The notes beneath the pieces are model-generated. The model was not told the origin of the DNA and ran no database searches. It worked only from the letters and a program-made list of their open reading frames with translations. The position numbers and the translations under genes are program-made. Shown here piece by piece: positions 1 to 64,000 of a stretch of DNA of 64,000 bases (its first letter is position 1; each line of letters begins with the position of its first letter). The DNA comes from an uncultured Rivularia sp. (GTDB lineage Bacteria > Cyanobacteriota > Cyanobacteriia > Cyanobacteriales > Nostocaceae). The stretch spans positions 6,752,001 through 6,816,000 of the forward strand of contig OY762007.1 in the NCBI GenBank assembly GCA_963665115.1. Reading direction: 5' to 3'.

Positions 1-1100
1 ACTGCTTCAATCACGTCCATTTCCAGCAGCGTGCGTCGAATTTGCCCTTCTACACCACCGCGAAATAATGCACCTTGGGGTAAGACAACAGCCATTCGTC
101 CATGTGGCTTCGCCATTGACTTGACCATGTGTTGTACCCAAGCAAAATCACCACTACTATCTGTAGGCAGACCAGCAAAAGCACGCCCCCAGGGGTCAGT
201 TTCCCAAACTTCCCGTCCCCATTTTTGTAAAGAGAATGGAGGATTCGCAATTACTACATCAAACTCAGCTAAACCACCCGTGTTGGGATTAGTAAAAACA
301 GGAATACGCAAGGTATCGCCGCGTTCAATTGCAAAATCTTCAACTTCGTGTAGGAATAAATTCATCCGGGCAGTGGAAGCAGTGGTTAAATTCTTCTCTT
401 GCCCGTATAACTTGCCAAAGAATGTCCGTGCGTCTCCCCCTTTATTACGTACATGGTCAACAGCAGCCAGTAACATTCCTCCAGTACCGCAAGCTGGATC
501 GTAAACCGTTTCCCCCTCTTTAGGTTCTAATATATCCACCATTAGCTGTACCACGCTACGTGGTGTATAAAATTCCCCAGCTTTCTTTTTGGTTGTATCG
601 GCGAATTTTTTAATTAGGTATTCATAAGCATCGCCCATGACATCGTTATGGACGCGCTTATTGCTGAGGTTAAGCGCAGAAAAATGTTCAATAAGGTCTT
701 TGAGTAGTTCGTCAGATAGCTTTTCTTTGTTCGTCCACTGAGCATCACCGAATACACCGTATAAATGCTTTTGATTGGCTACTTCAACATTACGTAGGGA
801 ATTTTGTAAAGCAGTACCCACATTACTGGATGCTTCTCGCACATCTTGCCAGTGACTATCTTCAGGAATTTGAAAGCGATGTTCGTCAGGAAAATCTTCT
901 CCGTACTCTTCAATCATTTTCTGACGCTCTTCATCCCAAACATCACAAATCCGCTTGAAGAATAATAACGGCAGAATGTAACTTTTCCAATCAGTACGGT
1001 CAACAGGACTACCGCGTAATATGTTTGCTGCCTCCCATAAATGAGATTCCAGTTCTTGCAGCGTAATAGGGGCATCATCAAACAGCGATCGCTGAATCAT
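1..1100 (-). CDS. hsdM: Type I restriction-modification methyltransferase subunit M (partial, runs off left edge)
   Basis: Not in ORF track because it is edge-truncated. Manual translation from ATG at 1100 gives MIQRSLFDDAPITLQELESHLWEAANILRG, then GEFYTPRSVV, DPACGTGGML and NPPF, which are HsdM motifs. Confidence 0.92.
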   Translation of the reverse strand, partial: MIQRSLFDDAPITLQELESHLWEAANILRGSPVDRTDWKSYILPLLFFKRICDVWDEERQKMIEEYGEDFPDEHRFQIPEDSHWQDVREASSNVGTALQNSLRNVEVANQKHLYGVFGDAQWTNKEKLSDELLKDLIEHFSALNLSNKRVHNDVMGDAYEYLIKKFADTTKKKAGEFYTPRSVVQLMVDILEPKEGETVYDPACGTGGMLLAAVDHVRNKGGDARTFFGKLYGQEKNLTTASTARMNLFLHEVEDFAIERGDTLRIPVFTNPNTGGLAEFDVVIANPPFSLQKWGREVWETDPWGRAFAGLPTDSSGDFAWVQHMVKSMAKPHGRMAVVLPQGALFRGGVEGQIRRTLLEMDVIEA

Positions 1101-1242
1101 CAGTTTCCGTACACAAATAAAAGAGCAGCTTTATATAGCGTGGACAATTATAGGACAAAAACCCGCTTTTGTGCTTAATTACGGCAAGGTTTAAGCATAT
1201 CTAATCATCTAGCGACTGTTATGTAATATGATGCTTCTATTT

Positions 1243-1258
1243 ATTGCCAAATGGCAAT
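1243..1258. promoter_or_regulatory. Palindrome ATTGCCA-AA-TGGCAAT, candidate operator
   Basis: Perfect inverted repeat; its first 15 bp recur at 1601-1615. Confidence 0.55.
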
Positions 1259-1268
1259 TGACCTGGCT

Positions 1269-1601
1269 ATGGGTATTGCTCCAAAAATTCCTACTCAGAG
1301 ACACTGGGATGCGTTTAACGCATACCTAAAACCCCTAAACGATTTGATGGAACTCGAAGAGTTTCTTCGGCACTGGGAAGTGTCACGAGAAGAATTAGCT
1401 TTTATTTGCGACTGTTCCTTAACAACAGTCAATCATTGGTTTTCTCAAGGCATTGACAGGAGAGTACCAAGCCAAAAACACAAGCAGCGCCTAGCTTTGG
1501 TACACCATATTTGGACTGCAATTGATACAGAACCGGAGTATTTACAAAAGCTACGGGAAATGTATCGCCAAAAACCGCGCAAAAATCGTAACAATCCTTA
1601 A
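1269..1601 (+). CDS. Small helix-turn-helix (XRE-like) protein
   Basis: SREELAFICDCSLTTVNHWFS is an HTH pattern. Start is either ATG 1251 (inside the palindrome) or ATG 1269. Confidence 0.75.
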   Translation: MGIAPKIPTQRHWDAFNAYLKPLNDLMELEEFLRHWEVSREELAFICDCSLTTVNHWFSQGIDRRVPSQKHKQRLALVHHIWTAIDTEPEYLQKLREMYRQKPRKNRNNP

Positions 1602-1641
1602 TTGCCAAATGGCAAGTTTTTATTGCCATCGTGGCAATAAA
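1601..1641. promoter_or_regulatory. Two tandem TTGCCA..TGGCAA palindromes upstream of the GmrSD-like gene
   Basis: ATTGCCAAATGGCAA at 1601-1615 and TTTATTGCCA-TCG-TGGCAATAAA at 1619-1641. Confidence 0.55.
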
Positions 1642-1800
1642 CAATTTATGGTCATTAATTGAGTAAGAATTTCTAGAAAAAGAACTTGTAACGAATTCTT
1701 TGGTTTTTCAATCATAGCCAAGGGCTTTATTTGCCTATCGTACAGATTATTTTCAGGCAGATATCTTAACACCCGCACTTGTGGTAATAACGGCAAACAA

Positions 1801-3567
1801 ATGGATTCCATCTCAACCTTTGACATTACTAAATACCCCTTATTCGATGTCATGAAAGACATCAAATTTGGACGCATTCAATTACCAGATTTTCAACGAG
1901 ATTGGGTATGGGACGATATTCATGTGCGGCGTTTGTTGGCAAGTATATCGCTGGCTTATCCCATTGGTGCAGTCATGATGCTGCAACAAGGCATCCAAAG
2001 TCAACAATTTAAACCTCGCTTGCTTGATGGTGTGGCAAATTCTGCTTCTCAATTGCCAAACTTACTTGTACTCGACGGACAGCAAAGACTGACAACTTTA
2101 TTCATGGTGCTATTGTCCTCCCAACCCGTTACTATTAAAGACCTTAAAAGTCATAAGTTAATCAAAAAATGGTACTACCTAGATATTGAAAAAAGCCTCG
2201 AACCAAATTGCGATCGCAAATCAGCAATAATCGCATTACCCGAATTAAAAATTATGCGAACTCGAAATAGCGATTTGATTGACTGTTCCACACCAGAAAA
2301 CGAATATGAAAACCTTTTATTCCCCTTATCAAAAGTATTCTCTTATTCCGAATGGCGCAGTAAATTTTCTAAATATTGGCAGTATCAACCACAAAAGCTC
2401 GAACTGCTTGACACTTTAGAATTAGAAGTCCTTAAAAAGTTTGAGCATTATCAAATACCAGTAATTAAACTGCGAGATTCTTTACCCAAAGAAGCAGTAT
2501 GTCAGGTTTTTGAAGACACTAACACTGCTGGGTGCGACTTGAATTTCTTCGATTTAATGAGTTCGAGTTATTGCGTAGGCGACTTCAGCCTTCGAGATGA
2601 TTGGAAAAGCCGCGAAAGCCGCTTCCAATCCTTCAAGGTGTTACGAAAAGTTCGTAACACTGATTTTGTCCAAGCAGTTACGTTGGTAGCTGGTTATACT
2701 CGCAGAATTGAAGCAATCAAGCAAGGCTGGAACTTAGATAAATTACCTGGTGTATCCTGCGGTCGTTCTGAAGTATTAAAGCTGACCAAAGAAGAATACA
2801 TATTATGGGCAGATCCGGTTCATCGGGGTTTTGAAGAAGCCGCTCGTTTTCTACACAGTCAAAAAATCTTTGATGCTAAGGATATCGCTTATCCCATTCA
2901 GTTAGTTGCTTTGAGTGCAATTTTAACAATTCTTGGAGAAGGTTCCCGTTCTTATCAAGTACGCAGTAAGCTTGAACGCTGGCTATGGTGTGGAATGTTT
3001 GGCGAAATTTATACCCGGTGGCACGATGCACAAGCTGGAAGAGATGTAGTTGAAGTTCCAGGATGGGTTTCGGGTGGTGCGGTACCTTTTTGCATTACCC
3101 AAGCAGATTTCTCTTTACAAAGATTGATTAGCGTTAGAAAACGACTTGGTGCAGTATATCAAGGTTTTTCAGCATTACTACGTCGAGAAGGTGCAGTTGA
3201 TTGGATTACAGGCGAAGAAATCAACGATGTTGTTTATTTTGACGAACAAATTGACTCGCATCATATCTTCCCTATCGCTTGGTGTCGCAAACAAGGCATT
3301 GACCCCAAAATTTATAACTGCCTTGTTAATCGTACTCCCCTAAGCGCTAAGACTAACAAAAAAATCGGTAGCAAGGCTCCTTCGCTCTATTTGAAAGAAT
3401 TTGAAAAACAAGGAATAGCAGCAGGAAGACTGGAAGAAATATTGCGATCGCACTGTATCGAATTTAATGTTTTACAATGCGATAATTTTGAAGCATTTTC
3501 CCAAGCTAGAGCAGAAGCCCTTATGAAGCTTATAGGTAAGGCTATGGGTAAAAACTTGACTTTTTAG
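1801..3567 (+). CDS. DUF262 + HNH (DUF1524-like) protein, GmrSD-type type IV restriction endonuclease
   Basis: N-terminal LPDFQRDWVW and LDGQQRLT; C-terminal DSHHIFP...NRTPLSAKTN HNH-like motif. Confidence 0.82.
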   Translation: MDSISTFDITKYPLFDVMKDIKFGRIQLPDFQRDWVWDDIHVRRLLASISLAYPIGAVMMLQQGIQSQQFKPRLLDGVANSASQLPNLLVLDGQQRLTTLFMVLLSSQPVTIKDLKSHKLIKKWYYLDIEKSLEPNCDRKSAIIALPELKIMRTRNSDLIDCSTPENEYENLLFPLSKVFSYSEWRSKFSKYWQYQPQKLELLDTLELEVLKKFEHYQIPVIKLRDSLPKEAVCQVFEDTNTAGCDLNFFDLMSSSYCVGDFSLRDDWKSRESRFQSFKVLRKVRNTDFVQAVTLVAGYTRRIEAIKQGWNLDKLPGVSCGRSEVLKLTKEEYILWADPVHRGFEEAARFLHSQKIFDAKDIAYPIQLVALSAILTILGEGSRSYQVRSKLERWLWCGMFGEIYTRWHDAQAGRDVVEVPGWVSGGAVPFCITQADFSLQRLISVRKRLGAVYQGFSALLRREGAVDWITGEEINDVVYFDEQIDSHHIFPIAWCRKQGIDPKIYNCLVNRTPLSAKTNKKIGSKAPSLYLKEFEKQGIAAGRLEEILRSHCIEFNVLQCDNFEAFSQARAEALMKLIGKAMGKNLTF

Positions 3568-3915
3568 TCTAAGTTAAGACACTGAGATTGTTCTCATCAA
3601 TAAATAAAATAAATTTATCTTTTAGTTTACAGCCATGTCTCTAAGCCAAAAGAATAAGCTAAATAGCTTACGTAAACGTCACTTTATCAAAAATACCCTT
3701 CTTAACTGAATAAGTTGTTACGCATTTAGTTTGTATAAGACTAGCGAGCAAGATGCTCGCACTACAATATTTTCAGGTTTTAGCATTACGCAATTTAGCT
3801 GCATATCAGCTTACAACACGGATAAGAGGGGCAGTAGAAAGAGATACTTATTAGTTGAGTCTGTGATTCTAAAAATTCCCAGCCATTTTCTACTGTCACA
3901 ATATTAGTACACGGC

Positions 3916-4094
3916 TTGAGCAACGCCTAACGGCATAAAGCCAAGACTCACGGTAAATCCACATTCGAGCTTGTAGCTAATCAGGTGAGCAACGCCTAAC
4001 GGCATAAAGCCAAGACTCACTCATGATTTTTGAATCCCAATTTTAAATTCAATATCTGGTGAGCAACGCCTAACGGCATAAAGCCAAGACTCAC
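3916..4094 (-). CRISPR. Minimal CRISPR array: three 36-bp repeats and two spacers (33 and 38 bp)
   Basis: Repeats at 3916-3951 (one terminal mismatch, trailer), 3985-4020 and 4059-4094. Minus-strand repeat is GTGAGTCTTGGCTTTATGCCGTTAGGCGTTGCTCAC. Confidence 0.95.
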
Positions 4095-4340
4095 AGCAAA
4101 GGCTGAAACCCTTGAGTGATGAAGGCTCACTCACAATTTTACAAGTACCCCTCAACCGGAGATCCCAAAAAGACAAAACTTATTAATTTTTTGTATTTCT
4201 TCAACCTCTAAAACTCAATCCCCTTAACTCTTTTAAGGATTTGCAAGTACCTTTTCCAGTTATAAATCGCTATATCCCTTAACGTGTAAACTTTCCCGCC
4301 ATTCTTTTACTTCAATCCTCTTCCCCAGCAAAGGTGCTTG
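4095..4340 (-). promoter_or_regulatory. CRISPR leader
   Basis: Non-coding segment between cas5 and the first repeat, with a repeated TTT(A/G)CAAGTACC motif near 4138 and 4240 and GCTGAAACCC next to the repeat. Confidence 0.6.
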
Positions 4341-4980
4341 TCAAATCGGAGATTGAATCATTGTCCACGCCAAATCAGGAGGTGACAATCTATCCATTTC
4401 CTCAATTCGATACCTTAAAAATCGGGTATTTCTTGACCCCACATGATCAACCCAATAGGGTAAGGTTAACCAACCTCGATTATCCATAATTACCCAATGT
4501 CTCACCTCCCCTAGATAATCTTCGGAGACAAGTTTGATTGATTTAATCAACTGATCACTTTCTCCCAAAAACAAACAACCGAACCGTCTTACTAGCTCAG
4601 GATGCTCAAAAGCCAACTGTATCCGCTCCCTCAAACTTGGTTGTATCTTCTCTCCTTCGGAAACGAACCCAAATCAAACACTGCAAATTAGATAAAATTT
4701 CTTGATAACCGGGAATCACATTCTCCGGGTGGCTAAAATCAGCATTCTTAAACCGCCTCATTTGACGCAAAATTCGCGACTTTTTGGGACTTGATAACAT
4801 TGCGATCGCCAATTCCACCCCACAGTGGCGATAGACATCCGTTTCTCCTACCAAAGACAACAACATCCCATATACTGTTGCTGGAGGAGGAACAGAATAG
4901 GTTTTTCCCATTTCTCTTGCATGGGACTCCCGAAAAGTCGCAAATGGAACATCCAAATAAAGAATTGATGGTGCAACCAT
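4341..4980 (-). pseudogene. cas5: Cas5 (DevS/Myxan type I-B) with a +1 frameshift near 4661-4663 (real or sequencing error)
   Basis: LYLDVPFATFR..TYSVPPPATVYGMLLSLVG. Removing one T in CGTTTCC joins the two ORFs as WVRSEGEKIQPSLRERI. Confidence 0.85.
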
Positions 4981-4985
4981 TTTGA

Positions 4986-5945
4986 TTATTCTAAGCCCAA
5001 ATCTCTTTTTATGACCGTTTTCAAAGCTTCAATCAGTTCATTTCTATTACGATTAATATTCACCTCATTAAAAGGGGAATTATCAAAATTATCTAATTGC
5101 TGTAACTCCTTAACAATTGTTCCCCCAATCCACAATTGCTTAGGGTCAATTTGTCCGCATTCCACTTCATCTATAAACTCTTTTGTCAGTTTTGCTTCCT
5201 TACTTTTAGGATCGCAATATTCAAAGCAATAAGAAACATATGAAGCAAAATTATTTGTCCATTGAAATACTAAACTATCGGGAAAGAAAGGATAATTAAA
5301 AGCATTACTACTACCTCCTACTTTGGGCAGATTCATAATCCCATCTATCAGAGGTAAAATCCGCGAAAAGTCTTTGAGATGAGTAGCATTAATTCCAAAA
5401 TAGTATTGATATCTAGTTGCATGATATTCGGTGAAATGAAGTGATGTACTATCCTTTTCTCTGCCACTTTTTGCCCCTAACTTGACTGCACCGTCATAGG
5501 GAGTGAGCGAAACAGCCATATTCATCCCTAAAGCACCCAATCGTTGATTAGGAGTGCTGACTTTTGTTTTTTTCTTTTTCCTCTTGGTTGTTGAAGTCTC
5601 CTCCTCTGTTTCCGCAGACTCTAGTAAAGCAAACCCAAAAATATCATCATCATAAAACTGTTCTGGATCGAAATCTTCACTTGTTAACCGATTAATATGT
5701 TCATCTTCGTCCCAAACTCTATTAACTAAATAACCTTGCTTTTGCAGATAAAAACGTAACGCCCAACGAATTGCACTTGAACCTACAAAAGAATGAATCC
5801 TACCATTCCAATAGCCTTTTTGTAGAATAGTCTTATTGCCTCGTCTAATGTCATGATTTAAGGAAGCTAACCCATAACCAGTGAGGACTGTTCCGTAAAG
5901 GTAATAATTGGGTATATTGTTATCATTCTTCTTCTGACTCATCAT
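4986..5945 (-). CDS. cas7: Cas7 (DevR/Cst2 type), intact
   Basis: LYGTVLT, VGSSAIRWALR, FYDDDIFGF, SLHFTEYHATRYQY; position within the operon. Confidence 0.88.
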   Translation of the reverse strand: MMSQKKNDNNIPNYYLYGTVLTGYGLASLNHDIRRGNKTILQKGYWNGRIHSFVGSSAIRWALRFYLQKQGYLVNRVWDEDEHINRLTSEDFDPEQFYDDDIFGFALLESAETEEETSTTKRKKKKTKVSTPNQRLGALGMNMAVSLTPYDGAVKLGAKSGREKDSTSLHFTEYHATRYQYYFGINATHLKDFSRILPLIDGIMNLPKVGGSSNAFNYPFFPDSLVFQWTNNFASYVSYCFEYCDPKSKEAKLTKEFIDEVECGQIDPKQLWIGGTIVKELQQLDNFDNSPFNEVNINRNRNELIEALKTVIKRDLGLE

Positions 5946-7500
5946 TCATTTCTTCTAGTTGTTGATTGTTTGTTAATGAATTATCATCACTATTGGTAGG
6001 TTTATCCTTGGGCTTATAACTGGCGATCGCTAACAATGCCCAAATTCTTAATTCTTGCCAAGATGATTTTTTAATTAATAGTGCAATCTCTTGCTGATGC
6101 TGAATAAAATATTTATTTAATCCCCCTCTTACTAAAAAGTCAGACAAATATTCCTTAAACGATAATTCATCATAACAATAGTTTAGCTCTGCCCTTAATC
6201 GCTCAACTTTCTTCTTAATTGGAGGATTTTTCCCTTCCTCAGTTTTGGCATAAATTTTAGCAAAGTTGCCCTTCATGGCTTGCTGAAATACCTTAATAAA
6301 AATCAGATACTGCTTGTCTTCTTCACTATTATCTGCCATTATTACGAGTCCTTCTCTATTGAAAAATAACTGGTTAAATAAATATTCTTCTGAATCCTCT
6401 ATCACCAATTTTTCCCAAAAATTAGACCACCAATGGTTTCCTTTCACTAAATTATCAGCAATCAAGGAGCGAATCGGATTTACTTTAACAAAAATTTTCT
6501 TAAATTTAATTTTCTGATAATTGGTTTTAAAGTACTTTTGAACCTGTTGATAAGTAGTTAAAGTATTCTTGTCAAATTTAATTTCTTCTATTCCCATCAA
6601 TGTTCTTTGACGAGAAGCTTGATTAATTTTTTCATATAACCAAACTTGACAAGCTTGATAGTAGCCGCCCTCAGTGTGAATATCGTCTAAACTGTAATAA
6701 ATTAATCCTGCTTCACCAAGTTTACTAACATGAAACTGTTTAGTTTCTAATTGCTGTAATCGCCATCTTCTTTGAGAAGCATCTTCAAAATCTTTGATTT
6801 CTGGAATTACTACCAGGTAGCGATGGGGTTTCTTTTCCTTCAAATCCTCTGATGGAATATGAAATAAGCAATAATGACAAATAACTGGTACAAATAATAA
6901 TGCGAAAGCGTATTCAGGTTTTTCTTCCAGTTTTGCAATATTCCGCGTCTTAGCGTGACGAACAATTCCCCCTAAATACAACCAACTGGTTATTCTCACA
7001 TAATCGCGTCTCAGTTGTTGGGTATCTGTATCGCATAACTTCTCTGCAAAGGTCTGATGTGCATACCAAGTTAGGGGTTTGTATTAATACTCGAATTTTT
7101 GTTCTTCAACCGTTAATTCAGTATCAACTAGTTCTCCCGCTTTATAAAACCGATTATGACGTAGAAAAACAGCACACATTCCCTCATGAATATGAATTTT
7201 ATGGCTTAAATCTATTGCATCATTTTCTAGCCCTGCCAAACAAATTAAACCTGTATCATCTAGTTTAAAAGACTCGTTAATTAACCAAGATAGGGCAACT
7301 AAATCACTTCCTTCCCAGGATAATTCAATAGTGTCAGCAGTCAAATCCCATGATATATATCCTCCCCTTTGACGAGATGAGGGATATTGCTGTTCTAACC
7401 GCTTTAAAGTCATGTAAAGTCCCGTCATTCCAGCGCGGTGAATGATTGTCGTATCCGCAGCATCGAGAGATAGGGAAATTTTGGGTTGGGTAGCAATCAT
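5923..7500 (-). pseudogene. cas8: Cas8 large subunit (Myxan type I-B) with an in-frame premature TAA at 7084-7086
   Basis: ORFs 7084..7500 and 5923..6999 are in the same frame. Read-through gives EY*YKPLTWYAHQTFAEKL and about 525 codons; HRAGMTGLYMTL at the N-terminus. Confidence 0.85.
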
Positions 7501-7922
7501 GTAATGGTTTCCTTTTCTTCCTTATTGCGAGTCGCTGGGACAAATATTCCACACATCATCTTTCGTTTCCCCCCAATACCTTGTTCTTGCAAGGTTAAGG
7601 AATCTTCAGGGTTGAGTTCGTTCACTTTTACGCCAAATCCTCTAATTTTAAACTGTTTCCCTTCTTTACTGATGGTTAATTGTCTTCTTTGAGGTGTTCC
7701 ATCTTGTCGGGTAAGAAGTTCGATTTTTCCTTGTATTTCTAAATTATCCAGTTGCCGTTGCACGGCTTCAATAAAATTACTAGGGTCTTGAAACCCTTTG
7801 ATTACTACTAACCTGGAATAAACGCTTTCTGAGGAAATTAAAGGTTTGTAGTCGGGAATATCTAGTTGATAAGAATTTTTACCTATGTGAAAAGCTTGAC
7901 CTGCTAAATAGGGATATAATAA
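7497..7922 (-). pseudogene. cas6: Cas6 C-terminal part (interrupted by IS)
   Basis: Gly-rich loop QEQGIGGKRKMMCGIF; joins the N-terminal part once the IS and one TSD copy are removed. Confidence 0.9.
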
Positions 7923-7977
7923 GTATCCGCTCAAAAAAATGGGGTAAAGGTACACCTTGCGTCGTAGAATATGAAGC

Positions 7978-9666
7978 ATGACGCAAAAACGATCATCTAA
8001 AAAATTAGTCACAGCATTATTGCAATCAATCGACCCAAAACAGATTGCAGACGAGGACGTGCGTCAAACGGTAGAAGTATTACTCAACTTAATAGAACAG
8101 CTAAATGTAAAAATCAAAGAATTAGAAGAAGAAAATCAAAAACTACGTGATGAAAACAACCGCTTAAAAGGTGAACAAGGTAAACCAGACATCAAAGCGA
8201 ATAAAAACAAAGGGTTTAAGAAAAACTATTCATCAGAAAAAGAACGAAAAATAGCAAAAGAACACAGTAAAGCAAGTAAAAACGAGTCTATCAAGATAAA
8301 CCGAGAAGAGATTGTAGTTTACCCACAAGAACAATTACCAGCAGACGCACAGTTCAAGGGTTATGAGGAAGTAGTAGTCCAAGACATTTTACTTAAGCCA
8401 GATAACATACTGTTCCGCAAGCAAAAATACTACTCACCAGAAACAGGAAAAACTTATTTAGCGGAACTACCAACAGGTTACGAAGGTGAATTTGGTCCAG
8501 GAGTAAAAGCTTTGGTCATGAGTCTATATTATGGTGGAAACATGACCCAAGGGAAGTTATTAGAATTTTTAGAAGATATTGGTATCTCGATTAGTGCAGG
8601 AACAATATCAAATTTATTAATTAAAAACCAAGAATATTTTGAAGCTGAATACGAAGAAGTATACAAGGAAGGGTTAGCCAGCAGTCCTTGGCAACACTTT
8701 GACCAAACAGGTGCGCGTGTTGCAGGAGTGAACCATACAACAAATGTGATTTGTAACCCCTTGTACACAATTTACCAAACAACGCGATACAAAGACCGTT
8801 TGACTGTATTAAAAGTATTTCAAAACACAACCGAACTCTCCTTTGTTCTCAACGAGATGACCTATGAACTTTTGGAGACTTTTAAAGTTCCAATTAAGTG
8901 GGTTAATAAACTAAAATTACTATCTCAACAGAAGGCTTTTACCGAAACTGAGTTTAATTTTTTGATTGGTGAGTACTTAAGTAGACTTGGTTCTCAACAC
9001 CGTTCTCGCATATATGAATCGGCAGCAATTGCTTTTTATCATCAGCAATCAACTGTACCAGTAATTACAACTCTAGTATGCGATGATGCTCCGCAGTTCA
9101 AGTTAATAACATCGGATTTGGCTCTTTGTTGGGTGCATGAAGGACGACATTATAAGAAATTAAGTCCGCTTATACCTTGCCATCAAAAACTTTTAGATAA
9201 TTTTCTAGAAAGATTCTGGGAATATTACAGAAAATTATTATCTTATCGAGATTCTCCAAGTTGGGATAAAGCTCACGAACTAGAAATGGAATTTTGGACA
9301 CTTTTTACAGAAAAAAGTGGTTATCAACAGTTAGATGAGCGAAAACGATTAACTACTTTGAAAGTAAACGAGTTGCTTCTCGTGTTGGAGCATCCAGAAT
9401 TACTATTGCATAACAACCCTGCCGAATTAGCTGCTAGGACTATGGTACAACGACGTAACATCAGTTACGCAACCCAGACAAAACAAGGCACAAAAGCGTG
9501 GGATGTTTTTATGTCCCTTGTTGACACTACTCGTAAGTTGGGTATCAGTTTTTATGAGTATATGCGTGACCGCATTTCTCAAGTTGAAAATATTCCATCT
9601 TTGGGGACAATTATTCGGAAGAAATCTTCTTCTAATTCCTATGGTTGGTCATGGATGCCTCAATAA
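7978..9666 (+). CDS. IS66-family DDE transposase
   Basis: Coiled-coil N-terminus; HFDQTG, LVCDDAPQF, LCWVHEGR and HNNPAELAAR motifs. Confidence 0.88.
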   Translation: MTQKRSSKKLVTALLQSIDPKQIADEDVRQTVEVLLNLIEQLNVKIKELEEENQKLRDENNRLKGEQGKPDIKANKNKGFKKNYSSEKERKIAKEHSKASKNESIKINREEIVVYPQEQLPADAQFKGYEEVVVQDILLKPDNILFRKQKYYSPETGKTYLAELPTGYEGEFGPGVKALVMSLYYGGNMTQGKLLEFLEDIGISISAGTISNLLIKNQEYFEAEYEEVYKEGLASSPWQHFDQTGARVAGVNHTTNVICNPLYTIYQTTRYKDRLTVLKVFQNTTELSFVLNEMTYELLETFKVPIKWVNKLKLLSQQKAFTETEFNFLIGEYLSRLGSQHRSRIYESAAIAFYHQQSTVPVITTLVCDDAPQFKLITSDLALCWVHEGRHYKKLSPLIPCHQKLLDNFLERFWEYYRKLLSYRDSPSWDKAHELEMEFWTLFTEKSGYQQLDERKRLTTLKVNELLLVLEHPELLLHNNPAELAARTMVQRRNISYATQTKQGTKAWDVFMSLVDTTRKLGISFYEYMRDRISQVENIPSLGTIIRKKSSSNSYGWSWMPQ

Positions 9667-9894
9667 CACCCCTGTATATTAAGACTGTGCTAAACCCTCA
9701 TATCCTTGGTTGTAGAATACTGTAAAGTGCATGGATTAACCACATCTATTTCTTCATAGTTTTTATAAGCGATTGAAACTTTTTTAGTTACTTTGATAGC
9801 ATATTTACAATTTACCTTATTTGCAACTTCCGCTATTAATCAATTTCTTGATTTTGATTATTTTTATTTATTTGTTGCTCTCACGAGAGATCCA

Positions 9895-10037
9895 GCAACT
9901 GGGGAAGATTTGGCGGCGACAGCGGAGTGCCAGGTGGGGGCACGATTATTTTCTGTGCCTATGTAAAATCTATCTGCCCCTACCTGGTACCGTCAAATCA
10001 GCGTAGCGGTTCCCCAGTTGCGCCGCTGCTTTTTTTT
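9895..10037 (+). ncRNA. Candidate structured RNA in the IS 3' non-coding region
   Basis: Three nested stems whose only mismatches are G-U on the + strand, followed by a T tract. Confidence 0.4.
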
Positions 10038-10088
10038 ATCGTAGTTGACATTCAAGACAGCCGATACCCCGAAATTTTGAGGGGATAC

Positions 10089-10372
10089 TATAATAAAGGG
10101 ATTTGTTGGTGATGAATCCGGATTTTTAAACGAGATTGAGCCGCGATCTCAAGCAAATTGTTCCTAGTTGGTATTCCAGCAATCGGATGGATTCCAATAG
10201 ACTTCAGTTCGTGAAGACCAGGACAAATCCTTGACAAAGCACTATAGATAACATAGCCATTATCAAGAGGAATAGGTGCGCCTCTTAGCTTAAAAGTTAA
10301 GTCTACATATTCCTCACTTGGAATTAATAGGGCTGCCATAGATGAAAATTTATCTCCGACACCAGCCAGCAT
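10089..10372 (-). pseudogene. cas6: Cas6 N-terminal part
   Basis: YVDLTFKLRG..IPLDNGYVIYSALS..IGIHPI; start at ATG 10372 or 10339. Confidence 0.88.
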
Positions 10373-10414
10373 AAACCGCTTCTGCTCTTTCCTGCTTTCT
10401 ATATTCGATTGAAC

Positions 10415-10572
10415 TCGCGGCAGGCTTATCATTCCATTTTGAACTAGCGGCAAAATTATGGTTCCAAGATGCCAATTTCATCAAAAATTGGCTGACGTAA
10501 GAATGAGGGTTATGGTGTTGTTGGCGGCAAAGTTATGGTTCCAGTAGCGGCAAAGTTATGGGTAAAGTCACA
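10415..10572 (-). repeat. Tn7-like transposon end with TnsB-binding repeats
   Basis: Minus strand reads TGTGACTTTACCCATAACTTTGCCGCTA. GCGGCAAA(G/A)TTATGG copies lie near 10547, 10524 and 10447, with a degenerate copy near 10417. Candidate TSD CCTGG at 10573-10577. Confidence 0.85.
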
Positions 10573-10987
10573 CCTGGCGACTATAAGTCGCGGCTATACA
10601 AGCAAAACCCACCGTGGCAGGGGTTGATATTCTTTATCGCTTTTCTGGTTACAAGTCAAAGCCTTATAATACACTTCTGGAACGCAGAGCCTTGCATTTA
10701 TACTGGAAGCAGAGCCTCCGGCTATGGATTTTCAGCCAGAAGCTGGGAACCAGTAACCAATCCAAAATCCAAAATCCAAAATTGAAATGACTGTACAATT
10801 GCTCAGACGGAAATTTACAGCGGTTTCAAATTTGGTATCAAAAATTTCATCACCGAAATAATAATTTCGCATTATTCCCATAAACTAAAAAGACGTAGCA
10901 TTGCTACGTCTCTACAAAATTAATTCTTATTCTTAACCCCTGCCACGGTGGGTTTTGCCTGTATAGCCGCGATTTCAATCGCCAGGT
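10572..10987. repeat. Inverted pair of ~55-bp REP-like repeats (10572-10626 and 10933-10987)
   Basis: ACCTGGCGA..TCGCGGCTATACA(A/G)GCAAAACCCACCGTGGCAGGGGTT present in opposite orientations. Confidence 0.75.
10891..10911. repeat. Dispersed palindrome AGACGTAGCA-N-TGCTACGTCT (also ~16960, ~35489, ~36309)
   Basis: Four near-identical intergenic copies, mostly near gene 3' ends. Confidence 0.8.
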
Positions 10988-11005
10988 AAGTTTAACACTT
11001 ATCTT

Positions 11006-11818
11006 CTAAGACTCCGGCGTAGGAATTGGCTTAATATCCTTTGCCTTATAAAAAGTCTCTAAACTATCTTTATCGCCAACAAATCGCCAATGCCAAGGTT
11101 CGTAACTTACACCTTGAGAATTATCTTTAGGAAACGAAAGTTCAAATCCGTACCGTGCAGCATTTGCTTCTAACCATTTAAAGGCTTTGGTGTTTTCAAA
11201 TTTTGTGCTTAAGTTAGTTGCTGGTACTGCACTATCACCAATATCTACAGCGTAACCCGTATGATGTTCGCTATGTCCGGGAGGGGCGCTGACTGATGCT
11301 CTTTGGGCTGGTGTTTGATTGCGCTGGGCACCGATATTAAAAAATAACTTTTCCTGTTCTTTTACCGAGCGAAAACCTGAAATGGGTACCAATCTTATAC
11401 CAGCTTTTCGAGCATCTTTCACCATCTGCTGAAACTTTTTACCTGCGGATTTTCGTAACCTTATCCGTTTTCCGCTGGCATTAACTGCTACGATTTCTGA
11501 TTCTGGAGCTTCTTTGTATTCTAGATGCCCTAACAATGCTTCTTTTTCGGCAGAATCGTTAGCTTGTGTAGTCGGAGAAGCTGAATTAGTCGGCAAAGGT
11601 TGCTGTTTTGCAGTATTTTTCGGTGCAGCAATGTAAAAGATCAAACCACTGATTGCAGCAAGCAGAGCAAAACCCATTACTCCGGCGATCGCCAAAAAGG
11701 ACGGGCGTAAACCTAGCTTGGGAGACGCATCAGGAGTATCGCGCAAAGCTTGGGGAATATCTTCGCTAATTTCGGAGGGGGTTGAGTTTTGTGCTTCCTC
11801 GTAAAACTCATTATTCAA
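11006..11818 (-). CDS. D-alanyl-D-alanine carboxypeptidase (VanY/M15B family)
   Basis: SGFRS, SEHHTGYAVD and EPWHWRF motifs; one TM helix. Confidence 0.9.
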   Translation of the reverse strand: MNNEFYEEAQNSTPSEISEDIPQALRDTPDASPKLGLRPSFLAIAGVMGFALLAAISGLIFYIAAPKNTAKQQPLPTNSASPTTQANDSAEKEALLGHLEYKEAPESEIVAVNASGKRIRLRKSAGKKFQQMVKDARKAGIRLVPISGFRSVKEQEKLFFNIGAQRNQTPAQRASVSAPPGHSEHHTGYAVDIGDSAVPATNLSTKFENTKAFKWLEANAARYGFELSFPKDNSQGVSYEPWHWRFVGDKDSLETFYKAKDIKPIPTPES

Positions 11819-11918
11819 GGCTCAACTCCGTTTGGAATGTTCGGTAATTATTAGAGATTGTAGACTGTAGAGAAAGAAACCTGTTAGATAGTAAGTTACA
11901 TATGCAATTCCTGATTTT

Positions 11919-12839
11919 GTGTTAGAAAACATCTTAGAACTTTACTTTAAACTGATTGCAACGGTTTCAATAGGATTTTTATTAGGGCGCTGGCTACCGA
12001 ATACAGCTTTAAATCGCTTAGGTAAGTTCCTATTTTGGATCGGAGTACCGATAGGAATTGTCGCTTTTTTACGCAAAGCCGATTTATCAGGAGCAATTTG
12101 GATTGCACCCGCAGTAGCTTACGGAGCCATGTTACTTGGAGCATTTTTTGCTTGGTTAGGAATAAAATTGCAAAGTTATTTTACAAGTACAGTCCCATTA
12201 CCGCCTACTCAGGGAAGTTTAATTATATCGGCAATGGCAGGAAATACGGGTTTTCTTGGTTATCCTATCGCGTTGGCAGTATATGGAACTCAGTATTTTG
12301 CCTGGGGATTATTTTACGATTTATTAGGTTCGTTGTTTGTGACTTGGGGTTTTGGCTCAGTAATCGCAGCCCGTTTTGGCGGTAGCGCTACTAACTTTTG
12401 GCAGATTAGCAAAGTAATATTAATCAATCCTGCTTTATGGAGTTTTGGATTCGGCTTGTTGTTTCGACAAGTAGAAATTCCTTTCTCCGTAGAATTTGTA
12501 TTGGACAAATTGGGTTGGAGTGGCGTAGGTTTATCATTAATTTTAATAGGAATGCGATTGAGTAAGTTGACTTCTTGGCACAATTTACCCCAAGCAGGAA
12601 TTAGCATCGCCATCAAAATGCTGTTAATTCCCCTGGTATTTGGTATCACCTTCAGATTTTTGGGTTTAACAGGTACGAGCGCAAAAGTAATTTTACTGCA
12701 AACAGCAATGCCCCCGGCTTTCTCCACTTTAATAATCGCCGAAATATTCAATCTCGACAGCGACTTAGCAGTTACCACAGTAGCAGCAGGAACATTACTA
12801 TTGCTTCTAACCCTTCCGATGTGGCTCTTAGTATTTTAG
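11919..12839 (+). CDS. AEC (auxin efflux carrier) family transporter
   Basis: GNTGFLGYPI, IKMLLIP and AMPPA motifs; multiple TM helices. Confidence 0.88.
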   Translation: MLENILELYFKLIATVSIGFLLGRWLPNTALNRLGKFLFWIGVPIGIVAFLRKADLSGAIWIAPAVAYGAMLLGAFFAWLGIKLQSYFTSTVPLPPTQGSLIISAMAGNTGFLGYPIALAVYGTQYFAWGLFYDLLGSLFVTWGFGSVIAARFGGSATNFWQISKVILINPALWSFGFGLLFRQVEIPFSVEFVLDKLGWSGVGLSLILIGMRLSKLTSWHNLPQAGISIAIKMLLIPLVFGITFRFLGLTGTSAKVILLQTAMPPAFSTLIIAEIFNLDSDLAVTTVAAGTLLLLLTLPMWLLVF

Positions 12840-13100
12840 AATTGGGAATTGGGCATAGGGCATAGGGCATAGGGAGTTGGGCATTAGAAATAGTTAGGAG
12901 TATTGAGTAAGGAGTAAGGAGTAGGGAGTAGAGAGTAGCAAGTAAATCACTTTTTTATTATTGTCATAAATGTCGGTACTTCTGCCCGTCTATTTTTACT
13001 CGCTACTTGTTACTCATTACTCACTACTCACTACTTTAATAATGTCCCCTTGTCCCCTTGTCCCCTTGTCTCCCCATCCCTAATTCCCTAATTCCCATCA
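12840..13100. repeat. STRR-armed dispersed element with a 68-bp core (12941-13008), copy 1
   Basis: Core is identical to the reverse complement of 62456-62523. Confidence 0.85.
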
Positions 13101-13102
13101 AA

Positions 13103-13621
13103 TCAACACGGCTGACTCACCTTCTCGGCAAGTTCGGCTGGACTTGTAAATTCATAATTTTCAAATGGTTGATGTATCCAGGGGTTGTCGGATAAGTAAT
13201 CGGCGTAGTAGTCGGGGACTATTTCCGAACAAGCTTTATACCAGATAACGGCGGTACGAATCTCTTCTATGGTGGTTTCGCTATTTTTCTTTAACCAAGG
13301 AATAGTCTCTTCGAGCGTAACCCCTGAATCTACTAAGTCATCAACTAAAAGGATTCGCGAACCTAATGATTCATCAGTCATTGTTAAATGTTGAGAAAAG
13401 GTCAATTGACCCCTTTCTTGCTTGCCCGCACCGCTGTAAGATGATGTTGCTAATATTGCTAGCGGTTGCTTGTATATACGGGATATAATATCCCCCACTC
13501 GCAGTCCACCCCTGGCAAGGCAGACTATTTGATTGAATTCCCAGCCGGATTGATAAATTTGAGCAGCTAGTTGTTCTATTTTGTGGTGATAATCTGACCA
13601 CGAGACATAAAGGTCTGGCAT
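13103..13621 (-). CDS. Phosphoribosyltransferase (purine PRTase-like)
   Basis: LARGG and ILLVDDLVDSGVT PRPP-binding motif. Confidence 0.88.
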   Translation of the reverse strand: MPDLYVSWSDYHHKIEQLAAQIYQSGWEFNQIVCLARGGLRVGDIISRIYKQPLAILATSSYSGAGKQERGQLTFSQHLTMTDESLGSRILLVDDLVDSGVTLEETIPWLKKNSETTIEEIRTAVIWYKACSEIVPDYYADYLSDNPWIHQPFENYEFTSPAELAEKVSQPC

Positions 13622-13686
13622 AAGAGAGGTAATTTAAAACTAATAGTAGATGCCAAATCCTTTATTGTAATACGAGTGTAGGTATT

Positions 13687-15118
13687 ATGAGCGATTCTAT
13701 GGCTGATGGTTATCCTCAAAAGGTTGATAAAGATAAAAAACTCAACTTAAAAACCAAGTTGGCTTACGGTGCTGGGGATTTGGGACCGGCTATTACTGCA
13801 AATATTTCCGTATTCTTTCTGTTAGTTTTCTTTACTAATGTCGCGGGTATTCCGGCGGGTTTAGCTGGCAGTATTTTGATGGTGGGCAAAATTTGGGATG
13901 CTGTCAATGACCCGCTTGTAGGAGTTTTGACAGATCGAACCGAATCTAAACGTTGGGGTCGCCGTCTTCCTTGGTTACTGTATGGTGCGATACCTTTTGG
14001 TATTTTCTTCTTTTTGCAGTGGATTGTACCAAGTACCAATGTTTGGGTATTGTTTTGGTATTACGTCATTATTGGAGTGATATCTCAAGTATTTTATACG
14101 GTAGTCAATTTGCCTTATACAGCAATGACTCCAGAATTAACTCAAGATTACGACGAACGAACCAGCCTTAATAGTATTCGCTTCGCTTTTTCTATTGGCG
14201 GTAGTATTCTTTCATTATTGTTAGCACGATTAATATTTGCTTTAATTGATAATCGTCAACAGCAATATCTAGCTTTAGCAGCAGTTTGTGCTGTAATTTC
14301 GGTTTTAGGACTATTTTGGTGCGTTTGGGGAACTCGCGAAAGGGTTTTAGCTTTTGAAGCGAAACGTACTCAAAGCGAGGAAAGCGAATCTATTCCTTTC
14401 GGGGAACAAATCAAAATCGTCTTCAATAACAAACCTTTTTTATTCGTAATTGGTATATACCTTTTCTCCTGGTTGGGGGTACAAATAACCGCTAGCGTTA
14501 TTCCTTATTTTGTGATCTATTGCATGAGGCTAAAGGAATCAGATGTACCGACAGTAATGATTGGGGTACAGGGAACCGCTTTATTAATGTTGTTTGTTTG
14601 GGGTGCATTAAGTAAACGAGTGGGGAAAAAAGCCGTTTACTTTATGGGAATGTTTTTATGGATCATCGCAGCGACGGGATTATTTTTCTTACAACCCGGT
14701 CAAATTGGTTTAATGTACGTTTTAGCAGTACTAGCAGGTTGTGGGGTATCTGTTGCTTATCTTGTACCTTGGTCTATGATGCCAGATGTAATTGAATTAG
14801 ATGAATTACAAACCGGACAACGCCGTGAAGGAGTATTCTATGGCTTTATGGTGTTACTACAAAAATTTGGTTTAGCTTTCGGTTTATTTCTAGTCGGAAT
14901 CGCTTTACAAACTTCGGGTTTTCAAGAAAATATTCCCGGACAAACTGAACTACCAATACAGCCAGATGCAGCACTATCAGCCATCCGCATCGCTGTAGGG
15001 TCCAATTCCCATTGGATGTTTAATTGGCGGATTATTTTTAACCTATTTTTATCCCATCACCCGCGAAATGCACGCCGAAATGTTACTTAAACTCGAAGAA
15101 AAACGGAAAAACAGTTAA
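13687..15118 (+). CDS. MFS transporter, GPH/MelB-like family (apparent +1 frameshift at ~15000)
   Basis: WDAVNDPLVG, GRRLPW and GQRREG motifs. Removing one G at GGGTCC restores AVGPIP..FYPITRE..* ending at 15118. Confidence 0.88.
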
Positions 15119-15434
15119 CAATTATCAATTATCAATTATCAAAGAGTTCAGAAAGCGAAGGGAGCGGAGGAAGCTGAGGGAGCAAATCCAAATTCAAATT
15201 CTTTTTTCTTTCCTTGTCTCCTTGTCTCCCCATTCCCCCATCCCCCCTCATCAATTTCGCAGTGGAAGTATATCTAATGGCATAGGCTGGGCTGCAAGTG
15301 CTGCAATTACTGGTCTTTTATTACTATGGCTGATGAATAATCATCGCCAAAACCTGCCATCGGGCTAATGTATCTTAGCTGGGGTAATGTTACTTATAGA
15401 AATGTAACTATTAGTAACTTTATTCAAATTAATA

Positions 15435-16118
15435 ATGGTAGATACAAGTTTACAAGAAATTACTACTCAATTAGAAAGTTCTTCTTTAAGAGATCGGATG
15501 GTAGCTCTTGCTTCTTTGAGGAATATCCCCGCAGAGGATGCTGTCCCTTTAATTAAAAAGGTGCTTGATGACGAATCTCTGCAACTGCGCTCGATGGCGA
15601 TATTTGCTTTGGGGATTAAACAAACACCGGATTGCTATCCGATTTTAGTCCAAACAATGGAAACTGACTCGGATTATGGCATTAGAGCCGATGCTGCGGG
15701 TGCTTTAGGATATTTAGGTGATACTAGAGCTTTAGAACCACTATCGCGAGCATTTTACGAAGATACCGATTGGTTGGTACGTTTTAGTGCTGCTGTAGCG
15801 CTTGGTAATTTGAAAGATACTCGTGCTAAGGATGTACTTTACAAAGCCCTCGAAAGTGAAGAAATTGTCATCCAACAAGCGGCGATCGCAGCGTTAGGAG
15901 AAATCAAAGATATTGAATCTGTAGATAAAATACTCCGTTTTGCTCAATCGGATGATTGGTTAGTACGTCAGCGTTTGGCAGAAGCTTTGGGCAATCTTCC
16001 AACTGATAAAAGTATCTCAGCTTTGAAGTATTTAGAAAAAGATAGCCACAACCACGTTAGTGAATCGGCAAGAATTTCGCTATCAAGACTTGAACAAGCG
16101 AACAATCAAATGGGATAA
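15435..16118 (+). CDS. nblB: HEAT-repeat protein, NblB-like
   Basis: PBS-lyase HEAT repeats; directly upstream of cpcS. Confidence 0.72.
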   Translation: MVDTSLQEITTQLESSSLRDRMVALASLRNIPAEDAVPLIKKVLDDESLQLRSMAIFALGIKQTPDCYPILVQTMETDSDYGIRADAAGALGYLGDTRALEPLSRAFYEDTDWLVRFSAAVALGNLKDTRAKDVLYKALESEEIVIQQAAIAALGEIKDIESVDKILRFAQSDDWLVRQRLAEALGNLPTDKSISALKYLEKDSHNHVSESARISLSRLEQANNQMG

Positions 16119-16345
16119 TCAGTATTCTTGCTTAATACGGGGAGTAGAAAATAGAAAGTAGGGAACGGGGAATAGAGAATAGGGAAGAATCAAAACCTTT
16201 AACCTTTAACCTCTCTCTTATGGAATGGGGAGAGAAGGCTCGTCTAACATTTGATTTTCTTAACTTTCTCGAAACATAGTACTTGCTTGCTGTTACATTT
16301 TAAAAAGCGAGATTATAAAAATTTGATGTCAGGTAATTTCTGAAG

Positions 16346-16912
16346 ATGAATATTGAAGAGTTTTTTGAATTAAGTGCTGGTAAATGGTTTTCTCATCGTA
16401 CTAGCCATCATTTGGCTTTTAAACAATCAGAAGGCGGTAAATCAGATATTATTATTGAAACTTTAGCAGATGACCATCCAGAAGTAATTAAATTGTGCGA
16501 GCAACATCAAGTTGAACCTAGCAGTGGAAATAGTGGTGCTAGAGTAACCTGGAACGGCACAATGGAATGGGATAAAGAAAAACACGAAGGTTCTACAGTT
16601 TTAGTTGCAATCCCAAATGCAGAAAACCCTAGGATCGGAAAGTTACTGCGAGAAATGGGCTACGCAGAAAAAACTCCAGTTGCCGGAACTTACAAAATGG
16701 GCAGCGATGATGCGCTTACCTTAACTACAGAATACGAAACCATGTGGTCTGAAGAACGTTTGTGGTTCGCAAGTCCAAATTTACGGATGCGTGTTGGTAT
16801 TCTCAAGCGCTTCGGTGGTTTCAGCATGGCTTCTTTCACCTCTGAGATTCGCATGGGTGGAAATCCATCTGCTGCGAAAACAGATGATGCAGCAGCTAAC
16901 ACTGCATCGTAA
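16346..16912 (+). CDS. cpcS: Phycobiliprotein lyase CpcS/CpeS family
   Basis: [16 protein letters not shown] and [13 protein letters not shown] motifs. Confidence 0.88.
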
Positions 16913-17001
16913 TTCATAATTCATGCATTGGTGAATCGAAATACAAATTACTAATGTAGAGACGTAGCAGTGCTACGTCTCTTTTAGCGCGAACACCTCT
17001 A

Positions 17002-18606
17002 TTACGAACCAGTTGATGTATTTTTCTTACTAGCAGTCTTATTAGGTCTGCTTCTTGGCGTTTTAGCTTGTGCTGCTTGATTCGAGTTAGTTTCAAGCTT
17101 AGTTACTGTCTTAGCAACATTATCGATCTGAGTTTTTATCGTCTCAAATCCCGCTAATTTTTCCACAACAGCTTTTAACTGTTCTTGTTGATTATTTAGC
17201 TGTGTATCTATTTCCCCTAAATTCAAATTCTGTTTAGATTGAGTATTTGCTTTATCTAACTGAGCAATATTTTTCTCGATTTTTTCTGTAGTTTTAGTTA
17301 AATTATCAACCTTACTTGAAACTGAAGAAACTGCCTCTATTTTTTCACTCAGTGCCTGTAATTCCTTTTGTGTCTGACTATTGCCTTCTATCGTTTTAGT
17401 TAAGCTTTCTCTGGTATGAGTATTAGTTTTATCTAACTGATTCAGATGTTTTTCAAGCTTGTCTGTAATCTTATTTAAATTCTCTACTTTGTCCGAAACA
17501 GAAGAAACAACTTCTAATTTTTCGCTAAAGGCTTTCAAGCTTTTTTGAGAAAGAGTATTATTACCTTCTATAGTTTTAGTCAGGCTTTCTCTAGTTTGAT
17601 TGTTAGCTTTATCTAGTTCGTTTAAATAGGTTTCGAGTTTTTCTGTAGCTTGAGTTAAATTATCAACTTTACCAGAAACGGAAGAAACGGCTTCTAATTT
17701 TTCAGTGAGTACTTGTAAGTTTTCCTGATAAATATTCTTGCTATTGTCTATTGCTTGAGTCAGACTTTCTCTGGTTTGAGTATTAGCTTTATCTAAACTA
17801 GCGAAATTAGTTTCCAATTTCTCTGTAGTTTGAGTTAAATTATCAACTTTACCGGAAACGGAAGAAACAGCTTCTAATTTTTCGCTGAGTGCTTGTAACT
17901 TTTCCTGTTGCTGATTACTGGTATTTTCTATTGCTTGAGTTAGATTTTCTCTGGTTTGAGTATTAGCTTTATCTAGTTCGCTTAGATGAGTTTCGAGTTT
18001 TTCTGTAGCTTGGGCTAAATTATCAACTTTACCAGAAACGGAAGAAACAGCTTCTAGTTTTTCGCTGAGTGCTTGTAAGTTTTCCTGTTGCTGATTATTA
18101 GTATTTTCTATTGCCTGAGTTAGATTTTCTCTGGTTTGAGTATTAGCTTTATCTAAACTAGCGAAATTAGTTTCGAGTTTTTCTGTAGCTTGAGTTAAAT
18201 TATCAACTTTTCCCGAAATAGAAGAAACAGTTTCTAATTTGTCGCTGAGTGATTGTAAATTTGTTTGAGAAAGATTATTGCTACTATCTATTGCTTGAGT
18301 TAGATTTTCTCTGGTTTGAGTATTAGCTTGATCTAAACTAGCAAAATTAGTTTCGAGTTTTTCTGTAGTTTGAGTTAAATTATCAACCTGCTTTTTTAAG
18401 ACTTGAGAAGATTCGGCTTGATTTTTACTACTATCAGCAACTATTTGAGTTAACTGCTTATTCAATTCACTTGTATCTTCTACAAGCTTTAATAACTTTT
18501 CCTGTTCAACCTTACTTGCACTAATAGCACTTTTTATTTGAAAAACCAATATAGTAACTATTAATACAAAAAATACTGATACCGTGGAGAGAATTTGCAG
18601 TGTCAT
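17002..18606 (-). CDS. Membrane-anchored coiled-coil protein with ~7 tandem 60-aa repeats
   Basis: N-terminal TM helix; VDNLTQxTEKLET..VSSVSGK repeats with 180-bp DNA periodicity. Confidence 0.8.
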   Translation of the reverse strand: MTLQILSTVSVFFVLIVTILVFQIKSAISASKVEQEKLLKLVEDTSELNKQLTQIVADSSKNQAESSQVLKKQVDNLTQTTEKLETNFASLDQANTQTRENLTQAIDSSNNLSQTNLQSLSDKLETVSSISGKVDNLTQATEKLETNFASLDKANTQTRENLTQAIENTNNQQQENLQALSEKLEAVSSVSGKVDNLAQATEKLETHLSELDKANTQTRENLTQAIENTSNQQQEKLQALSEKLEAVSSVSGKVDNLTQTTEKLETNFASLDKANTQTRESLTQAIDNSKNIYQENLQVLTEKLEAVSSVSGKVDNLTQATEKLETYLNELDKANNQTRESLTKTIEGNNTLSQKSLKAFSEKLEVVSSVSDKVENLNKITDKLEKHLNQLDKTNTHTRESLTKTIEGNSQTQKELQALSEKIEAVSSVSSKVDNLTKTTEKIEKNIAQLDKANTQSKQNLNLGEIDTQLNNQQEQLKAVVEKLAGFETIKTQIDNVAKTVTKLETNSNQAAQAKTPRSRPNKTASKKNTSTGS

Positions 18607-18890
18607 CCCTAGTTTTATCCTTAACGTAAATATAGTTAATTATTCATCCTAGATTTATTATTAATAAAATATAGAATGATACATCATCATATAGTAAGTA
18701 AAGCCATATTGTAGAGTAAAAACTTTACTATTCGAGATTATTTTCATAAAAGACGAATCTTTAAGGTGAAATAATGCGAAACAATAGTAACACTAACTCT
18801 TGCTGCAATACGGTGAGAGCAGCTTAGAACCAGCGTTACGAATTATTAAAGATTCTTTGCCTTTAACTCTACAACACTTAGATGTTTAAA

Positions 18891-20370
18891 TTAAATATTC
18901 AAAAAACTAGCAAGTGTTTGCGGTAATGGCAGCACAATCAAAATTAAGAGCGCAATTGCTAAAAGTCCGAAAAAATCCCGTTTATTATCCAGTTCAGTCA
19001 CATCGTTCAAAGCGGGTTCGTCTGCTAAACGTACAAGAAATATCAAGCAAATTGCCCACACTAAATATTGCTGCTGAACAAATGAAAGTAACAGCAGTAA
19101 CAAACGAGCTATATATCCGATAACCATTGCTGTTTTTTGTCCAAACATGGCGTGAACAATATGCCCGCCATCAAGTTGCCCCACAGGCATCAAATTCAAC
19201 GCCGTAACAATTATTCCTAGAACACCAGCTATAGCTACTGGATGTAAGTCTATTGCCACGCCGGAACTTAGCTGAGCGCCCAGGGTTAATTTGGAGAGTA
19301 GCGCTATTAATATTGAATGGCTCGGATTTAATGCATCAGGGTTTAACAGCCGTGCATTTTCTTCTATCGGAACTACCTGAGAATTAGCTAAACCCCATAT
19401 CAACAAAGGTAAACTTGCTAAAAAACCAGCAATTGGCCCCAGCAATGCTAACGTCAAATAAAGCTTTGCGATTAGGTACTGGACTACGCATCCGAATAAA
19501 TGCACCAAGTGTTCCGAGGAAAAAAGGGTTGGGAATAAAATAAGGCAGTGTAGTGCGAATTTTATAAAACTTTGCCGTCAAATAATGACCCATTTCGTGT
19601 ATACCTAAAATAGTTGTCAACGATAAGGCATACGGCAACCCCGGCAACATTAAGACAGGATCTGACAATATCTCTTGAGCTTTAACACCAGTTATTGTCG
19701 CTCCCACAAAAGTAGTAGTTATTAGAGTAGCTCCTAGTAATAGCAAGGCTAACCCTGGTTTAGTTAATTTTTCCTTTTTCCCTGCATCAGTTTTCTTCTG
19801 CTGATGGTTAGGAACTAACAAAAATATTGGTTTATCATTAAGGTCTTTTTGAAAAATTAAAATGAAGCGATCGCCAAATTGTGCTTCGATATTTTCTTTG
19901 ATCTGCTGATAAGCTTTATCCCCTGAAGTTCTTAATTGACCTCGACAAATCACAGCTTGGGGACGATATTCAATATTGTGAATATAGTATAAAGACCAAG
20001 GAAAACACGAACGAAGTTTAGTTTCTTCCTCTGGCTCAATAGGACGCACTGGTGCAGATTCTACGGTAGGATGTATAGCCGGTTGTGTTGCGTCGGATGG
20101 TGCTAGTGATTTTTGCTCTTTATCTTTGACCGAAATACGACCCCAATTAAATAGCACACAGTACAAAACAAAAGAAACTGCTAATGAACCAAAAACTAAT
20201 GTTGATGGTATTCGAGTATCGTACTTTATTGTCCAACCAGTCCATATTATCGGTGGTGCCATCAATACTAACCACAACAGCAAAGCAGGAGTTCTTGTCA
20301 CTTTCGCAACATTTCGTCTGAGGGTATAGTAAGTAAATATTCCTAAAATAATGAGAAGCCAGGATGTCAT
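18891..20370 (-). CDS. Site-2 protease, M50 family (apparent +1 frameshift at ~19437)
   Basis: HEMGH and NLMPVGQLDGGH motifs; removing one G restores VSIAGPIAG. Confidence 0.88.
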
Positions 20371-20604
20371 TTTGTTTTCATTGATTCTGTTGGCAATTTA
20401 AAGCTGTAGTATTAATACTGCATATTAATTAATGTCAAAAGACGGACTTATAACCCGAATTTTGCATTCACTTTTATGTGTGGTCAAATCGCGAAAGCCT
20501 TTTCTTTTAAAGAAAAGAGAATCCAAAATTCCTCCATCCACAATCGAATTTTTCGTTTTATCAATACAAATTCAAAACCTTTCTCCTTGACACAATCTTT
20601 TCCT

Positions 20605-21294
20605 ATGCGCTCACCATCTCAAGAGCCGAGTAATCATACACATAAGCCACCAAGGGCAATTTTGAACTCAATTAAAGCATTTCCTCCCAATAGGGATACT
20701 TTAGGAGGAACCGCTTACTTTATTGTAAGAAACGAAGGCAATATTTTGATTGACTCTCCGGCTTGGGACAAAAATAATCAAGATTTTCTAGAAAGTAATG
20801 GTGGTGTACGTTGGTTGTTTATCAGTCATCGCGGTGCCATTGGTAAAAGTGAAGAAATTCAGAAAACTTTTGGCTGTGAAATTTTAATTCAAGAGCAAGA
20901 AGCTTATTTACTACCTGAATCAAAGGTAACTGCTTTTAGCGATAAATTTACTATTGATTCAGTATCGCAAGCAATTTGGACACCCGGTCATTCTCCCGGT
21001 TCGTCTTGTCTTTACCACAATTCGGAGGGAGGAATATTGTTTTCAGGAAGACACTTAGTTCCCAACCGACAAGCCGAGCCAGTACCTTTAAGAACATCTA
21101 AAACCTTTCACTGGCACCGACAAATTAAAAGCATTAAGTTATTACTAGAGAATTTCACACCCCAAACACTTAAATACATCTGCCCCGGCGCAAACACCGG
21201 CTTTCTCCGAGGAGAACGTTTGATCGATAACGCTTACACTAGTTTAGCTAATCTTGATTTAGCAGAATTACTTAGGGCAACATCTCTTCTTTGA
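20605..21294 (+). CDS. MBL-fold metallo-hydrolase
   Basis: ILIDSP, FISHRG and TPGHSPGS motifs. Confidence 0.8.
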   Translation: MRSPSQEPSNHTHKPPRAILNSIKAFPPNRDTLGGTAYFIVRNEGNILIDSPAWDKNNQDFLESNGGVRWLFISHRGAIGKSEEIQKTFGCEILIQEQEAYLLPESKVTAFSDKFTIDSVSQAIWTPGHSPGSSCLYHNSEGGILFSGRHLVPNRQAEPVPLRTSKTFHWHRQIKSIKLLLENFTPQTLKYICPGANTGFLRGERLIDNAYTSLANLDLAELLRATSLL

Positions 21295-21381
21295 GAATTG
21301 GTTGGGGGATTGGAGAGGGGGTAGACAAGAGGAATTTTAACCTTTGACCTTAACTACTCCCTACTCCCTACTCCTAACTGG

Positions 21382-22611
21382 TCACTGATAACTGCTCACT
21401 GTTGACTGTAAAAGTTCTACTGCTGCTTGATATTGAACGTCATCGGAAGTGGCTATCCGATCGATTTTTATTGGTTCTGAGGAAACTACTTTGTCTGGAG
21501 TAATGCCTAATTTATTAATATCTCGATGTAGTGGTGTTTCATATTTAGCGATTGTTACCGCTAAACCGGAACCGTCTGATAATTCAAATAATGATTGGAT
21601 TAAGCCTTTTCCAAAGGTTTTTTCTCCTACGAGAGTTGCACGTTTGTTGTCTTGTAGGGCACCAGCAAGAATTTCGCTGGCGCTTGCCGATCCTTGGTTT
21701 ACCAATACAGCTAATGGATCTTTTGTTAATGCTGGGCCAAAAGATTCAAAGTTCCCTTGGATGCCTTGACGGTTTACTGTATAAACTACAATACCTGAGT
21801 CTAACCACAGTCGAGCAACTTCTATTCCAGCTTGTAACAAACCACCGGGATTATTTCGCAAGTCCAGAACGTAGCTATCTGCCCCTTTTTCTTCTAATTC
21901 GCTAATTGCATGAGCTAATTCCGCTGGAGCGTTAGCATTAAATTGAGTCAGGCGGATGTAGCCAATATCTAAATCTTTATCTTTTTGTAATTTAGCAATT
22001 ACCGGATTCAAAGTAATGCGATCGCGGATGATGGAAATTTCTTTTGGAGAAGTGCCGTCTCTCTCTATAACTAAGCTCACAGCAGTTCCGATTTTACCGC
22101 GCATCAAGGAAGCTGCTTTGTCGAGAGTAATATTTTCTGTGGGTGTGTTTTCAATTTTGATAATGCGATCGCGTGCTTGAATGCCTGCTTTTTCAGCCGG
22201 AGAACCTGCAATAGGTGTAACTACTTCTAACTTACCTGTTTCGGGATTTAAAGCTATTTGCAATCCTACCCCTGTTAATTCTCCAGAAGTATTGACTTGC
22301 AAACTGCGATACTGCCGGGGATCTAAAAACCTTGTAAAAGGATCATCAAGGCTTTTGAGCATATTTTGAATTGCTGAGTACGCTGTTTGACTATCTTTTA
22401 GCCTTGCTTTCAAAGCTTCTTGCCTTACTTGTGCCCAATTTTGATGGTTAAATGTATCATCTAAATAAGTTCGATTCACAATCCGCCAAGCTTGGGATAC
22501 TAGTTTCTGTTCGTCTGTTAAAGCGGCTGCTGGGAAGCAAAAACTACCAAATGCGACCCAAAAAGCCAGAATCAATGATAAAATACCCCGAAAAACCTTT
22601 AAATTATCCAT
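21382..22611 (-). CDS. ctpA: Carboxyl-terminal processing protease (S41)
   Basis: PDZ domain, LDLRNNPGG, SASASEI and TFGKGLIQ; divergent from petB. Confidence 0.9.
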   Translation of the reverse strand: MDNLKVFRGILSLILAFWVAFGSFCFPAAALTDEQKLVSQAWRIVNRTYLDDTFNHQNWAQVRQEALKARLKDSQTAYSAIQNMLKSLDDPFTRFLDPRQYRSLQVNTSGELTGVGLQIALNPETGKLEVVTPIAGSPAEKAGIQARDRIIKIENTPTENITLDKAASLMRGKIGTAVSLVIERDGTSPKEISIIRDRITLNPVIAKLQKDKDLDIGYIRLTQFNANAPAELAHAISELEEKGADSYVLDLRNNPGGLLQAGIEVARLWLDSGIVVYTVNRQGIQGNFESFGPALTKDPLAVLVNQGSASASEILAGALQDNKRATLVGEKTFGKGLIQSLFELSDGSGLAVTIAKYETPLHRDINKLGITPDKVVSSEPIKIDRIATSDDVQYQAAVELLQSTVSSYQ

Positions 22612-23018
22612 AAACTCGATTTTTACTTTTATTTCAACCACTTTACACATCTCAAAGCAGCTTTCGCGAGCTTCGATAAGATGAAATCTATCTCTCGATT
22701 ATGTTACTTTTTTTATAGAAGTGTTTTTTGTCGCGAGTAATTTCGGGCGACTGACTTCTAATAGTTGGGTCAATAGCGCCCATGAAACGCTATGATCTAG
22801 TTTGTATCGATCTCTTTTTTTTTGTGGCTCGGATACAAGCAGAACGCAATACATTCCCTCTTGAGAGAGTGAAAATGTTTCTTAAAACTATCATTACTCT
22901 GACAGTTTAAAAGTAAATTCACTTTCTGACAGGTTCGTTCAAAATCTCGGTTGGCACGTGTGGCCAATGCAAGCGAGATAATTATCAACCGCAATCTTTA
23001 TCTAGGAATCTGGGTTGT

Positions 23019-23667
23019 ATGACCAACGTAATTGACTGGTTTGATGAGCGCTTAGAAGTTCAAGCGCTTGCAGATGACGTTACAAGCAAGTATGTTCCTC
23101 CCCACGTAAACATTTTCTACTGCTTGGGTGGAATTACTCTTACTTGCTTTTTAATCCAGTTCGCAACTGGATTTGCAATGACTTTTTATTACAAGCCAAC
23201 CGTTGCTGAAGCTTATTCTTCAGTAGAGTACATCATGAACGAAGTCAGCTTCGGTTGGTTGATTCGTTCCGTTCATCGCTGGTCTGCCAGCATGATGGTG
23301 TTAATGATGATTTTGCACACCTTCCGGGTTTATTTAACTGGTGGTTTCAAGAAGCCCCGTGAATTGACTTGGGTCACAGGTGTTGTTCTAGCTGTAATTA
23401 CCGTATCTTTCGGTGTAACTGGCTACTCTTTGCCTTGGGATCAGATAGGTTACTGGGCTGTGAAGATCGTTAGCGGTGTACCAGAAGCGATTCCCGTAGT
23501 TGGAGTTTTAATTTCTGATATGTTACGTGGCGGTTCTAGCGTAGGACAAGCTACTTTGACTCGCTACTACAGCGCTCATACCTTTGTACTCCCTTGGTTG
23601 ATTGCAGTATTTATGCTGGCGCATTTCTTGATGATTCGCAAGCAAGGTATAAGTGGCCCCATTATAA
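23019..23667 (+). CDS. petB: Cytochrome b6 (apparent extra C at ~23658; true end GISGPL*)
   Basis: [21 protein letters not shown] and IRKQGISGP motifs. Confidence 0.98.
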
Positions 23668-23911
23668 TTTCGAGCAAAATCTTTTGATTTGAACGAAATT
23701 TTAATCAGGCTAAAACAGGCACAATATGCCATCTGCAAAACTGCAAGCGATCGGTTATTTGTTTTAAAATTGGTCTAATAACAGACCGCCGAAAGCAAAT
23801 ACTTGAATATATCAGTTTTAGAGGGTGTAAATTCCTTTATGACTGCCTATTAGCCGACGGTTTAACCGAAATTCACAATACTCAACTTAAATAGAAGAGT
23901 ACCTAAAAAAA

Positions 23912-24394
23912 ATGGCAACATTAAAGAAACCGGATCTAAGCGATCCACAATTGAGAGCCAAATTAGCTAAAGGCATGGGTCACAACTACTATGGTGAACC
24001 TGCTTGGCCTAATGACTTGCTCTACGTTTTCCCAGTTGTAATTATGGGTTCCTTTGCTTGTATCGTGGCTCTAGCAGTGCTAGATCCTGCGATGACAGGA
24101 GAACCAGCGAATCCTTTTGCAACACCTTTGGAAATCTTGCCTGAGTGGTATTTGTACCCAGTTTTCCAAATTTTGCGTTCGCTTCCTAACAAGCTTTTGG
24201 GAGTATTGGCAATGGCTGCCGTACCTCTGGGACTGATTCTTGTTCCTTTCATTGAGAACGTTAACAAGTTCCAAAACCCTTTCCGTCGTCCTGTAGCTAC
24301 CGCAGTATTCCTGTTCGGAACTTTGGTAACAATCTATTTGGGTATCGGCGCAACTTTACCTTTAGATAAGTCTCTTACTTTAGGACTCTTCTAA
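23912..24394 (+). CDS. petD: Cytochrome b6f subunit IV
   Basis: [14 protein letters not shown] and PEWY motifs. Confidence 0.98.
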
Positions 24395-24420
24395 ATCCGC
24401 TGTTCGTGAAGGTGTTATAG

Positions 24421-24494
24421 CGCCTGTGGGGTTTCTCGTATTGAGTGCTTATTAATAGGTACTCGTGAGAAACTCTAACAGGCGTTAATTTTTT
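24421..24494 (+). terminator. Long stem-loop plus T tract after petD
   Basis: CGCCTGT..GTTTCTC..GAGTGCTT/AGGTACTC..GAGAAAC..ACAGGCG followed by TTAATTTTTT. Confidence 0.6.
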
Positions 24495-25137
24495 CAAAAT
24501 TTATATGCTTACTAAATTTTAGAAATTAACAGCTGAGAATCGGGATAAATATTTTTGTCAAATATAATACTTTTAAATAATTTTGGTTATAGACTTAATT
24601 AGGATGTTAAAGTATCGGGGCAACCCGCGTAATCTTTGTATAGTAAGGATTATTTACCTCTAAAGTCAACATTTTTCTTAAAATCGTTTTTTTGTCTACT
24701 TCCTATTCTCCTCAACCCTTTTGTACGACTATTGAATGGCGCATCACAAGTACGGATATAGTTATAGCTTTTGAACCAAAGATCGAAAGCATTGCATAGT
24801 AAACTATAATCTTGAACACCTTAAAATTATTTTCCTTCTAATGCTTGACTAAATTCCCCAACTTATATCAACAAAAATATCAACTGAAAACAAACAGCAT
24901 TGTCTTAAAATCGTAATATCATACTTAAAGAGATCTAGTAACGTGGTAAAATAATTTACATAAATAGGGTTTGTGAACTTGAATACGTATTTAAGCGCAT
25001 GAAGCACCCAAAGGTGAATTTAAAGTATATTTGGGATTTTTTAAATTAAGAAGAGCAAATCAGATTTTTAAATCTGAGCTTTATAAACTATAAAAGATGT
25101 AAGTAAAGTTAATCTATTAATATTTAAGTCAAGGTCA

Positions 25138-25578
25138 ATGCTAGCAATTGTGGAGCAAGACCATCTGACGGTTAAGAGCGAACTTAAGCTTCTAAACCAG
25201 GTACAACAATGGTTTGAAAAATTCTGTCTGCGTAATTTATCCGGGCTTAGTTGGCTGGAAAGTCAACAGTATCGACTTAATTTGGCATTAGCTGAAGGCT
25301 TTACAAATGCCGTTCGTCATGCACATCAAGCTTTACCACCAGAAACAAACATTGATATTGATGTATTGCTATGGAATGACAAACTGGAAATTAAAATCTG
25401 GGATTACGGTAAGCCATTTAATCCAGATGCAATAGCCGAACCAGAACCCGGTACTTTACAAGTAGGAGGGTACGGGTGGTTTCTATTAAGACGATTGGCC
25501 GATGAAGTCGTTTACGAACGCGATACGGATGGCAGAAACTGTTTGCTCATCGTCAAGTATGGTACGCATGAAAAATAA
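25138..25578 (+). CDS. Anti-sigma factor / RsbW-like ATP-binding protein
   Basis: LAEGFTNAVRHA, IWDYG and GGYGW motifs (HATPase_c). Confidence 0.85.
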   Translation: MLAIVEQDHLTVKSELKLLNQVQQWFEKFCLRNLSGLSWLESQQYRLNLALAEGFTNAVRHAHQALPPETNIDIDVLLWNDKLEIKIWDYGKPFNPDAIAEPEPGTLQVGGYGWFLLRRLADEVVYERDTDGRNCLLIVKYGTHEK

Positions 25579-26451
25579 TCGAGACTAATAATGTTTGTAA
25601 AATTTTTACGTCAATTCAAAAATTAGTTTTATTGCACTGAATTTTCGGTAAATATATCAGAATCTGGTTTGGTTCCTGTTAGCGTCAGCAATAAGGAACC
25701 ATATCTGTTCGCATGGTGACAAAACCAGGGTTATAGCCGTACAAGGAATGCTAAATTATTGGCATAAAAGGCTATGAACTCTACTATACATCGATTATCG
25801 GCTTAAAAAATTACAACCTAAACTTATACCGTTTTCTTTCTCTATTCCCTATTCCCTGTTCCCAGATCCGGCGTTCCCTCTTCTACGACTATTTAATGCC
25901 GCATAACAAGTAAGGCTATACCCGGATTTCTCACATAAGATGACAGATTATTTACTTTAAATATTGAATTAAAGAAGTTTTTGATATGAAAAAATCAATA
26001 TTTTTTTAATCGGAATTTGACTAAAATTTAAGCAAAATTTACAATTACTTTAAACAAGAAATAAATGTATAAAATAATTCTTGAAATACCGTATACACAG
26101 CATTAGAGTTACAGTTTTTATTTTGTTAGAATTTGACAGCGAGGGAGACTCAAAAAGTAGCTCATAGCTTGTCTTTCATAGCGTGCTGTGCGGCTCCAGG
26201 GCTTAGATAACTTAGCCCTAGTTGATTGTGGAATATATTTGTAGCGATTTTTTTTAATTTAAAAAATAGTAAAAGTAGAAGGAGTAAAGGCACAATCTTT
26301 AAAACAGCATCGTCTAAAAATACTTGTGTGTGTAGCTATTATTTTCGCTGCCATATTACTAACATAAAGCTATTAAACAATAAAATTAGTGTTACTGCGA
26401 TTAAATAATGCATCGTTATCAACCGCAGCAGCAATAAGGAGAATATAAAAA

Positions 26452-27646
26452 ATGTTACTAACGCCATCAGATCAAAAAACTTACTTAAACTTAATTAACA
26501 GTAAAGATAATAAAAAACTCAACCACATTTTCGTTTTTTTAGAAGTTTTTTCTCGCGAAGGTGGAATTCAATCTTATGTAAAAGATGTGTTTCAAGCTTA
26601 TAACACATTGTCAGAACCGCTTCGTGGAGAAGTCTTTTTGTTACGAGATGAAAAAGGTTGTGCAAATCCTTTTGAATCGGAACGATTACAATTCCATTAT
26701 TTTAAAGCTAAGTCTTCTCAAATAGCACGGATGAAGATGGCTTTGGTCCTACTGAAACGTTTAATTCAAGAACGTCCAGATCGTGTATTTTGCGGTCATG
26801 CTTACTTAGCACCTTTAGTTGGTACGTTATGTCAACCTTTAGGAATTCCTTATACCGTAATTACTCATGGTAAAGAGGTTTGGGAACCTTTACCTCAGTT
26901 GACTAAAACTAATCTCCAAAGAGCTTCACAAATTTGGACTGTCAGTCGCTATACTCGTGAGATTGCCAGTACTGCCAATAGTTTAAATACCAGTAAAATC
27001 CAAATAATGCCTTGCGCTGTCGATGGCGATCGCTTTACTCCTGGAGACAAACCAGCGGATTTATTAGAACGTTACGATCTCGCAGGAGCCAAAGTTCTGA
27101 TGAGCGTAACGCGATTATGGTCTGGTGATATTTACAAAGGAGTAGATGTTACGATTCGAGCATTATCACAAATAGCTGAAGTTTTTCCCGAAGTTAAATA
27201 TTTAGTAATTGGACGTGGTGACGATCGTCCCCGCTTAATGCAGTTAGCCAAAGATTTAGGGGTAGAAGATAAAGTAATTTTTGCTGGGTTTCGTCGCCAC
27301 AGAGGAATTAGTACGCCACTATCACCTTGCTGATGCTTATATTATGCCGTCTCAAGAAGGTTTCGGTATTGTGTATTTAGAAGCAATGGCTTGTGGTGTA
27401 CCCGTACTATCCGGTGATGCTGATGGTTCGGCTGACCCATTACAAGATGGTAAATTGGGATGGCGAGTACCTCATCGCGATCGCGATTCTGTAGCAGCAG
27501 CTTGTATCGAAATTCTCAAAGGAGATGACCGACGTTGTGATGGAGAATGGTTGAGAAAGGAAGTTCTTTCTGAATTCGGTATCAAAGCCTTTCAAAAACG
27601 ATTGCTTTCTCAGTTTTTATCAACAACTAAAACGAGTAGGGAGTAG
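26452..27646 (+). CDS. Glycosyltransferase family 4 (apparent +1 frameshift at ~27290)
   Basis: GGIQSY, YKGVD and EGFGIVYLEAMACG; two overlapping ORFs join at FAGFV. Confidence 0.85.
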
Positions 27647-27824
27647 GGAATAGTGAGTAATCTGGATTTTTGATTCTTAATCCCGTAATTCCTTCGTCTC
27701 CTTGTCTCCCCATCTCCCTCTCATCTGTATAATTTTTTAAAATTTTTTAACCTTTTATTTGTAGGACTTGCCTTGACTTTGGGATAAACTCGCTATCCTA
27801 GAAAGAGACTTGGATTATTTTAAA

Positions 27825-28196
27825 ATGAGCTTTAGAACATTTCAATCAAATTTCTCACATTTGCGTCCTTGGCTCACCTTATTCGCAATTGTTTGGTTGC
27901 TGGGTACATTCGGCTTGGGTTGGTTAGTCAATTCGTTATTAATTATTCTTGGGTTGCTATTTTTAGTACCTATTGTGGCTTTTTTCGGTTTTCGCTGGTG
28001 GTTGCAACGTAGTTTGATTGTTGATAACTGTCCGGTTTGCTCAACTGAGATTACGGGTTTAAACAATACTCAGCTAGAGTGTCCTAGTTGTGGCGAAAAG
28101 TTGCTTGTGGAAAACCGAAATCTCAAACGTTTCACCCCAGAAGGAACTATTGACGTAACAGCAATAGAAGTACCTGCAAAATCAATTGAAGATTAA
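27825..28196 (+). CDS. Conserved membrane protein with a Zn-ribbon
   Basis: Two TM helices, then CPVC...CPSC. Confidence 0.7.
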   Translation: MSFRTFQSNFSHLRPWLTLFAIVWLLGTFGLGWLVNSLLIILGLLFLVPIVAFFGFRWWLQRSLIVDNCPVCSTEITGLNNTQLECPSCGEKLLVENRNLKRFTPEGTIDVTAIEVPAKSIED

Positions 28197-28677
28197 CGAT
28201 GGGTGGCGTTATTTAAGATCGGAACAGAGAATATAGGTGTCAGTTTAAATAGCAAACACGAGCTACCGAAACAAAAATAGTAGGTAGTTTCGCTTTATTA
28301 AAAAAAACTGGCGCTATTAAAGGATTGCGACAGATGAAAAACTTAAAACTATTACTAATTTCTCTTTGATAATGCGACGCACCTACATCAAATTACAGAT
28401 TATAATGTAGCCTTATCGGCGACTCCTCTATAAGGACATTGACCGTTAGCGCAGCGTCTCCGGAGGAGATGCTTTGAAGCCCTATGCCCCAGGGACTTGC
28501 TATGAGATTGTTTCTTAAATTTGTAGGCTGCGGTTAGCAATTATTTGATTATACCTATATATTGAATTTTACCATAAATCTTGCCTCGGCTTTCAACGAA
28601 GCCTCTTCACTGCGCTTCTGCGGGAGACTTCCCACCGAGATAGCTAAAATACAAAATGGGGTAGCCTTGACTTTTAA

Positions 28678-29118
28678 CTATTTTTGTGGCATCTTCTGTT
28701 GAGATATTGAGAGGGTGTAACTATTCTGTTGTTCGGACAAATCGCCTATATACAGCGAGTACTTACCTGCCTGCCAATATCCAGAAATTTCTGGTTTCTC
28801 TTGGGAATAATTATCCCCTAATACGCAAAAACGACCTTCTGGACCGTCAATTAACAGTGTTGGTTTTCCCTTACTTTCTACTGTTAAGCGTAAATAAGGT
28901 AGTGATTCTGCAACTTCCAACATTTTATTTGGTGTTGCACTAATGTTACCGCAATTACTTTTCTCAAATCCTCCAGATTTACCGCTAAGAATTAACGGAT
29001 CGGGTTGAAAATCGCGATCGATTTGTACTACTTCGGCTCTGACTAATTGAAGGTTAGCCAAAATTAAGGCGATCGCCAAAACTATAGGAAAAAATTTAAT
29101 TAACGTAGAGGTTTTCAT
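28678..29118 (-). CDS. Hypothetical secreted protein
   Basis: Signal peptide; TLLIDGP..C motif. Confidence 0.65.
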   Translation of the reverse strand: MKTSTLIKFFPIVLAIALILANLQLVRAEVVQIDRDFQPDPLILSGKSGGFEKSNCGNISATPNKMLEVAESLPYLRLTVESKGKPTLLIDGPEGRFCVLGDNYSQEKPEISGYWQAGKYSLYIGDLSEQQNSYTLSISQQKMPQK

Positions 29119-29465
29119 TTTTACAGTAATGTAAGAAGGTAATTTTATCTAGCCGTATTAAAAAACGGTGCTGCACCGTTGTTCTGGATTTGAGACGAGC
29201 AAAATCTTATTTCTGGTTATTTCTAGTTTAAATATTGTTAATCCGTATGTTTTGAATTCAGATTGTAACTAAATCCACTGTTATATATTTGAAGTAAGAA
29301 TTATTTTCTAGAAAGACATAGTGTATCAAACGATTATATTGGGTAATCAATAGTTTTCTTATACACAGCTATATTAGATAGAATCACATACAGAACCGCC
29401 AATTACGGTATATAGGTTTATTTGTTGTCATATAAATTTCCCTTCCGGTGAGGTAAAAAATATTA

Positions 29466-29813
29466 ATGAATCCTCAAACACAAGAAAATTTGAACGAGTA
29501 TCGCCTCCAGAAGCTAGTTACTCAAATCGATTCTGACTCAGCAGAACTTACTCCTTTACCGATTTTAACAACTTCCAGCCTGAATAGTAATAGTATTATT
29601 TATTACATTGTAAAGTGCATGAATTGGTTTTACCATTTACCAGCTATAGCCAAACTGGTAGTTGTGATTGTAGGAATTTTTGTCAGTTTTGCTATGTTGC
29701 AGGCAGCACTAAAACTGATTGCTTCTGTTATAAGTATGGCATTGCTGGCAGGATTAGTGTACCTTGGATACAATTTTTTCGTGGCTGGCAACAGTTCTCA
29801 AGTCAAAGAATAA
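29466..29813 (+). CDS. Hypothetical membrane protein
   Basis: GAGG RBS upstream; two TM helices. Confidence 0.55.
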   Translation: MNPQTQENLNEYRLQKLVTQIDSDSAELTPLPILTTSSLNSNSIIYYIVKCMNWFYHLPAIAKLVVVIVGIFVSFAMLQAALKLIASVISMALLAGLVYLGYNFFVAGNSSQVKE

Positions 29814-29872
29814 TTTATTTCTGCCTACGCGACCTTTTTTGCGTAGAAATCAATTTATAGGAATGGTGGTAA

Positions 29873-32024
29873 ATGGCAACTCCAACGGTAAGGAGAAGTA
29901 GCAAACAATTGGGACACCCAAAACAACCCCGAAGAACTAATCCGCTTTCGCTTTCTTCGCGGCGGGTTGCGGCTTGGGTAGCAGAAATCACGCTGTGCGC
30001 TGTCAGCGGTTTGGTGCCTTTTGGCATTGGTGCGTATACAAATACTAAAACGAATATGGAGCGTGTACCGCTTAATCCGGTACTGGTAGCAGCAGAAAGA
30101 ACAATTGCTTATCCTTTGGCTTTACCCGTAAGTTATGGTACTCGTAATGTCGCGTGGTCTACGAATTTCTTGTGGACGATCGCAATCTTAGCTCCTCTGT
30201 CACTTTCGTGCTGGCAATGGTATTTGCTAGCTAAAACCGGCAGTACTACTTCTAAGCGTTTGTTTGGCATTAAAGTAGTAACTGAAAAAAATCAACCGCC
30301 CGGTTTTAGGGCTGTTTTGCTGCGGGAAGGAAGTCGTTTTGCTCTACCAATTTCCGTAGCCTATATGTTGTGGCGCTACACTTTTTTGTTTCCAAACCTT
30401 GCTTTTTTCGCGGTATTAGTATTGTTAATGTCGCTTGCTGAAGCAATGGGTTTTCCGATGCTGCGGCAAGGTCGCTCAATTCACGATAGAGTTGCAGATA
30501 CTTATACTGTGGATGCCACCATTCCTTTCAACCCGTCATTATTACGCAGAAGGAATAAATCTAAGTGGGGGCAGGGAGATGAAGAAGCAGCCATAGAATC
30601 AATTGTAGTTACACCCCAAGACCAAGAAAAGGGTAGTTTATGGGTTTGGATGCGGCAAAACCCCAGCCTGACTTTGCTCGGAGTGGCGCTGTTGAGTATG
30701 GCTGGTGTATTAATCACTTTAGTCGGAACTCAAATTTATATTCAAACTAAAGAAAATCAAAAAGCAGTTATCACGAGTAAAAGCAAACAGTTTTTGGCAC
30801 TCGAACAACAATATTATGCCAATTCTGGAGTTAATAAACAAAATACAGTTGTAGCTTTAGGAACCCTTAGAGATACCCAAGCAACCATATTTCTCGCTGG
30901 TTTGCTGGTGAAAGAAAATGACCCAAATTTGTTAAAAAGTATCCAGCAAGCTTTAGTAAGTACTGGTCTTCAAGCCATTCCAGAACTTAAGAGGATGAAT
31001 CTTTTATTAGAACGTGAGTTGGATTCCCTATCTAGTAATCAAACCAGAGAAAGGCAAATTCGAGAAAAAAGTTTGTATGCCAATCAGCAGGCAATTAATA
31101 ATATTCTATCTGTTTATAACGGTAAAACAAATGGTATAGATCTAAGCCGCATCAAATTATCTCAAAACGATTCTACAAAAAATTCTGGTTCCAATTTAGC
31201 GTTAGACAAAGTTGATTTATGGGGAATTGATTTCAAGTACGCAAATTTGGATAAAGCTAGTTTTAGCGGTAGTCGTTTCCGTGGACCCTGGTGAAGATGG
31301 TCGTTGGGATACTTATGATGATTGGATTACCGATTTTAGTCAAGCCCAATTAAAACAAGCCGATTTAAGCGGTGCTAATCTTAGTCGCGTCTTAATGTTT
31401 CGTACTAATTTAAGCCGTGCCAACTTGAATCAAGCCAACTTATCCGCCGCACGTTTGGTTGGTGCCAACCTCAGTAGCGCTAGGTTAGCAAAAGCCGATT
31501 TACGCAATGCTGTTTTAGAAAATGCCAGTCTTACAGGAGCAGATTTAGGTGAAGCGAAATTAAACGATGCCGATTTATACGGCGCTCGTTTAGGTCGCGT
31601 TGTCGCGATTGGGACGCAATTGTCTAACGCTAATTTAATCAAAACCGAATGGCAAGAAGCGGACTTGTCTTCAGCTTATCTTGACCGCGCCAATCTAAGT
31701 AATGCTAATCTAAGTGCCACGCGACTGACTGGTGCTATTTTACGCTCTTCTAACTTGCAGAACGCTAACTTACGAAATGCCGATCTTAGTCTTGCAGATT
31801 TGCGGGGTGCAAATTTAGCAGGAGCAGATTTTCAAGGAACAATACTCTCTCCGAGGCAGCAAAATCCACCAGCAGACAAGTTTGTAGAAACCCCCACTAC
31901 AGGAATTCAATCTGCTGTCATCACAGGAGTTGATTTTAGCCAAGTTAAAAATTTAGACGACAATCAAAAAGCTTATATTTGTACTGAGGGAGGTTTTCAT
32001 AATAAGTATTGTCCGCAAAAATAG
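29873..32024 (+). CDS. hglK: RDD-domain membrane protein with pentapeptide repeats, HglK-like (apparent +1 frameshift at ~31287)
   Basis: RRVAAW..HDRVADTY RDD pattern, TM segments and a long AxLxx run; the joined protein is about 716 aa. Confidence 0.65.
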
Positions 32025-32202
32025 TTCGGAGTTCGGAGTTAAGAGTTATAAATCCACAACTTATATTTTTTAATTAGTGATTTGTAACTGGTCACTGTAT
32101 GTCCCTTCGGGGCACGCTCCGCTAACGGGACACGCTATGTCCTATCGGACAGGCTCCGCTAACGCTAACACTGATAACTGTTCACTGTTCACGGGTAGGA
32201 AA

Positions 32203-32697
32203 ATGAAGTGTCTTAAATATTTAGCCTCCGCAGTTTTAATTAGTTCGAGTTTGAGCTTAGCTTACCCTGCGAAACCCGCACAAGCTCAAGTTGCATACGG
32301 TAGTTATATTGGTGTTGGTGGTGCAGTTGGTGTATCTGATGGCGCTGATGTCGGAGGGGTTCTTGCCGTCCGCTACAAGCTTCTAGAAACACCCATATCT
32401 TTCCGTACACAAGCTTTAATTGGTGAAAATACGGCGGTTGTACCTATGGTTTCTTACGATGTTCCTCTTAACTGGCAAACTGATGCTTATTTAGGGGCTG
32501 GATTAGTTTTAGCTGGTGGAGATACACCTTCTCCCGTCGGTAATAAAGTCAGTTTTGCTTTGCAACCGGGTGTTGATTATATGGTACCTAACACCAACAC
32601 TGTAATTTTTGGTAATGCAATTATTGCTTTTGATGCTTACCGTGATAAAAGTAGTACTGCTCTTTCCGTACAGGGTGGTGTCGGTTTGAGGTTTTAA
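32203..32697 (+). CDS. Hypothetical outer-membrane beta-barrel-like protein
   Basis: Signal peptide, alternating beta pattern and C-terminal Phe. Confidence 0.65.
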   Translation: MKCLKYLASAVLISSSLSLAYPAKPAQAQVAYGSYIGVGGAVGVSDGADVGGVLAVRYKLLETPISFRTQALIGENTAVVPMVSYDVPLNWQTDAYLGAGLVLAGGDTPSPVGNKVSFALQPGVDYMVPNTNTVIFGNAIIAFDAYRDKSSTALSVQGGVGLRF

Positions 32698-32702
32698 TTA
32701 AA

Positions 32703-33070
32703 GGGAGTAGTAAGTAGTAAGTAGGGAGTAGTAAGTAGGGAGTAGGGAGTAGTAAGTAGTAAGTAGGGAGTAGAAAGTAGAAAGTAGGGAGTAGTAAGTA
32801 GGGAGTAGGGAGTAGGGAGTAGTAAGTAGGGAGTAGGTTTTTTGTTGTTTTGTTGTTTTTAGATTCAAATAAAAACCAATATATTCCTGTTAAGGAACCT
32901 GCTTTTTTCAAAAACCAGGTTTCTAATTTTTTTCTTATAAGGTTTGAAAGACGCTCCTGCAAAACATCGAAGAAACAAATTTTGACTATTCCTACTCTCT
33001 ACTCTCTACTCTCTACTTACTACTTACTACTCCCTACTTTCTACTTTCTACTCCCTACTCCCCACTGCCC
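32703..33070. repeat. Inverted STRR heptamer arrays (GGGAGTA)n...(TACTCCC)n between convergent genes
   Basis: Arms at ~32703-32835 and ~32990-33070. Confidence 0.85.
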
Positions 33071-33086
33071 ACTCCCTGAAGATCGA

Positions 33087-34670
33087 TCAAGCTATAATCC
33101 CATTCTCGAAATTACTTAATTCTTGCGCTTGAGCGGTGTAATTTTGACCGTATATTTTCGCGATTTTTCCGGTTTGCGCTAATATATTTCGCACTTGTTT
33201 ATTGGAAAAGTCACCGAGGTTAATATTACTTTGAAGCGCCATTCCTGCTGCAATCCCAATTCCTTGTGCAACACCGCAATTAAATTCTACAATTCTACCG
33301 GCAGAACAAGCATAGCCCTCGAATCCTGAAGCAGGGCTGATAACTGCTAAATTAGGTATATCTTTGATTATGGCGTGTTGAACGCCGATATTAAATAAAG
33401 GTTTTTGCAGGTGTAAAAGGTTTTCTATACGTTTTTGTTCTGCTCTTTTTCCTAAACCTTTGATGCCTCCGCGAATATCAAAATGATAACCAAAGGTTCC
33501 TAAAGCTTCTTCATTTCTAACTCCACCTGCAAGCATTTCTGCTCCGGTTAAAGAATCAATTGCTCCGGTAACGTTGCCTGCATGACGAATATATAGCTCA
33601 GAAGCTGGAGTGACTGTATTTGCACCAATAGTTGTAAACCATCGAATTACATAATTCATTTCCGCGAGCATTTTTGGAGTAGGTTTGGCTTTACCTCGTG
33701 CTAATGCTTCTGCATCGTCGGCATTTACATCATATAAGAATGCGTTCCAAGATAATCTGCCACCTGAAAGAATAGCAATGTTACCATTATCAAGAATTGC
33801 GCCGCTTTTTTCTAAAATTAACGGAGTTCCTCGGAAGGAATGGTAAGCGATGGAAAGAGCTTTGCAGCGCATATCAATGTAGTCTTTACCCACGTACATA
33901 GTTTTGAATTTACCATTTTTATCAACTAAGTCTTCTCTGAGACGGTTAGCGATTTCGGGGTTATTACCTCCTGCTTGATTTAACCAGTTTTGAGCATCTC
34001 TATCATTAAGATTGGTAAAGCGTTCGAGGTAAAGTTTTTCTATATGTTTGAGTCTTTCTACGCTTAAACCTTGAGTTTGAAATACTAAAGTAACTGAAAG
34101 TTCAGAATTAGGTAAGCCGAAGGTTTCAAATCCTTTGAGTTTTTTTACACCAGCAGCTTGGGCTAATTCTGCATTAACGGTAGAGTCAATAAATTGTTTA
34201 GCAAAATATGTTTCTTTTTTAGTTAAATTAATTCCAACAATTTGATTTCCGTGCTTGGTAACTGACTCAATTTCAATATTGCTTAGTATATCGGCGTGAA
34301 TTTCTTGCAACATCTCCCGCAATACTTTATCTGCTAGCCGTGGATCTAAAGCAACTTGTACCACTCCAACTCTTTGCAAAAATTCTTCGTAAATAGCAGG
34401 TGCCTCTCCGAAAGATTGTAAATTGTATGCTCTACGAATTTCTAAAGGAATGGACGATCTATCTAAGTAGCTTAAACCACCGCGTACTAAGTGCCCGCCT
34501 ATGCCTTTTCGCGAATCACCTTTGAACATTAGCAAGCTGCGCGGGTATTGATTTGTACGGCGGTAATATTCCCGTGCTGCACAGATTAAGCTTAGTATAC
34601 CGGGAAGTTCATCTCCAAAAGCAATTATGTCATAGGTTCGGGTTTTGTATCCAAGTGTAGTTTGAGGCAT
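33087..34670 (-). CDS. FAD-dependent oxidoreductase family protein
   Basis: YDIIAFG, GIGGHLVRGGL and FIDST motifs. Confidence 0.7.
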   Translation of the reverse strand: MPQTTLGYKTRTYDIIAFGDELPGILSLICAAREYYRRTNQYPRSLLMFKGDSRKGIGGHLVRGGLSYLDRSSIPLEIRRAYNLQSFGEAPAIYEEFLQRVGVVQVALDPRLADKVLREMLQEIHADILSNIEIESVTKHGNQIVGINLTKKETYFAKQFIDSTVNAELAQAAGVKKLKGFETFGLPNSELSVTLVFQTQGLSVERLKHIEKLYLERFTNLNDRDAQNWLNQAGGNNPEIANRLREDLVDKNGKFKTMYVGKDYIDMRCKALSIAYHSFRGTPLILEKSGAILDNGNIAILSGGRLSWNAFLYDVNADDAEALARGKAKPTPKMLAEMNYVIRWFTTIGANTVTPASELYIRHAGNVTGAIDSLTGAEMLAGGVRNEEALGTFGYHFDIRGGIKGLGKRAEQKRIENLLHLQKPLFNIGVQHAIIKDIPNLAVISPASGFEGYACSAGRIVEFNCGVAQGIGIAAGMALQSNINLGDFSNKQVRNILAQTGKIAKIYGQNYTAQAQELSNFENGIIA

Positions 34671-34926
34671 AATTTTTTCTCATAATTATTAATTTCTATG
34701 AAAAATCAACAGCGTATATTTTTATAATTACGGAGAAACTAGGGTACCCGAAAGGGTAGTTTAAGATATTAATTAACTTAGTTAGAACGTTAAATATAAT
34801 TATTTACTGATTCAGGGAACTTAGACAACAATTAATGATTCTAATATCGCGTAGTTATGTCTATATTCTTTGATGAATAAAGCATAATTGCTTAAAACGA
34901 AGAAAACAAATAGTCGAAGAATAAAT

Positions 34927-35187
34927 ATGAATTTTTCATTTAGTAGAGTTGCAACTGAAGTTACCTCTCAACAAATTAAGCAAGTTAAAAAATGGATTTA
35001 CCAGTATTTTGAAATTGATGATGATATTTCCATCTCTCTCAGTCAGTTACAGTGTAAGGAAGAAGATTGTCCGCCAATTGAAACGGTAATTTCGGTGATG
35101 ACTAATCCCGTACAGCAGTATAAAATCCATAAAAAAATTACAGATATTCAATCTACAGATATTTATCTTCTCGTACAAGATAATTAA
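34927..35187 (+). CDS. Hypothetical protein with CxxxxCPPxET motif
   Basis: LQCKEEDCPPIETVI. Confidence 0.55.
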   Translation: MNFSFSRVATEVTSQQIKQVKKWIYQYFEIDDDISISLSQLQCKEEDCPPIETVISVMTNPVQQYKIHKKITDIQSTDIYLLVQDN

Positions 35188-35521
35188 ATTAACATTAAAT
35201 ATTTGCTTCTTTAGCGAACGGGGAACAGGGAACGGGAAAAATAATTATATATATTCAGAAATAATGTTATCTGGAAAACACGGTAATCTTTGCTTAGTAA
35301 GTATTTCATGGCTTTTACCGAAATCGTAGCATTCGTTTGTATTCAAGAACCTATTTTATTAATTTCGATTATTTTTAAAACTATAGTTATAGACGACATA
35401 AACCCAGTTTCGGGTAATTAAATCGGAATGGAAGATTGTCGGTAAACACAGAGCAGTAACTGGCTTTGCTTACAGGATAAGAATAGTGAGACGTAGCAGT
35501 GCTACGTCTCTACACAAAGTT

Positions 35522-36037
35522 TTAATGGCTGCCAGCCCAGCTTGTCCATCTGGGAGATTGATTTGCAATGTCAGATTTCATAAAACCCGTATCATTACTA
35601 TCTGCTTCATTGATATTACTATCGGTCAAATTAGCATCTTTTAAATTTGCTTTGGTTAAGTCAGCACCACTGAGTTCTGCTTCTGCAAGGTTTGCTTCAT
35701 ACATATTCGCATTTGTTAAATTTGCACTCCGCAAATCGGCTTTTTGCAAGTTAGCTCTTTCTAAATTGGCGTTAGTTAAGTCTGCTCCAATTAGATTTAT
35801 TTCGCTAAGATTTGCACCACTTAGATCGGCTCCACTTAAATCGGCATCAGTTAGATTTGCTCGACTTAAATTACATCCTTTAAGTTTAGCCCCACTTAAA
35901 TCGGCTCCGCTTAAGTCTGCTGCACATAAGTTTAGACCGTTTAAGTCAGTATTTTGAAGATTTGCTTGATGGAGAATAGCTCCATGAAAATCTTTTTCTC
36001 CGACTCCATGTCGGCTCAAAAGCTGATTAACTTCCAT
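35522..36037 (-). CDS. Pentapeptide repeat protein
   Basis: A(D/N)Lxx repeats. Confidence 0.9.
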   Translation of the reverse strand: MEVNQLLSRHGVGEKDFHGAILHQANLQNTDLNGLNLCAADLSGADLSGAKLKGCNLSRANLTDADLSGADLSGANLSEINLIGADLTNANLERANLQKADLRSANLTNANMYEANLAEAELSGADLTKANLKDANLTDSNINEADSNDTGFMKSDIANQSPRWTSWAGSH

Positions 36038-36347
36038 ATTGTCACCTTTTTTGCTTTTAGCAATAGATAAGTTAATAAATACATCTCGATTTATTAACGG
36101 TAACGCTCTTAATTTTCGTATTGAGTTGTTTGATTTATCTAATTTGGGGGTAATTAAAATTAAGTTGAACCCAATGAACTTATTCTGCTAAAATTTTCCT
36201 GATGTGGAACGTTTACTTAAAATAATGATGTAAAAGTATTAAAAAGTTATCTATTCTTATATTTTTTTCTTAATTGTACTTATTTTTTAACTTAGCAACG
36301 TTGTAGTGAGACGTAGCACTGCTACGTCTCTACATTAATTATCTTGG

Positions 36348-37347
36348 CTATAGCTGAAATAATCCTACTTTAGAGTTATTTTCTGCGTCTTTTTGTCGTA
36401 ATTCCAATAGTTTTTGTTCGATTACTTCGCTAATTAACTTATTCCCTTCTAAATTAAAATGAATGTGGTCGTGATACAAAGCTTTTGGGTCTTGAGAAGA
36501 ATTGAATATAGGTAGAAAATCTATATAGATAATATCTTGAGTTTTAGTAAATTCTTGCAAGCGTTGACGTTCTTTAATTTCATAGTCGCGAGGCCCCCGG
36601 TTCCCCGATTTCTCGCTTCAAGGGAGTCATAGCTAGTAAAAATAAAGCATTGTTTTCGCGAGTAAATTGTTGAATTTTACTAATGGCTTTTAAGTTACTA
36701 CCAACGCGATCGCCACTTTCGTTTTGAATTTCGTTTAATCCCGGTATAGGCTTTTGCTTGAGGATATAACGGTTTAATATTTCTGAAGCAGCCAGAGGTG
36801 GTTTTTCCGAAGGATAATTGCGATCTCGTCCTACTTGTAGTGGAGTGGGTGTGGTTGAGAATAAGTCATCGGTATTAATTAGCAGCACGATAACCTTAGA
36901 GCCAAAACTACCAAACCTTTGTAAATAGGCTAATTCATTTCTCGGTCCCCAGGAATTAGCAGAAGCGTTTAATACTTCGACTTGCGTAATATTTTCAGAT
37001 AGATCGGATAAATTTGATTTCAAAGAACGCATCATCAAGTTAGAAATCGTATTCTCTTGGTCAGTCCACCAACCACCATTAGCGATAGAATCTCCTAAAA
37101 GCAATATTCGCATCGTTGAAGGTAAAGGTGTTTCTTGGATATTGGCACCTCGCATCGAATACTGATTAATTTCTATACGATTGCCAAAGCGACGAGTACG
37201 TTGAGAAGGAGTTAATAAATAACCAATTTTTTCATCACCGATATAAGTCAAAGGATTGCCAAAACCAAACAGCAAGCGCAATCCAATTTCTGTAACTACA
37301 AATAATCCGATAATCGCTGCAACAATAACTAATAAAATAAATCTCAC
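36348..37347 (-). CDS. SGNH/GDSL hydrolase (apparent +1 frameshift at ~36595)
   Basis: LLGDSIANG in the first ORF and DHIHFN in the second; joined as EPGPRDYEIK. Confidence 0.85.
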
Positions 37348-37658
37348 CGTTTAATACCTTTTTTCGTGTGATGGCACAATGTGATGACACAAATTACACC
37401 AATATACACGACGGGGGAGGGGGAGATGGGGAGATGGGGAGAGGGGGTAGAGGGGGTAGAGGGGGGAGAAGAATTTAATTTATAAATCAATGCCCAATGC
37501 CCAATGCCCAATGCCCTATGCCCTATGCCCATTCTTCGTTTACTTTTCTTAAGAAAATTGTTATCTGAATGTTTCGCTTATATCTGCTTATATAGGAAGT
37601 AACGGACTAAAATCAAGGCGGATCGTTTCGTCGAAATTGATAAGGGAGGATAATTTTT

Positions 37659-37799
37659 ATGTCCGATTTAAATCGAGGAATAATGAAGTTTAAAGGTGCG
37701 GATACTACTAAGGCTGTAACTATTTCTACCGTTCTGCTACTCGGTTCGATTGCATTACTTATAATTTGGGCATTACAGGTGGCTTACGCGGTAAACTAA
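37659..37799 (+). CDS. ndhQ: NDH-1 complex small subunit NdhQ (46 aa, missed by ORF track)
   Basis: MSDLNRGIMKFKGAD..LIIWALQVAYAVN; strong GGAGG RBS. Confidence 0.8.
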   Translation: MSDLNRGIMKFKGADTTKAVTISTVLLLGSIALLIIWALQVAYAVN

Positions 37800-38067
37800 G
37801 AAACTAGCTACTCGCTTATATTAGGGCGCGAAATGTATTACGTATGTGTTAAGCTTGTAGACTTTTCTTTGCTTACCTTTTTGTAAAGAAATGTTGAACA
37901 AAAACACAACAAGAATTTTTAATTTTTGTTTATCACTGACAATTCGTCTTTTCGCTTACGTTGGATTCTAAGGGGTGCGGACTATATTATCGCCCCTTAG
38001 ACCGTTATTAAACTTCTAAAAATAAGACTTTAGATTTTAGATTAAAGAAAAATCAAAAATCAATTAT

Positions 38068-40938
38068 ATGTTTGAACTGTGGGGTGCTTTATTTATTTTT
38101 ATTTTCTGTCCCCTTTTAGGTGGATTACCAGTAATTTCCTGGATTACCAATGCTTTAGCTAAGCGTCGGTTGGCCCAAATCGGTACTGGTAATATTGGCG
38201 TTAGTGCTGCTTTCTATCATGGTGGAACTTTGGTAGGAGTTCTGGCTGTTTTGTCGGAAGCTCTTAAAGGAGTTATTGCAGTTTTAATCGCACGTGCTTT
38301 TTTTGATAGTGGTTCCTACTGGGAAATAGTTGCCTTAATCGCTTTGGTAATGGGTAGATTTTGGATGAGCAAGGGCGCGGGTACTACTAACGTTGTCTGG
38401 GGATTTGCGGTACACGATCCGATGGCGGCAGCGTTTGTATTTTTAGTGGGTAGTATCAGCTTTCTGCTTTTGCGTTCCAAGGAATTAGCTAAGTATGGGG
38501 TGTTGGTTCTGTTCCCCTTGATTGTGGCTGTACTGCATTTTGACAATATACCCCACATTTTGGCGGCGGTCGTTTTAGCGGGTTTACTTGCTTGGATTTA
38601 CCAACAAATTCCCGATGACTTAAATTTAAAAGCATCCGAAGCGAAACCGGAGTCACAAGCGATGTTTCAGTTGTTGCGCGGCGATCAAAAAATACTTTCT
38701 CTGGATAATGAATTAGATGCTGCAATCGTGGGAAATAAAGCAGCTAGATCCTCCGAAATGAAGCGTGTTGGTTATCCAGTTCCCAAAGGTTGGGTACTGA
38801 CTCCGATGGATGAACCACAAATGCTGATAGATTTTCTTCAACCGTCGGATTTATCTCCTCTTGCAGTACGTTCTTCAGCGTTAGGAGAAGATACAGAGGA
38901 AGCTAGCGGGGCGGGACAATACGAAACTGTTTTGAACGTTACGACAAAAGAAGGTTTACAGCAAGCGATTAGTACAGTTCGCGCTTCTTACGAGCATCCA
39001 GCAGCAGCTCAATATCGTCGCGATCGCAATTTAAAAGAAACTGCAATGGCGGTATTGATTCAGCAACAAATCCAAGGAGTATTTTCTGGAGTTGCTTTTA
39101 GTCGCGATCCAATTACTCAAGAAAATGATGCTGTAGTAATTGAAGCAGCGGCGGGTAGTGCGGCTCAAGTAGTTTCCGGTAGATATACGCCGGAACAATA
39201 TCGAGCTTTTGTAGTGAAAACAGAGAATTTGTCTTCGGTGCATTTGGAAGGTGAAGGACAAATCCCTGCCGTTTTAATCAAGCAAGTAGCTTATTTAGCC
39301 CGCCAAATCGAACAACACTATCACGGTATTCCCCAAGATATCGAGTGGAGTTATGACGGTCAAACTTTGTGGATATTGCAAGTTCGTCCTATCACCACTT
39401 TATTACCTATTTGGACGCGCAAAATTGCTGCTGAAGTAATTCCTGGAATTATTCATCCCTTAACTTGGTCAATTAATCGTCCCTTAACTTGTGGCTCTTG
39501 GGGAGGAATTTTTGCGGTAGTATTGGGCGAACGCGCTATAGGTTTAGATTTCAACGAAACGGCAACGCTTCACTTTTCTAGAGCTTATTTTAACGCCAGT
39601 CTTTTAGGAAAGATTTTCTTACGCATGGGTTTGCCTCCCGAAAGTTTAGAATTTCTAACTAGAGGTGCAAAGATGAGCAAACCGCCTCTAAACTCTACCT
39701 TGTCAAACTTTCCCGGATTGCTGCGATTGCTGACAAGGGAGTTCAGTTTAGAAAAAGATTTTAAGCGAGATTATCGCAAGCGGTTTCAGCCCGGATTGTC
39801 TGAATTAACGCAAAAATCATTACTTGAACTCGATCAAGGCCAGCTTTTAGAAAGAATTGAATTTATTTTAGAACTGCTTAAGAACGCCACTTATTACAGC
39901 ATTATGGCTCCCTTAAGCGCTGCGATTAGACAAGGAATTTTTAAACCAAAAGATAGTGACATTGATAACAGTGCCGCTCCCGAAGTTGCAGCCTTGCGAG
40001 AACTTGGGGAATTAGCCGCAGAAGCAAAATTGATATTACCAGAATTTGATTCAGAAACTTTGTTTGAGGATCTAGCAGTTTCCACACCAGGACAAAAAAT
40101 TCTGGAAGACTTTGAAACGTTACTTAATCGTTACGGTTATCTGAGTGATGTTGGAACCGATATCGCCGTACCCACCTGGAGAGAAGAACCCGAGGCAGTC
40201 AAACTGTTGTTTATCCAGTTAATGCAAGGAAACCAACCTCCAGCAAACAAACGCAAGCGGAGGGGAATAGTACAAAGTCGCGTAGATTTGAAAGGACGAG
40301 TTACAGAAGTTTATTCCCGATTGCTCGCACAGTTACGCTGGAGTTTTATCGCCTTAGAACGAAATTGGTTGCAAAACGGTTCGATTCAAAAACCCGGAGA
40401 TATATTTTTCTTAGAAATCAAAGAAATCCGCAAAATTATCAACGATTCCGATTATCAACTGATTAGTAATTTAACAGAGTTAGTCAAAATAAGAAAAACA
40501 CAACTAGCAGAAGATGGTGAACTTAATCCCGCACCACTGTTAGTTTACGGTAATGCACCTCCGCTATCAGTTTTCTTATCCAGTCCTTCCTTGGTTCCCG
40601 ACGGAATGTTAACAGGAATTCCTGCCAGTCACGGGCTAGTTGAAGGCAGAGTAAAAGTGTTGCGAAATTTACAGGCAGTTCCAGATATTGATAAGCAAAC
40701 AATTTTGGTAGTTCCTTATACAGATTCAGGCTGGGTTGCTTTACTGGCAAGGGCTGGTGGATTGATAGCCGAAGCTGGTGGAAGGCTGAGTCACGGCGCA
40801 ATTATCGCTCGCGAGTACGGAATTCCCGCAGTAATGGACGTACATAATGCTACTTGGTTATTGCAAGATGGGCAGCGAGTACGGATTGATGGCTCTAGGG
40901 GAATTATTGAGATATCGAATGATTTAAGACCGGATTGA
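38068..40938 (+). CDS. PlsY-like membrane domain fused to PEP-synthase-type ATP-grasp and phospho-His swivel domains
   Basis: GTGNIGVS..EALKG; AVRSSA.GED..AGQY; DIEW..LQVRPIT; GGRLSHGAIIAREYGIPAV. Confidence 0.82.
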   Translation: MFELWGALFIFIFCPLLGGLPVISWITNALAKRRLAQIGTGNIGVSAAFYHGGTLVGVLAVLSEALKGVIAVLIARAFFDSGSYWEIVALIALVMGRFWMSKGAGTTNVVWGFAVHDPMAAAFVFLVGSISFLLLRSKELAKYGVLVLFPLIVAVLHFDNIPHILAAVVLAGLLAWIYQQIPDDLNLKASEAKPESQAMFQLLRGDQKILSLDNELDAAIVGNKAARSSEMKRVGYPVPKGWVLTPMDEPQMLIDFLQPSDLSPLAVRSSALGEDTEEASGAGQYETVLNVTTKEGLQQAISTVRASYEHPAAAQYRRDRNLKETAMAVLIQQQIQGVFSGVAFSRDPITQENDAVVIEAAAGSAAQVVSGRYTPEQYRAFVVKTENLSSVHLEGEGQIPAVLIKQVAYLARQIEQHYHGIPQDIEWSYDGQTLWILQVRPITTLLPIWTRKIAAEVIPGIIHPLTWSINRPLTCGSWGGIFAVVLGERAIGLDFNETATLHFSRAYFNASLLGKIFLRMGLPPESLEFLTRGAKMSKPPLNSTLSNFPGLLRLLTREFSLEKDFKRDYRKRFQPGLSELTQKSLLELDQGQLLERIEFILELLKNATYYSIMAPLSAAIRQGIFKPKDSDIDNSAAPEVAALRELGELAAEAKLILPEFDSETLFEDLAVSTPGQKILEDFETLLNRYGYLSDVGTDIAVPTWREEPEAVKLLFIQLMQGNQPPANKRKRRGIVQSRVDLKGRVTEVYSRLLAQLRWSFIALERNWLQNGSIQKPGDIFFLEIKEIRKIINDSDYQLISNLTELVKIRKTQLAEDGELNPAPLLVYGNAPPLSVFLSSPSLVPDGMLTGIPASHGLVEGRVKVLRNLQAVPDIDKQTILVVPYTDSGWVALLARAGGLIAEAGGRLSHGAIIAREYGIPAVMDVHNATWLLQDGQRVRIDGSRGIIEISNDLRPD

Positions 40939-41052
40939 GGAGATGGTAAGCCACTGCGTTGCGGGGGTTCCCCCCCGTTGTAGCAAGTGGCGCAACCCGT
41001 AGGGGGAGACAAGGGGACAAGGAGATGGGGAGAAATTTAAATTCACAACCTT

Positions 41053-41168
41053 GTTAATAGCAGGGAGTGAGACGTTATTAGCAGGGAGCAAGACGTTAAT
41101 AGCAGGGAGCAAGACGTTATTAGCAGGGAGCGAGACGTTATTAGCAGGGAGCGAGACGCTCCCACTAC
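41053..41168 (+). repeat. Five tandem 21-bp units GTTA(T/A)TAGCAGGGAGYRAGAC
   Basis: Units start at 41053, 41074, 41095, 41116 and 41137, and the array ends in GCTCCCACTAC. Confidence 0.85.
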
Positions 41169-41252
41169 GTTTTTAACTCCTACTCTTTACTATTCCCAAT
41201 GCCCAATGCCCAATGCCCAATTACCAATTACCAATTACCAATTACCAATTTC

Positions 41253-41597
41253 ATGAAATTTACTTCGTTAAACAATTTATCCGAAGAAGCAGTTTCTCAT
41301 AATCCGGAAATTAAGAAAAAGGTAATGTTGCGATTTGGGGATTTACCTCACCTAACTAATTTCTCTCAAGCTCGTTTTGCTCCGGGGCAATCGGCATCAG
41401 CACACGCTCATCAGGATATGTGCGAGGTTTTTTTTGTGGAATCGGGTTCGGGCTTGATTCGGGTTGATGATAAAGAATATTCTTTGCTTCCCGGTAGTTG
41501 TGTGGCGGTGGAAGCGGGGGAAGTTCATGAAGTTATTAATAATGGCGAGGATGAATTGGTGCTGACTTATTTTGGGTTGCGGGTGGAGAAGAGATAA
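41253..41597 (+). CDS. Cupin domain protein
   Basis: HAH...EVF..GSG and GEVHEV motifs. Confidence 0.85.
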   Translation: MKFTSLNNLSEEAVSHNPEIKKKVMLRFGDLPHLTNFSQARFAPGQSASAHAHQDMCEVFFVESGSGLIRVDDKEYSLLPGSCVAVEAGEVHEVINNGEDELVLTYFGLRVEKR

Positions 41598-41655
41598 AAA
41601 ATTATTGAAACCGAATTAAGCTAATAGTAATCGCTCAACGACTCGGAGTAGTAAT

Positions 41656-42306
41656 ATGCTCTTAAGCATTAAACGTATTGATGTTCCACCAGGACAACGT
41701 GTGTTGTTACGTGATGTCACCTGGCAAGAGTTTGAAACAATTCTTGATGAATTGGGAGAACATCGCGCTGCACGTGTTGCTTATGACCGAGGAGTATTAG
41801 AAATTATGGCACCCTTGCCAGAACATGAAGATGATAAAGAAATCATTGGTGATTTAGTAAAAGTACTTTTAGAAGAACTAGATATTGAATTTAGAAGTCT
41901 TGGTTCTACAACTTTTAAAAATCAAGCAATGCTTCAGGGAATAGAACCAGATCAATGTTTTTATATTCAAAATGAAAGTAAAATTCGTGGTAAAAAGCGA
42001 CTCGATCTAACACAAGATCCACCACCCGATTTAGCTTTAGAAATCGATCTTACTTCTCGGACTCATCCAAGTATTTATGCAGCGTTGAAAGTGCCGGAAT
42101 TGTGGCGATTTGAAAAAGGTAAACTACAAATAAATTTACTGCAAAATGAGTCTTATGTTGTATCTGAGCAAAGTCAGAATTTTCCTAATTTTTATTTAGC
42201 TAAAGTTCTACCGGAATATCTTGAACAAAGTAGAGTAGCTGGTCGAAATTCTGCGATTAAAGCTTTTAGAAATTGGGTGAGAGAGCAATTAAAAAATTTA
42301 TATTAA
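41656..42306 (+). CDS. Uma2 family endonuclease
   Basis: VTWQEFE, EPDQCFY, PPDLALEID and VPELW motifs. Confidence 0.9.
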   Translation: MLLSIKRIDVPPGQRVLLRDVTWQEFETILDELGEHRAARVAYDRGVLEIMAPLPEHEDDKEIIGDLVKVLLEELDIEFRSLGSTTFKNQAMLQGIEPDQCFYIQNESKIRGKKRLDLTQDPPPDLALEIDLTSRTHPSIYAALKVPELWRFEKGKLQINLLQNESYVVSEQSQNFPNFYLAKVLPEYLEQSRVAGRNSAIKAFRNWVREQLKNLY

Positions 42307-42332
42307 CTATTAATTCGTTTAGCTATCAAAAA

Positions 42333-42447
42333 CGCCTTGGAATCAATTTCCAGGCTCAAAAACAAAGTCTGATAAATCAGACTGAGTAATGCTTTTAGTG
42401 CGTTTCAACGTACTTTGCATATCAGCCCTGAAATTAATTCCGAGGCG
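42333..42447. repeat. REPIN-like multi-hairpin inverted repeat
   Basis: CGCCTTGGAATCAATTTC...GAAATTAATTCCGAGGCG with internal hairpins. Confidence 0.6.
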
Positions 42448-42536
42448 GGTTTGGGGCTAGTTAAAAATGCTGCAAGATGTAACTTAACTAATTTTGCTAA
42501 TATCTAAGTAATAACACTGGTACAGACCCCAGCATC

Positions 42537-43165
42537 ATGATTAAGCGACTTTGGCGGTGGTTTAATAATTTTTGGCAGCGTTTATTTAGTAGAAATCCTC
42601 CCAAACCGGATATTAGCGTAAAACCACGCGAGTTGTTGACAGATGCGGAATATGAATCATTATTTCTTCAGTTGTTGGATGGGGTGAATGATGAAAGCTG
42701 GAGTCGGGGACAGGTTAAAGCTTTTTTGGATTGGAATAATATTGTTGAATCGGATTTAGTGGAATGGTTGCGGGGTTTTGGCAAGAGGTTATTGGCTGGA
42801 AATGGGGAGAATCATGAGTTAGCACAGCGGATGCTGCGGTTGAGTGAAGTTGGTTTTGGGGAGTTGAGTCAGGTTGCTGGTGAAATTGGGAGGAAGTTGT
42901 TAGATAAAGGGGAAGAAGGAGAAGAAAAGGGAGAAGCGGAAGTTTGGTTTGATAGAGGTGTTGAGCAGTTTGAAACTGGGGATTTTGAACAAGCCATTGA
43001 ATCTTTTGACAAAGCAGTTGAATTTAAACCTGACTACCACGAAGCTTGGTTAGACCGGGGTGTTGCGCTGTTTCAATTGGAAAGGTTTGAAGAAGCGATC
43101 GCATCTTATGACAAAGCTGTTGAAATTAAACCTGACTACTACGAAGCTTGGTACAACCGGGGTGG
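42537..43165 (+). pseudogene. TPR protein, 3'-truncated
   Basis: TPR repeats stop abruptly after AWYNRG; the ORF then reads through unrelated and MITE sequence to 43310. Confidence 0.65.
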
Positions 43166-43199
43166 CTTTAATTTATCGCTTCGTGCGCCGATAATAAGA

Positions 43200-43310
43200 C
43201 TAGTACCGCTGCGCGGAAGTAAAAAGTCAAAAGTAAGAAGTAAAAAGTATTATATGATAAGGCTTTCAAACTTTTTAAATGGGTGCTTTATTTACGCCGT
43301 ACTGTACTAG
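43200..43310. mobile_element. Small MITE (~110 bp)
   Basis: Ends CTAGTAC...GTACTAG with an imperfect ~24-bp IR. Confidence 0.65.
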
Positions 43311-43373
43311 TAAAATTTTATATTGCCATACATCCCCGAAATTGATGTCGTTATTTCACACCTATCAACATAT

Positions 43374-43622
43374 ATGAAAGCAATCGAAACCACAGCTACA
43401 ATTAATGAAAATGGCGAACTTAAACTAGATTATTCGCTAGAAGTTACCAAACCACAGCGCGTTCGTATTATTGTTTTGCTTTCCGAAGATGACGAAACCG
43501 AGGATTTAGATGAAACACCGACAGAAATAGCTATAGAAGGTATTCATCAAGGGATACGAGAAGCATTAAACGGACAAACTATTCCCCTTTCAGAAATGTG
43601 GGATGGAATTGATGCAGAGTGA
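43374..43622 (+). CDS. Probable type II antitoxin
   Basis: Acidic 82-aa protein overlapping the downstream RelE-like gene. Confidence 0.65.
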   Translation: MKAIETTATINENGELKLDYSLEVTKPQRVRIIVLLSEDDETEDLDETPTEIAIEGIHQGIREALNGQTIPLSEMWDGIDAE

Positions 43623-43991
43623 ATCATCACCGATCCAAATCGCTCTTACACCTCGTTTTAAAAAGGATCTACGAGAACTTGCTAAACGCTATCGCTCAAT
43701 TCGTAGCGATATCCAACCTTTAATTGAGCAGCTTCAAGCTGGTGAAATCCCGTAGGATGTAGAATTGCTGGAGTTAAATATCAGGTTTTCAAAGTTCGTC
43801 TCAAAAATAGCAATATTCAAAAAGGAAAAAGTGGAGGCTATAGAGTAATTTACTATTTGAAAACCGATTGGGGAATAATCCTTGCTACAATCTATTCTAA
43901 ATCCGATATTTCTGATGTCGGTAATCAAACAATTGAAGAAGCGATTGAACAATACGAACAAGAAATCCAAATAAAAGATAGCCCAAACTAG
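43612..43991 (+). pseudogene. RelE/ParE-family toxin, disrupted at ~43753
   Basis: TPRFKKDLRELAKRY..GEIP*, then frame-shifted RIAGVKYQVFKVR..KGKSGGYRVIYY. Confidence 0.75.
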
Positions 43992-44019
43992 CACTACTTT
44001 CTTAAGTTAAAAATAGAGT

Positions 44020-44086
44020 CGCGACATTAATTTGTAAGATTACCACAATAATTTGTGAAACGCGACATTTAATTTGTGAATGTACA
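44020..44086 (-). mobile_element. Orphan transposon end resembling type V-K CAST / Tn5053-like ends
   Basis: Minus strand: TGTACA-TTCACAAATTAAATGTCGCG-TTTCACAAATTATTGTGG-TAATCTTACAAATTAATGTCGCG. Confidence 0.72.
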
Positions 44087-44120
44087 CGTGGGGAATTACG
44101 CGAGTTAGTTAAATCCAAAA

Positions 44121-44192
44121 AGCCAGCAGTCGGATTTGAACCGACGACCTACGCATTACAAGTGCGTTGCTCTACCACTGAGCCATGCTGGC
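44121..44192 (-). tRNA. tRNA-Thr(UGU)
   Basis: GCCAGCA acceptor stem, CTTGTAA anticodon loop and GGTTCAAATCC T-arm. Confidence 0.96.
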
Positions 44193-44652
44193 GAAAGTCA
44201 CACTTTGTAATTGTACCAGAAAAAATTATATTGTAAAGCTCTTATTAAATATCAATCCGAAAGTAGCTTTCATCAAAAATAATTGATTGATTAATAGGTA
44301 ATTATCGCTGTTTATCCCCTAACTTCCTCTTCAAATTTAATTAGCAGATAAGGCAAAGATTTTTCTCTGCCTAGAGAGTGATTTACCCAAACCTAAAAGC
44401 ACAGTTATTGTGATAGAAAAATAATAGAATCTCGAACATTAAAAAAAATCGAACTGTACTGCCACTTCTACAATTTATCTGAGATCGACGAACCGCAAGC
44501 AATGAATGGCGAGCAGTTGATTGATATTGATGGTTAGGGTGTGGTACTACAACCAATCAACTCCTTTTATCTTCTTGGTAGGGACTTTAGACAAATGTTC
44601 GTGCCTATTAACTGTTGATTGATAGAATTGTTTATTTTGTAACTGAAAAAGT

Positions 44653-45579
44653 ATGACAGCATTAAGCCAAAGAGATTTATTAGGCATAGCAGATTTGAAT
44701 CAGGTGGAGGTTGAAGAACTTTTGCAAATGGCAACGAGGTTGAAATCACAACAGTTGAAGTTGCAGTGTAATAAAGTATTGGGACTTTTGTTTAAGAAAG
44801 CTTCTACTAGAACCAGAGTCAGTTTTACGGTTGCAATGTATCAATTAGGCGGACAGGTGATTGACCTTAATCCTAACGTTACTCAAGTTAGTCGCGGCGA
44901 ACCAATTCAAGATACGGCAAGAGTTTTGGATAGATATCTTGATATTTTGGCAATTCGTACCTTTGAACAAGAAGAATTACAAACCTTCGCAAATTATGCC
45001 CGAATTCCGGTAATCAATGCTCTGACAGATTTAGAGCATCCCTGTCAAATATTGGCGGATTTGTTAACAATTCAGGAGGAATTTCAAACTTTAAAGGGTT
45101 TGACTTTAACTTATGTCGGCGACGGTAACAATGTCGCAAATTCTTTGCTGTTGGGCTGTGCTTTGGTTGGAATGAACGTGAAAATAGCCACTCCGGGCGG
45201 ATACGAACCTTCAGCAAATATTGTGGAACAAGCACGGGCAATTTCAGATGGAAAAACTGAAGTTATTATTACCAAAGATCCTCAAATAGCCGCAAAGAAT
45301 GCTAATATACTTTATACTGATGTATGGGCAAGTATGGGGCAAGAAGAAGAAGCAGACGATCGAATGCCAATTTTCAAACCCTACCAAATTAATCAGGAAT
45401 TGTTGAGTTTTGCTGACCCAAAAGCGATTGTTTTGCACTGTTTACCAGCGCATCGCGATGAGGAAATAACAAATGATGTTATTGAAGGCGAACATTCGCG
45501 GGTTTGGGAACAAGCAGAGAATCGACTCCACGCTCAAAAGGCTTTACTTGCCAGTATCTTAGACGCGGAACAAGTTTAA
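44653..45579 (+). CDS. argF: Ornithine carbamoyltransferase
   Basis: STRTR, HPCQ and HCLP motifs. Confidence 0.96.
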   Translation: MTALSQRDLLGIADLNQVEVEELLQMATRLKSQQLKLQCNKVLGLLFKKASTRTRVSFTVAMYQLGGQVIDLNPNVTQVSRGEPIQDTARVLDRYLDILAIRTFEQEELQTFANYARIPVINALTDLEHPCQILADLLTIQEEFQTLKGLTLTYVGDGNNVANSLLLGCALVGMNVKIATPGGYEPSANIVEQARAISDGKTEVIITKDPQIAAKNANILYTDVWASMGQEEEADDRMPIFKPYQINQELLSFADPKAIVLHCLPAHRDEEITNDVIEGEHSRVWEQAENRLHAQKALLASILDAEQV

Positions 45580-45714
45580 ATTTGAGGAAGACGGATTTTG
45601 GATTTTCTCTTAATTACGATCCAAAATCTCCCCGGTTTACACTTCTAATTCTAAATTTATTTAAAAAATTGCAATATAAAAGGCAAAAAACTTTGCCGTT
45701 ATGAGGTTTTTTGT

Positions 45715-45743
45715 AGTACTAATGTTCTAAGGACATTTGTATT
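45715..45743. promoter_or_regulatory. Cyanobacterial LexA box(es) upstream of lexA
   Basis: AGTACTAATGTTCT (45715-45728) fits RGTAC-N3-DGTWCB; a weaker AGGACATTTGTATT follows. Confidence 0.8.
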
Positions 45744-45761
45744 TTACTTCCCTATAAATTT

Positions 45762-46370
45762 ATGGACAAACTGACAGAAGCACAAAGAGAACTTTACGAT
45801 TGGCTGACGGAATATATCCGAATGCGTCAGCATTCACCTTCAATTCGTCAGATGATGCAAGCGATGAATTTGAAGTCACCAGCACCTATTCAAAGCCGTT
45901 TGGAGCATTTACGCAACAAAGGATATATTGAGTGGAGTGAAGGGAAAGCACGGACAATTAGAGTTTTGCATCCCGAAGAACCCGGCGTACCGATTTTGGG
46001 AACCATAGCTGCTGGTGGTTTAATCGAACCCTTTACCGATGCTGTGGAACATTTGGATTTTAAAGAGATAAAATTACCATTCCAAACTTATGCTTTGCGG
46101 GTAACTGGCGACAGCATGGTTGAGGATTCCATAGTTGATGGAGACATGGTATTTCTGCGTCCGGTACAGGAACCAGATATGCTCAAAGATGGTACCATCG
46201 TCGCCGCAATGGTAGACGGGCACGGTACGACATTAAAGCGGTTTTATCGTACAAGCAGCGAACGTATTACCCTCGAACCTGCAAACCCCAAATATCAGCC
46301 AATTGAAGTTGATGCAGGGCAGGTACAGGTGCAAGGTTCTTTAGTTGCCGTTTGGCGTAATTACAACTGA
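45762..46370 (+). CDS. lexA: LexA repressor
   Basis: PSIRQM HTH, IAAG cleavage site, GDSM and TLKR motifs. Confidence 0.96.
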   Translation: MDKLTEAQRELYDWLTEYIRMRQHSPSIRQMMQAMNLKSPAPIQSRLEHLRNKGYIEWSEGKARTIRVLHPEEPGVPILGTIAAGGLIEPFTDAVEHLDFKEIKLPFQTYALRVTGDSMVEDSIVDGDMVFLRPVQEPDMLKDGTIVAAMVDGHGTTLKRFYRTSSERITLEPANPKYQPIEVDAGQVQVQGSLVAVWRNYN

Positions 46371-46555
46371 AGTAGGGCATTGGGCATGGGAATAGTGAAG
46401 AGTTAGGAATTAGGAGTTATGAGTAGTAAGTAGAGAGTAGTGAGTAGTAAGTTATGAATTTTTATTCTACCCCCTCTACCCCCTTCTCCTTGTCCCCCCA
46501 TCCCCCATGCCTTTAATTAAGAATCATTAATCACCGCCAGGGTAGCTGCCATTTT

Positions 46556-48043
46556 ATGTATTTGACGCAAAAAAAATATCATCAGGCACCAATCACTTTT
46601 CGTCTGAAAATTCCTTATCGTGCAGGGGAAAAGAAGGGTACTTATCAAGCAAAACAGCTATTGCCGGGATGTCCGAAAATTCCGCCATCTCTGCAATTGC
46701 GAGATTACCAAAAGCAAGCTGTAAATAATTGGTTTGCGAATAATGGTAGGGGTACTTTAAAAATGGCGACTGGTAGCGGTAAAACTATCACGGCACTGGC
46801 AATTACTTGGGAATTATATAGTCAAATAAATTTGCAAGTATTGTTAGTGGTGTGCCCTTACCGTCATCTTGTCACCCAATGGGCGCGGGAATGCGAAAAG
46901 TTTGGTTTAAAGCCGATTTTAGCTTTTGAAAATGTCCGCACTTGGCAAACGCAACTTTCGGAGCAGCTTTACAATGTGCGTTCTAGTTCTCAACAGTTTC
47001 TCACAATTGTTACTACTAATTCAACGTTGATAAGTGATGGTTTCCAATCTCAATTAAAATACTTTCCTGAAAAAACTTTGATTATTGGCGATGAAGCGCA
47101 TAATTTGGGTTCGCCAAAGTTAGAAGAAAGTTTACCGCATAGTGTTGGATTAAGGTTGGGGTTATCTGCCACACCGGAAAGATATTTTGATGAGGTAGGA
47201 ACGGTGGCGGTATTTAATTATTTTGGTGCGGTTTTGCAACCGGAATTTACTTTGAGAGATGCGATTACTCAAGGTGCTTTGGTACGCTATCTTTATTATC
47301 CGATATTGATAGAATTAACTGAATCTGAAAGTCTTGCTTATGCCAAATTGACGCGGAAGATTGGGCGGGTTTTGATGTATAAGCAGCGAGAAAGTGGCGA
47401 TTTGATTAATATTGAAGATAATGAAGATATCAAATCTTTATTAATTCAGCGTGCAAGGTTGGTAAGTGCCGCTGAAAATAAATTAAATGCTTTGCGGGAA
47501 TTGATGTTAAGTCGTCGCGAAACTACTCATACATTATTTTATTGCAGCGATGGCTCTCAAGAAGCGGAAGGGCGTGCGAATTTACGTCAATTGAAGGAAG
47601 TAACTCGCATTTTAGGAGTCGAGTTGGGTTATAGAGTTAGTACCTATACGGCAGAAACTTCTTTGGTAGAGAGAGAAGCTTTAAGAAGTCAATTTGAAAG
47701 TGGAGAATTACAAGGTTTAGTTGCAATTCGCTGTCTGGATGAAGGAGTTGATATTCCAGCGATTAAAACAGCCGTGATCTTAGCAAGTTCGAGCAATCCC
47801 CGTCAATTTATCCAGCGGCGGGGAAGAGTTTTACGTCCTCATCCAGGTAAGGAACGTGCAACTATATTCGATATGATTGTACTGCCTCCAGATTTAGATC
47901 GAAAGACTTTAGAAGTGGAGCGTAATTTGTTGAGAAAGGAATTGCGGCGCTTTGTTGAGTTTGCCGATTTAGCTGACAATGCTGGTGAAGCAAGGATGAA
48001 ATTGCTGGATTTACAAAAGCGGTATGGATTGATGGATGTTTAA
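46556..48043 (+). CDS. SF2 DEAH helicase of the phosphorothioation-associated restriction module (PbeA-like, no evident PLD domain)
   Basis: MATGSGKT, DEAH, LGLSATP and QRRGRVLR motifs; dnd context. Confidence 0.82.
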   Translation: MYLTQKKYHQAPITFRLKIPYRAGEKKGTYQAKQLLPGCPKIPPSLQLRDYQKQAVNNWFANNGRGTLKMATGSGKTITALAITWELYSQINLQVLLVVCPYRHLVTQWARECEKFGLKPILAFENVRTWQTQLSEQLYNVRSSSQQFLTIVTTNSTLISDGFQSQLKYFPEKTLIIGDEAHNLGSPKLEESLPHSVGLRLGLSATPERYFDEVGTVAVFNYFGAVLQPEFTLRDAITQGALVRYLYYPILIELTESESLAYAKLTRKIGRVLMYKQRESGDLINIEDNEDIKSLLIQRARLVSAAENKLNALRELMLSRRETTHTLFYCSDGSQEAEGRANLRQLKEVTRILGVELGYRVSTYTAETSLVEREALRSQFESGELQGLVAIRCLDEGVDIPAIKTAVILASSSNPRQFIQRRGRVLRPHPGKERATIFDMIVLPPDLDRKTLEVERNLLRKELRRFVEFADLADNAGEARMKLLDLQKRYGLMDV

Positions 48044-48652
48044 TTTGGGAATTGGGCATTGGGCAATGCGATTTTCTCAAAAAAATTTATTATTTTATTT
48101 ATTGTGAGAATAAAAATGCCCTTTATGTGGGATAATTAGATATAGAGATAAATACTTTTATAATGGAGAGAAAGTAATTTTTTTGAAGTGGCTAATATTT
48201 CCATTATGATAAAATACTCTATATAAAAATAATATCAGAAAAGCGTCTTTAAAATAAAAAATATTTTTTTGTGGGATATGTTAAAAAGCGATAAATAATT
48301 TGAGTTATAACGTCGCATTTAACGCACCACTTTAATAATAAGTTATATATAAGATTGTTATCTTTTAGTAATACACTAATCCTGGATGGTGCGTTAGATG
48401 CATCAAAAATATCTTTTAGATTCATAAACAATCGTGCATCTTACACACCTTACAAATTATATTTATTTTTGTATTAAAAATTGTTTCAGCAAAAAGCTTT
48501 AACAAAAGGATTTACAGTTTTAAATAATACATTTGTAAGAGAGTTGACTATTAATAATCAGCCTTGAAAGGATAATTAAAGCAAACATAGTTACAGTGAG
48601 TTTACGGATAACAGAGTATACCTACTCCAGGTAAAATATAGCTTAAATTGCT

Positions 48653-48841
48653 ATGTTAAAAACCGTGATGAAAAAACAGCATAATATAGATGAAGTACAA
48701 CAACCAATAAAGTGCGCTTCACCAGAAGTACGGCAAATTATCGAGCAAGTATGGCATTTAGAAAAAAGTAGACTTGATAAAAAAAGTTTTGGTCATATTA
48801 ACGAAGATATTTTAGCAATCGTTAAGGAAGCTGTAAAATGA
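48653..48841 (+). CDS. Small protein translationally coupled to the ATPase (PbeB-like)
   Basis: ATGA overlap with the next gene. Confidence 0.55.
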   Translation: MLKTVMKKQHNIDEVQQPIKCASPEVRQIIEQVWHLEKSRLDKKSFGHINEDILAIVKEAVK

Positions 48842-50901
48842 AGCTGACTTCTATCAAGCTTTGTAACTTTCGTTCTTTTTACGGTAAAACTTGTGAAATA
48901 ACTCTTGCTGGGACAAGCTCAAACAATACTACTATTATTTACGGTAATAATGGTGCGGGTAAAACGAGTTTGCTGAATGCATTTACATGGGTATTATACG
49001 AAAAGTTTAGTGCAGCTTTTGCTTCGATTGACCAACTTGTAAATAAAAGAGCGATCGCCGAAGCGAAAATTGGGCAAGGTGTGGAATGTTGGGTAGAGTT
49101 AGCGTGGGAACACGACAGCAAACGCTATCGAGTCAAACGTCAATGTCGAGTTTACAAACATGAAAATGATATTGACGTTGGTAAAACAGAAATATATATG
49201 CAGGTAGCGGGAGATGACGGTAGATGGTATCTTCCACCGCAACGACCGGAAGAGATTATCGGACAAATTTTACCTGCTAGTTTACATCAATACTTTTTTT
49301 TCGATGGCGAAAGAATTGAAGAAATAGTTCGTTCGGATAAGAAGGCGGAAATTGCGGAAGCTACTAAAATATTTTTGGGTGTAGAGGTAATAAATCGTTC
49401 AATTCGACATTTACAAGAAGCCAAGAAAAGTTTAGAAAATGAGTTGAGAATAATCGGTGATTCGGAAATTAAAAAGTTATTGAAACAGCAGGGTAAAATT
49501 GAGCTTGAAATTGAAATAATTAGCAAACGTCAGCAAGAAATTATTAAAGAATTAGAATATCAAAATACTTTTAAAAAAGAAACTAGTAAACGTTTGCGGG
49601 AATTGAATGCGGCAAAGGATTTACAGGAAAGGCGGCAGGAATTAGAAAAACAAAAAGCGTCGCATCAAGATAATTTACGACAAACTAGAGAAACTATCAA
49701 AAAAGCCATCTCCACACGCGGCTATACAGTATTGTTACCGGAAACAACAGTACAGTTTCGAGAAATTATCGATAATTTGAAGCAGAAGGGAAAGTTAACT
49801 ACAGGGATTTCGCGAGAGTTTATTCAAGAGCTATTAAAATCAAGTAGCTGTATTTGCGGTACGAGTTTGAATGAAGATACAACTCGCGTAAATGTCGAAA
49901 CCTGGTTAGAGAAAGCAGGCTCCTCGGAAGTCGAAGAAACAGCAATTAGAATCAGCGCTCAAGTTGATGAAATTGACAAACAAGTAGCATTATTCTGGGA
50001 AGAAATTGATAAGGAACAAGCTAGAATTAGTCAGTTAAGACAGGTTATTGCTGAAATTGAAGCAGAGTTAGACAATATTGAAGAAAGATTAAGAAAAGAT
50101 CCTAGTGAAGAGATTAGAAGTTTACAAAAGCGTTTAGATAAAATTGAAGAAAAAATTACAGAATTAACTTTAGAGCAAGGTGCCAACCAGCAAAAAGTAA
50201 TTAACCTAAAAACCGAATTAGAAAGTTTAAATAAACAAATATCCAAGCAGAAATTAAACGAAGAAAAGCAGATATTAGCACAGCGTCGCATCAGCGCCAC
50301 ACAAGACGCGATCGATAGATTAACTCAAGTCAAAGTTTTGCAGGAAGAGCAATTCCGCTTGCAATTAGAAAAACGAGTGCAGGAGATATTTAGCGAAATT
50401 TCCTTTACACCTTATATTCCCACAATCAGCGAAAAATACGAATTAACGTTAATAGAAAATACTTCTGGTTTAGCAATGCCAGTTGCAGCATCTACCGGAG
50501 AAAATCAAGTTCTCAGTTTATCGTTTATTAGCAGCATTATCGATCGAGTGCGGGATTGGAGTCAAAATAAAATGCTCATGGTAGCCGATAGCAGCACGTT
50601 TCCAATTGTTATGGATTCACCTTTTGGAAGCTTAGATGTAATTTACCGAAAGCACATAGCTCAAATCATTCCGAAATTAGCAAATCAATTAATCGTATTA
50701 GTTACTAAAACGCAATGGAGGGGTGAAGTAGAAGACGAAATGTCATACCGAGTTGGTAGAGAATATGTTTTGACTTATTATTCTTCCAAACCCGATTGCG
50801 AACAAGATTTTATTGAATTAAGCGGAGACAGATATATGCTGGTAAAGCAAAGCCCAAATAATTTTGAATATAGTGAAATTGTGGAAGTTGAGAGAGAGTA
50901 A
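48838..50901 (+). CDS. SMC/Rad50-like ATPase (PbeC-like, DndD paralog)
   Basis: GNNGAGKT, FFFDGE, CICG hook, STGE and MDSPFG motifs. Confidence 0.82.
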   Translation: MKLTSIKLCNFRSFYGKTCEITLAGTSSNNTTIIYGNNGAGKTSLLNAFTWVLYEKFSAAFASIDQLVNKRAIAEAKIGQGVECWVELAWEHDSKRYRVKRQCRVYKHENDIDVGKTEIYMQVAGDDGRWYLPPQRPEEIIGQILPASLHQYFFFDGERIEEIVRSDKKAEIAEATKIFLGVEVINRSIRHLQEAKKSLENELRIIGDSEIKKLLKQQGKIELEIEIISKRQQEIIKELEYQNTFKKETSKRLRELNAAKDLQERRQELEKQKASHQDNLRQTRETIKKAISTRGYTVLLPETTVQFREIIDNLKQKGKLTTGISREFIQELLKSSSCICGTSLNEDTTRVNVETWLEKAGSSEVEETAIRISAQVDEIDKQVALFWEEIDKEQARISQLRQVIAEIEAELDNIEERLRKDPSEEIRSLQKRLDKIEEKITELTLEQGANQQKVINLKTELESLNKQISKQKLNEEKQILAQRRISATQDAIDRLTQVKVLQEEQFRLQLEKRVQEIFSEISFTPYIPTISEKYELTLIENTSGLAMPVAASTGENQVLSLSFISSIIDRVRDWSQNKMLMVADSSTFPIVMDSPFGSLDVIYRKHIAQIIPKLANQLIVLVTKTQWRGEVEDEMSYRVGREYVLTYYSSKPDCEQDFIELSGDRYMLVKQSPNNFEYSEIVEVERE

Positions 50902-50995
50902 TCAATAAACAATGAACAATTATCAATAAACATTATGTTGTAAGGTGAGTTACGGCACGAGAAACTTTGATTTTAAGTTATAAGTTAGAAAATGT

Positions 50996-51231
50996 CGTAA
51001 CGCACCAATATTCGGATTAAAAAACCGCAGAGGCGCAGAGAGTGCTGAGGTAAGAATTAAAGAGAGTTGGTAATTTTAAACTAACAGAATATCTAATATT
51101 TAATTTAAAGAAGCAAAGAAAATTTGATTTTAGGTTATGACTTATGAAATACCGTAACGCACCAATATTCGGATTAAAAAACCGCAGAGGCGCAGAGAGC
51201 GCTGAGGAAGAGTGAAAGAGAGTTGGTAATT
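50996..51231 (+). repeat. ~80-bp direct repeat (50996-51075 and 51153-51231)
   Basis: CGTAACGCACCAATATTCGGATTAAAAAACCGCAGAGGCGCAGAGAG... occurs twice. Confidence 0.85.
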
Positions 51232-51257
51232 GATAATTGATAATTGATAATTGAAAA

Positions 51258-51728
51258 ATGGCTGAAACTGGAAGAATAAGGGTTGCAAAAGATAAGGCTG
51301 AGTTAGTACAAAGTTTAACATCTTGGAATGGTGCAACGGGACCTTTTCAAACTTTTGCTGACGTGGTTGTTTTTGCGGCTACTTTGGGTAAAAAGCACAA
51401 TCGCCGCGTACCTTTGGGAGAAATTTCTAAAAGGGAACCTTCACCAATTAAAGTCGAAACTTTTGCTTCAATGGGTTATGACTGGGTGATTAAATTGATC
51501 GGAATTACCGAAACGAAAGATATAAAAGTACTTTCGGTAACTGAGGAAGAATCTCAAACTGAACGTAATAATATTTTTGAAGAATATACGAATGGTGGTT
51601 TGGAAATATTGCAAACTGAATTGCGAGGTGCGGTAGATTATTCGGAAAGGCTGTTGTTGATGTTGAGTGCGGAAAGGTTTAAGGAAGATAAGCAGGGAGA
51701 ATTTGATTTGAGTCGGTTTTTGTCTTGA
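51258..51728 (+). CDS. DNA phosphorothioation-associated protein 4 (PbeD-like)
   Basis: GPFQTFADVVVFAATLG and FEEYTNGGLEIL; context. Confidence 0.75.
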   Translation: MAETGRIRVAKDKAELVQSLTSWNGATGPFQTFADVVVFAATLGKKHNRRVPLGEISKREPSPIKVETFASMGYDWVIKLIGITETKDIKVLSVTEEESQTERNNIFEEYTNGGLEILQTELRGAVDYSERLLLMLSAERFKEDKQGEFDLSRFLS

Positions 51729-51804
51729 TGATAATTAATACGCCCTCACCCTCGAAGGGTGGGGCTACAATTACAAAGCCCACCTGCGTGGGCTAAATCA
51801 AATT

Positions 51805-53817
51805 TTATTCGGTATCTTCAGCATCTATCTCATCTTCAACAGATACTTGTTTCGTCAACAACTCACTATAAATTTCGGGCAAACCAGCTACTAATACAGC
51901 AGAAAATCTGTCACGCACCATATCCTCTTTTTTTTGCTCGCCCATTTTTTCATAGTCTTTGCCATAAAATGTATTAGTGTCAAAACCTTTATACAATGCT
52001 TTGTAAGCATCCGTACAATTTGACCACTGGACTTTATTTACATCTGCTCTGAAAAAATTTAATAGCTTTCGTCTGGATAACATCGGATAACCATTTGCAG
52101 CGTCTATTTGGACTTTACGAGAACCAAAATACCATAAGCATAGTAAGTAAAATATTCTATCTTCTACTGTTTTCGCAACCTTAATTTTGTCATTACCAGG
52201 ATTTATCGCTACAAATGTCCACAAACGATATGGGTAATTTGCTAAATTAACATCTACCTTCAAAATACCTCGATCGTAAAGCCGATTTAGAAAATCTATA
52301 ACATTATTTATATTGCCTAAACTTTCATCTGTTCTTGTATTTTTAAATTCTATAAGTTTTCCTAAACGAACTATAGCTTTTTGAAATATAACTTTGAAAG
52401 CCCACTGGTTTTCTTTCAAAGCATTAATAGCTTTGCTATGGCTAATTATTTTTGTTTGGTGCCAATCACTATCTCTTGCATTTTCCTGCTCTTTAATCGT
52501 TCCTTTGTGTTTACTTGTCTGAGCTTGGAATTTGCCAAAAGTACCTTCAATTAAATCGTTATCGCGGGCATATTCAAGCAAGTTATTGTAAGGTTTGAAA
52601 TCCAGTAAAAGCTTAATTAACCAAGGACGAAAGTTAACTTCAAAGCCCTTTATTGCTGAACTCAGATAATTCTGTGGTAATCGAGAAAAAGGTGTTTCTG
52701 GCTCTTCATCTTCATCGCAGTAATCTTCTTGATAATAAGTGAAGAGAGAGCGTCCTTCATACTCAACTGGTTGTCCGTTTATGCCGAGTGCATCGTCAAT
52801 ACTTTTTATAAACCCTTCAATTTGCTTCTTTTCCATAGGATCGCGTGGTGGTTTCAAATCCAAAGTTGCAGAAACCAAAAGATCCAAATTTACAAGTGAA
52901 TTCAGATAGTAGGAACTATCAAATTTGACAGAATCATCTTGCCAACGTACTAAGGAAAGAGGAAGTCTATCGTCCGCATCTTCACCTGTTTTCTCTGTAA
53001 TCAGCGTTCTGACGCACTGTGCGTTAATACTTTGATCGTCAAGAATTAGCTCTCTAGCTTTATCAACTGTCTTAGCATTTTTATTCAAGTCAGTAAATAA
53101 TTCACGAGCAATTCCTCGAATGGAATAATCCGCTTCACTTTGAATATTTTGAAACCCTGCATCAGGATGAAGTAAAACAAATAAAATTGGAATCTTAGTT
53201 TGTTTTTCCGTGGTATGAAGAGTACCACCTCTAAATTTTGGATCTTCACGAAAAGTACGAAGCGCCCAAAGACGATGTTGTCCATCTACAGCTACTGGTA
53301 AAATCCGCTCCTTATCCCAACGAAGCCGCGCTTGTGTTCCAACAGAAACGAATTGAACACCACCAAAGTTAGCAATTTTAGCTTGGGGTTGGTTCCATTG
53401 TGCGTCATCAGTATCACTACCATCGTAAGGAATAGGGGGAGAATTAGTATCTGGAGAATTATCAAAGGTATCTTGAATTTTTTCGTCATCTCCCTTTGGC
53501 ATCAATACTATAGTAATAGCATTGAAAAATTTTAACTTTTTAGGATCGAGAAGATAACCTTTAACAATATCGTCTCCTACTCTCTTCTCATCAATTTCTC
53601 GTTGAAAAAGTTCTTTCAGCGACCATTTTGTATCGATAGAAGCGGGAATCTGCTCGGCAATCTTCAGTTCATCAATTGCTCGGTTAATTTCAATTAAAGA
53701 AAGAAAATAAGGAAGCGCTATACCTTCGGATAGAGTATAAGTTCCAGTTAAACCATAAAGAGGTTTATTAAAACTTGCTTTTTCTTCGTCATTCGAGAAT
53801 ATAGGCATTTTTATCAC
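51805..53817 (-). CDS. DGQHR-domain (DndB-like) protein, 670 aa
   Basis: LFQREID, FFNAITI, VDGQHR and LFTDLNK motifs. Confidence 0.8.
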   Translation of the reverse strand: MIKMPIFSNDEEKASFNKPLYGLTGTYTLSEGIALPYFLSLIEINRAIDELKIAEQIPASIDTKWSLKELFQREIDEKRVGDDIVKGYLLDPKKLKFFNAITIVLMPKGDDEKIQDTFDNSPDTNSPPIPYDGSDTDDAQWNQPQAKIANFGGVQFVSVGTQARLRWDKERILPVAVDGQHRLWALRTFREDPKFRGGTLHTTEKQTKIPILFVLLHPDAGFQNIQSEADYSIRGIARELFTDLNKNAKTVDKARELILDDQSINAQCVRTLITEKTGEDADDRLPLSLVRWQDDSVKFDSSYYLNSLVNLDLLVSATLDLKPPRDPMEKKQIEGFIKSIDDALGINGQPVEYEGRSLFTYYQEDYCDEDEEPETPFSRLPQNYLSSAIKGFEVNFRPWLIKLLLDFKPYNNLLEYARDNDLIEGTFGKFQAQTSKHKGTIKEQENARDSDWHQTKIISHSKAINALKENQWAFKVIFQKAIVRLGKLIEFKNTRTDESLGNINNVIDFLNRLYDRGILKVDVNLANYPYRLWTFVAINPGNDKIKVAKTVEDRIFYLLCLWYFGSRKVQIDAANGYPMLSRRKLLNFFRADVNKVQWSNCTDAYKALYKGFDTNTFYGKDYEKMGEQKKEDMVRDRFSAVLVAGLPEIYSELLTKQVSVEDEIDAEDTE

Positions 53818-54115
53818 CCCGATAATAATTTATGAAAAGTAATATTTCTCATAAAATATGAAAAACATTAGTTTGTATAATATGCGATAAGATTATGATT
53901 TTAAATCAGTGAAACCCACAATAACAAAAGGATTAAATACGAAATTTACCTTTATCTTTCAAAAAGCTGCGAACAATAATGAAGTACTTTTATTTTACGT
54001 ATGGTAAATCATTAGGCATTTTTTAGTCCACGCAGGTGGACTTCGTTTCTGTAGCCCCAGACTTCTAGTCTGAGGGTGACGTATTTTAATTAATTATAAA
54101 AACGGGTAAAACCTA

Positions 54116-55390
54116 ATGAATTCATCAAATAAATTAACTCCTCCAAAAAGGCGATCGCACCCTACTATCCAATTAGATGTTAACTTTAACGATTTACACA
54201 CCTGCTTCGGCGCTTTCTTCCGTACCATCGATCGCCAGCAATCTTTAAATGGGATTAAATCTTTTTGGCATACCGATAAAGAAGTTTTAGTCACCTTATC
54301 TGTAAGAACTAGTTTAGATTTATTGTTACAATCATTAAATCTACCTCCCGAATCGGAAGTATTAATGAGCGGCATTAATATCCGAGAAATGGCAGAAATT
54401 ATCCGTAGTCATGGATTAATTCCGGTTCCTATTGATATTTCCATAGATACTGTTGCGCCTAATTTAGAAATATTAGAGCAGTTAACTTCTCCTCGAAGCA
54501 AAGTATTATTAATCGCGCATTTATTTGGTGTAATTGTTCCTTTACAGCCTTACGTTGATTTCTGTAAAAAACATCATATTCTACTTGTTGAAGACTGCGC
54601 TCAAGCTTTTGCAGGAAAACAATATTTTGGACATCCTCAAGCTGATGTGAGTCTATTTAGCTTTGGTGCGATCAAATCTTGTACTGCTTTGGGTGGAGCA
54701 GTAGCATTAATTAAAGATAAACAATTAGCTCAAAAAATGGCAGCTATCGAGCAAAAATATTTCCAAAAAAGCGAGTTTTGGTATTTAAAAAGAGTATTTA
54801 AGTTCTATTGGTTAAAACTTCTTTCGCTGCCGAGCTTGTACGATCAAATCCTTAATTTAATGCGGTTGTTAAATTTGGATGTCGAATCAACTATAAAAAA
54901 AGCAACCCTCGGTTTCCCTACAGGTGATATACTCACAAAAATTCGCTATCGTAATCCCAAACATCTACTGTGGTTTTTAAACTATAGATTGAGTCATTGC
55001 GATGATTTTCAAGAGCGTATTCAACGAGGCAAAGATTTTTTAAAAATGCTACCAGATAATCTTACTATCCCTGGTAACAAAGCTGAATATAATTCCTTTT
55101 GGGTAATGCCAATTTTGATAGATTCTCCTGATGCTATGGCAAAAATACTGCGTGCGGAGGGTTTTGATAGTGCCAGAGGAAACCGCAGTTTATTTGCTAT
55201 TGACGCAAAGCCAAATACGCCCAATCATCTTTTACCAATTCAAAGTCAATATTCAATGGCACATATTTTATGCGTACCATTTTCGCCTTTATTAACGGTA
55301 CAGGAATCTGAATATTTAGCGCAATTAATTACGGTAAATATCGATTGTGAATTTGAACAAACAGAAAATATAGTAATTCAAAATAATTAG
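54116..55390 (+). CDS. DegT/DnrJ/EryC1/StrS PLP-dependent aminotransferase
   Basis: AHLFG, VEDCAQA and FSFGAIKS..LGG motifs. Confidence 0.82.
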   Translation: MNSSNKLTPPKRRSHPTIQLDVNFNDLHTCFGAFFRTIDRQQSLNGIKSFWHTDKEVLVTLSVRTSLDLLLQSLNLPPESEVLMSGINIREMAEIIRSHGLIPVPIDISIDTVAPNLEILEQLTSPRSKVLLIAHLFGVIVPLQPYVDFCKKHHILLVEDCAQAFAGKQYFGHPQADVSLFSFGAIKSCTALGGAVALIKDKQLAQKMAAIEQKYFQKSEFWYLKRVFKFYWLKLLSLPSLYDQILNLMRLLNLDVESTIKKATLGFPTGDILTKIRYRNPKHLLWFLNYRLSHCDDFQERIQRGKDFLKMLPDNLTIPGNKAEYNSFWVMPILIDSPDAMAKILRAEGFDSARGNRSLFAIDAKPNTPNHLLPIQSQYSMAHILCVPFSPLLTVQESEYLAQLITVNIDCEFEQTENIVIQNN

Positions 55391-55409
55391 GTATCCGACG
55401 GTTGAATAG

Positions 55410-55635
55410 CCTCGTTACTAGCCTCCAGGCTGGGAACGCATTCTCCGAGGCTCTGCCTCTCGTTAAATCCTTGCTTAGAGGCGGAGCCTCACTTCGGGGA
55501 TTCCTAGTCAAAGACTAGGAAACCAGGTAGAAATTCCGAGGCTAATAGCTAAAGTCTACTAAAGTAGACTGAAAAATATCTAGTCGTCTTTAGACGACTT
55601 TCGCTATTAGCTGGGGGTTTGCAACCCCCAGTGGA
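55410..55635. repeat. Cluster of REP-like multi-hairpin repeats
   Basis: GAGGCTCTGCCTC/GAGGCGGAGCCTC, AGTCTACTAAAGTAGACT and CTGGGGGTT..AACCCCCAG hairpins. Confidence 0.65.
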
Positions 55636-55668
55636 TTTGAAAATAAATCATTTTATGGAGGATTATTT

Positions 55669-56208
55669 ATGGTTTGGGAAATCACTACTGAAGAGTTGTT
55701 GAAAAAGTATACTTCCGGCAAGCGAAATTTTGCAGGGGCTGAAGTCATTAGAGAAAAGGGATGTGGACGTAGCTACATTGACCTTGAAGGTGCTATTTTG
55801 CGAGATGTTAACTTTCGTGGAGCCGATTTGAGTTTTGCCGATCTTAGAGGAGCGGATCTGAGTAGAACCGATCTGTTTGGTGCTTCCTTGGTAGAAGCTC
55901 GGTTGGATGGTGCGATTATCAGGGATGCTAATTTGGAATGTGTTAATTTGTTTAGGTGTTATTTGATTGGTGCTGATTTGGTTGGAAGTCACTTGTATCA
56001 GGCTAGTGCCATCGGTGCTATTTTCCGTAAAGCTAAATTTTTGTATGGTGGTGAGCATAACGTTTTCATTCGTGCTGATTTCCGAGATGCTTCCATTGCC
56101 CACGATGCTATTTGTCGAGCCATGAATGTAATTTGGGATACTATAATGCCCGATGGCAGCGTCCAAAGTGATCCTTATTTTGGAGAGTGGAAATCGATTC
56201 GGAAGTAA
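55669..56208 (+). CDS. Pentapeptide repeat protein
   Basis: ELLKKYTSGKRNF N-terminus and AxLxx repeats. Confidence 0.85.
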   Translation: MVWEITTEELLKKYTSGKRNFAGAEVIREKGCGRSYIDLEGAILRDVNFRGADLSFADLRGADLSRTDLFGASLVEARLDGAIIRDANLECVNLFRCYLIGADLVGSHLYQASAIGAIFRKAKFLYGGEHNVFIRADFRDASIAHDAICRAMNVIWDTIMPDGSVQSDPYFGEWKSIRK

Positions 56209-56249
56209 AAGATTTACAAACAAACAGAAACATCTAAACATATCCCCCC

Positions 56250-57830
56250 TCACAAAACCCCCGGCAATCCCACCTGTTTCGGCTCTACAAACTTACCTTT
56301 AAAATCCACAGTTTGATCTTCAATAGTTCTAGCTTTCGCTAAATCGTTCCTTAATTCTGCACGCTCCATCTTGTCTTTAACCCCACCCAAAATATAAACG
56401 AGTAACCGCGTTGCTAATTCTTTCCCGGCAACTAATACCCGCTTGCGATTCGCATCGTATAAAACCCCATACCAAAGAGATTTAGGAAAGTCCATTCCAC
56501 TAAAACCGCCTTTACTATCAAATTTTCTTAACTTTTCAAAAATATCTTCTATAGAAAAACCTTTTTCAAATATTAAGATACCTAAAGCCTTAGCTAATGC
56601 CATTTGTCCGACTGGACGAAATAAAATATTACCTTCTCCCTCGTCTTTTTCAAAACTAAACCTGCGGAACATTGGCGTGTCTTCGTGTTCTAAAAGTTTA
56701 TAGCTTGGTAAAGTTGCTAAATTGTCAAATAGCTCGTAAAAATCTTCTATCGCTGATTCTAATTCTTCATCCTCCGGGCGCATGGGAATTAAACCTTTGT
56801 CTAAGGGCTTCCAATGAGGATACTTGTGTTCTAAATAACGTTCTGACATCTCTTTTAAAGCTTGCAAAGTTGTCAAAACTGTAGACTTTGCTGCAACTGT
56901 GGCACTATTCCAATTTACGCGAGATTTCCGATCTTTACGCTGTTCTAAAAGTGGATGGCTAACGGCTATCTTTCTGGCAACAATAGAAAAACCATCGTCT
57001 TCATTTAACTGTGCTAACTGTCCTTTACTCAAGGGTACAGCCATTAAGTTAACGTGTACAAAAATTGACCTTACCCTGCGTCTTGCTTCCTCGCGGGTTT
57101 CTCCTTGGGCAACTGCACAAATAAATTCTATACCGATTTTTTCTTGGGGTAATTGTTGTAAATATTCGGCTTCAACTCCGTATTTTTCTGTTAAATTATC
57201 AATCGTAATAAAATTGTTAGCAGCGGCTTTATCTTTCTTGTAGCGCGGTAACTTACCAGTTTTGAGTATCTCCATCAAACCCTGTACCGCCATTAATCTA
57301 TGTTGTCCATCTAATGCATAAATAGTTACATTTTCTTCTCTAATATCAAGCAAGCCAAATTGACCGTTTTCATCTAAACTAGTAAATTCCGTAGTAGATT
57401 TTTTGGCTCGTCCTTTATTGTCCCACTCAGATGCTTTGGAATCATTTACCCAAGGCTGACTAATTACAGCTAATACGGGAGGAAATTTATGATTTTTACG
57501 TGCTGCTAAATACTGAACTAAAGGTGCTTGTCGCGACCAATCTAAGGGGCGTTGCTGAATATCATCTATACTTTCTGCGTCAATTTCGATATTATCAGTA
57601 TCGGGATTGTACTTACTTCGCAATAATGGTAACAAAGATGCAAAGCGAACCTGACTAGCAAACCATTCTAAAGTTACCGAACCAACATAAGCTTGAGTCC
57701 CGCCCATTTCTGTTTTTTGGACTAATAGCTGTTGATTTTCACCAAGATATTTGGTTAATAAAGTAGAAAATTTCTTTTTATCTGGACTGCTAATAACTGA
57801 GAAAGGTTCAGATGCACTCTTTTTCATCAC
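56250..57830 (-). CDS. dndB: DGQHR-domain protein, DndB-like, divergent from dndC
   Basis: QQRPLD, LDGQHR and IFVHVN motifs; position next to dndCDE. Confidence 0.65.
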   Translation of the reverse strand: MMKKSASEPFSVISSPDKKKFSTLLTKYLGENQQLLVQKTEMGGTQAYVGSVTLEWFASQVRFASLLPLLRSKYNPDTDNIEIDAESIDDIQQRPLDWSRQAPLVQYLAARKNHKFPPVLAVISQPWVNDSKASEWDNKGRAKKSTTEFTSLDENGQFGLLDIREENVTIYALDGQHRLMAVQGLMEILKTGKLPRYKKDKAAANNFITIDNLTEKYGVEAEYLQQLPQEKIGIEFICAVAQGETREEARRRVRSIFVHVNLMAVPLSKGQLAQLNEDDGFSIVARKIAVSHPLLEQRKDRKSRVNWNSATVAAKSTVLTTLQALKEMSERYLEHKYPHWKPLDKGLIPMRPEDEELESAIEDFYELFDNLATLPSYKLLEHEDTPMFRRFSFEKDEGEGNILFRPVGQMALAKALGILIFEKGFSIEDIFEKLRKFDSKGGFSGMDFPKSLWYGVLYDANRKRVLVAGKELATRLLVYILGGVKDKMERAELRNDLAKARTIEDQTVDFKGKFVEPKQVGLPGVL

Positions 57831-58038
57831 AAAACTTTAAAAAATTAAATACTGACTTCCATTTACTATATATAAAAACGTTATCAAAACAAAATATTAA
57901 ATAAAAAGTTTTTAAAAACCGCTACTGGTACAAAAATATGTAATACTAGTTTTTGCTCTTATTTTATATAAATACAAATATCTGGCAATTTAATAATCGC
58001 GATTAATCCAAAATCCAAAATCCAAAATCCAAAATCGA

Positions 58039-59632
58039 ATGACTCTTGCCCAACAATCAGAAAAAAGCCAGCCAGCACCCGTTACGGTAATTGATAAAAT
58101 TCCTCTTATTACCAAAGAAATCCAGGAATTATATTTACTAGACGAAATACCTTGGATTATTGGCGTGTCTTGGGGTAAAGACTCCAGCACAATTTTGCAA
58201 CTTATTTGGAATGCGATCGCAACTCTACCACCAAAGAAACGCGGTAAAACAATTCACGTAATTACTACGGATACGCTGGTAGAAAATCCTATCGTTTCGG
58301 CATGGGTTCGCAATTCGATGAAGTTGCTGGGATCTGCTGCGAAAGAAAAAGGAATGCCCATCGAGCCTCATTTGCTGTTGCCAGTAATTCAAGATACATT
58401 TTGGGTGAATTTAATCGGCAGGGGTTATCCGGCTCCCCGCAATCAGTTTCGCTGGTGTACGCCGCGTTTGAAAATTAATCCAGCTAACCAGTTTATTCGC
58501 GAAATGGTTAGAGCTAACGGTGAAACAATTTTGGTTTTGGGTACTCGCAAAGCCGAAAGTTCGAGACGAGCCGCCACAATGCAAAAGCATCAAGCGGGTA
58601 GAATCCGCGAGCGTTTGAGTCCGAATGCCAGTTTACCAAACTCTTTGATTTATACTCCTATCGAAGATTGGAGCAACAACGATGTGTGGATTTACCTCAA
58701 TCAATGTGAAAATCCTTGGGGTGGTAATAATAAAGATTTATTTTCGATGTATCGCGGTGCGACGGCAGATAACGAATGTCCTTTAGTTGTCGATACTTCT
58801 ACCCCCAGTTGCGGCGATTCGCGCTTTGGTTGTTGGGTTTGTACGATGGTGACAAAAGATAAATCAATGGAAGCGATGATTCAGAATGATGAAGAAAAAG
58901 AATGGATGCAGCCGCTTTTAGATATTCGTAACGAGCTAGATATTCAAGACGACCATGATAAGCGCGATTTTCGCAGAATTTGGGGTAAAGTACAGCTTTT
59001 CGAGCGTAATAAAGATGGTAAAACATCAGTGCAGCCAGTACCAGGGTCCCTATACAAAATATTGGCGCGAACATTGGTTAACGAGGGTATTGTCAGCGCA
59101 AACCCAAGCTCGTCAAACTGCGCCGGAAGATATGCGCGATATTACCTTAATTACCCCAGATGAACTGAGTGAAATCAGGCGCATTTGGTTAGAAGAAAAA
59201 CACGAATTTGACGATAGTTTACCCCGGATTTATCAAGAAGTGACAGGAGAATCTTTTGTAGACTCCCGCCCCGGTGCGGGTTACAGCTTATTAGGCAGCG
59301 ATGAGTGGGCAGTATTAGAAGAAATCTGCGACAACGACGCGATGCATTTAGAATTGATGGCGAAACTGTTAGATACAGAACGGCAATATCGTAAAAAATC
59401 GCGTCGCGTCGGAATCTACGATGCCTTAGAAAAATGTTTTGAAACAAGCTCCCGAACTCAAGAAGACGCAATTAAAAACGCCCACTTTAAACGTGACTTA
59501 AAAGATGCTGCTGGCAAAGGTGATATTGACAAAGTAAAACAGTTGACTTTAGGCGACGTTACGGCAGAAAAAGCAACAGAAAAACCAGAAAAATCTAAAA
59601 CTTGGGCAGATAAAAAATTTAAAAAACAATGA
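58039..59632 (+). CDS. dndC: DNA phosphorothioation sulfurtransferase DndC (apparent +1 frameshift at ~59045)
   Basis: SWGKDS, RWCT..LKI and SCGDSRFGCWVCT; joined as PGPYTKYWR. Confidence 0.92.
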
Positions 59633-59836
59633 ACAATTATCAATTATCAATTATCAATTATCAATGAATAATGAAAAATATATGCTGCAATGGTTTGGTG
59701 AGGCAATCCGATAAATTATTAAGGAGTTTAATTATATGCTTTTAATAAATGATAACTATTGACTTATAACACTATAAAGTTAAAGATAAAATCGAATTGA
59801 CTGATAATTGATAATTGATAATTGATAATTGATTAC

Positions 59837-61825
59837 ATGATATTTCTCGAACTTGTTTTAGAAAACTTTGGTCCTTATTATGGTCGTCAAGTCATAAATT
59901 TGCAGCCAAATAATGATGATAATCCCCACCCGATTATTCTTGTCGGTGGAATGAATGGTGGAGGAAAAACAACTTTTATGGATGCGATTCGTCTGGCACT
60001 TTACGGACATCGCGCCCAATGTTCGACTCGCGGTAATTTGAGTTATCATGACTTTCTTAATCAATGCGTAAATACCCATAAATCACCTACAGAGAAAACT
60101 CGCATTGAGCTAGCTTTTGAACATATTGAAAACGATAAACCCGTTAGATATCGTGTAGTTAGAACTTGGGAAAATAATCCTAAAGATGGTAAAGATCATT
60201 TAGGAATTTTAGATATTCGTGAAAACGATGAATGGCTGGATGAGGGATTAGTAAATATTTGGGATGAATATATTGAAAATTTATTACCTTTAGGAATTTC
60301 CAACTTATTTTTATTTGATGGCGAACAGGTAAAAGAACTTGCCGAACAAGAAGAACCACCAACTATTGTAATCGAAGCAATTCGCGCTCTTTTAGGTTTA
60401 GAATTAGCAGAACGTTTGACAGCTGATTTGGAAATATTAGTAAATCGCAAACGTAAAGAACTTGTAGATACAAAAGAACTGGCAAACTTAGAAGAAATAG
60501 AAAAGCGACTCAAAGATTTACAGGAAGAATACGAAGAAACCAAAAATGTAGAAGCGCAGGAATTAGAATTTCTACAGCAAGCAGAAAAAAATCAACAGGA
60601 AGCCTTTGATAAATTTGTCAGCGAAGGCGGAAAAATAGCTTCAGAAAGCAGTCAGTTAGAACAGCAAAAAATAGCAAAAGCTAAAGAAGCAGAAAACACT
60701 CGTCAGGAAATGACTGAATTAGCGGCGGGCGTTTTACCGTTGAAATTAATCGAACCATTACTAAATCAAGCTCAAGAAAGAGGTGAAGTCGAATCCTTAG
60801 TTAAGCAACAGCAAATAGCGCGAGATATATTGCTCGAACGAGATAAACGCTTGCTTAACTTGATTAATAAAATAGATATAGCAGCAGATCAATTTTCTCA
60901 AATAAAAACCTTTTTAGACGAAGACATACAAACTATAAATACATCCTTAAAAGAATCACCTTGGTTATTAGCAGATGCAGAAAGTTTGAGTAAATTAGGC
61001 AATATTCTCTACTACTTGCAAACTACCAGCAATACCGCCAAACAGCAATTAAAACAATTAAAAAATAAAGACGAAGAAATAATTACTTTAGAAAGACAAA
61101 TACAAGCAGCAGCAGCACCAGAAGATTATCAAAAGTTAGTAGAATCAGTTAAAGAAGCCCAAAATAAAGTTACCGATATCAAAAGTAATTGCGAAACAGT
61201 AACTCGTCGCTTAATAGAACTACAAACAGAAATTGATAAATTAAAAAAAGATTTAACAGAATATAGCGTTCAAACCATCGAACATAAAAGCAAAGAAAAC
61301 ATCATTAATGCATCCACAAGAGTACAAGAAACCCTCAAACTATTTCGCGAACGACTTACCTTAAGAAAACTTAACAAATTAGAAAACGAAGTCACAGAAT
61401 GCTTCCGCTACCTGCTCCACAAATCCGATTTAGTACATCGCATCATCATCGACACCAACACCTTCAGCCTTTCCCTATACGACTCAAACTCAAAACAAGT
61501 TGACAAACATCGTTTATCAGCAGGAGAAAAACAACTATTGGCGATCGCCTTCCTTTGGGCATTAGCAAGAGTATCCGGGCATCAATTACCCGTTGCCATC
61601 GACACCCCACTAGGAAGATTAGACTCATCTCACCGCAGCAACTTAGTAGAAAGATACTTCCCCTCAGCCTCCCATCAAGTAATACTACTTTCCACCGACA
61701 CAGAAATCGCCGAAAAAGAAGTAAAAACCCTCCGCAAGAATGAGGCGATCGCCCGCGAATACGTCCTCAAATACTCTCAGAAAACTCGTCAAACTACAGT
61801 AGAATCTGGGTATTTTTGGAAATAG
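59837..61825 (+). CDS. dndD: DNA sulfur modification ATPase DndD
   Basis: GMNGGGKT, FLFDGE, LSAGEKQ, IDTPLGRLD and LSTDTE motifs. Confidence 0.93.
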   Translation: MIFLELVLENFGPYYGRQVINLQPNNDDNPHPIILVGGMNGGGKTTFMDAIRLALYGHRAQCSTRGNLSYHDFLNQCVNTHKSPTEKTRIELAFEHIENDKPVRYRVVRTWENNPKDGKDHLGILDIRENDEWLDEGLVNIWDEYIENLLPLGISNLFLFDGEQVKELAEQEEPPTIVIEAIRALLGLELAERLTADLEILVNRKRKELVDTKELANLEEIEKRLKDLQEEYEETKNVEAQELEFLQQAEKNQQEAFDKFVSEGGKIASESSQLEQQKIAKAKEAENTRQEMTELAAGVLPLKLIEPLLNQAQERGEVESLVKQQQIARDILLERDKRLLNLINKIDIAADQFSQIKTFLDEDIQTINTSLKESPWLLADAESLSKLGNILYYLQTTSNTAKQQLKQLKNKDEEIITLERQIQAAAAPEDYQKLVESVKEAQNKVTDIKSNCETVTRRLIELQTEIDKLKKDLTEYSVQTIEHKSKENIINASTRVQETLKLFRERLTLRKLNKLENEVTECFRYLLHKSDLVHRIIIDTNTFSLSLYDSNSKQVDKHRLSAGEKQLLAIAFLWALARVSGHQLPVAIDTPLGRLDSSHRSNLVERYFPSASHQVILLSTDTEIAEKEVKTLRKNEAIAREYVLKYSQKTRQTTVESGYFWK

Positions 61826-62011
61826 GGGATTGGGCATTGGAGAATAGTTAGGAGTAGCAAGTCGCAAGTAGTGAGTAGCAAGTAGCAAGTAGCAAGTAGC
61901 AAGTAGTGAGTAGCGGGTTATGAACTAATTTCTCTTTGTCTCCCCATCCCCCATGCCCAATGCCCAATCCCCAATGCCCAATCCCCCATGCCCAATCCCC
62001 AACTTTAAATC

Positions 62012-62398
62012 ATGGAATCACCAATCGAACGCATCCGCTTATCCCAGACAGGCAAAGATCAACTGTTAAAACTCAGGCGCTTTACCAAAATCGATCAGTG
62101 GAATATCCTGTGTCGCTGGGGGTTTTGTCGTTCCCTCGCAGAAAAAAGTATTCCTTCTCCCGTACCGATACCCCAAGATAGTAACGTCGAATTAAACTGG
62201 CGAATATTTGGCGGTGAAATGTCCGATATGCTGCTTTTAGCCCTCAAACAACGCTGTTATAACGATGGTTTGGGAACCGATAAAGAAACCCTCGTAACCC
62301 AATTTCGGCTACATCTACATCGCGGCATCGGCTATTTAGCAGGAGATCCAAATATTAAGAAAATTGAAGATTTGATTGAATTAGCCACTGAGAATTAG
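62012..62398 (+). CDS. dndE: DNA sulfur modification protein DndE
   Basis: WNILCRWGFCRSL and HLHRGIGYL motifs. Confidence 0.93.
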   Translation: MESPIERIRLSQTGKDQLLKLRRFTKIDQWNILCRWGFCRSLAEKSIPSPVPIPQDSNVELNWRIFGGEMSDMLLLALKQRCYNDGLGTDKETLVTQFRLHLHRGIGYLAGDPNIKKIEDLIELATEN

Positions 62399-62399
62399 G

Positions 62400-62645
62400 T
62401 AGGAGATGGGGAAATTATTAAAGTAGTGAGTAGTGAGTAGTGAGTAGTAAGTAGTAAGTAGCGAGTAAAAATAGACGGGCAGAAGTACCGACATTTATGA
62501 CAATAATAAAAAAGTGATTTACTCTCTACTCCCTACTTCCTACTTCCTACTTCCTACTCCCTACTTCCTACTCCCTACTTCCTACTCCCTACTCCCTACT
62601 CATAACTCCTAACTATTTCCAATCCCCAATGCCCAATCCCCTACT
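62400..62645. repeat. STRR-armed dispersed element, copy 2 (inverted relative to 12840-13100)
   Basis: 68-bp core at 62456-62523. Confidence 0.85.
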
Positions 62646-62701
62646 CACCCTTCACTCTTCTATGAGATAATAATTGCCAATTGCCAATTGGATTTGTAGA
62701 G

Positions 62702-64000
62702 ATGCCCGAAGTTTTAGCAATTGAACGCCACAGAGCAGCAATTTACCGCACAGACTTATCTCGTCCGACGAAATTGGCATTGGAATTTGAAATTATTAAT
62801 AAGAAGACTACGTTTTTTGATTATGGATGCGGACATGGCGGTGATGTCAAAAGATTGGCAGAGATCAATGTAAAAAGTGCGGGTTGGGACCCTTATTACA
62901 ATCCCGATGCCCGTTTGAAGTCTGCCGATGTAGTCAATCTCGGTTATATTCTTAACGTTATTGAAGATACCGAAGAACGGCTTGAGAGCCTTCAAAATGC
63001 GTGGAAACTCGCGAAGAAAGTATTAATAGTAGCCGCTCAAGTATTAGTAAGTACCATTAGTAGCAAAAATCAATTAGCTTATGGCGATGGTGTATTAACT
63101 CGTCGCAATACTTTTCAGAAATACTACGAACAGGGAGAACTTAAAAAATATATTGATAGCACTTTAGAAGTTGATGCCGTACCTGTAGCGTTAGGCATAT
63201 ACTTTGTGTTTCGCGACGAACAAGAAAAAGAAAATTTTCGCGTCGAGTGCTATCGTTCCCGAGTAATTGCGCCGAGAATTATTCTTGCGACTAAAAAATA
63301 TGAAGACTGCAAACAGGAATTAGCTCCATTAATTGAATTCTATACAAAACGCGGCAGATTACCAGTTGAAGGAGAATTAGAACCAGAAGCTTTATCAAAA
63401 ATACTGGTTGAATTTACCAGCATTCGCCGCGCCTTCAAAGTAATATTGCAAGCAACAGACGAAGCCGAATGGGATGCGATCGCCTACCGTCGTTCATTAG
63501 ACATCCAAGTTTATCTTGCCTTGGTGCATTTTGAAGAAGAACGTCCCAGATTCTCAGAGCTACCCAAGGAAATCCAATACGACATCAAAGCCTTATTCGG
63601 TTCATATCGGGATGCTTGCGAAGTAGCTGACGAAAAGTTATTTAGTTTAGGCGAACCTAAAATAATTCAAAAAGCCTGCTACAAAGGTAAAGTTGGTAAG
63701 CTTACACCAAGCGCTCTTTACGTCCACATGAAAGCTTTGTGGGAACTAGAACCATTGCTACGAATCTACGAAGGCTGCGCCAGTCGTGTATTTGGACGGC
63801 CAGAAGAAACAACACTGATCAAACTTCACATCAAAGAACCAAAAATATCTTACCTGTATTACCCCGATTTCGATACCGATGCTCATCCAGCCTTAAAAGC
63901 AAGCATAGTAATCGACTTACAAACATTCAAAATCACTCGCGGCGACTACTCCACCAGAGAAAATCCGCCTATACTGCACCGAAAAGAAACATTTGTAACA
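62702..64000 (+). CDS. DNA phosphorothioation-associated putative methyltransferase (partial, runs off right edge)
   Basis: Manual translation MPEVLAIERHRAAIYRTDLSRP..FDYGCGHGGD..GWDPYY..VNLGYILNVIE; follows dndE. Confidence 0.85.
   Translation, partial: MPEVLAIERHRAAIYRTDLSRPTKLALEFEIINKKTTFFDYGCGHGGDVKRLAEINVKSAGWDPYYNPDARLKSADVVNLGYILNVIEDTEERLESLQNAWKLAKKVLIVAAQVLVSTISSKNQLAYGDGVLTRRNTFQKYYEQGELKKYIDSTLEVDAVPVALGIYFVFRDEQEKENFRVECYRSRVIAPRIILATKKYEDCKQELAPLIEFYTKRGRLPVEGELEPEALSKILVEFTSIRRAFKVILQATDEAEWDAIAYRRSLDIQVYLALVHFEEERPRFSELPKEIQYDIKALFGSYRDACEVADEKLFSLGEPKIIQKACYKGKVGKLTPSALYVHMKALWELEPLLRIYEGCASRVFGRPEETTLIKLHIKEPKISYLYYPDFDTDAHPALKASIVIDLQTFKITRGDYSTRENPPILHRKETFVT

Follow-up and report, generated by a model that had tools for sequence, protein, structure and literature searches.

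Extent of the element and its insertion site

The window (the whole stretch of 64,000 nt that was analysed) opens inside a Tn7-like element of 29,768 bp (G000:C1:6732805-6762572). Positions 1..10572 belong to this element, whose cas-side end falls within the window, while the tRNA-side end, tnsD, tnsC, tnsAB, tniQ and the greater part of the cargo lie to the left, where the initial annotation had expected the tns genes. The in-window cargo consists of the 5' part of hsdM, the methyltransferase gene of a type I restriction-modification system (1..1100, minus strand), which is the first gene of a cluster extending left of the window, and a GmrSD/DUF262-type gene (1801..3567, plus strand; 588 aa; PF03235, E = 1e-29). 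A CRISPR array and cas genes lie between this cargo and the cas-side end.

The cas-side end (10447..10572, minus strand) terminates in TGT (10572-10570) and is directly followed by the 5-bp target-site duplication CCTGG (10573..10577, plus strand), as first read. The initial annotation counted four end repeats. Three TnsB-type sites (10447, 10524, and 10547) are clear, with 0–1 mismatch in 15, and the putative fourth (10417) is only 75% alike and no better than a chance match of the same family at 5242. The far end predicted upstream, preceded by CCTGG, was found at G000:C1:6732805, with the second copy of the duplication at G000:C1:6732800-6732804. The 25-nt terminal sequence occurs exactly twice in the genome, in inverted orientation, each time adjoining the same 5-bp duplication. 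The attachment gene, proposed as often a tRNA, is tRNA-Ala(GGC), which ends 31 bp before the tRNA-side end; spacings published for TnsD are 29 ± 1, 31 and 30–33 nt. The element thus shares with type I-B2.1 CRISPR-associated transposons (CASTs) its position about 30 bp past a tRNA gene, the duplication of 5 bp and the TGT/ACA ends.

The cas-side boundary was also seen in sequencing runs. An alignment with a related element in run X1 extends to exactly 10572 and then stops, and contigs of X22, X23, and X24 read through the CCTGG junction with no difference. These three are matching runs, possibly from the window's own sample, with no library type on record; runs with small word shares were left out of the comparison.

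Cascade genes, CRISPR array and their lesions

The cas genes are arranged on the minus strand in the order cas6-cas8-cas7-cas5, all of type I-MYXAN/I-B families, and are followed by a three-repeat array, in agreement with the initial annotation. The array (3916..4094, minus strand) comprises three 36-nt repeats (3916-3951 with 1 mismatch, 3985-4020, and 4059-4094) and two spacers (3952-3984, 33 nt; 4021-4058, 38 nt), its strand being assigned from the orientation of the cas genes and the degeneracy of the distal repeat. The cas7 gene (4986..5945, minus strand; 319 aa) is open, and its product matches Cas7 of PDB 8FCJ (E = 1.5e-203; ~91% identity counted from the alignment). Inside cas8 (5923..7500, minus strand; 525 codons; Cas8a1/Cmx1 family), an internal start gives an open cas11 frame (5923..6339, minus strand; 138 aa), which is collinear over residues 1-138 with the Cas11 chain of 8FCJ (E = 2.2e-79). 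The cas5 gene (4341..4980, minus strand) encodes 212 aa in relatives and has an apparent frameshift at 4661.

No partner defence locus for these genes was found in the genome. Neither cas3 nor cas1 gave a match inside the element in the genome-wide searches, no cas2 was among the family hits of the element's scanned ORFs, and cas3 had no match above the family cut-off anywhere in the genome. The contig carries three cas1 genes (5.9 kb, 1.71 Mb, and 4.76 Mb), with adjoining arrays of other repeats; when up to 6 mismatches are allowed, the 8.69-Mb genome yields the element's own 3 repeats and no further match. The cognate cas3/cas1 locus with the same repeat that would have contradicted the initial annotation was accordingly not found, and the cas3 and adaptation genes sharing the repeat that mark canonical type I-B/I-MYXAN defence are lacking.

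It is extremely improbable that a tRNA-homing Tn7-like element merely carries the cas genes as cargo, in the form of a stand-alone I-MYXAN defence system that has decayed. The matched families are general I-MYXAN models and the genes are decaying, as such an origin would have it, but Cas7 is far closer to the I-B2 CAST chain than to the other I-B Cas7 in the PDB (E = 1.5e-203 and 1.2e-13, respectively), and Cas11 and the short TniQ match the same I-B2 CAST structure series. Moreover, cas6 starts 200 bp from the element end, which leaves no room for cas3 or cas1, and two relatives share this layout.

Both cas6 and cas8 are broken. An IS66-family element of 2,166 bp (7923..10088, plus strand; transposase ORF 7978-9666) splits cas6 into a 5' part (10089..10372, minus strand; Pfam Cas6 positions 1-71) and a 3' part (7497..7922, minus strand; positions 72-190), with copies of its duplication at 10089-10096 and 7915-7922. 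It is one of 10 genomic copies that are 100% identical, all of them flanked by 8-bp duplications. The uninterrupted sequence, in which 7914 joins 10089, is present in run X1. Contigs of X22, X23, and X24 enter the IS by only 28–29 bases, fewer than the 31 required for bridging; the evidence for the IS junctions is therefore the duplication, together with the absence of an IS-free join in these three runs. In cas8, codon 139 (7084-7086) is an in-frame stop, spanned by contigs of X22, X23, and X24 with 0 other letters; the codon is CAA (Gln) in two relatives. The first reading had missed both the IS66 insertion and this stop. Intact frames for the RNA-guided pathway, a mark of activity and not of family, are consequently absent.

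The assembly is indel-noisy; a frame change was found in 5 of 25 control genes (ruvB included) and an in-frame stop in none of the 25. A cas5 pseudogene was ruled out, since the extra base is missing from the contigs of all three matching runs, which makes the frameshift at 4661 an error of the assembly. These errors, and the start of Cas11 downstream of the cas8 stop, speak for a fully functional element in which the breaks are artefacts or are bypassed by stop read-through, a split Cas8, or a host Cas6 in trans. Such an element is nevertheless very improbable given the cas8 stop in the contigs of three runs and an IS66 copy with its duplication and nine identical sister copies. As to supply in trans, the only PF09559 Cas6 matches genome-wide are the two in-window halves, no further Cas8 homologue turned up, and tblastn of eight proteins against the genome (E = 1e-4) gave no second Tn7-like or Cascade system.

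The loss of the RNA-guided arm is likely recent, because the 10 IS copies are 100% identical and silent changes still prevail among those private to this genome, both in cas7 (5 replacement and 11 silent) and in cas5 (2 and 15); cas8 codons 1-310 give a weaker signal (10 and 12).

No target was found for either spacer. The best ungapped non-self matches in the own genome are 26/38 and 23/33. The best E value listed among plasmids is 0.03, to unrelated records, for one spacer, with none for the other, and among phages it is 0.3. A 26-nt part of each spacer had 0 exact matches in viral contigs. Self-targeting or tRNA-targeting spacers are accordingly unsupported, and we do not attribute the decay to toxicity from self-targeting. 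Measured transposition by both TnsD and RNA guidance and an ATG PAM are marks of type I-B2 CASTs (I-B2.1); no protospacer was found here from which a PAM could be read.

Transposition genes and comparison with known CASTs

As first noted, no tniQ lies beside the cas genes; it is a short gene left of the window, separate from tnsAB-tnsC-tnsD, with a C run at G000:C1:6739274 and an apparent frameshift in the assembly. The tnsAB, tnsC, and tnsD genes are full-length open frames, with tnsD after tnsC at the tRNA-side end; the frames of the tns genes, tniQ and hsdR are all read from the assembly alone. TnsAB is a fusion of 898 aa with Tn7 TnsA N- and C-terminal, rve and Mu-C domains, and matches PDB 9BW1 chain M over its full length (1845.6 bits over 7-904). 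TnsC matches the solved I-B2 chain (E = 1.7e-224; ~87% identity counted from the alignment) and keeps the three residues shown to be essential in PmcTnsC (PDB 9G0F). The 3' piece of TniQ matches the TniQ chain of the I-B2 series (E = 1.3e-110). TnsD is only about half identical to its solved chain (E = 4.8e-133); truncation was ruled out, as its 455 aa align end to end with the 462-aa chain.

A tnsAB-tnsC-tnsD operon and a separate tniQ define type I-B2.1 in the literature. With this arrangement, the TnsA-TnsB fusion, and cas6, cas8 (with cas11), cas7, cas5 and a short array inside the ends, the type I-B CAST assignment of the initial annotation can be refined to an I-B2.1 element, inserted at a tRNA gene and carrying, in this strain, a broken Cascade. 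The I-B2.1 element PmcCAST (Tn7744) from Peltigera membranacea cyanobiont 210A likewise has fused TnsAB, the tnsAB-tnsC-tnsD operon, a separate short tniQ, a tRNA site, a cas6-8-7-5 Cascade with internal cas11, a short array and no cas3, cas1 or cas2, and its solved chains are close matches to TnsAB, TnsC, TniQ, Cas7, and Cas11. It differs in its attachment gene (reported as tRNA-Val, against tRNA-Ala(GGC) here), in TnsD, in the broken cas6 and cas8 of the present element, and in the cargo, here the type I restriction-modification cluster and GmrSD.

RoCAST (type I-B2.2; bioRxiv 10.1101/2021.10.18.464778) shares fused TnsAB, a type I-B Cascade and tRNA insertion at 31 bp, but its tnsD flanks the Cascade genes, its tniQ follows tnsC and its site is tRNA-Leu; neither of these two gene placements occurs here. 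AvCAST (type I-B1) has a type I-B Cascade without cas3 and two TniQ-family selectors in common with it, whereas its separate TnsA and TnsB and its glmS site are not found in this element.

Another close counterpart is the Mojavia pulchra element GCA_019359325_2 (locus L035; Supplementary Table S1, PMC9881144), with near-identical end sequences, TnsAB, TnsC, and TnsD at 91%, 89%, and 83–84%, the same divergent tniQ (open there), and tRNA-Ala(GGC) 32 nt from the end. It spans ~19 kb by the end positions of the table, against 29.8 kb here, and no cas gene lies within the stretch retrieved. The present element thus belongs to a known family, in which it is unexceptional, and the published table already lists a tRNA-Ala element nearly identical to it.

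Possible residual mobility and the tRNA-Ala site

Of 10 loci with TnsD relatives, 9 have an adjoining tRNA-Ala gene, and the tenth ends at the gene. At the same tRNA site, the transposition genes of two relatives are incomplete: G019, whose Cascade is intact, is missing tnsAB and tnsC as well as the 5' half of its tnsD, and in G015 tnsAB carries a deletion and tnsD is frameshifted. Because the target duplications in the three same-genus genomes differ (CCTGG, TTTAC, and AATGT), a single ancestral insertion common to them was ruled out.

The decay of these relatives fits an element that is wholly immobile, its homing arm also dead or silent and its persistence due to vertical inheritance only. 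So do the IS66 hits in its cargo genes and the 31 TnsAB positions that differ from all seven 898-aa cluster members read, any of which could impair the protein. We regard this as unlikely, however, given the full-length tnsAB, tnsC, and tnsD, the essential TnsC residues that are retained, and two intact ends with identical terminal 25 nt.

We therefore favour, with good confidence, an I-B2.1 CAST inserted after tRNA-Ala(GGC), in which the lesions in cas6 and cas8 have likely disabled the RNA-guided arm and TnsD homing is predicted to be usable. By analogy with PmcCAST, RoCAST and McCAST, TnsD would recognise the tRNA-Ala gene and load TnsC, and TnsC would recruit fused TnsAB, placing the element ~31 bp beyond the gene. 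If the copy were intact, Cascade (Cas8, Cas11, Cas7, Cas5, and Cas6) and the short TniQ would direct it to targets matched by the spacers, presumably on plasmids. In the present copy no whole Cas6 can be produced, so that crRNA would remain uncut, and full-length Cas8 is not made either. With that arm disabled, the element is likely mobile, if at all, only through protein-guided homing; judged from the genes, tRNA homing is possibly retained.

The divergence of TnsD fits a tRNA target different from that of PmcCAST. More tentatively, at somewhat below even chances, we propose that a tRNA-Ala(GGC)-specific TnsD on a near-PmcCAST chassis represents a natural selector swap, at a tRNA-Ala slot that is serially recolonised. 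In G019 and G015, the current element would have inserted into what was left of the end of a previous, eroded one, and copies would decay, here the RNA-guided arm first, and then be overwritten by newcomers.

For scans of such elements, the locus carries a caution, as the same assembly mixes real breaks (cas6 and cas8) with at least one false one (cas5). The gain is modest: an I-B2.1 CAST fully mapped with both ends, in which RNA guidance is lost while the homing genes stay open. A TnsD about half identical to PmcTnsD, with partners close to 90%, offers a comparison for finding the determinants of tRNA choice and, if the selector swap is true, TnsD would be a drop-in part for retargeting PmcCAST components to tRNA-Ala.

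Element ends, target site and transposition genes

The terminal 25 nt of the element have exactly two copies in the genome (G000; window coordinates plus 6,752,000 give genome coordinates). They are inverted relative to each other, lie at G000:C1:6732805 and G000:C1:6762572, and each has CCTGG beside it; the element is 29,768 bp long. The initial annotation had predicted a far end preceded by CCTGG and an attachment gene, often a tRNA, left of the window; the former is the copy at 6732805, and the latter is tRNA-Ala(GGC) (G000:C1:6732701-6732773), which ends 31 nt before the element. Of the four end repeats proposed upstream of cas6, three are clear TnsB-type sites at the 10572 end while the fourth is at chance level. 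In sequencing run X1, a related element aligns up to exactly window position 10572 and then diverges, and the cas-side junction is covered by contigs of runs X22, X23, and X24, none of which differs from the window there. Just outside this end begins a 41-nt inverted repeat pair (window 10585-10625 and 10935-10975; 95% complementary, 309 nt apart; three genomic copies of the arm), which encloses a gene start; the gene is truncated here, whereas its product in the same-genus relative G019 has 188 aa.

A tRNA-Ala gene adjoins the gene of a TnsD relative at nine of ten loci (8 GGC, 1 TGC), and the sequence stretch of the tenth stops at the gene; these loci are kin and not independent, though the association still spans TnsD identities of 42–88%. 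The tRNA-to-end spacing is 30–32 nt at eight of the ten places measured (G000, G019, a second same-genus relative, G015, and stretches L034-L037 and L039), and the end motif had no match at the other two, L040 and L041; this count leaves out L038, which may duplicate another record, as well as L042 and L043. Literature values are 29 ± 1 for McCAST, 31 for RoCAST, and 30–33 for CyCAST. Elsewhere in the genome, 11 tRNA genes lie within 1.3 kb (G000:C1:2710034-2711354, ARAGORN).

The predicted tnsAB, tnsC, tnsD, and tniQ all lie left of the window. tnsD (6733048-6734415, 455 aa), tnsC (6734405-6735556, 383 aa), and a fused tnsAB (6735559-6738255, 898 aa) are on the minus strand, and a short tniQ (6738855-6739846) is divergent from them on the plus strand. 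This arrangement matches the definition of the I-B2.1 layout given in bioRxiv 10.1101/2021.10.18.464778, and the element is almost certainly an I-B2.1 CAST. TnsAB, TnsC, TniQ, Cas7, and Cas11 are very close to solved chains (identities of ~87% and ~91% for TnsC and Cas7, respectively, counted on printed alignments), and TnsD aligns end to end with its solved chain at roughly half identity. PDB 9G0F is PmcTnsC, in which K63, E172, and R224 were shown to be essential (PMC11915506); all three are kept in the TnsC of the element. The TnsC of the 8FCU series gave a score identical to that of 9G0F. Given this identical score, the remaining 8FCU-series chains and 9BW1/8V32 are presumably PmcCAST as well.

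Cascade genes, cargo and assembly errors

As initially annotated, cas6, cas8, cas7, and cas5 are followed by a three-repeat array (window 3916-4094); the genes are of type I-MYXAN/I-B families and lie on the minus strand at window 4341-10372. The array repeat has only three matches in the 8.69-Mb genome at ≤6 mismatches, all in the array. Between the array and a GmrSD-type cargo gene lies a short dispersed repeat (window 3711-3765) with ~40 genomic copies when up to 10 mismatches in 55 are allowed.

Two lesions were absent from the initial annotation. A 2,166-bp IS66 with an 8-bp duplication sits in cas6 between Pfam positions 71 and 72 and splits the gene, and cas8 codon 139 is TAA in G000 versus CAA in G019 and G015. 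The IS-free cas6 join is present in run X1; contigs of X22, X23, and X24 reach only 28–29 bases into IS66, short of the bridging threshold. The cas8 stop is spanned by contigs of three runs with zero alternative letters, a technical check rather than one on an independent strain, since all three possibly derive from the sample that gave the window. The genome has ten IS66 copies, 100% identical and each with its own duplication. Two of them are inside the element (P ~4e-4 under uniform insertion), an excess that could be explained by selection against insertions elsewhere. Changes private to G000 comprise 5 replacement and 11 silent in cas7, 2 and 15 in cas5, and 10 and 12 in cas8 codons 1–310, where the silent bias is less clear. 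The mostly silent changes in cas7 and cas5, together with the identical IS66 copies, point to a recent loss of the RNA-guided arm, which is very probably dead.

The second IS66 in the element (G000:C1:6745855-6748020) splits hsdS of a type I RM cluster, which also has two hsdM and an hsdR in two frames, and has likely disabled this system. The remaining cargo includes an AlbA/RecG-like gene and an HTH-M78 gene with a small ORF upstream.

A frameshift in cas5 was rejected as a real lesion; the base at 4661 is missing from all four runs compared, and the frameshift is an assembly error. Among 25 control genes (40 query proteins matching at ≥70%, minus 13 element proteins and 2 duplicates), five were frame-shifted, including ruvB, and none had an in-frame stop. 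Because the assembly is thus indel-noisy, the breaks seen in tniQ and hsdR may be real or errors. That in tniQ lies in a C run, which has two additional bases; the truncated TniQ is recorded from one contig only, and its three cluster mates have 329, 335, and 303 aa. As these controls show, frameshifts affect many ordinary genes of the G000 assembly (e.g., G000:C1:6730249-6731357), and pseudogene calls in this genome therefore call for read checks. A transporter-like ORF at window 13687-15090, outside the element, likewise has an odd tail at its end.

A cas1 locus using the same repeat, which would have spoken against the initial annotation, is absent; the three cas1 genes of the genome are distant, and their arrays have other repeats. 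For cas3, the genome gave no match above the cut-off and seven weak matches, all outside the element. The genes spanning the contig origin presumably belong to a type I-D-like system, judged from their ORFs. Going by the names that TnsAB cluster members bear, the host is likely a filamentous cyanobacterium. Since the only PF09559 Cas6 in the genome is the two cas6 halves in the window and the host cas1 genes are distant with other repeats, the spacers were probably acquired in another host. Spacer acquisition in I-B2 systems is described as necessarily in trans (PMC11406308). No protospacer was found for either spacer in the own genome, plasmids, phages, and viral contigs.

Relatives and probable reuse of the tRNA-Ala site

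Cas7 had a match at E ≤1e-20 in 12 of 61 genomes, G000 included, with a 92–95% match in G019 and G015. Both relatives carry an element at the same tRNA-Ala site, differing from that of G000 in cargo, spacers, duplications, and damage. The G019 element (L016:4074-19554) has open cas6/8/7/5 and tniQ and an array, lacks tnsAB, tnsC, and half of tnsD, and is likely a non-autonomous version, judging from its gene content. The 528-aa ORF interrupting its tnsD remnant is presumably a group II intron reverse transcriptase. The G015 element has deletions in tnsAB and cas8, and a 366-aa ORF between tniQ and tnsAB (L019:10967-12067) is, as we assume from its N-terminal motif, IscB-type-like. In both relatives the 5-bp duplication of the element is embedded in a damaged tRNA-side end copy (L016:3614-3874 and L017:459-516 in G019; L019:3830-4090 and 16811-16867 in G015). 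This suggests repeated occupation of the site: each current element likely landed in what an earlier one had left behind. No remnant of an earlier tRNA-side end was found in G000. At L041:7598-11597, an element at tRNA-Ala(GGC) has tnsD (47% identical TnsD) directly adjoining cas6-cas8, an I-B2.2-type layout; L025 has an equal layout but at tRNA-Thr.

The element belongs to an already known family of CASTs. A full-text literature search returned no paper on tRNA-Ala with CASTs (the tables of Saito 2021 and the supplements of the bioRxiv paper cited above, outside that search, may bear on the question), and the PMC9881144 supplement text does not contain the term. However, a supplementary table there includes a Mojavia element with near-identical ends, which our tRNA scan places at tRNA-Ala(GGC), and tRNAs are labelled in Fig. 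1C of PMC9881144; tRNA-Ala is thus probably on record already as a CAST site.

Routes of transposition

Beyond the observed structure, insertion site, and lesions, characterised relatives suggest that TnsD would bind the tRNA gene, that TnsC would then assemble, and that TnsAB would move the element. McCAST was shown to move by cut-and-paste, and PmcCAST was reported to form cointegrates. The second route, by Cascade and TniQ, is likely dead in G000, while on our analysis the balance leans modestly towards homing still being competent.
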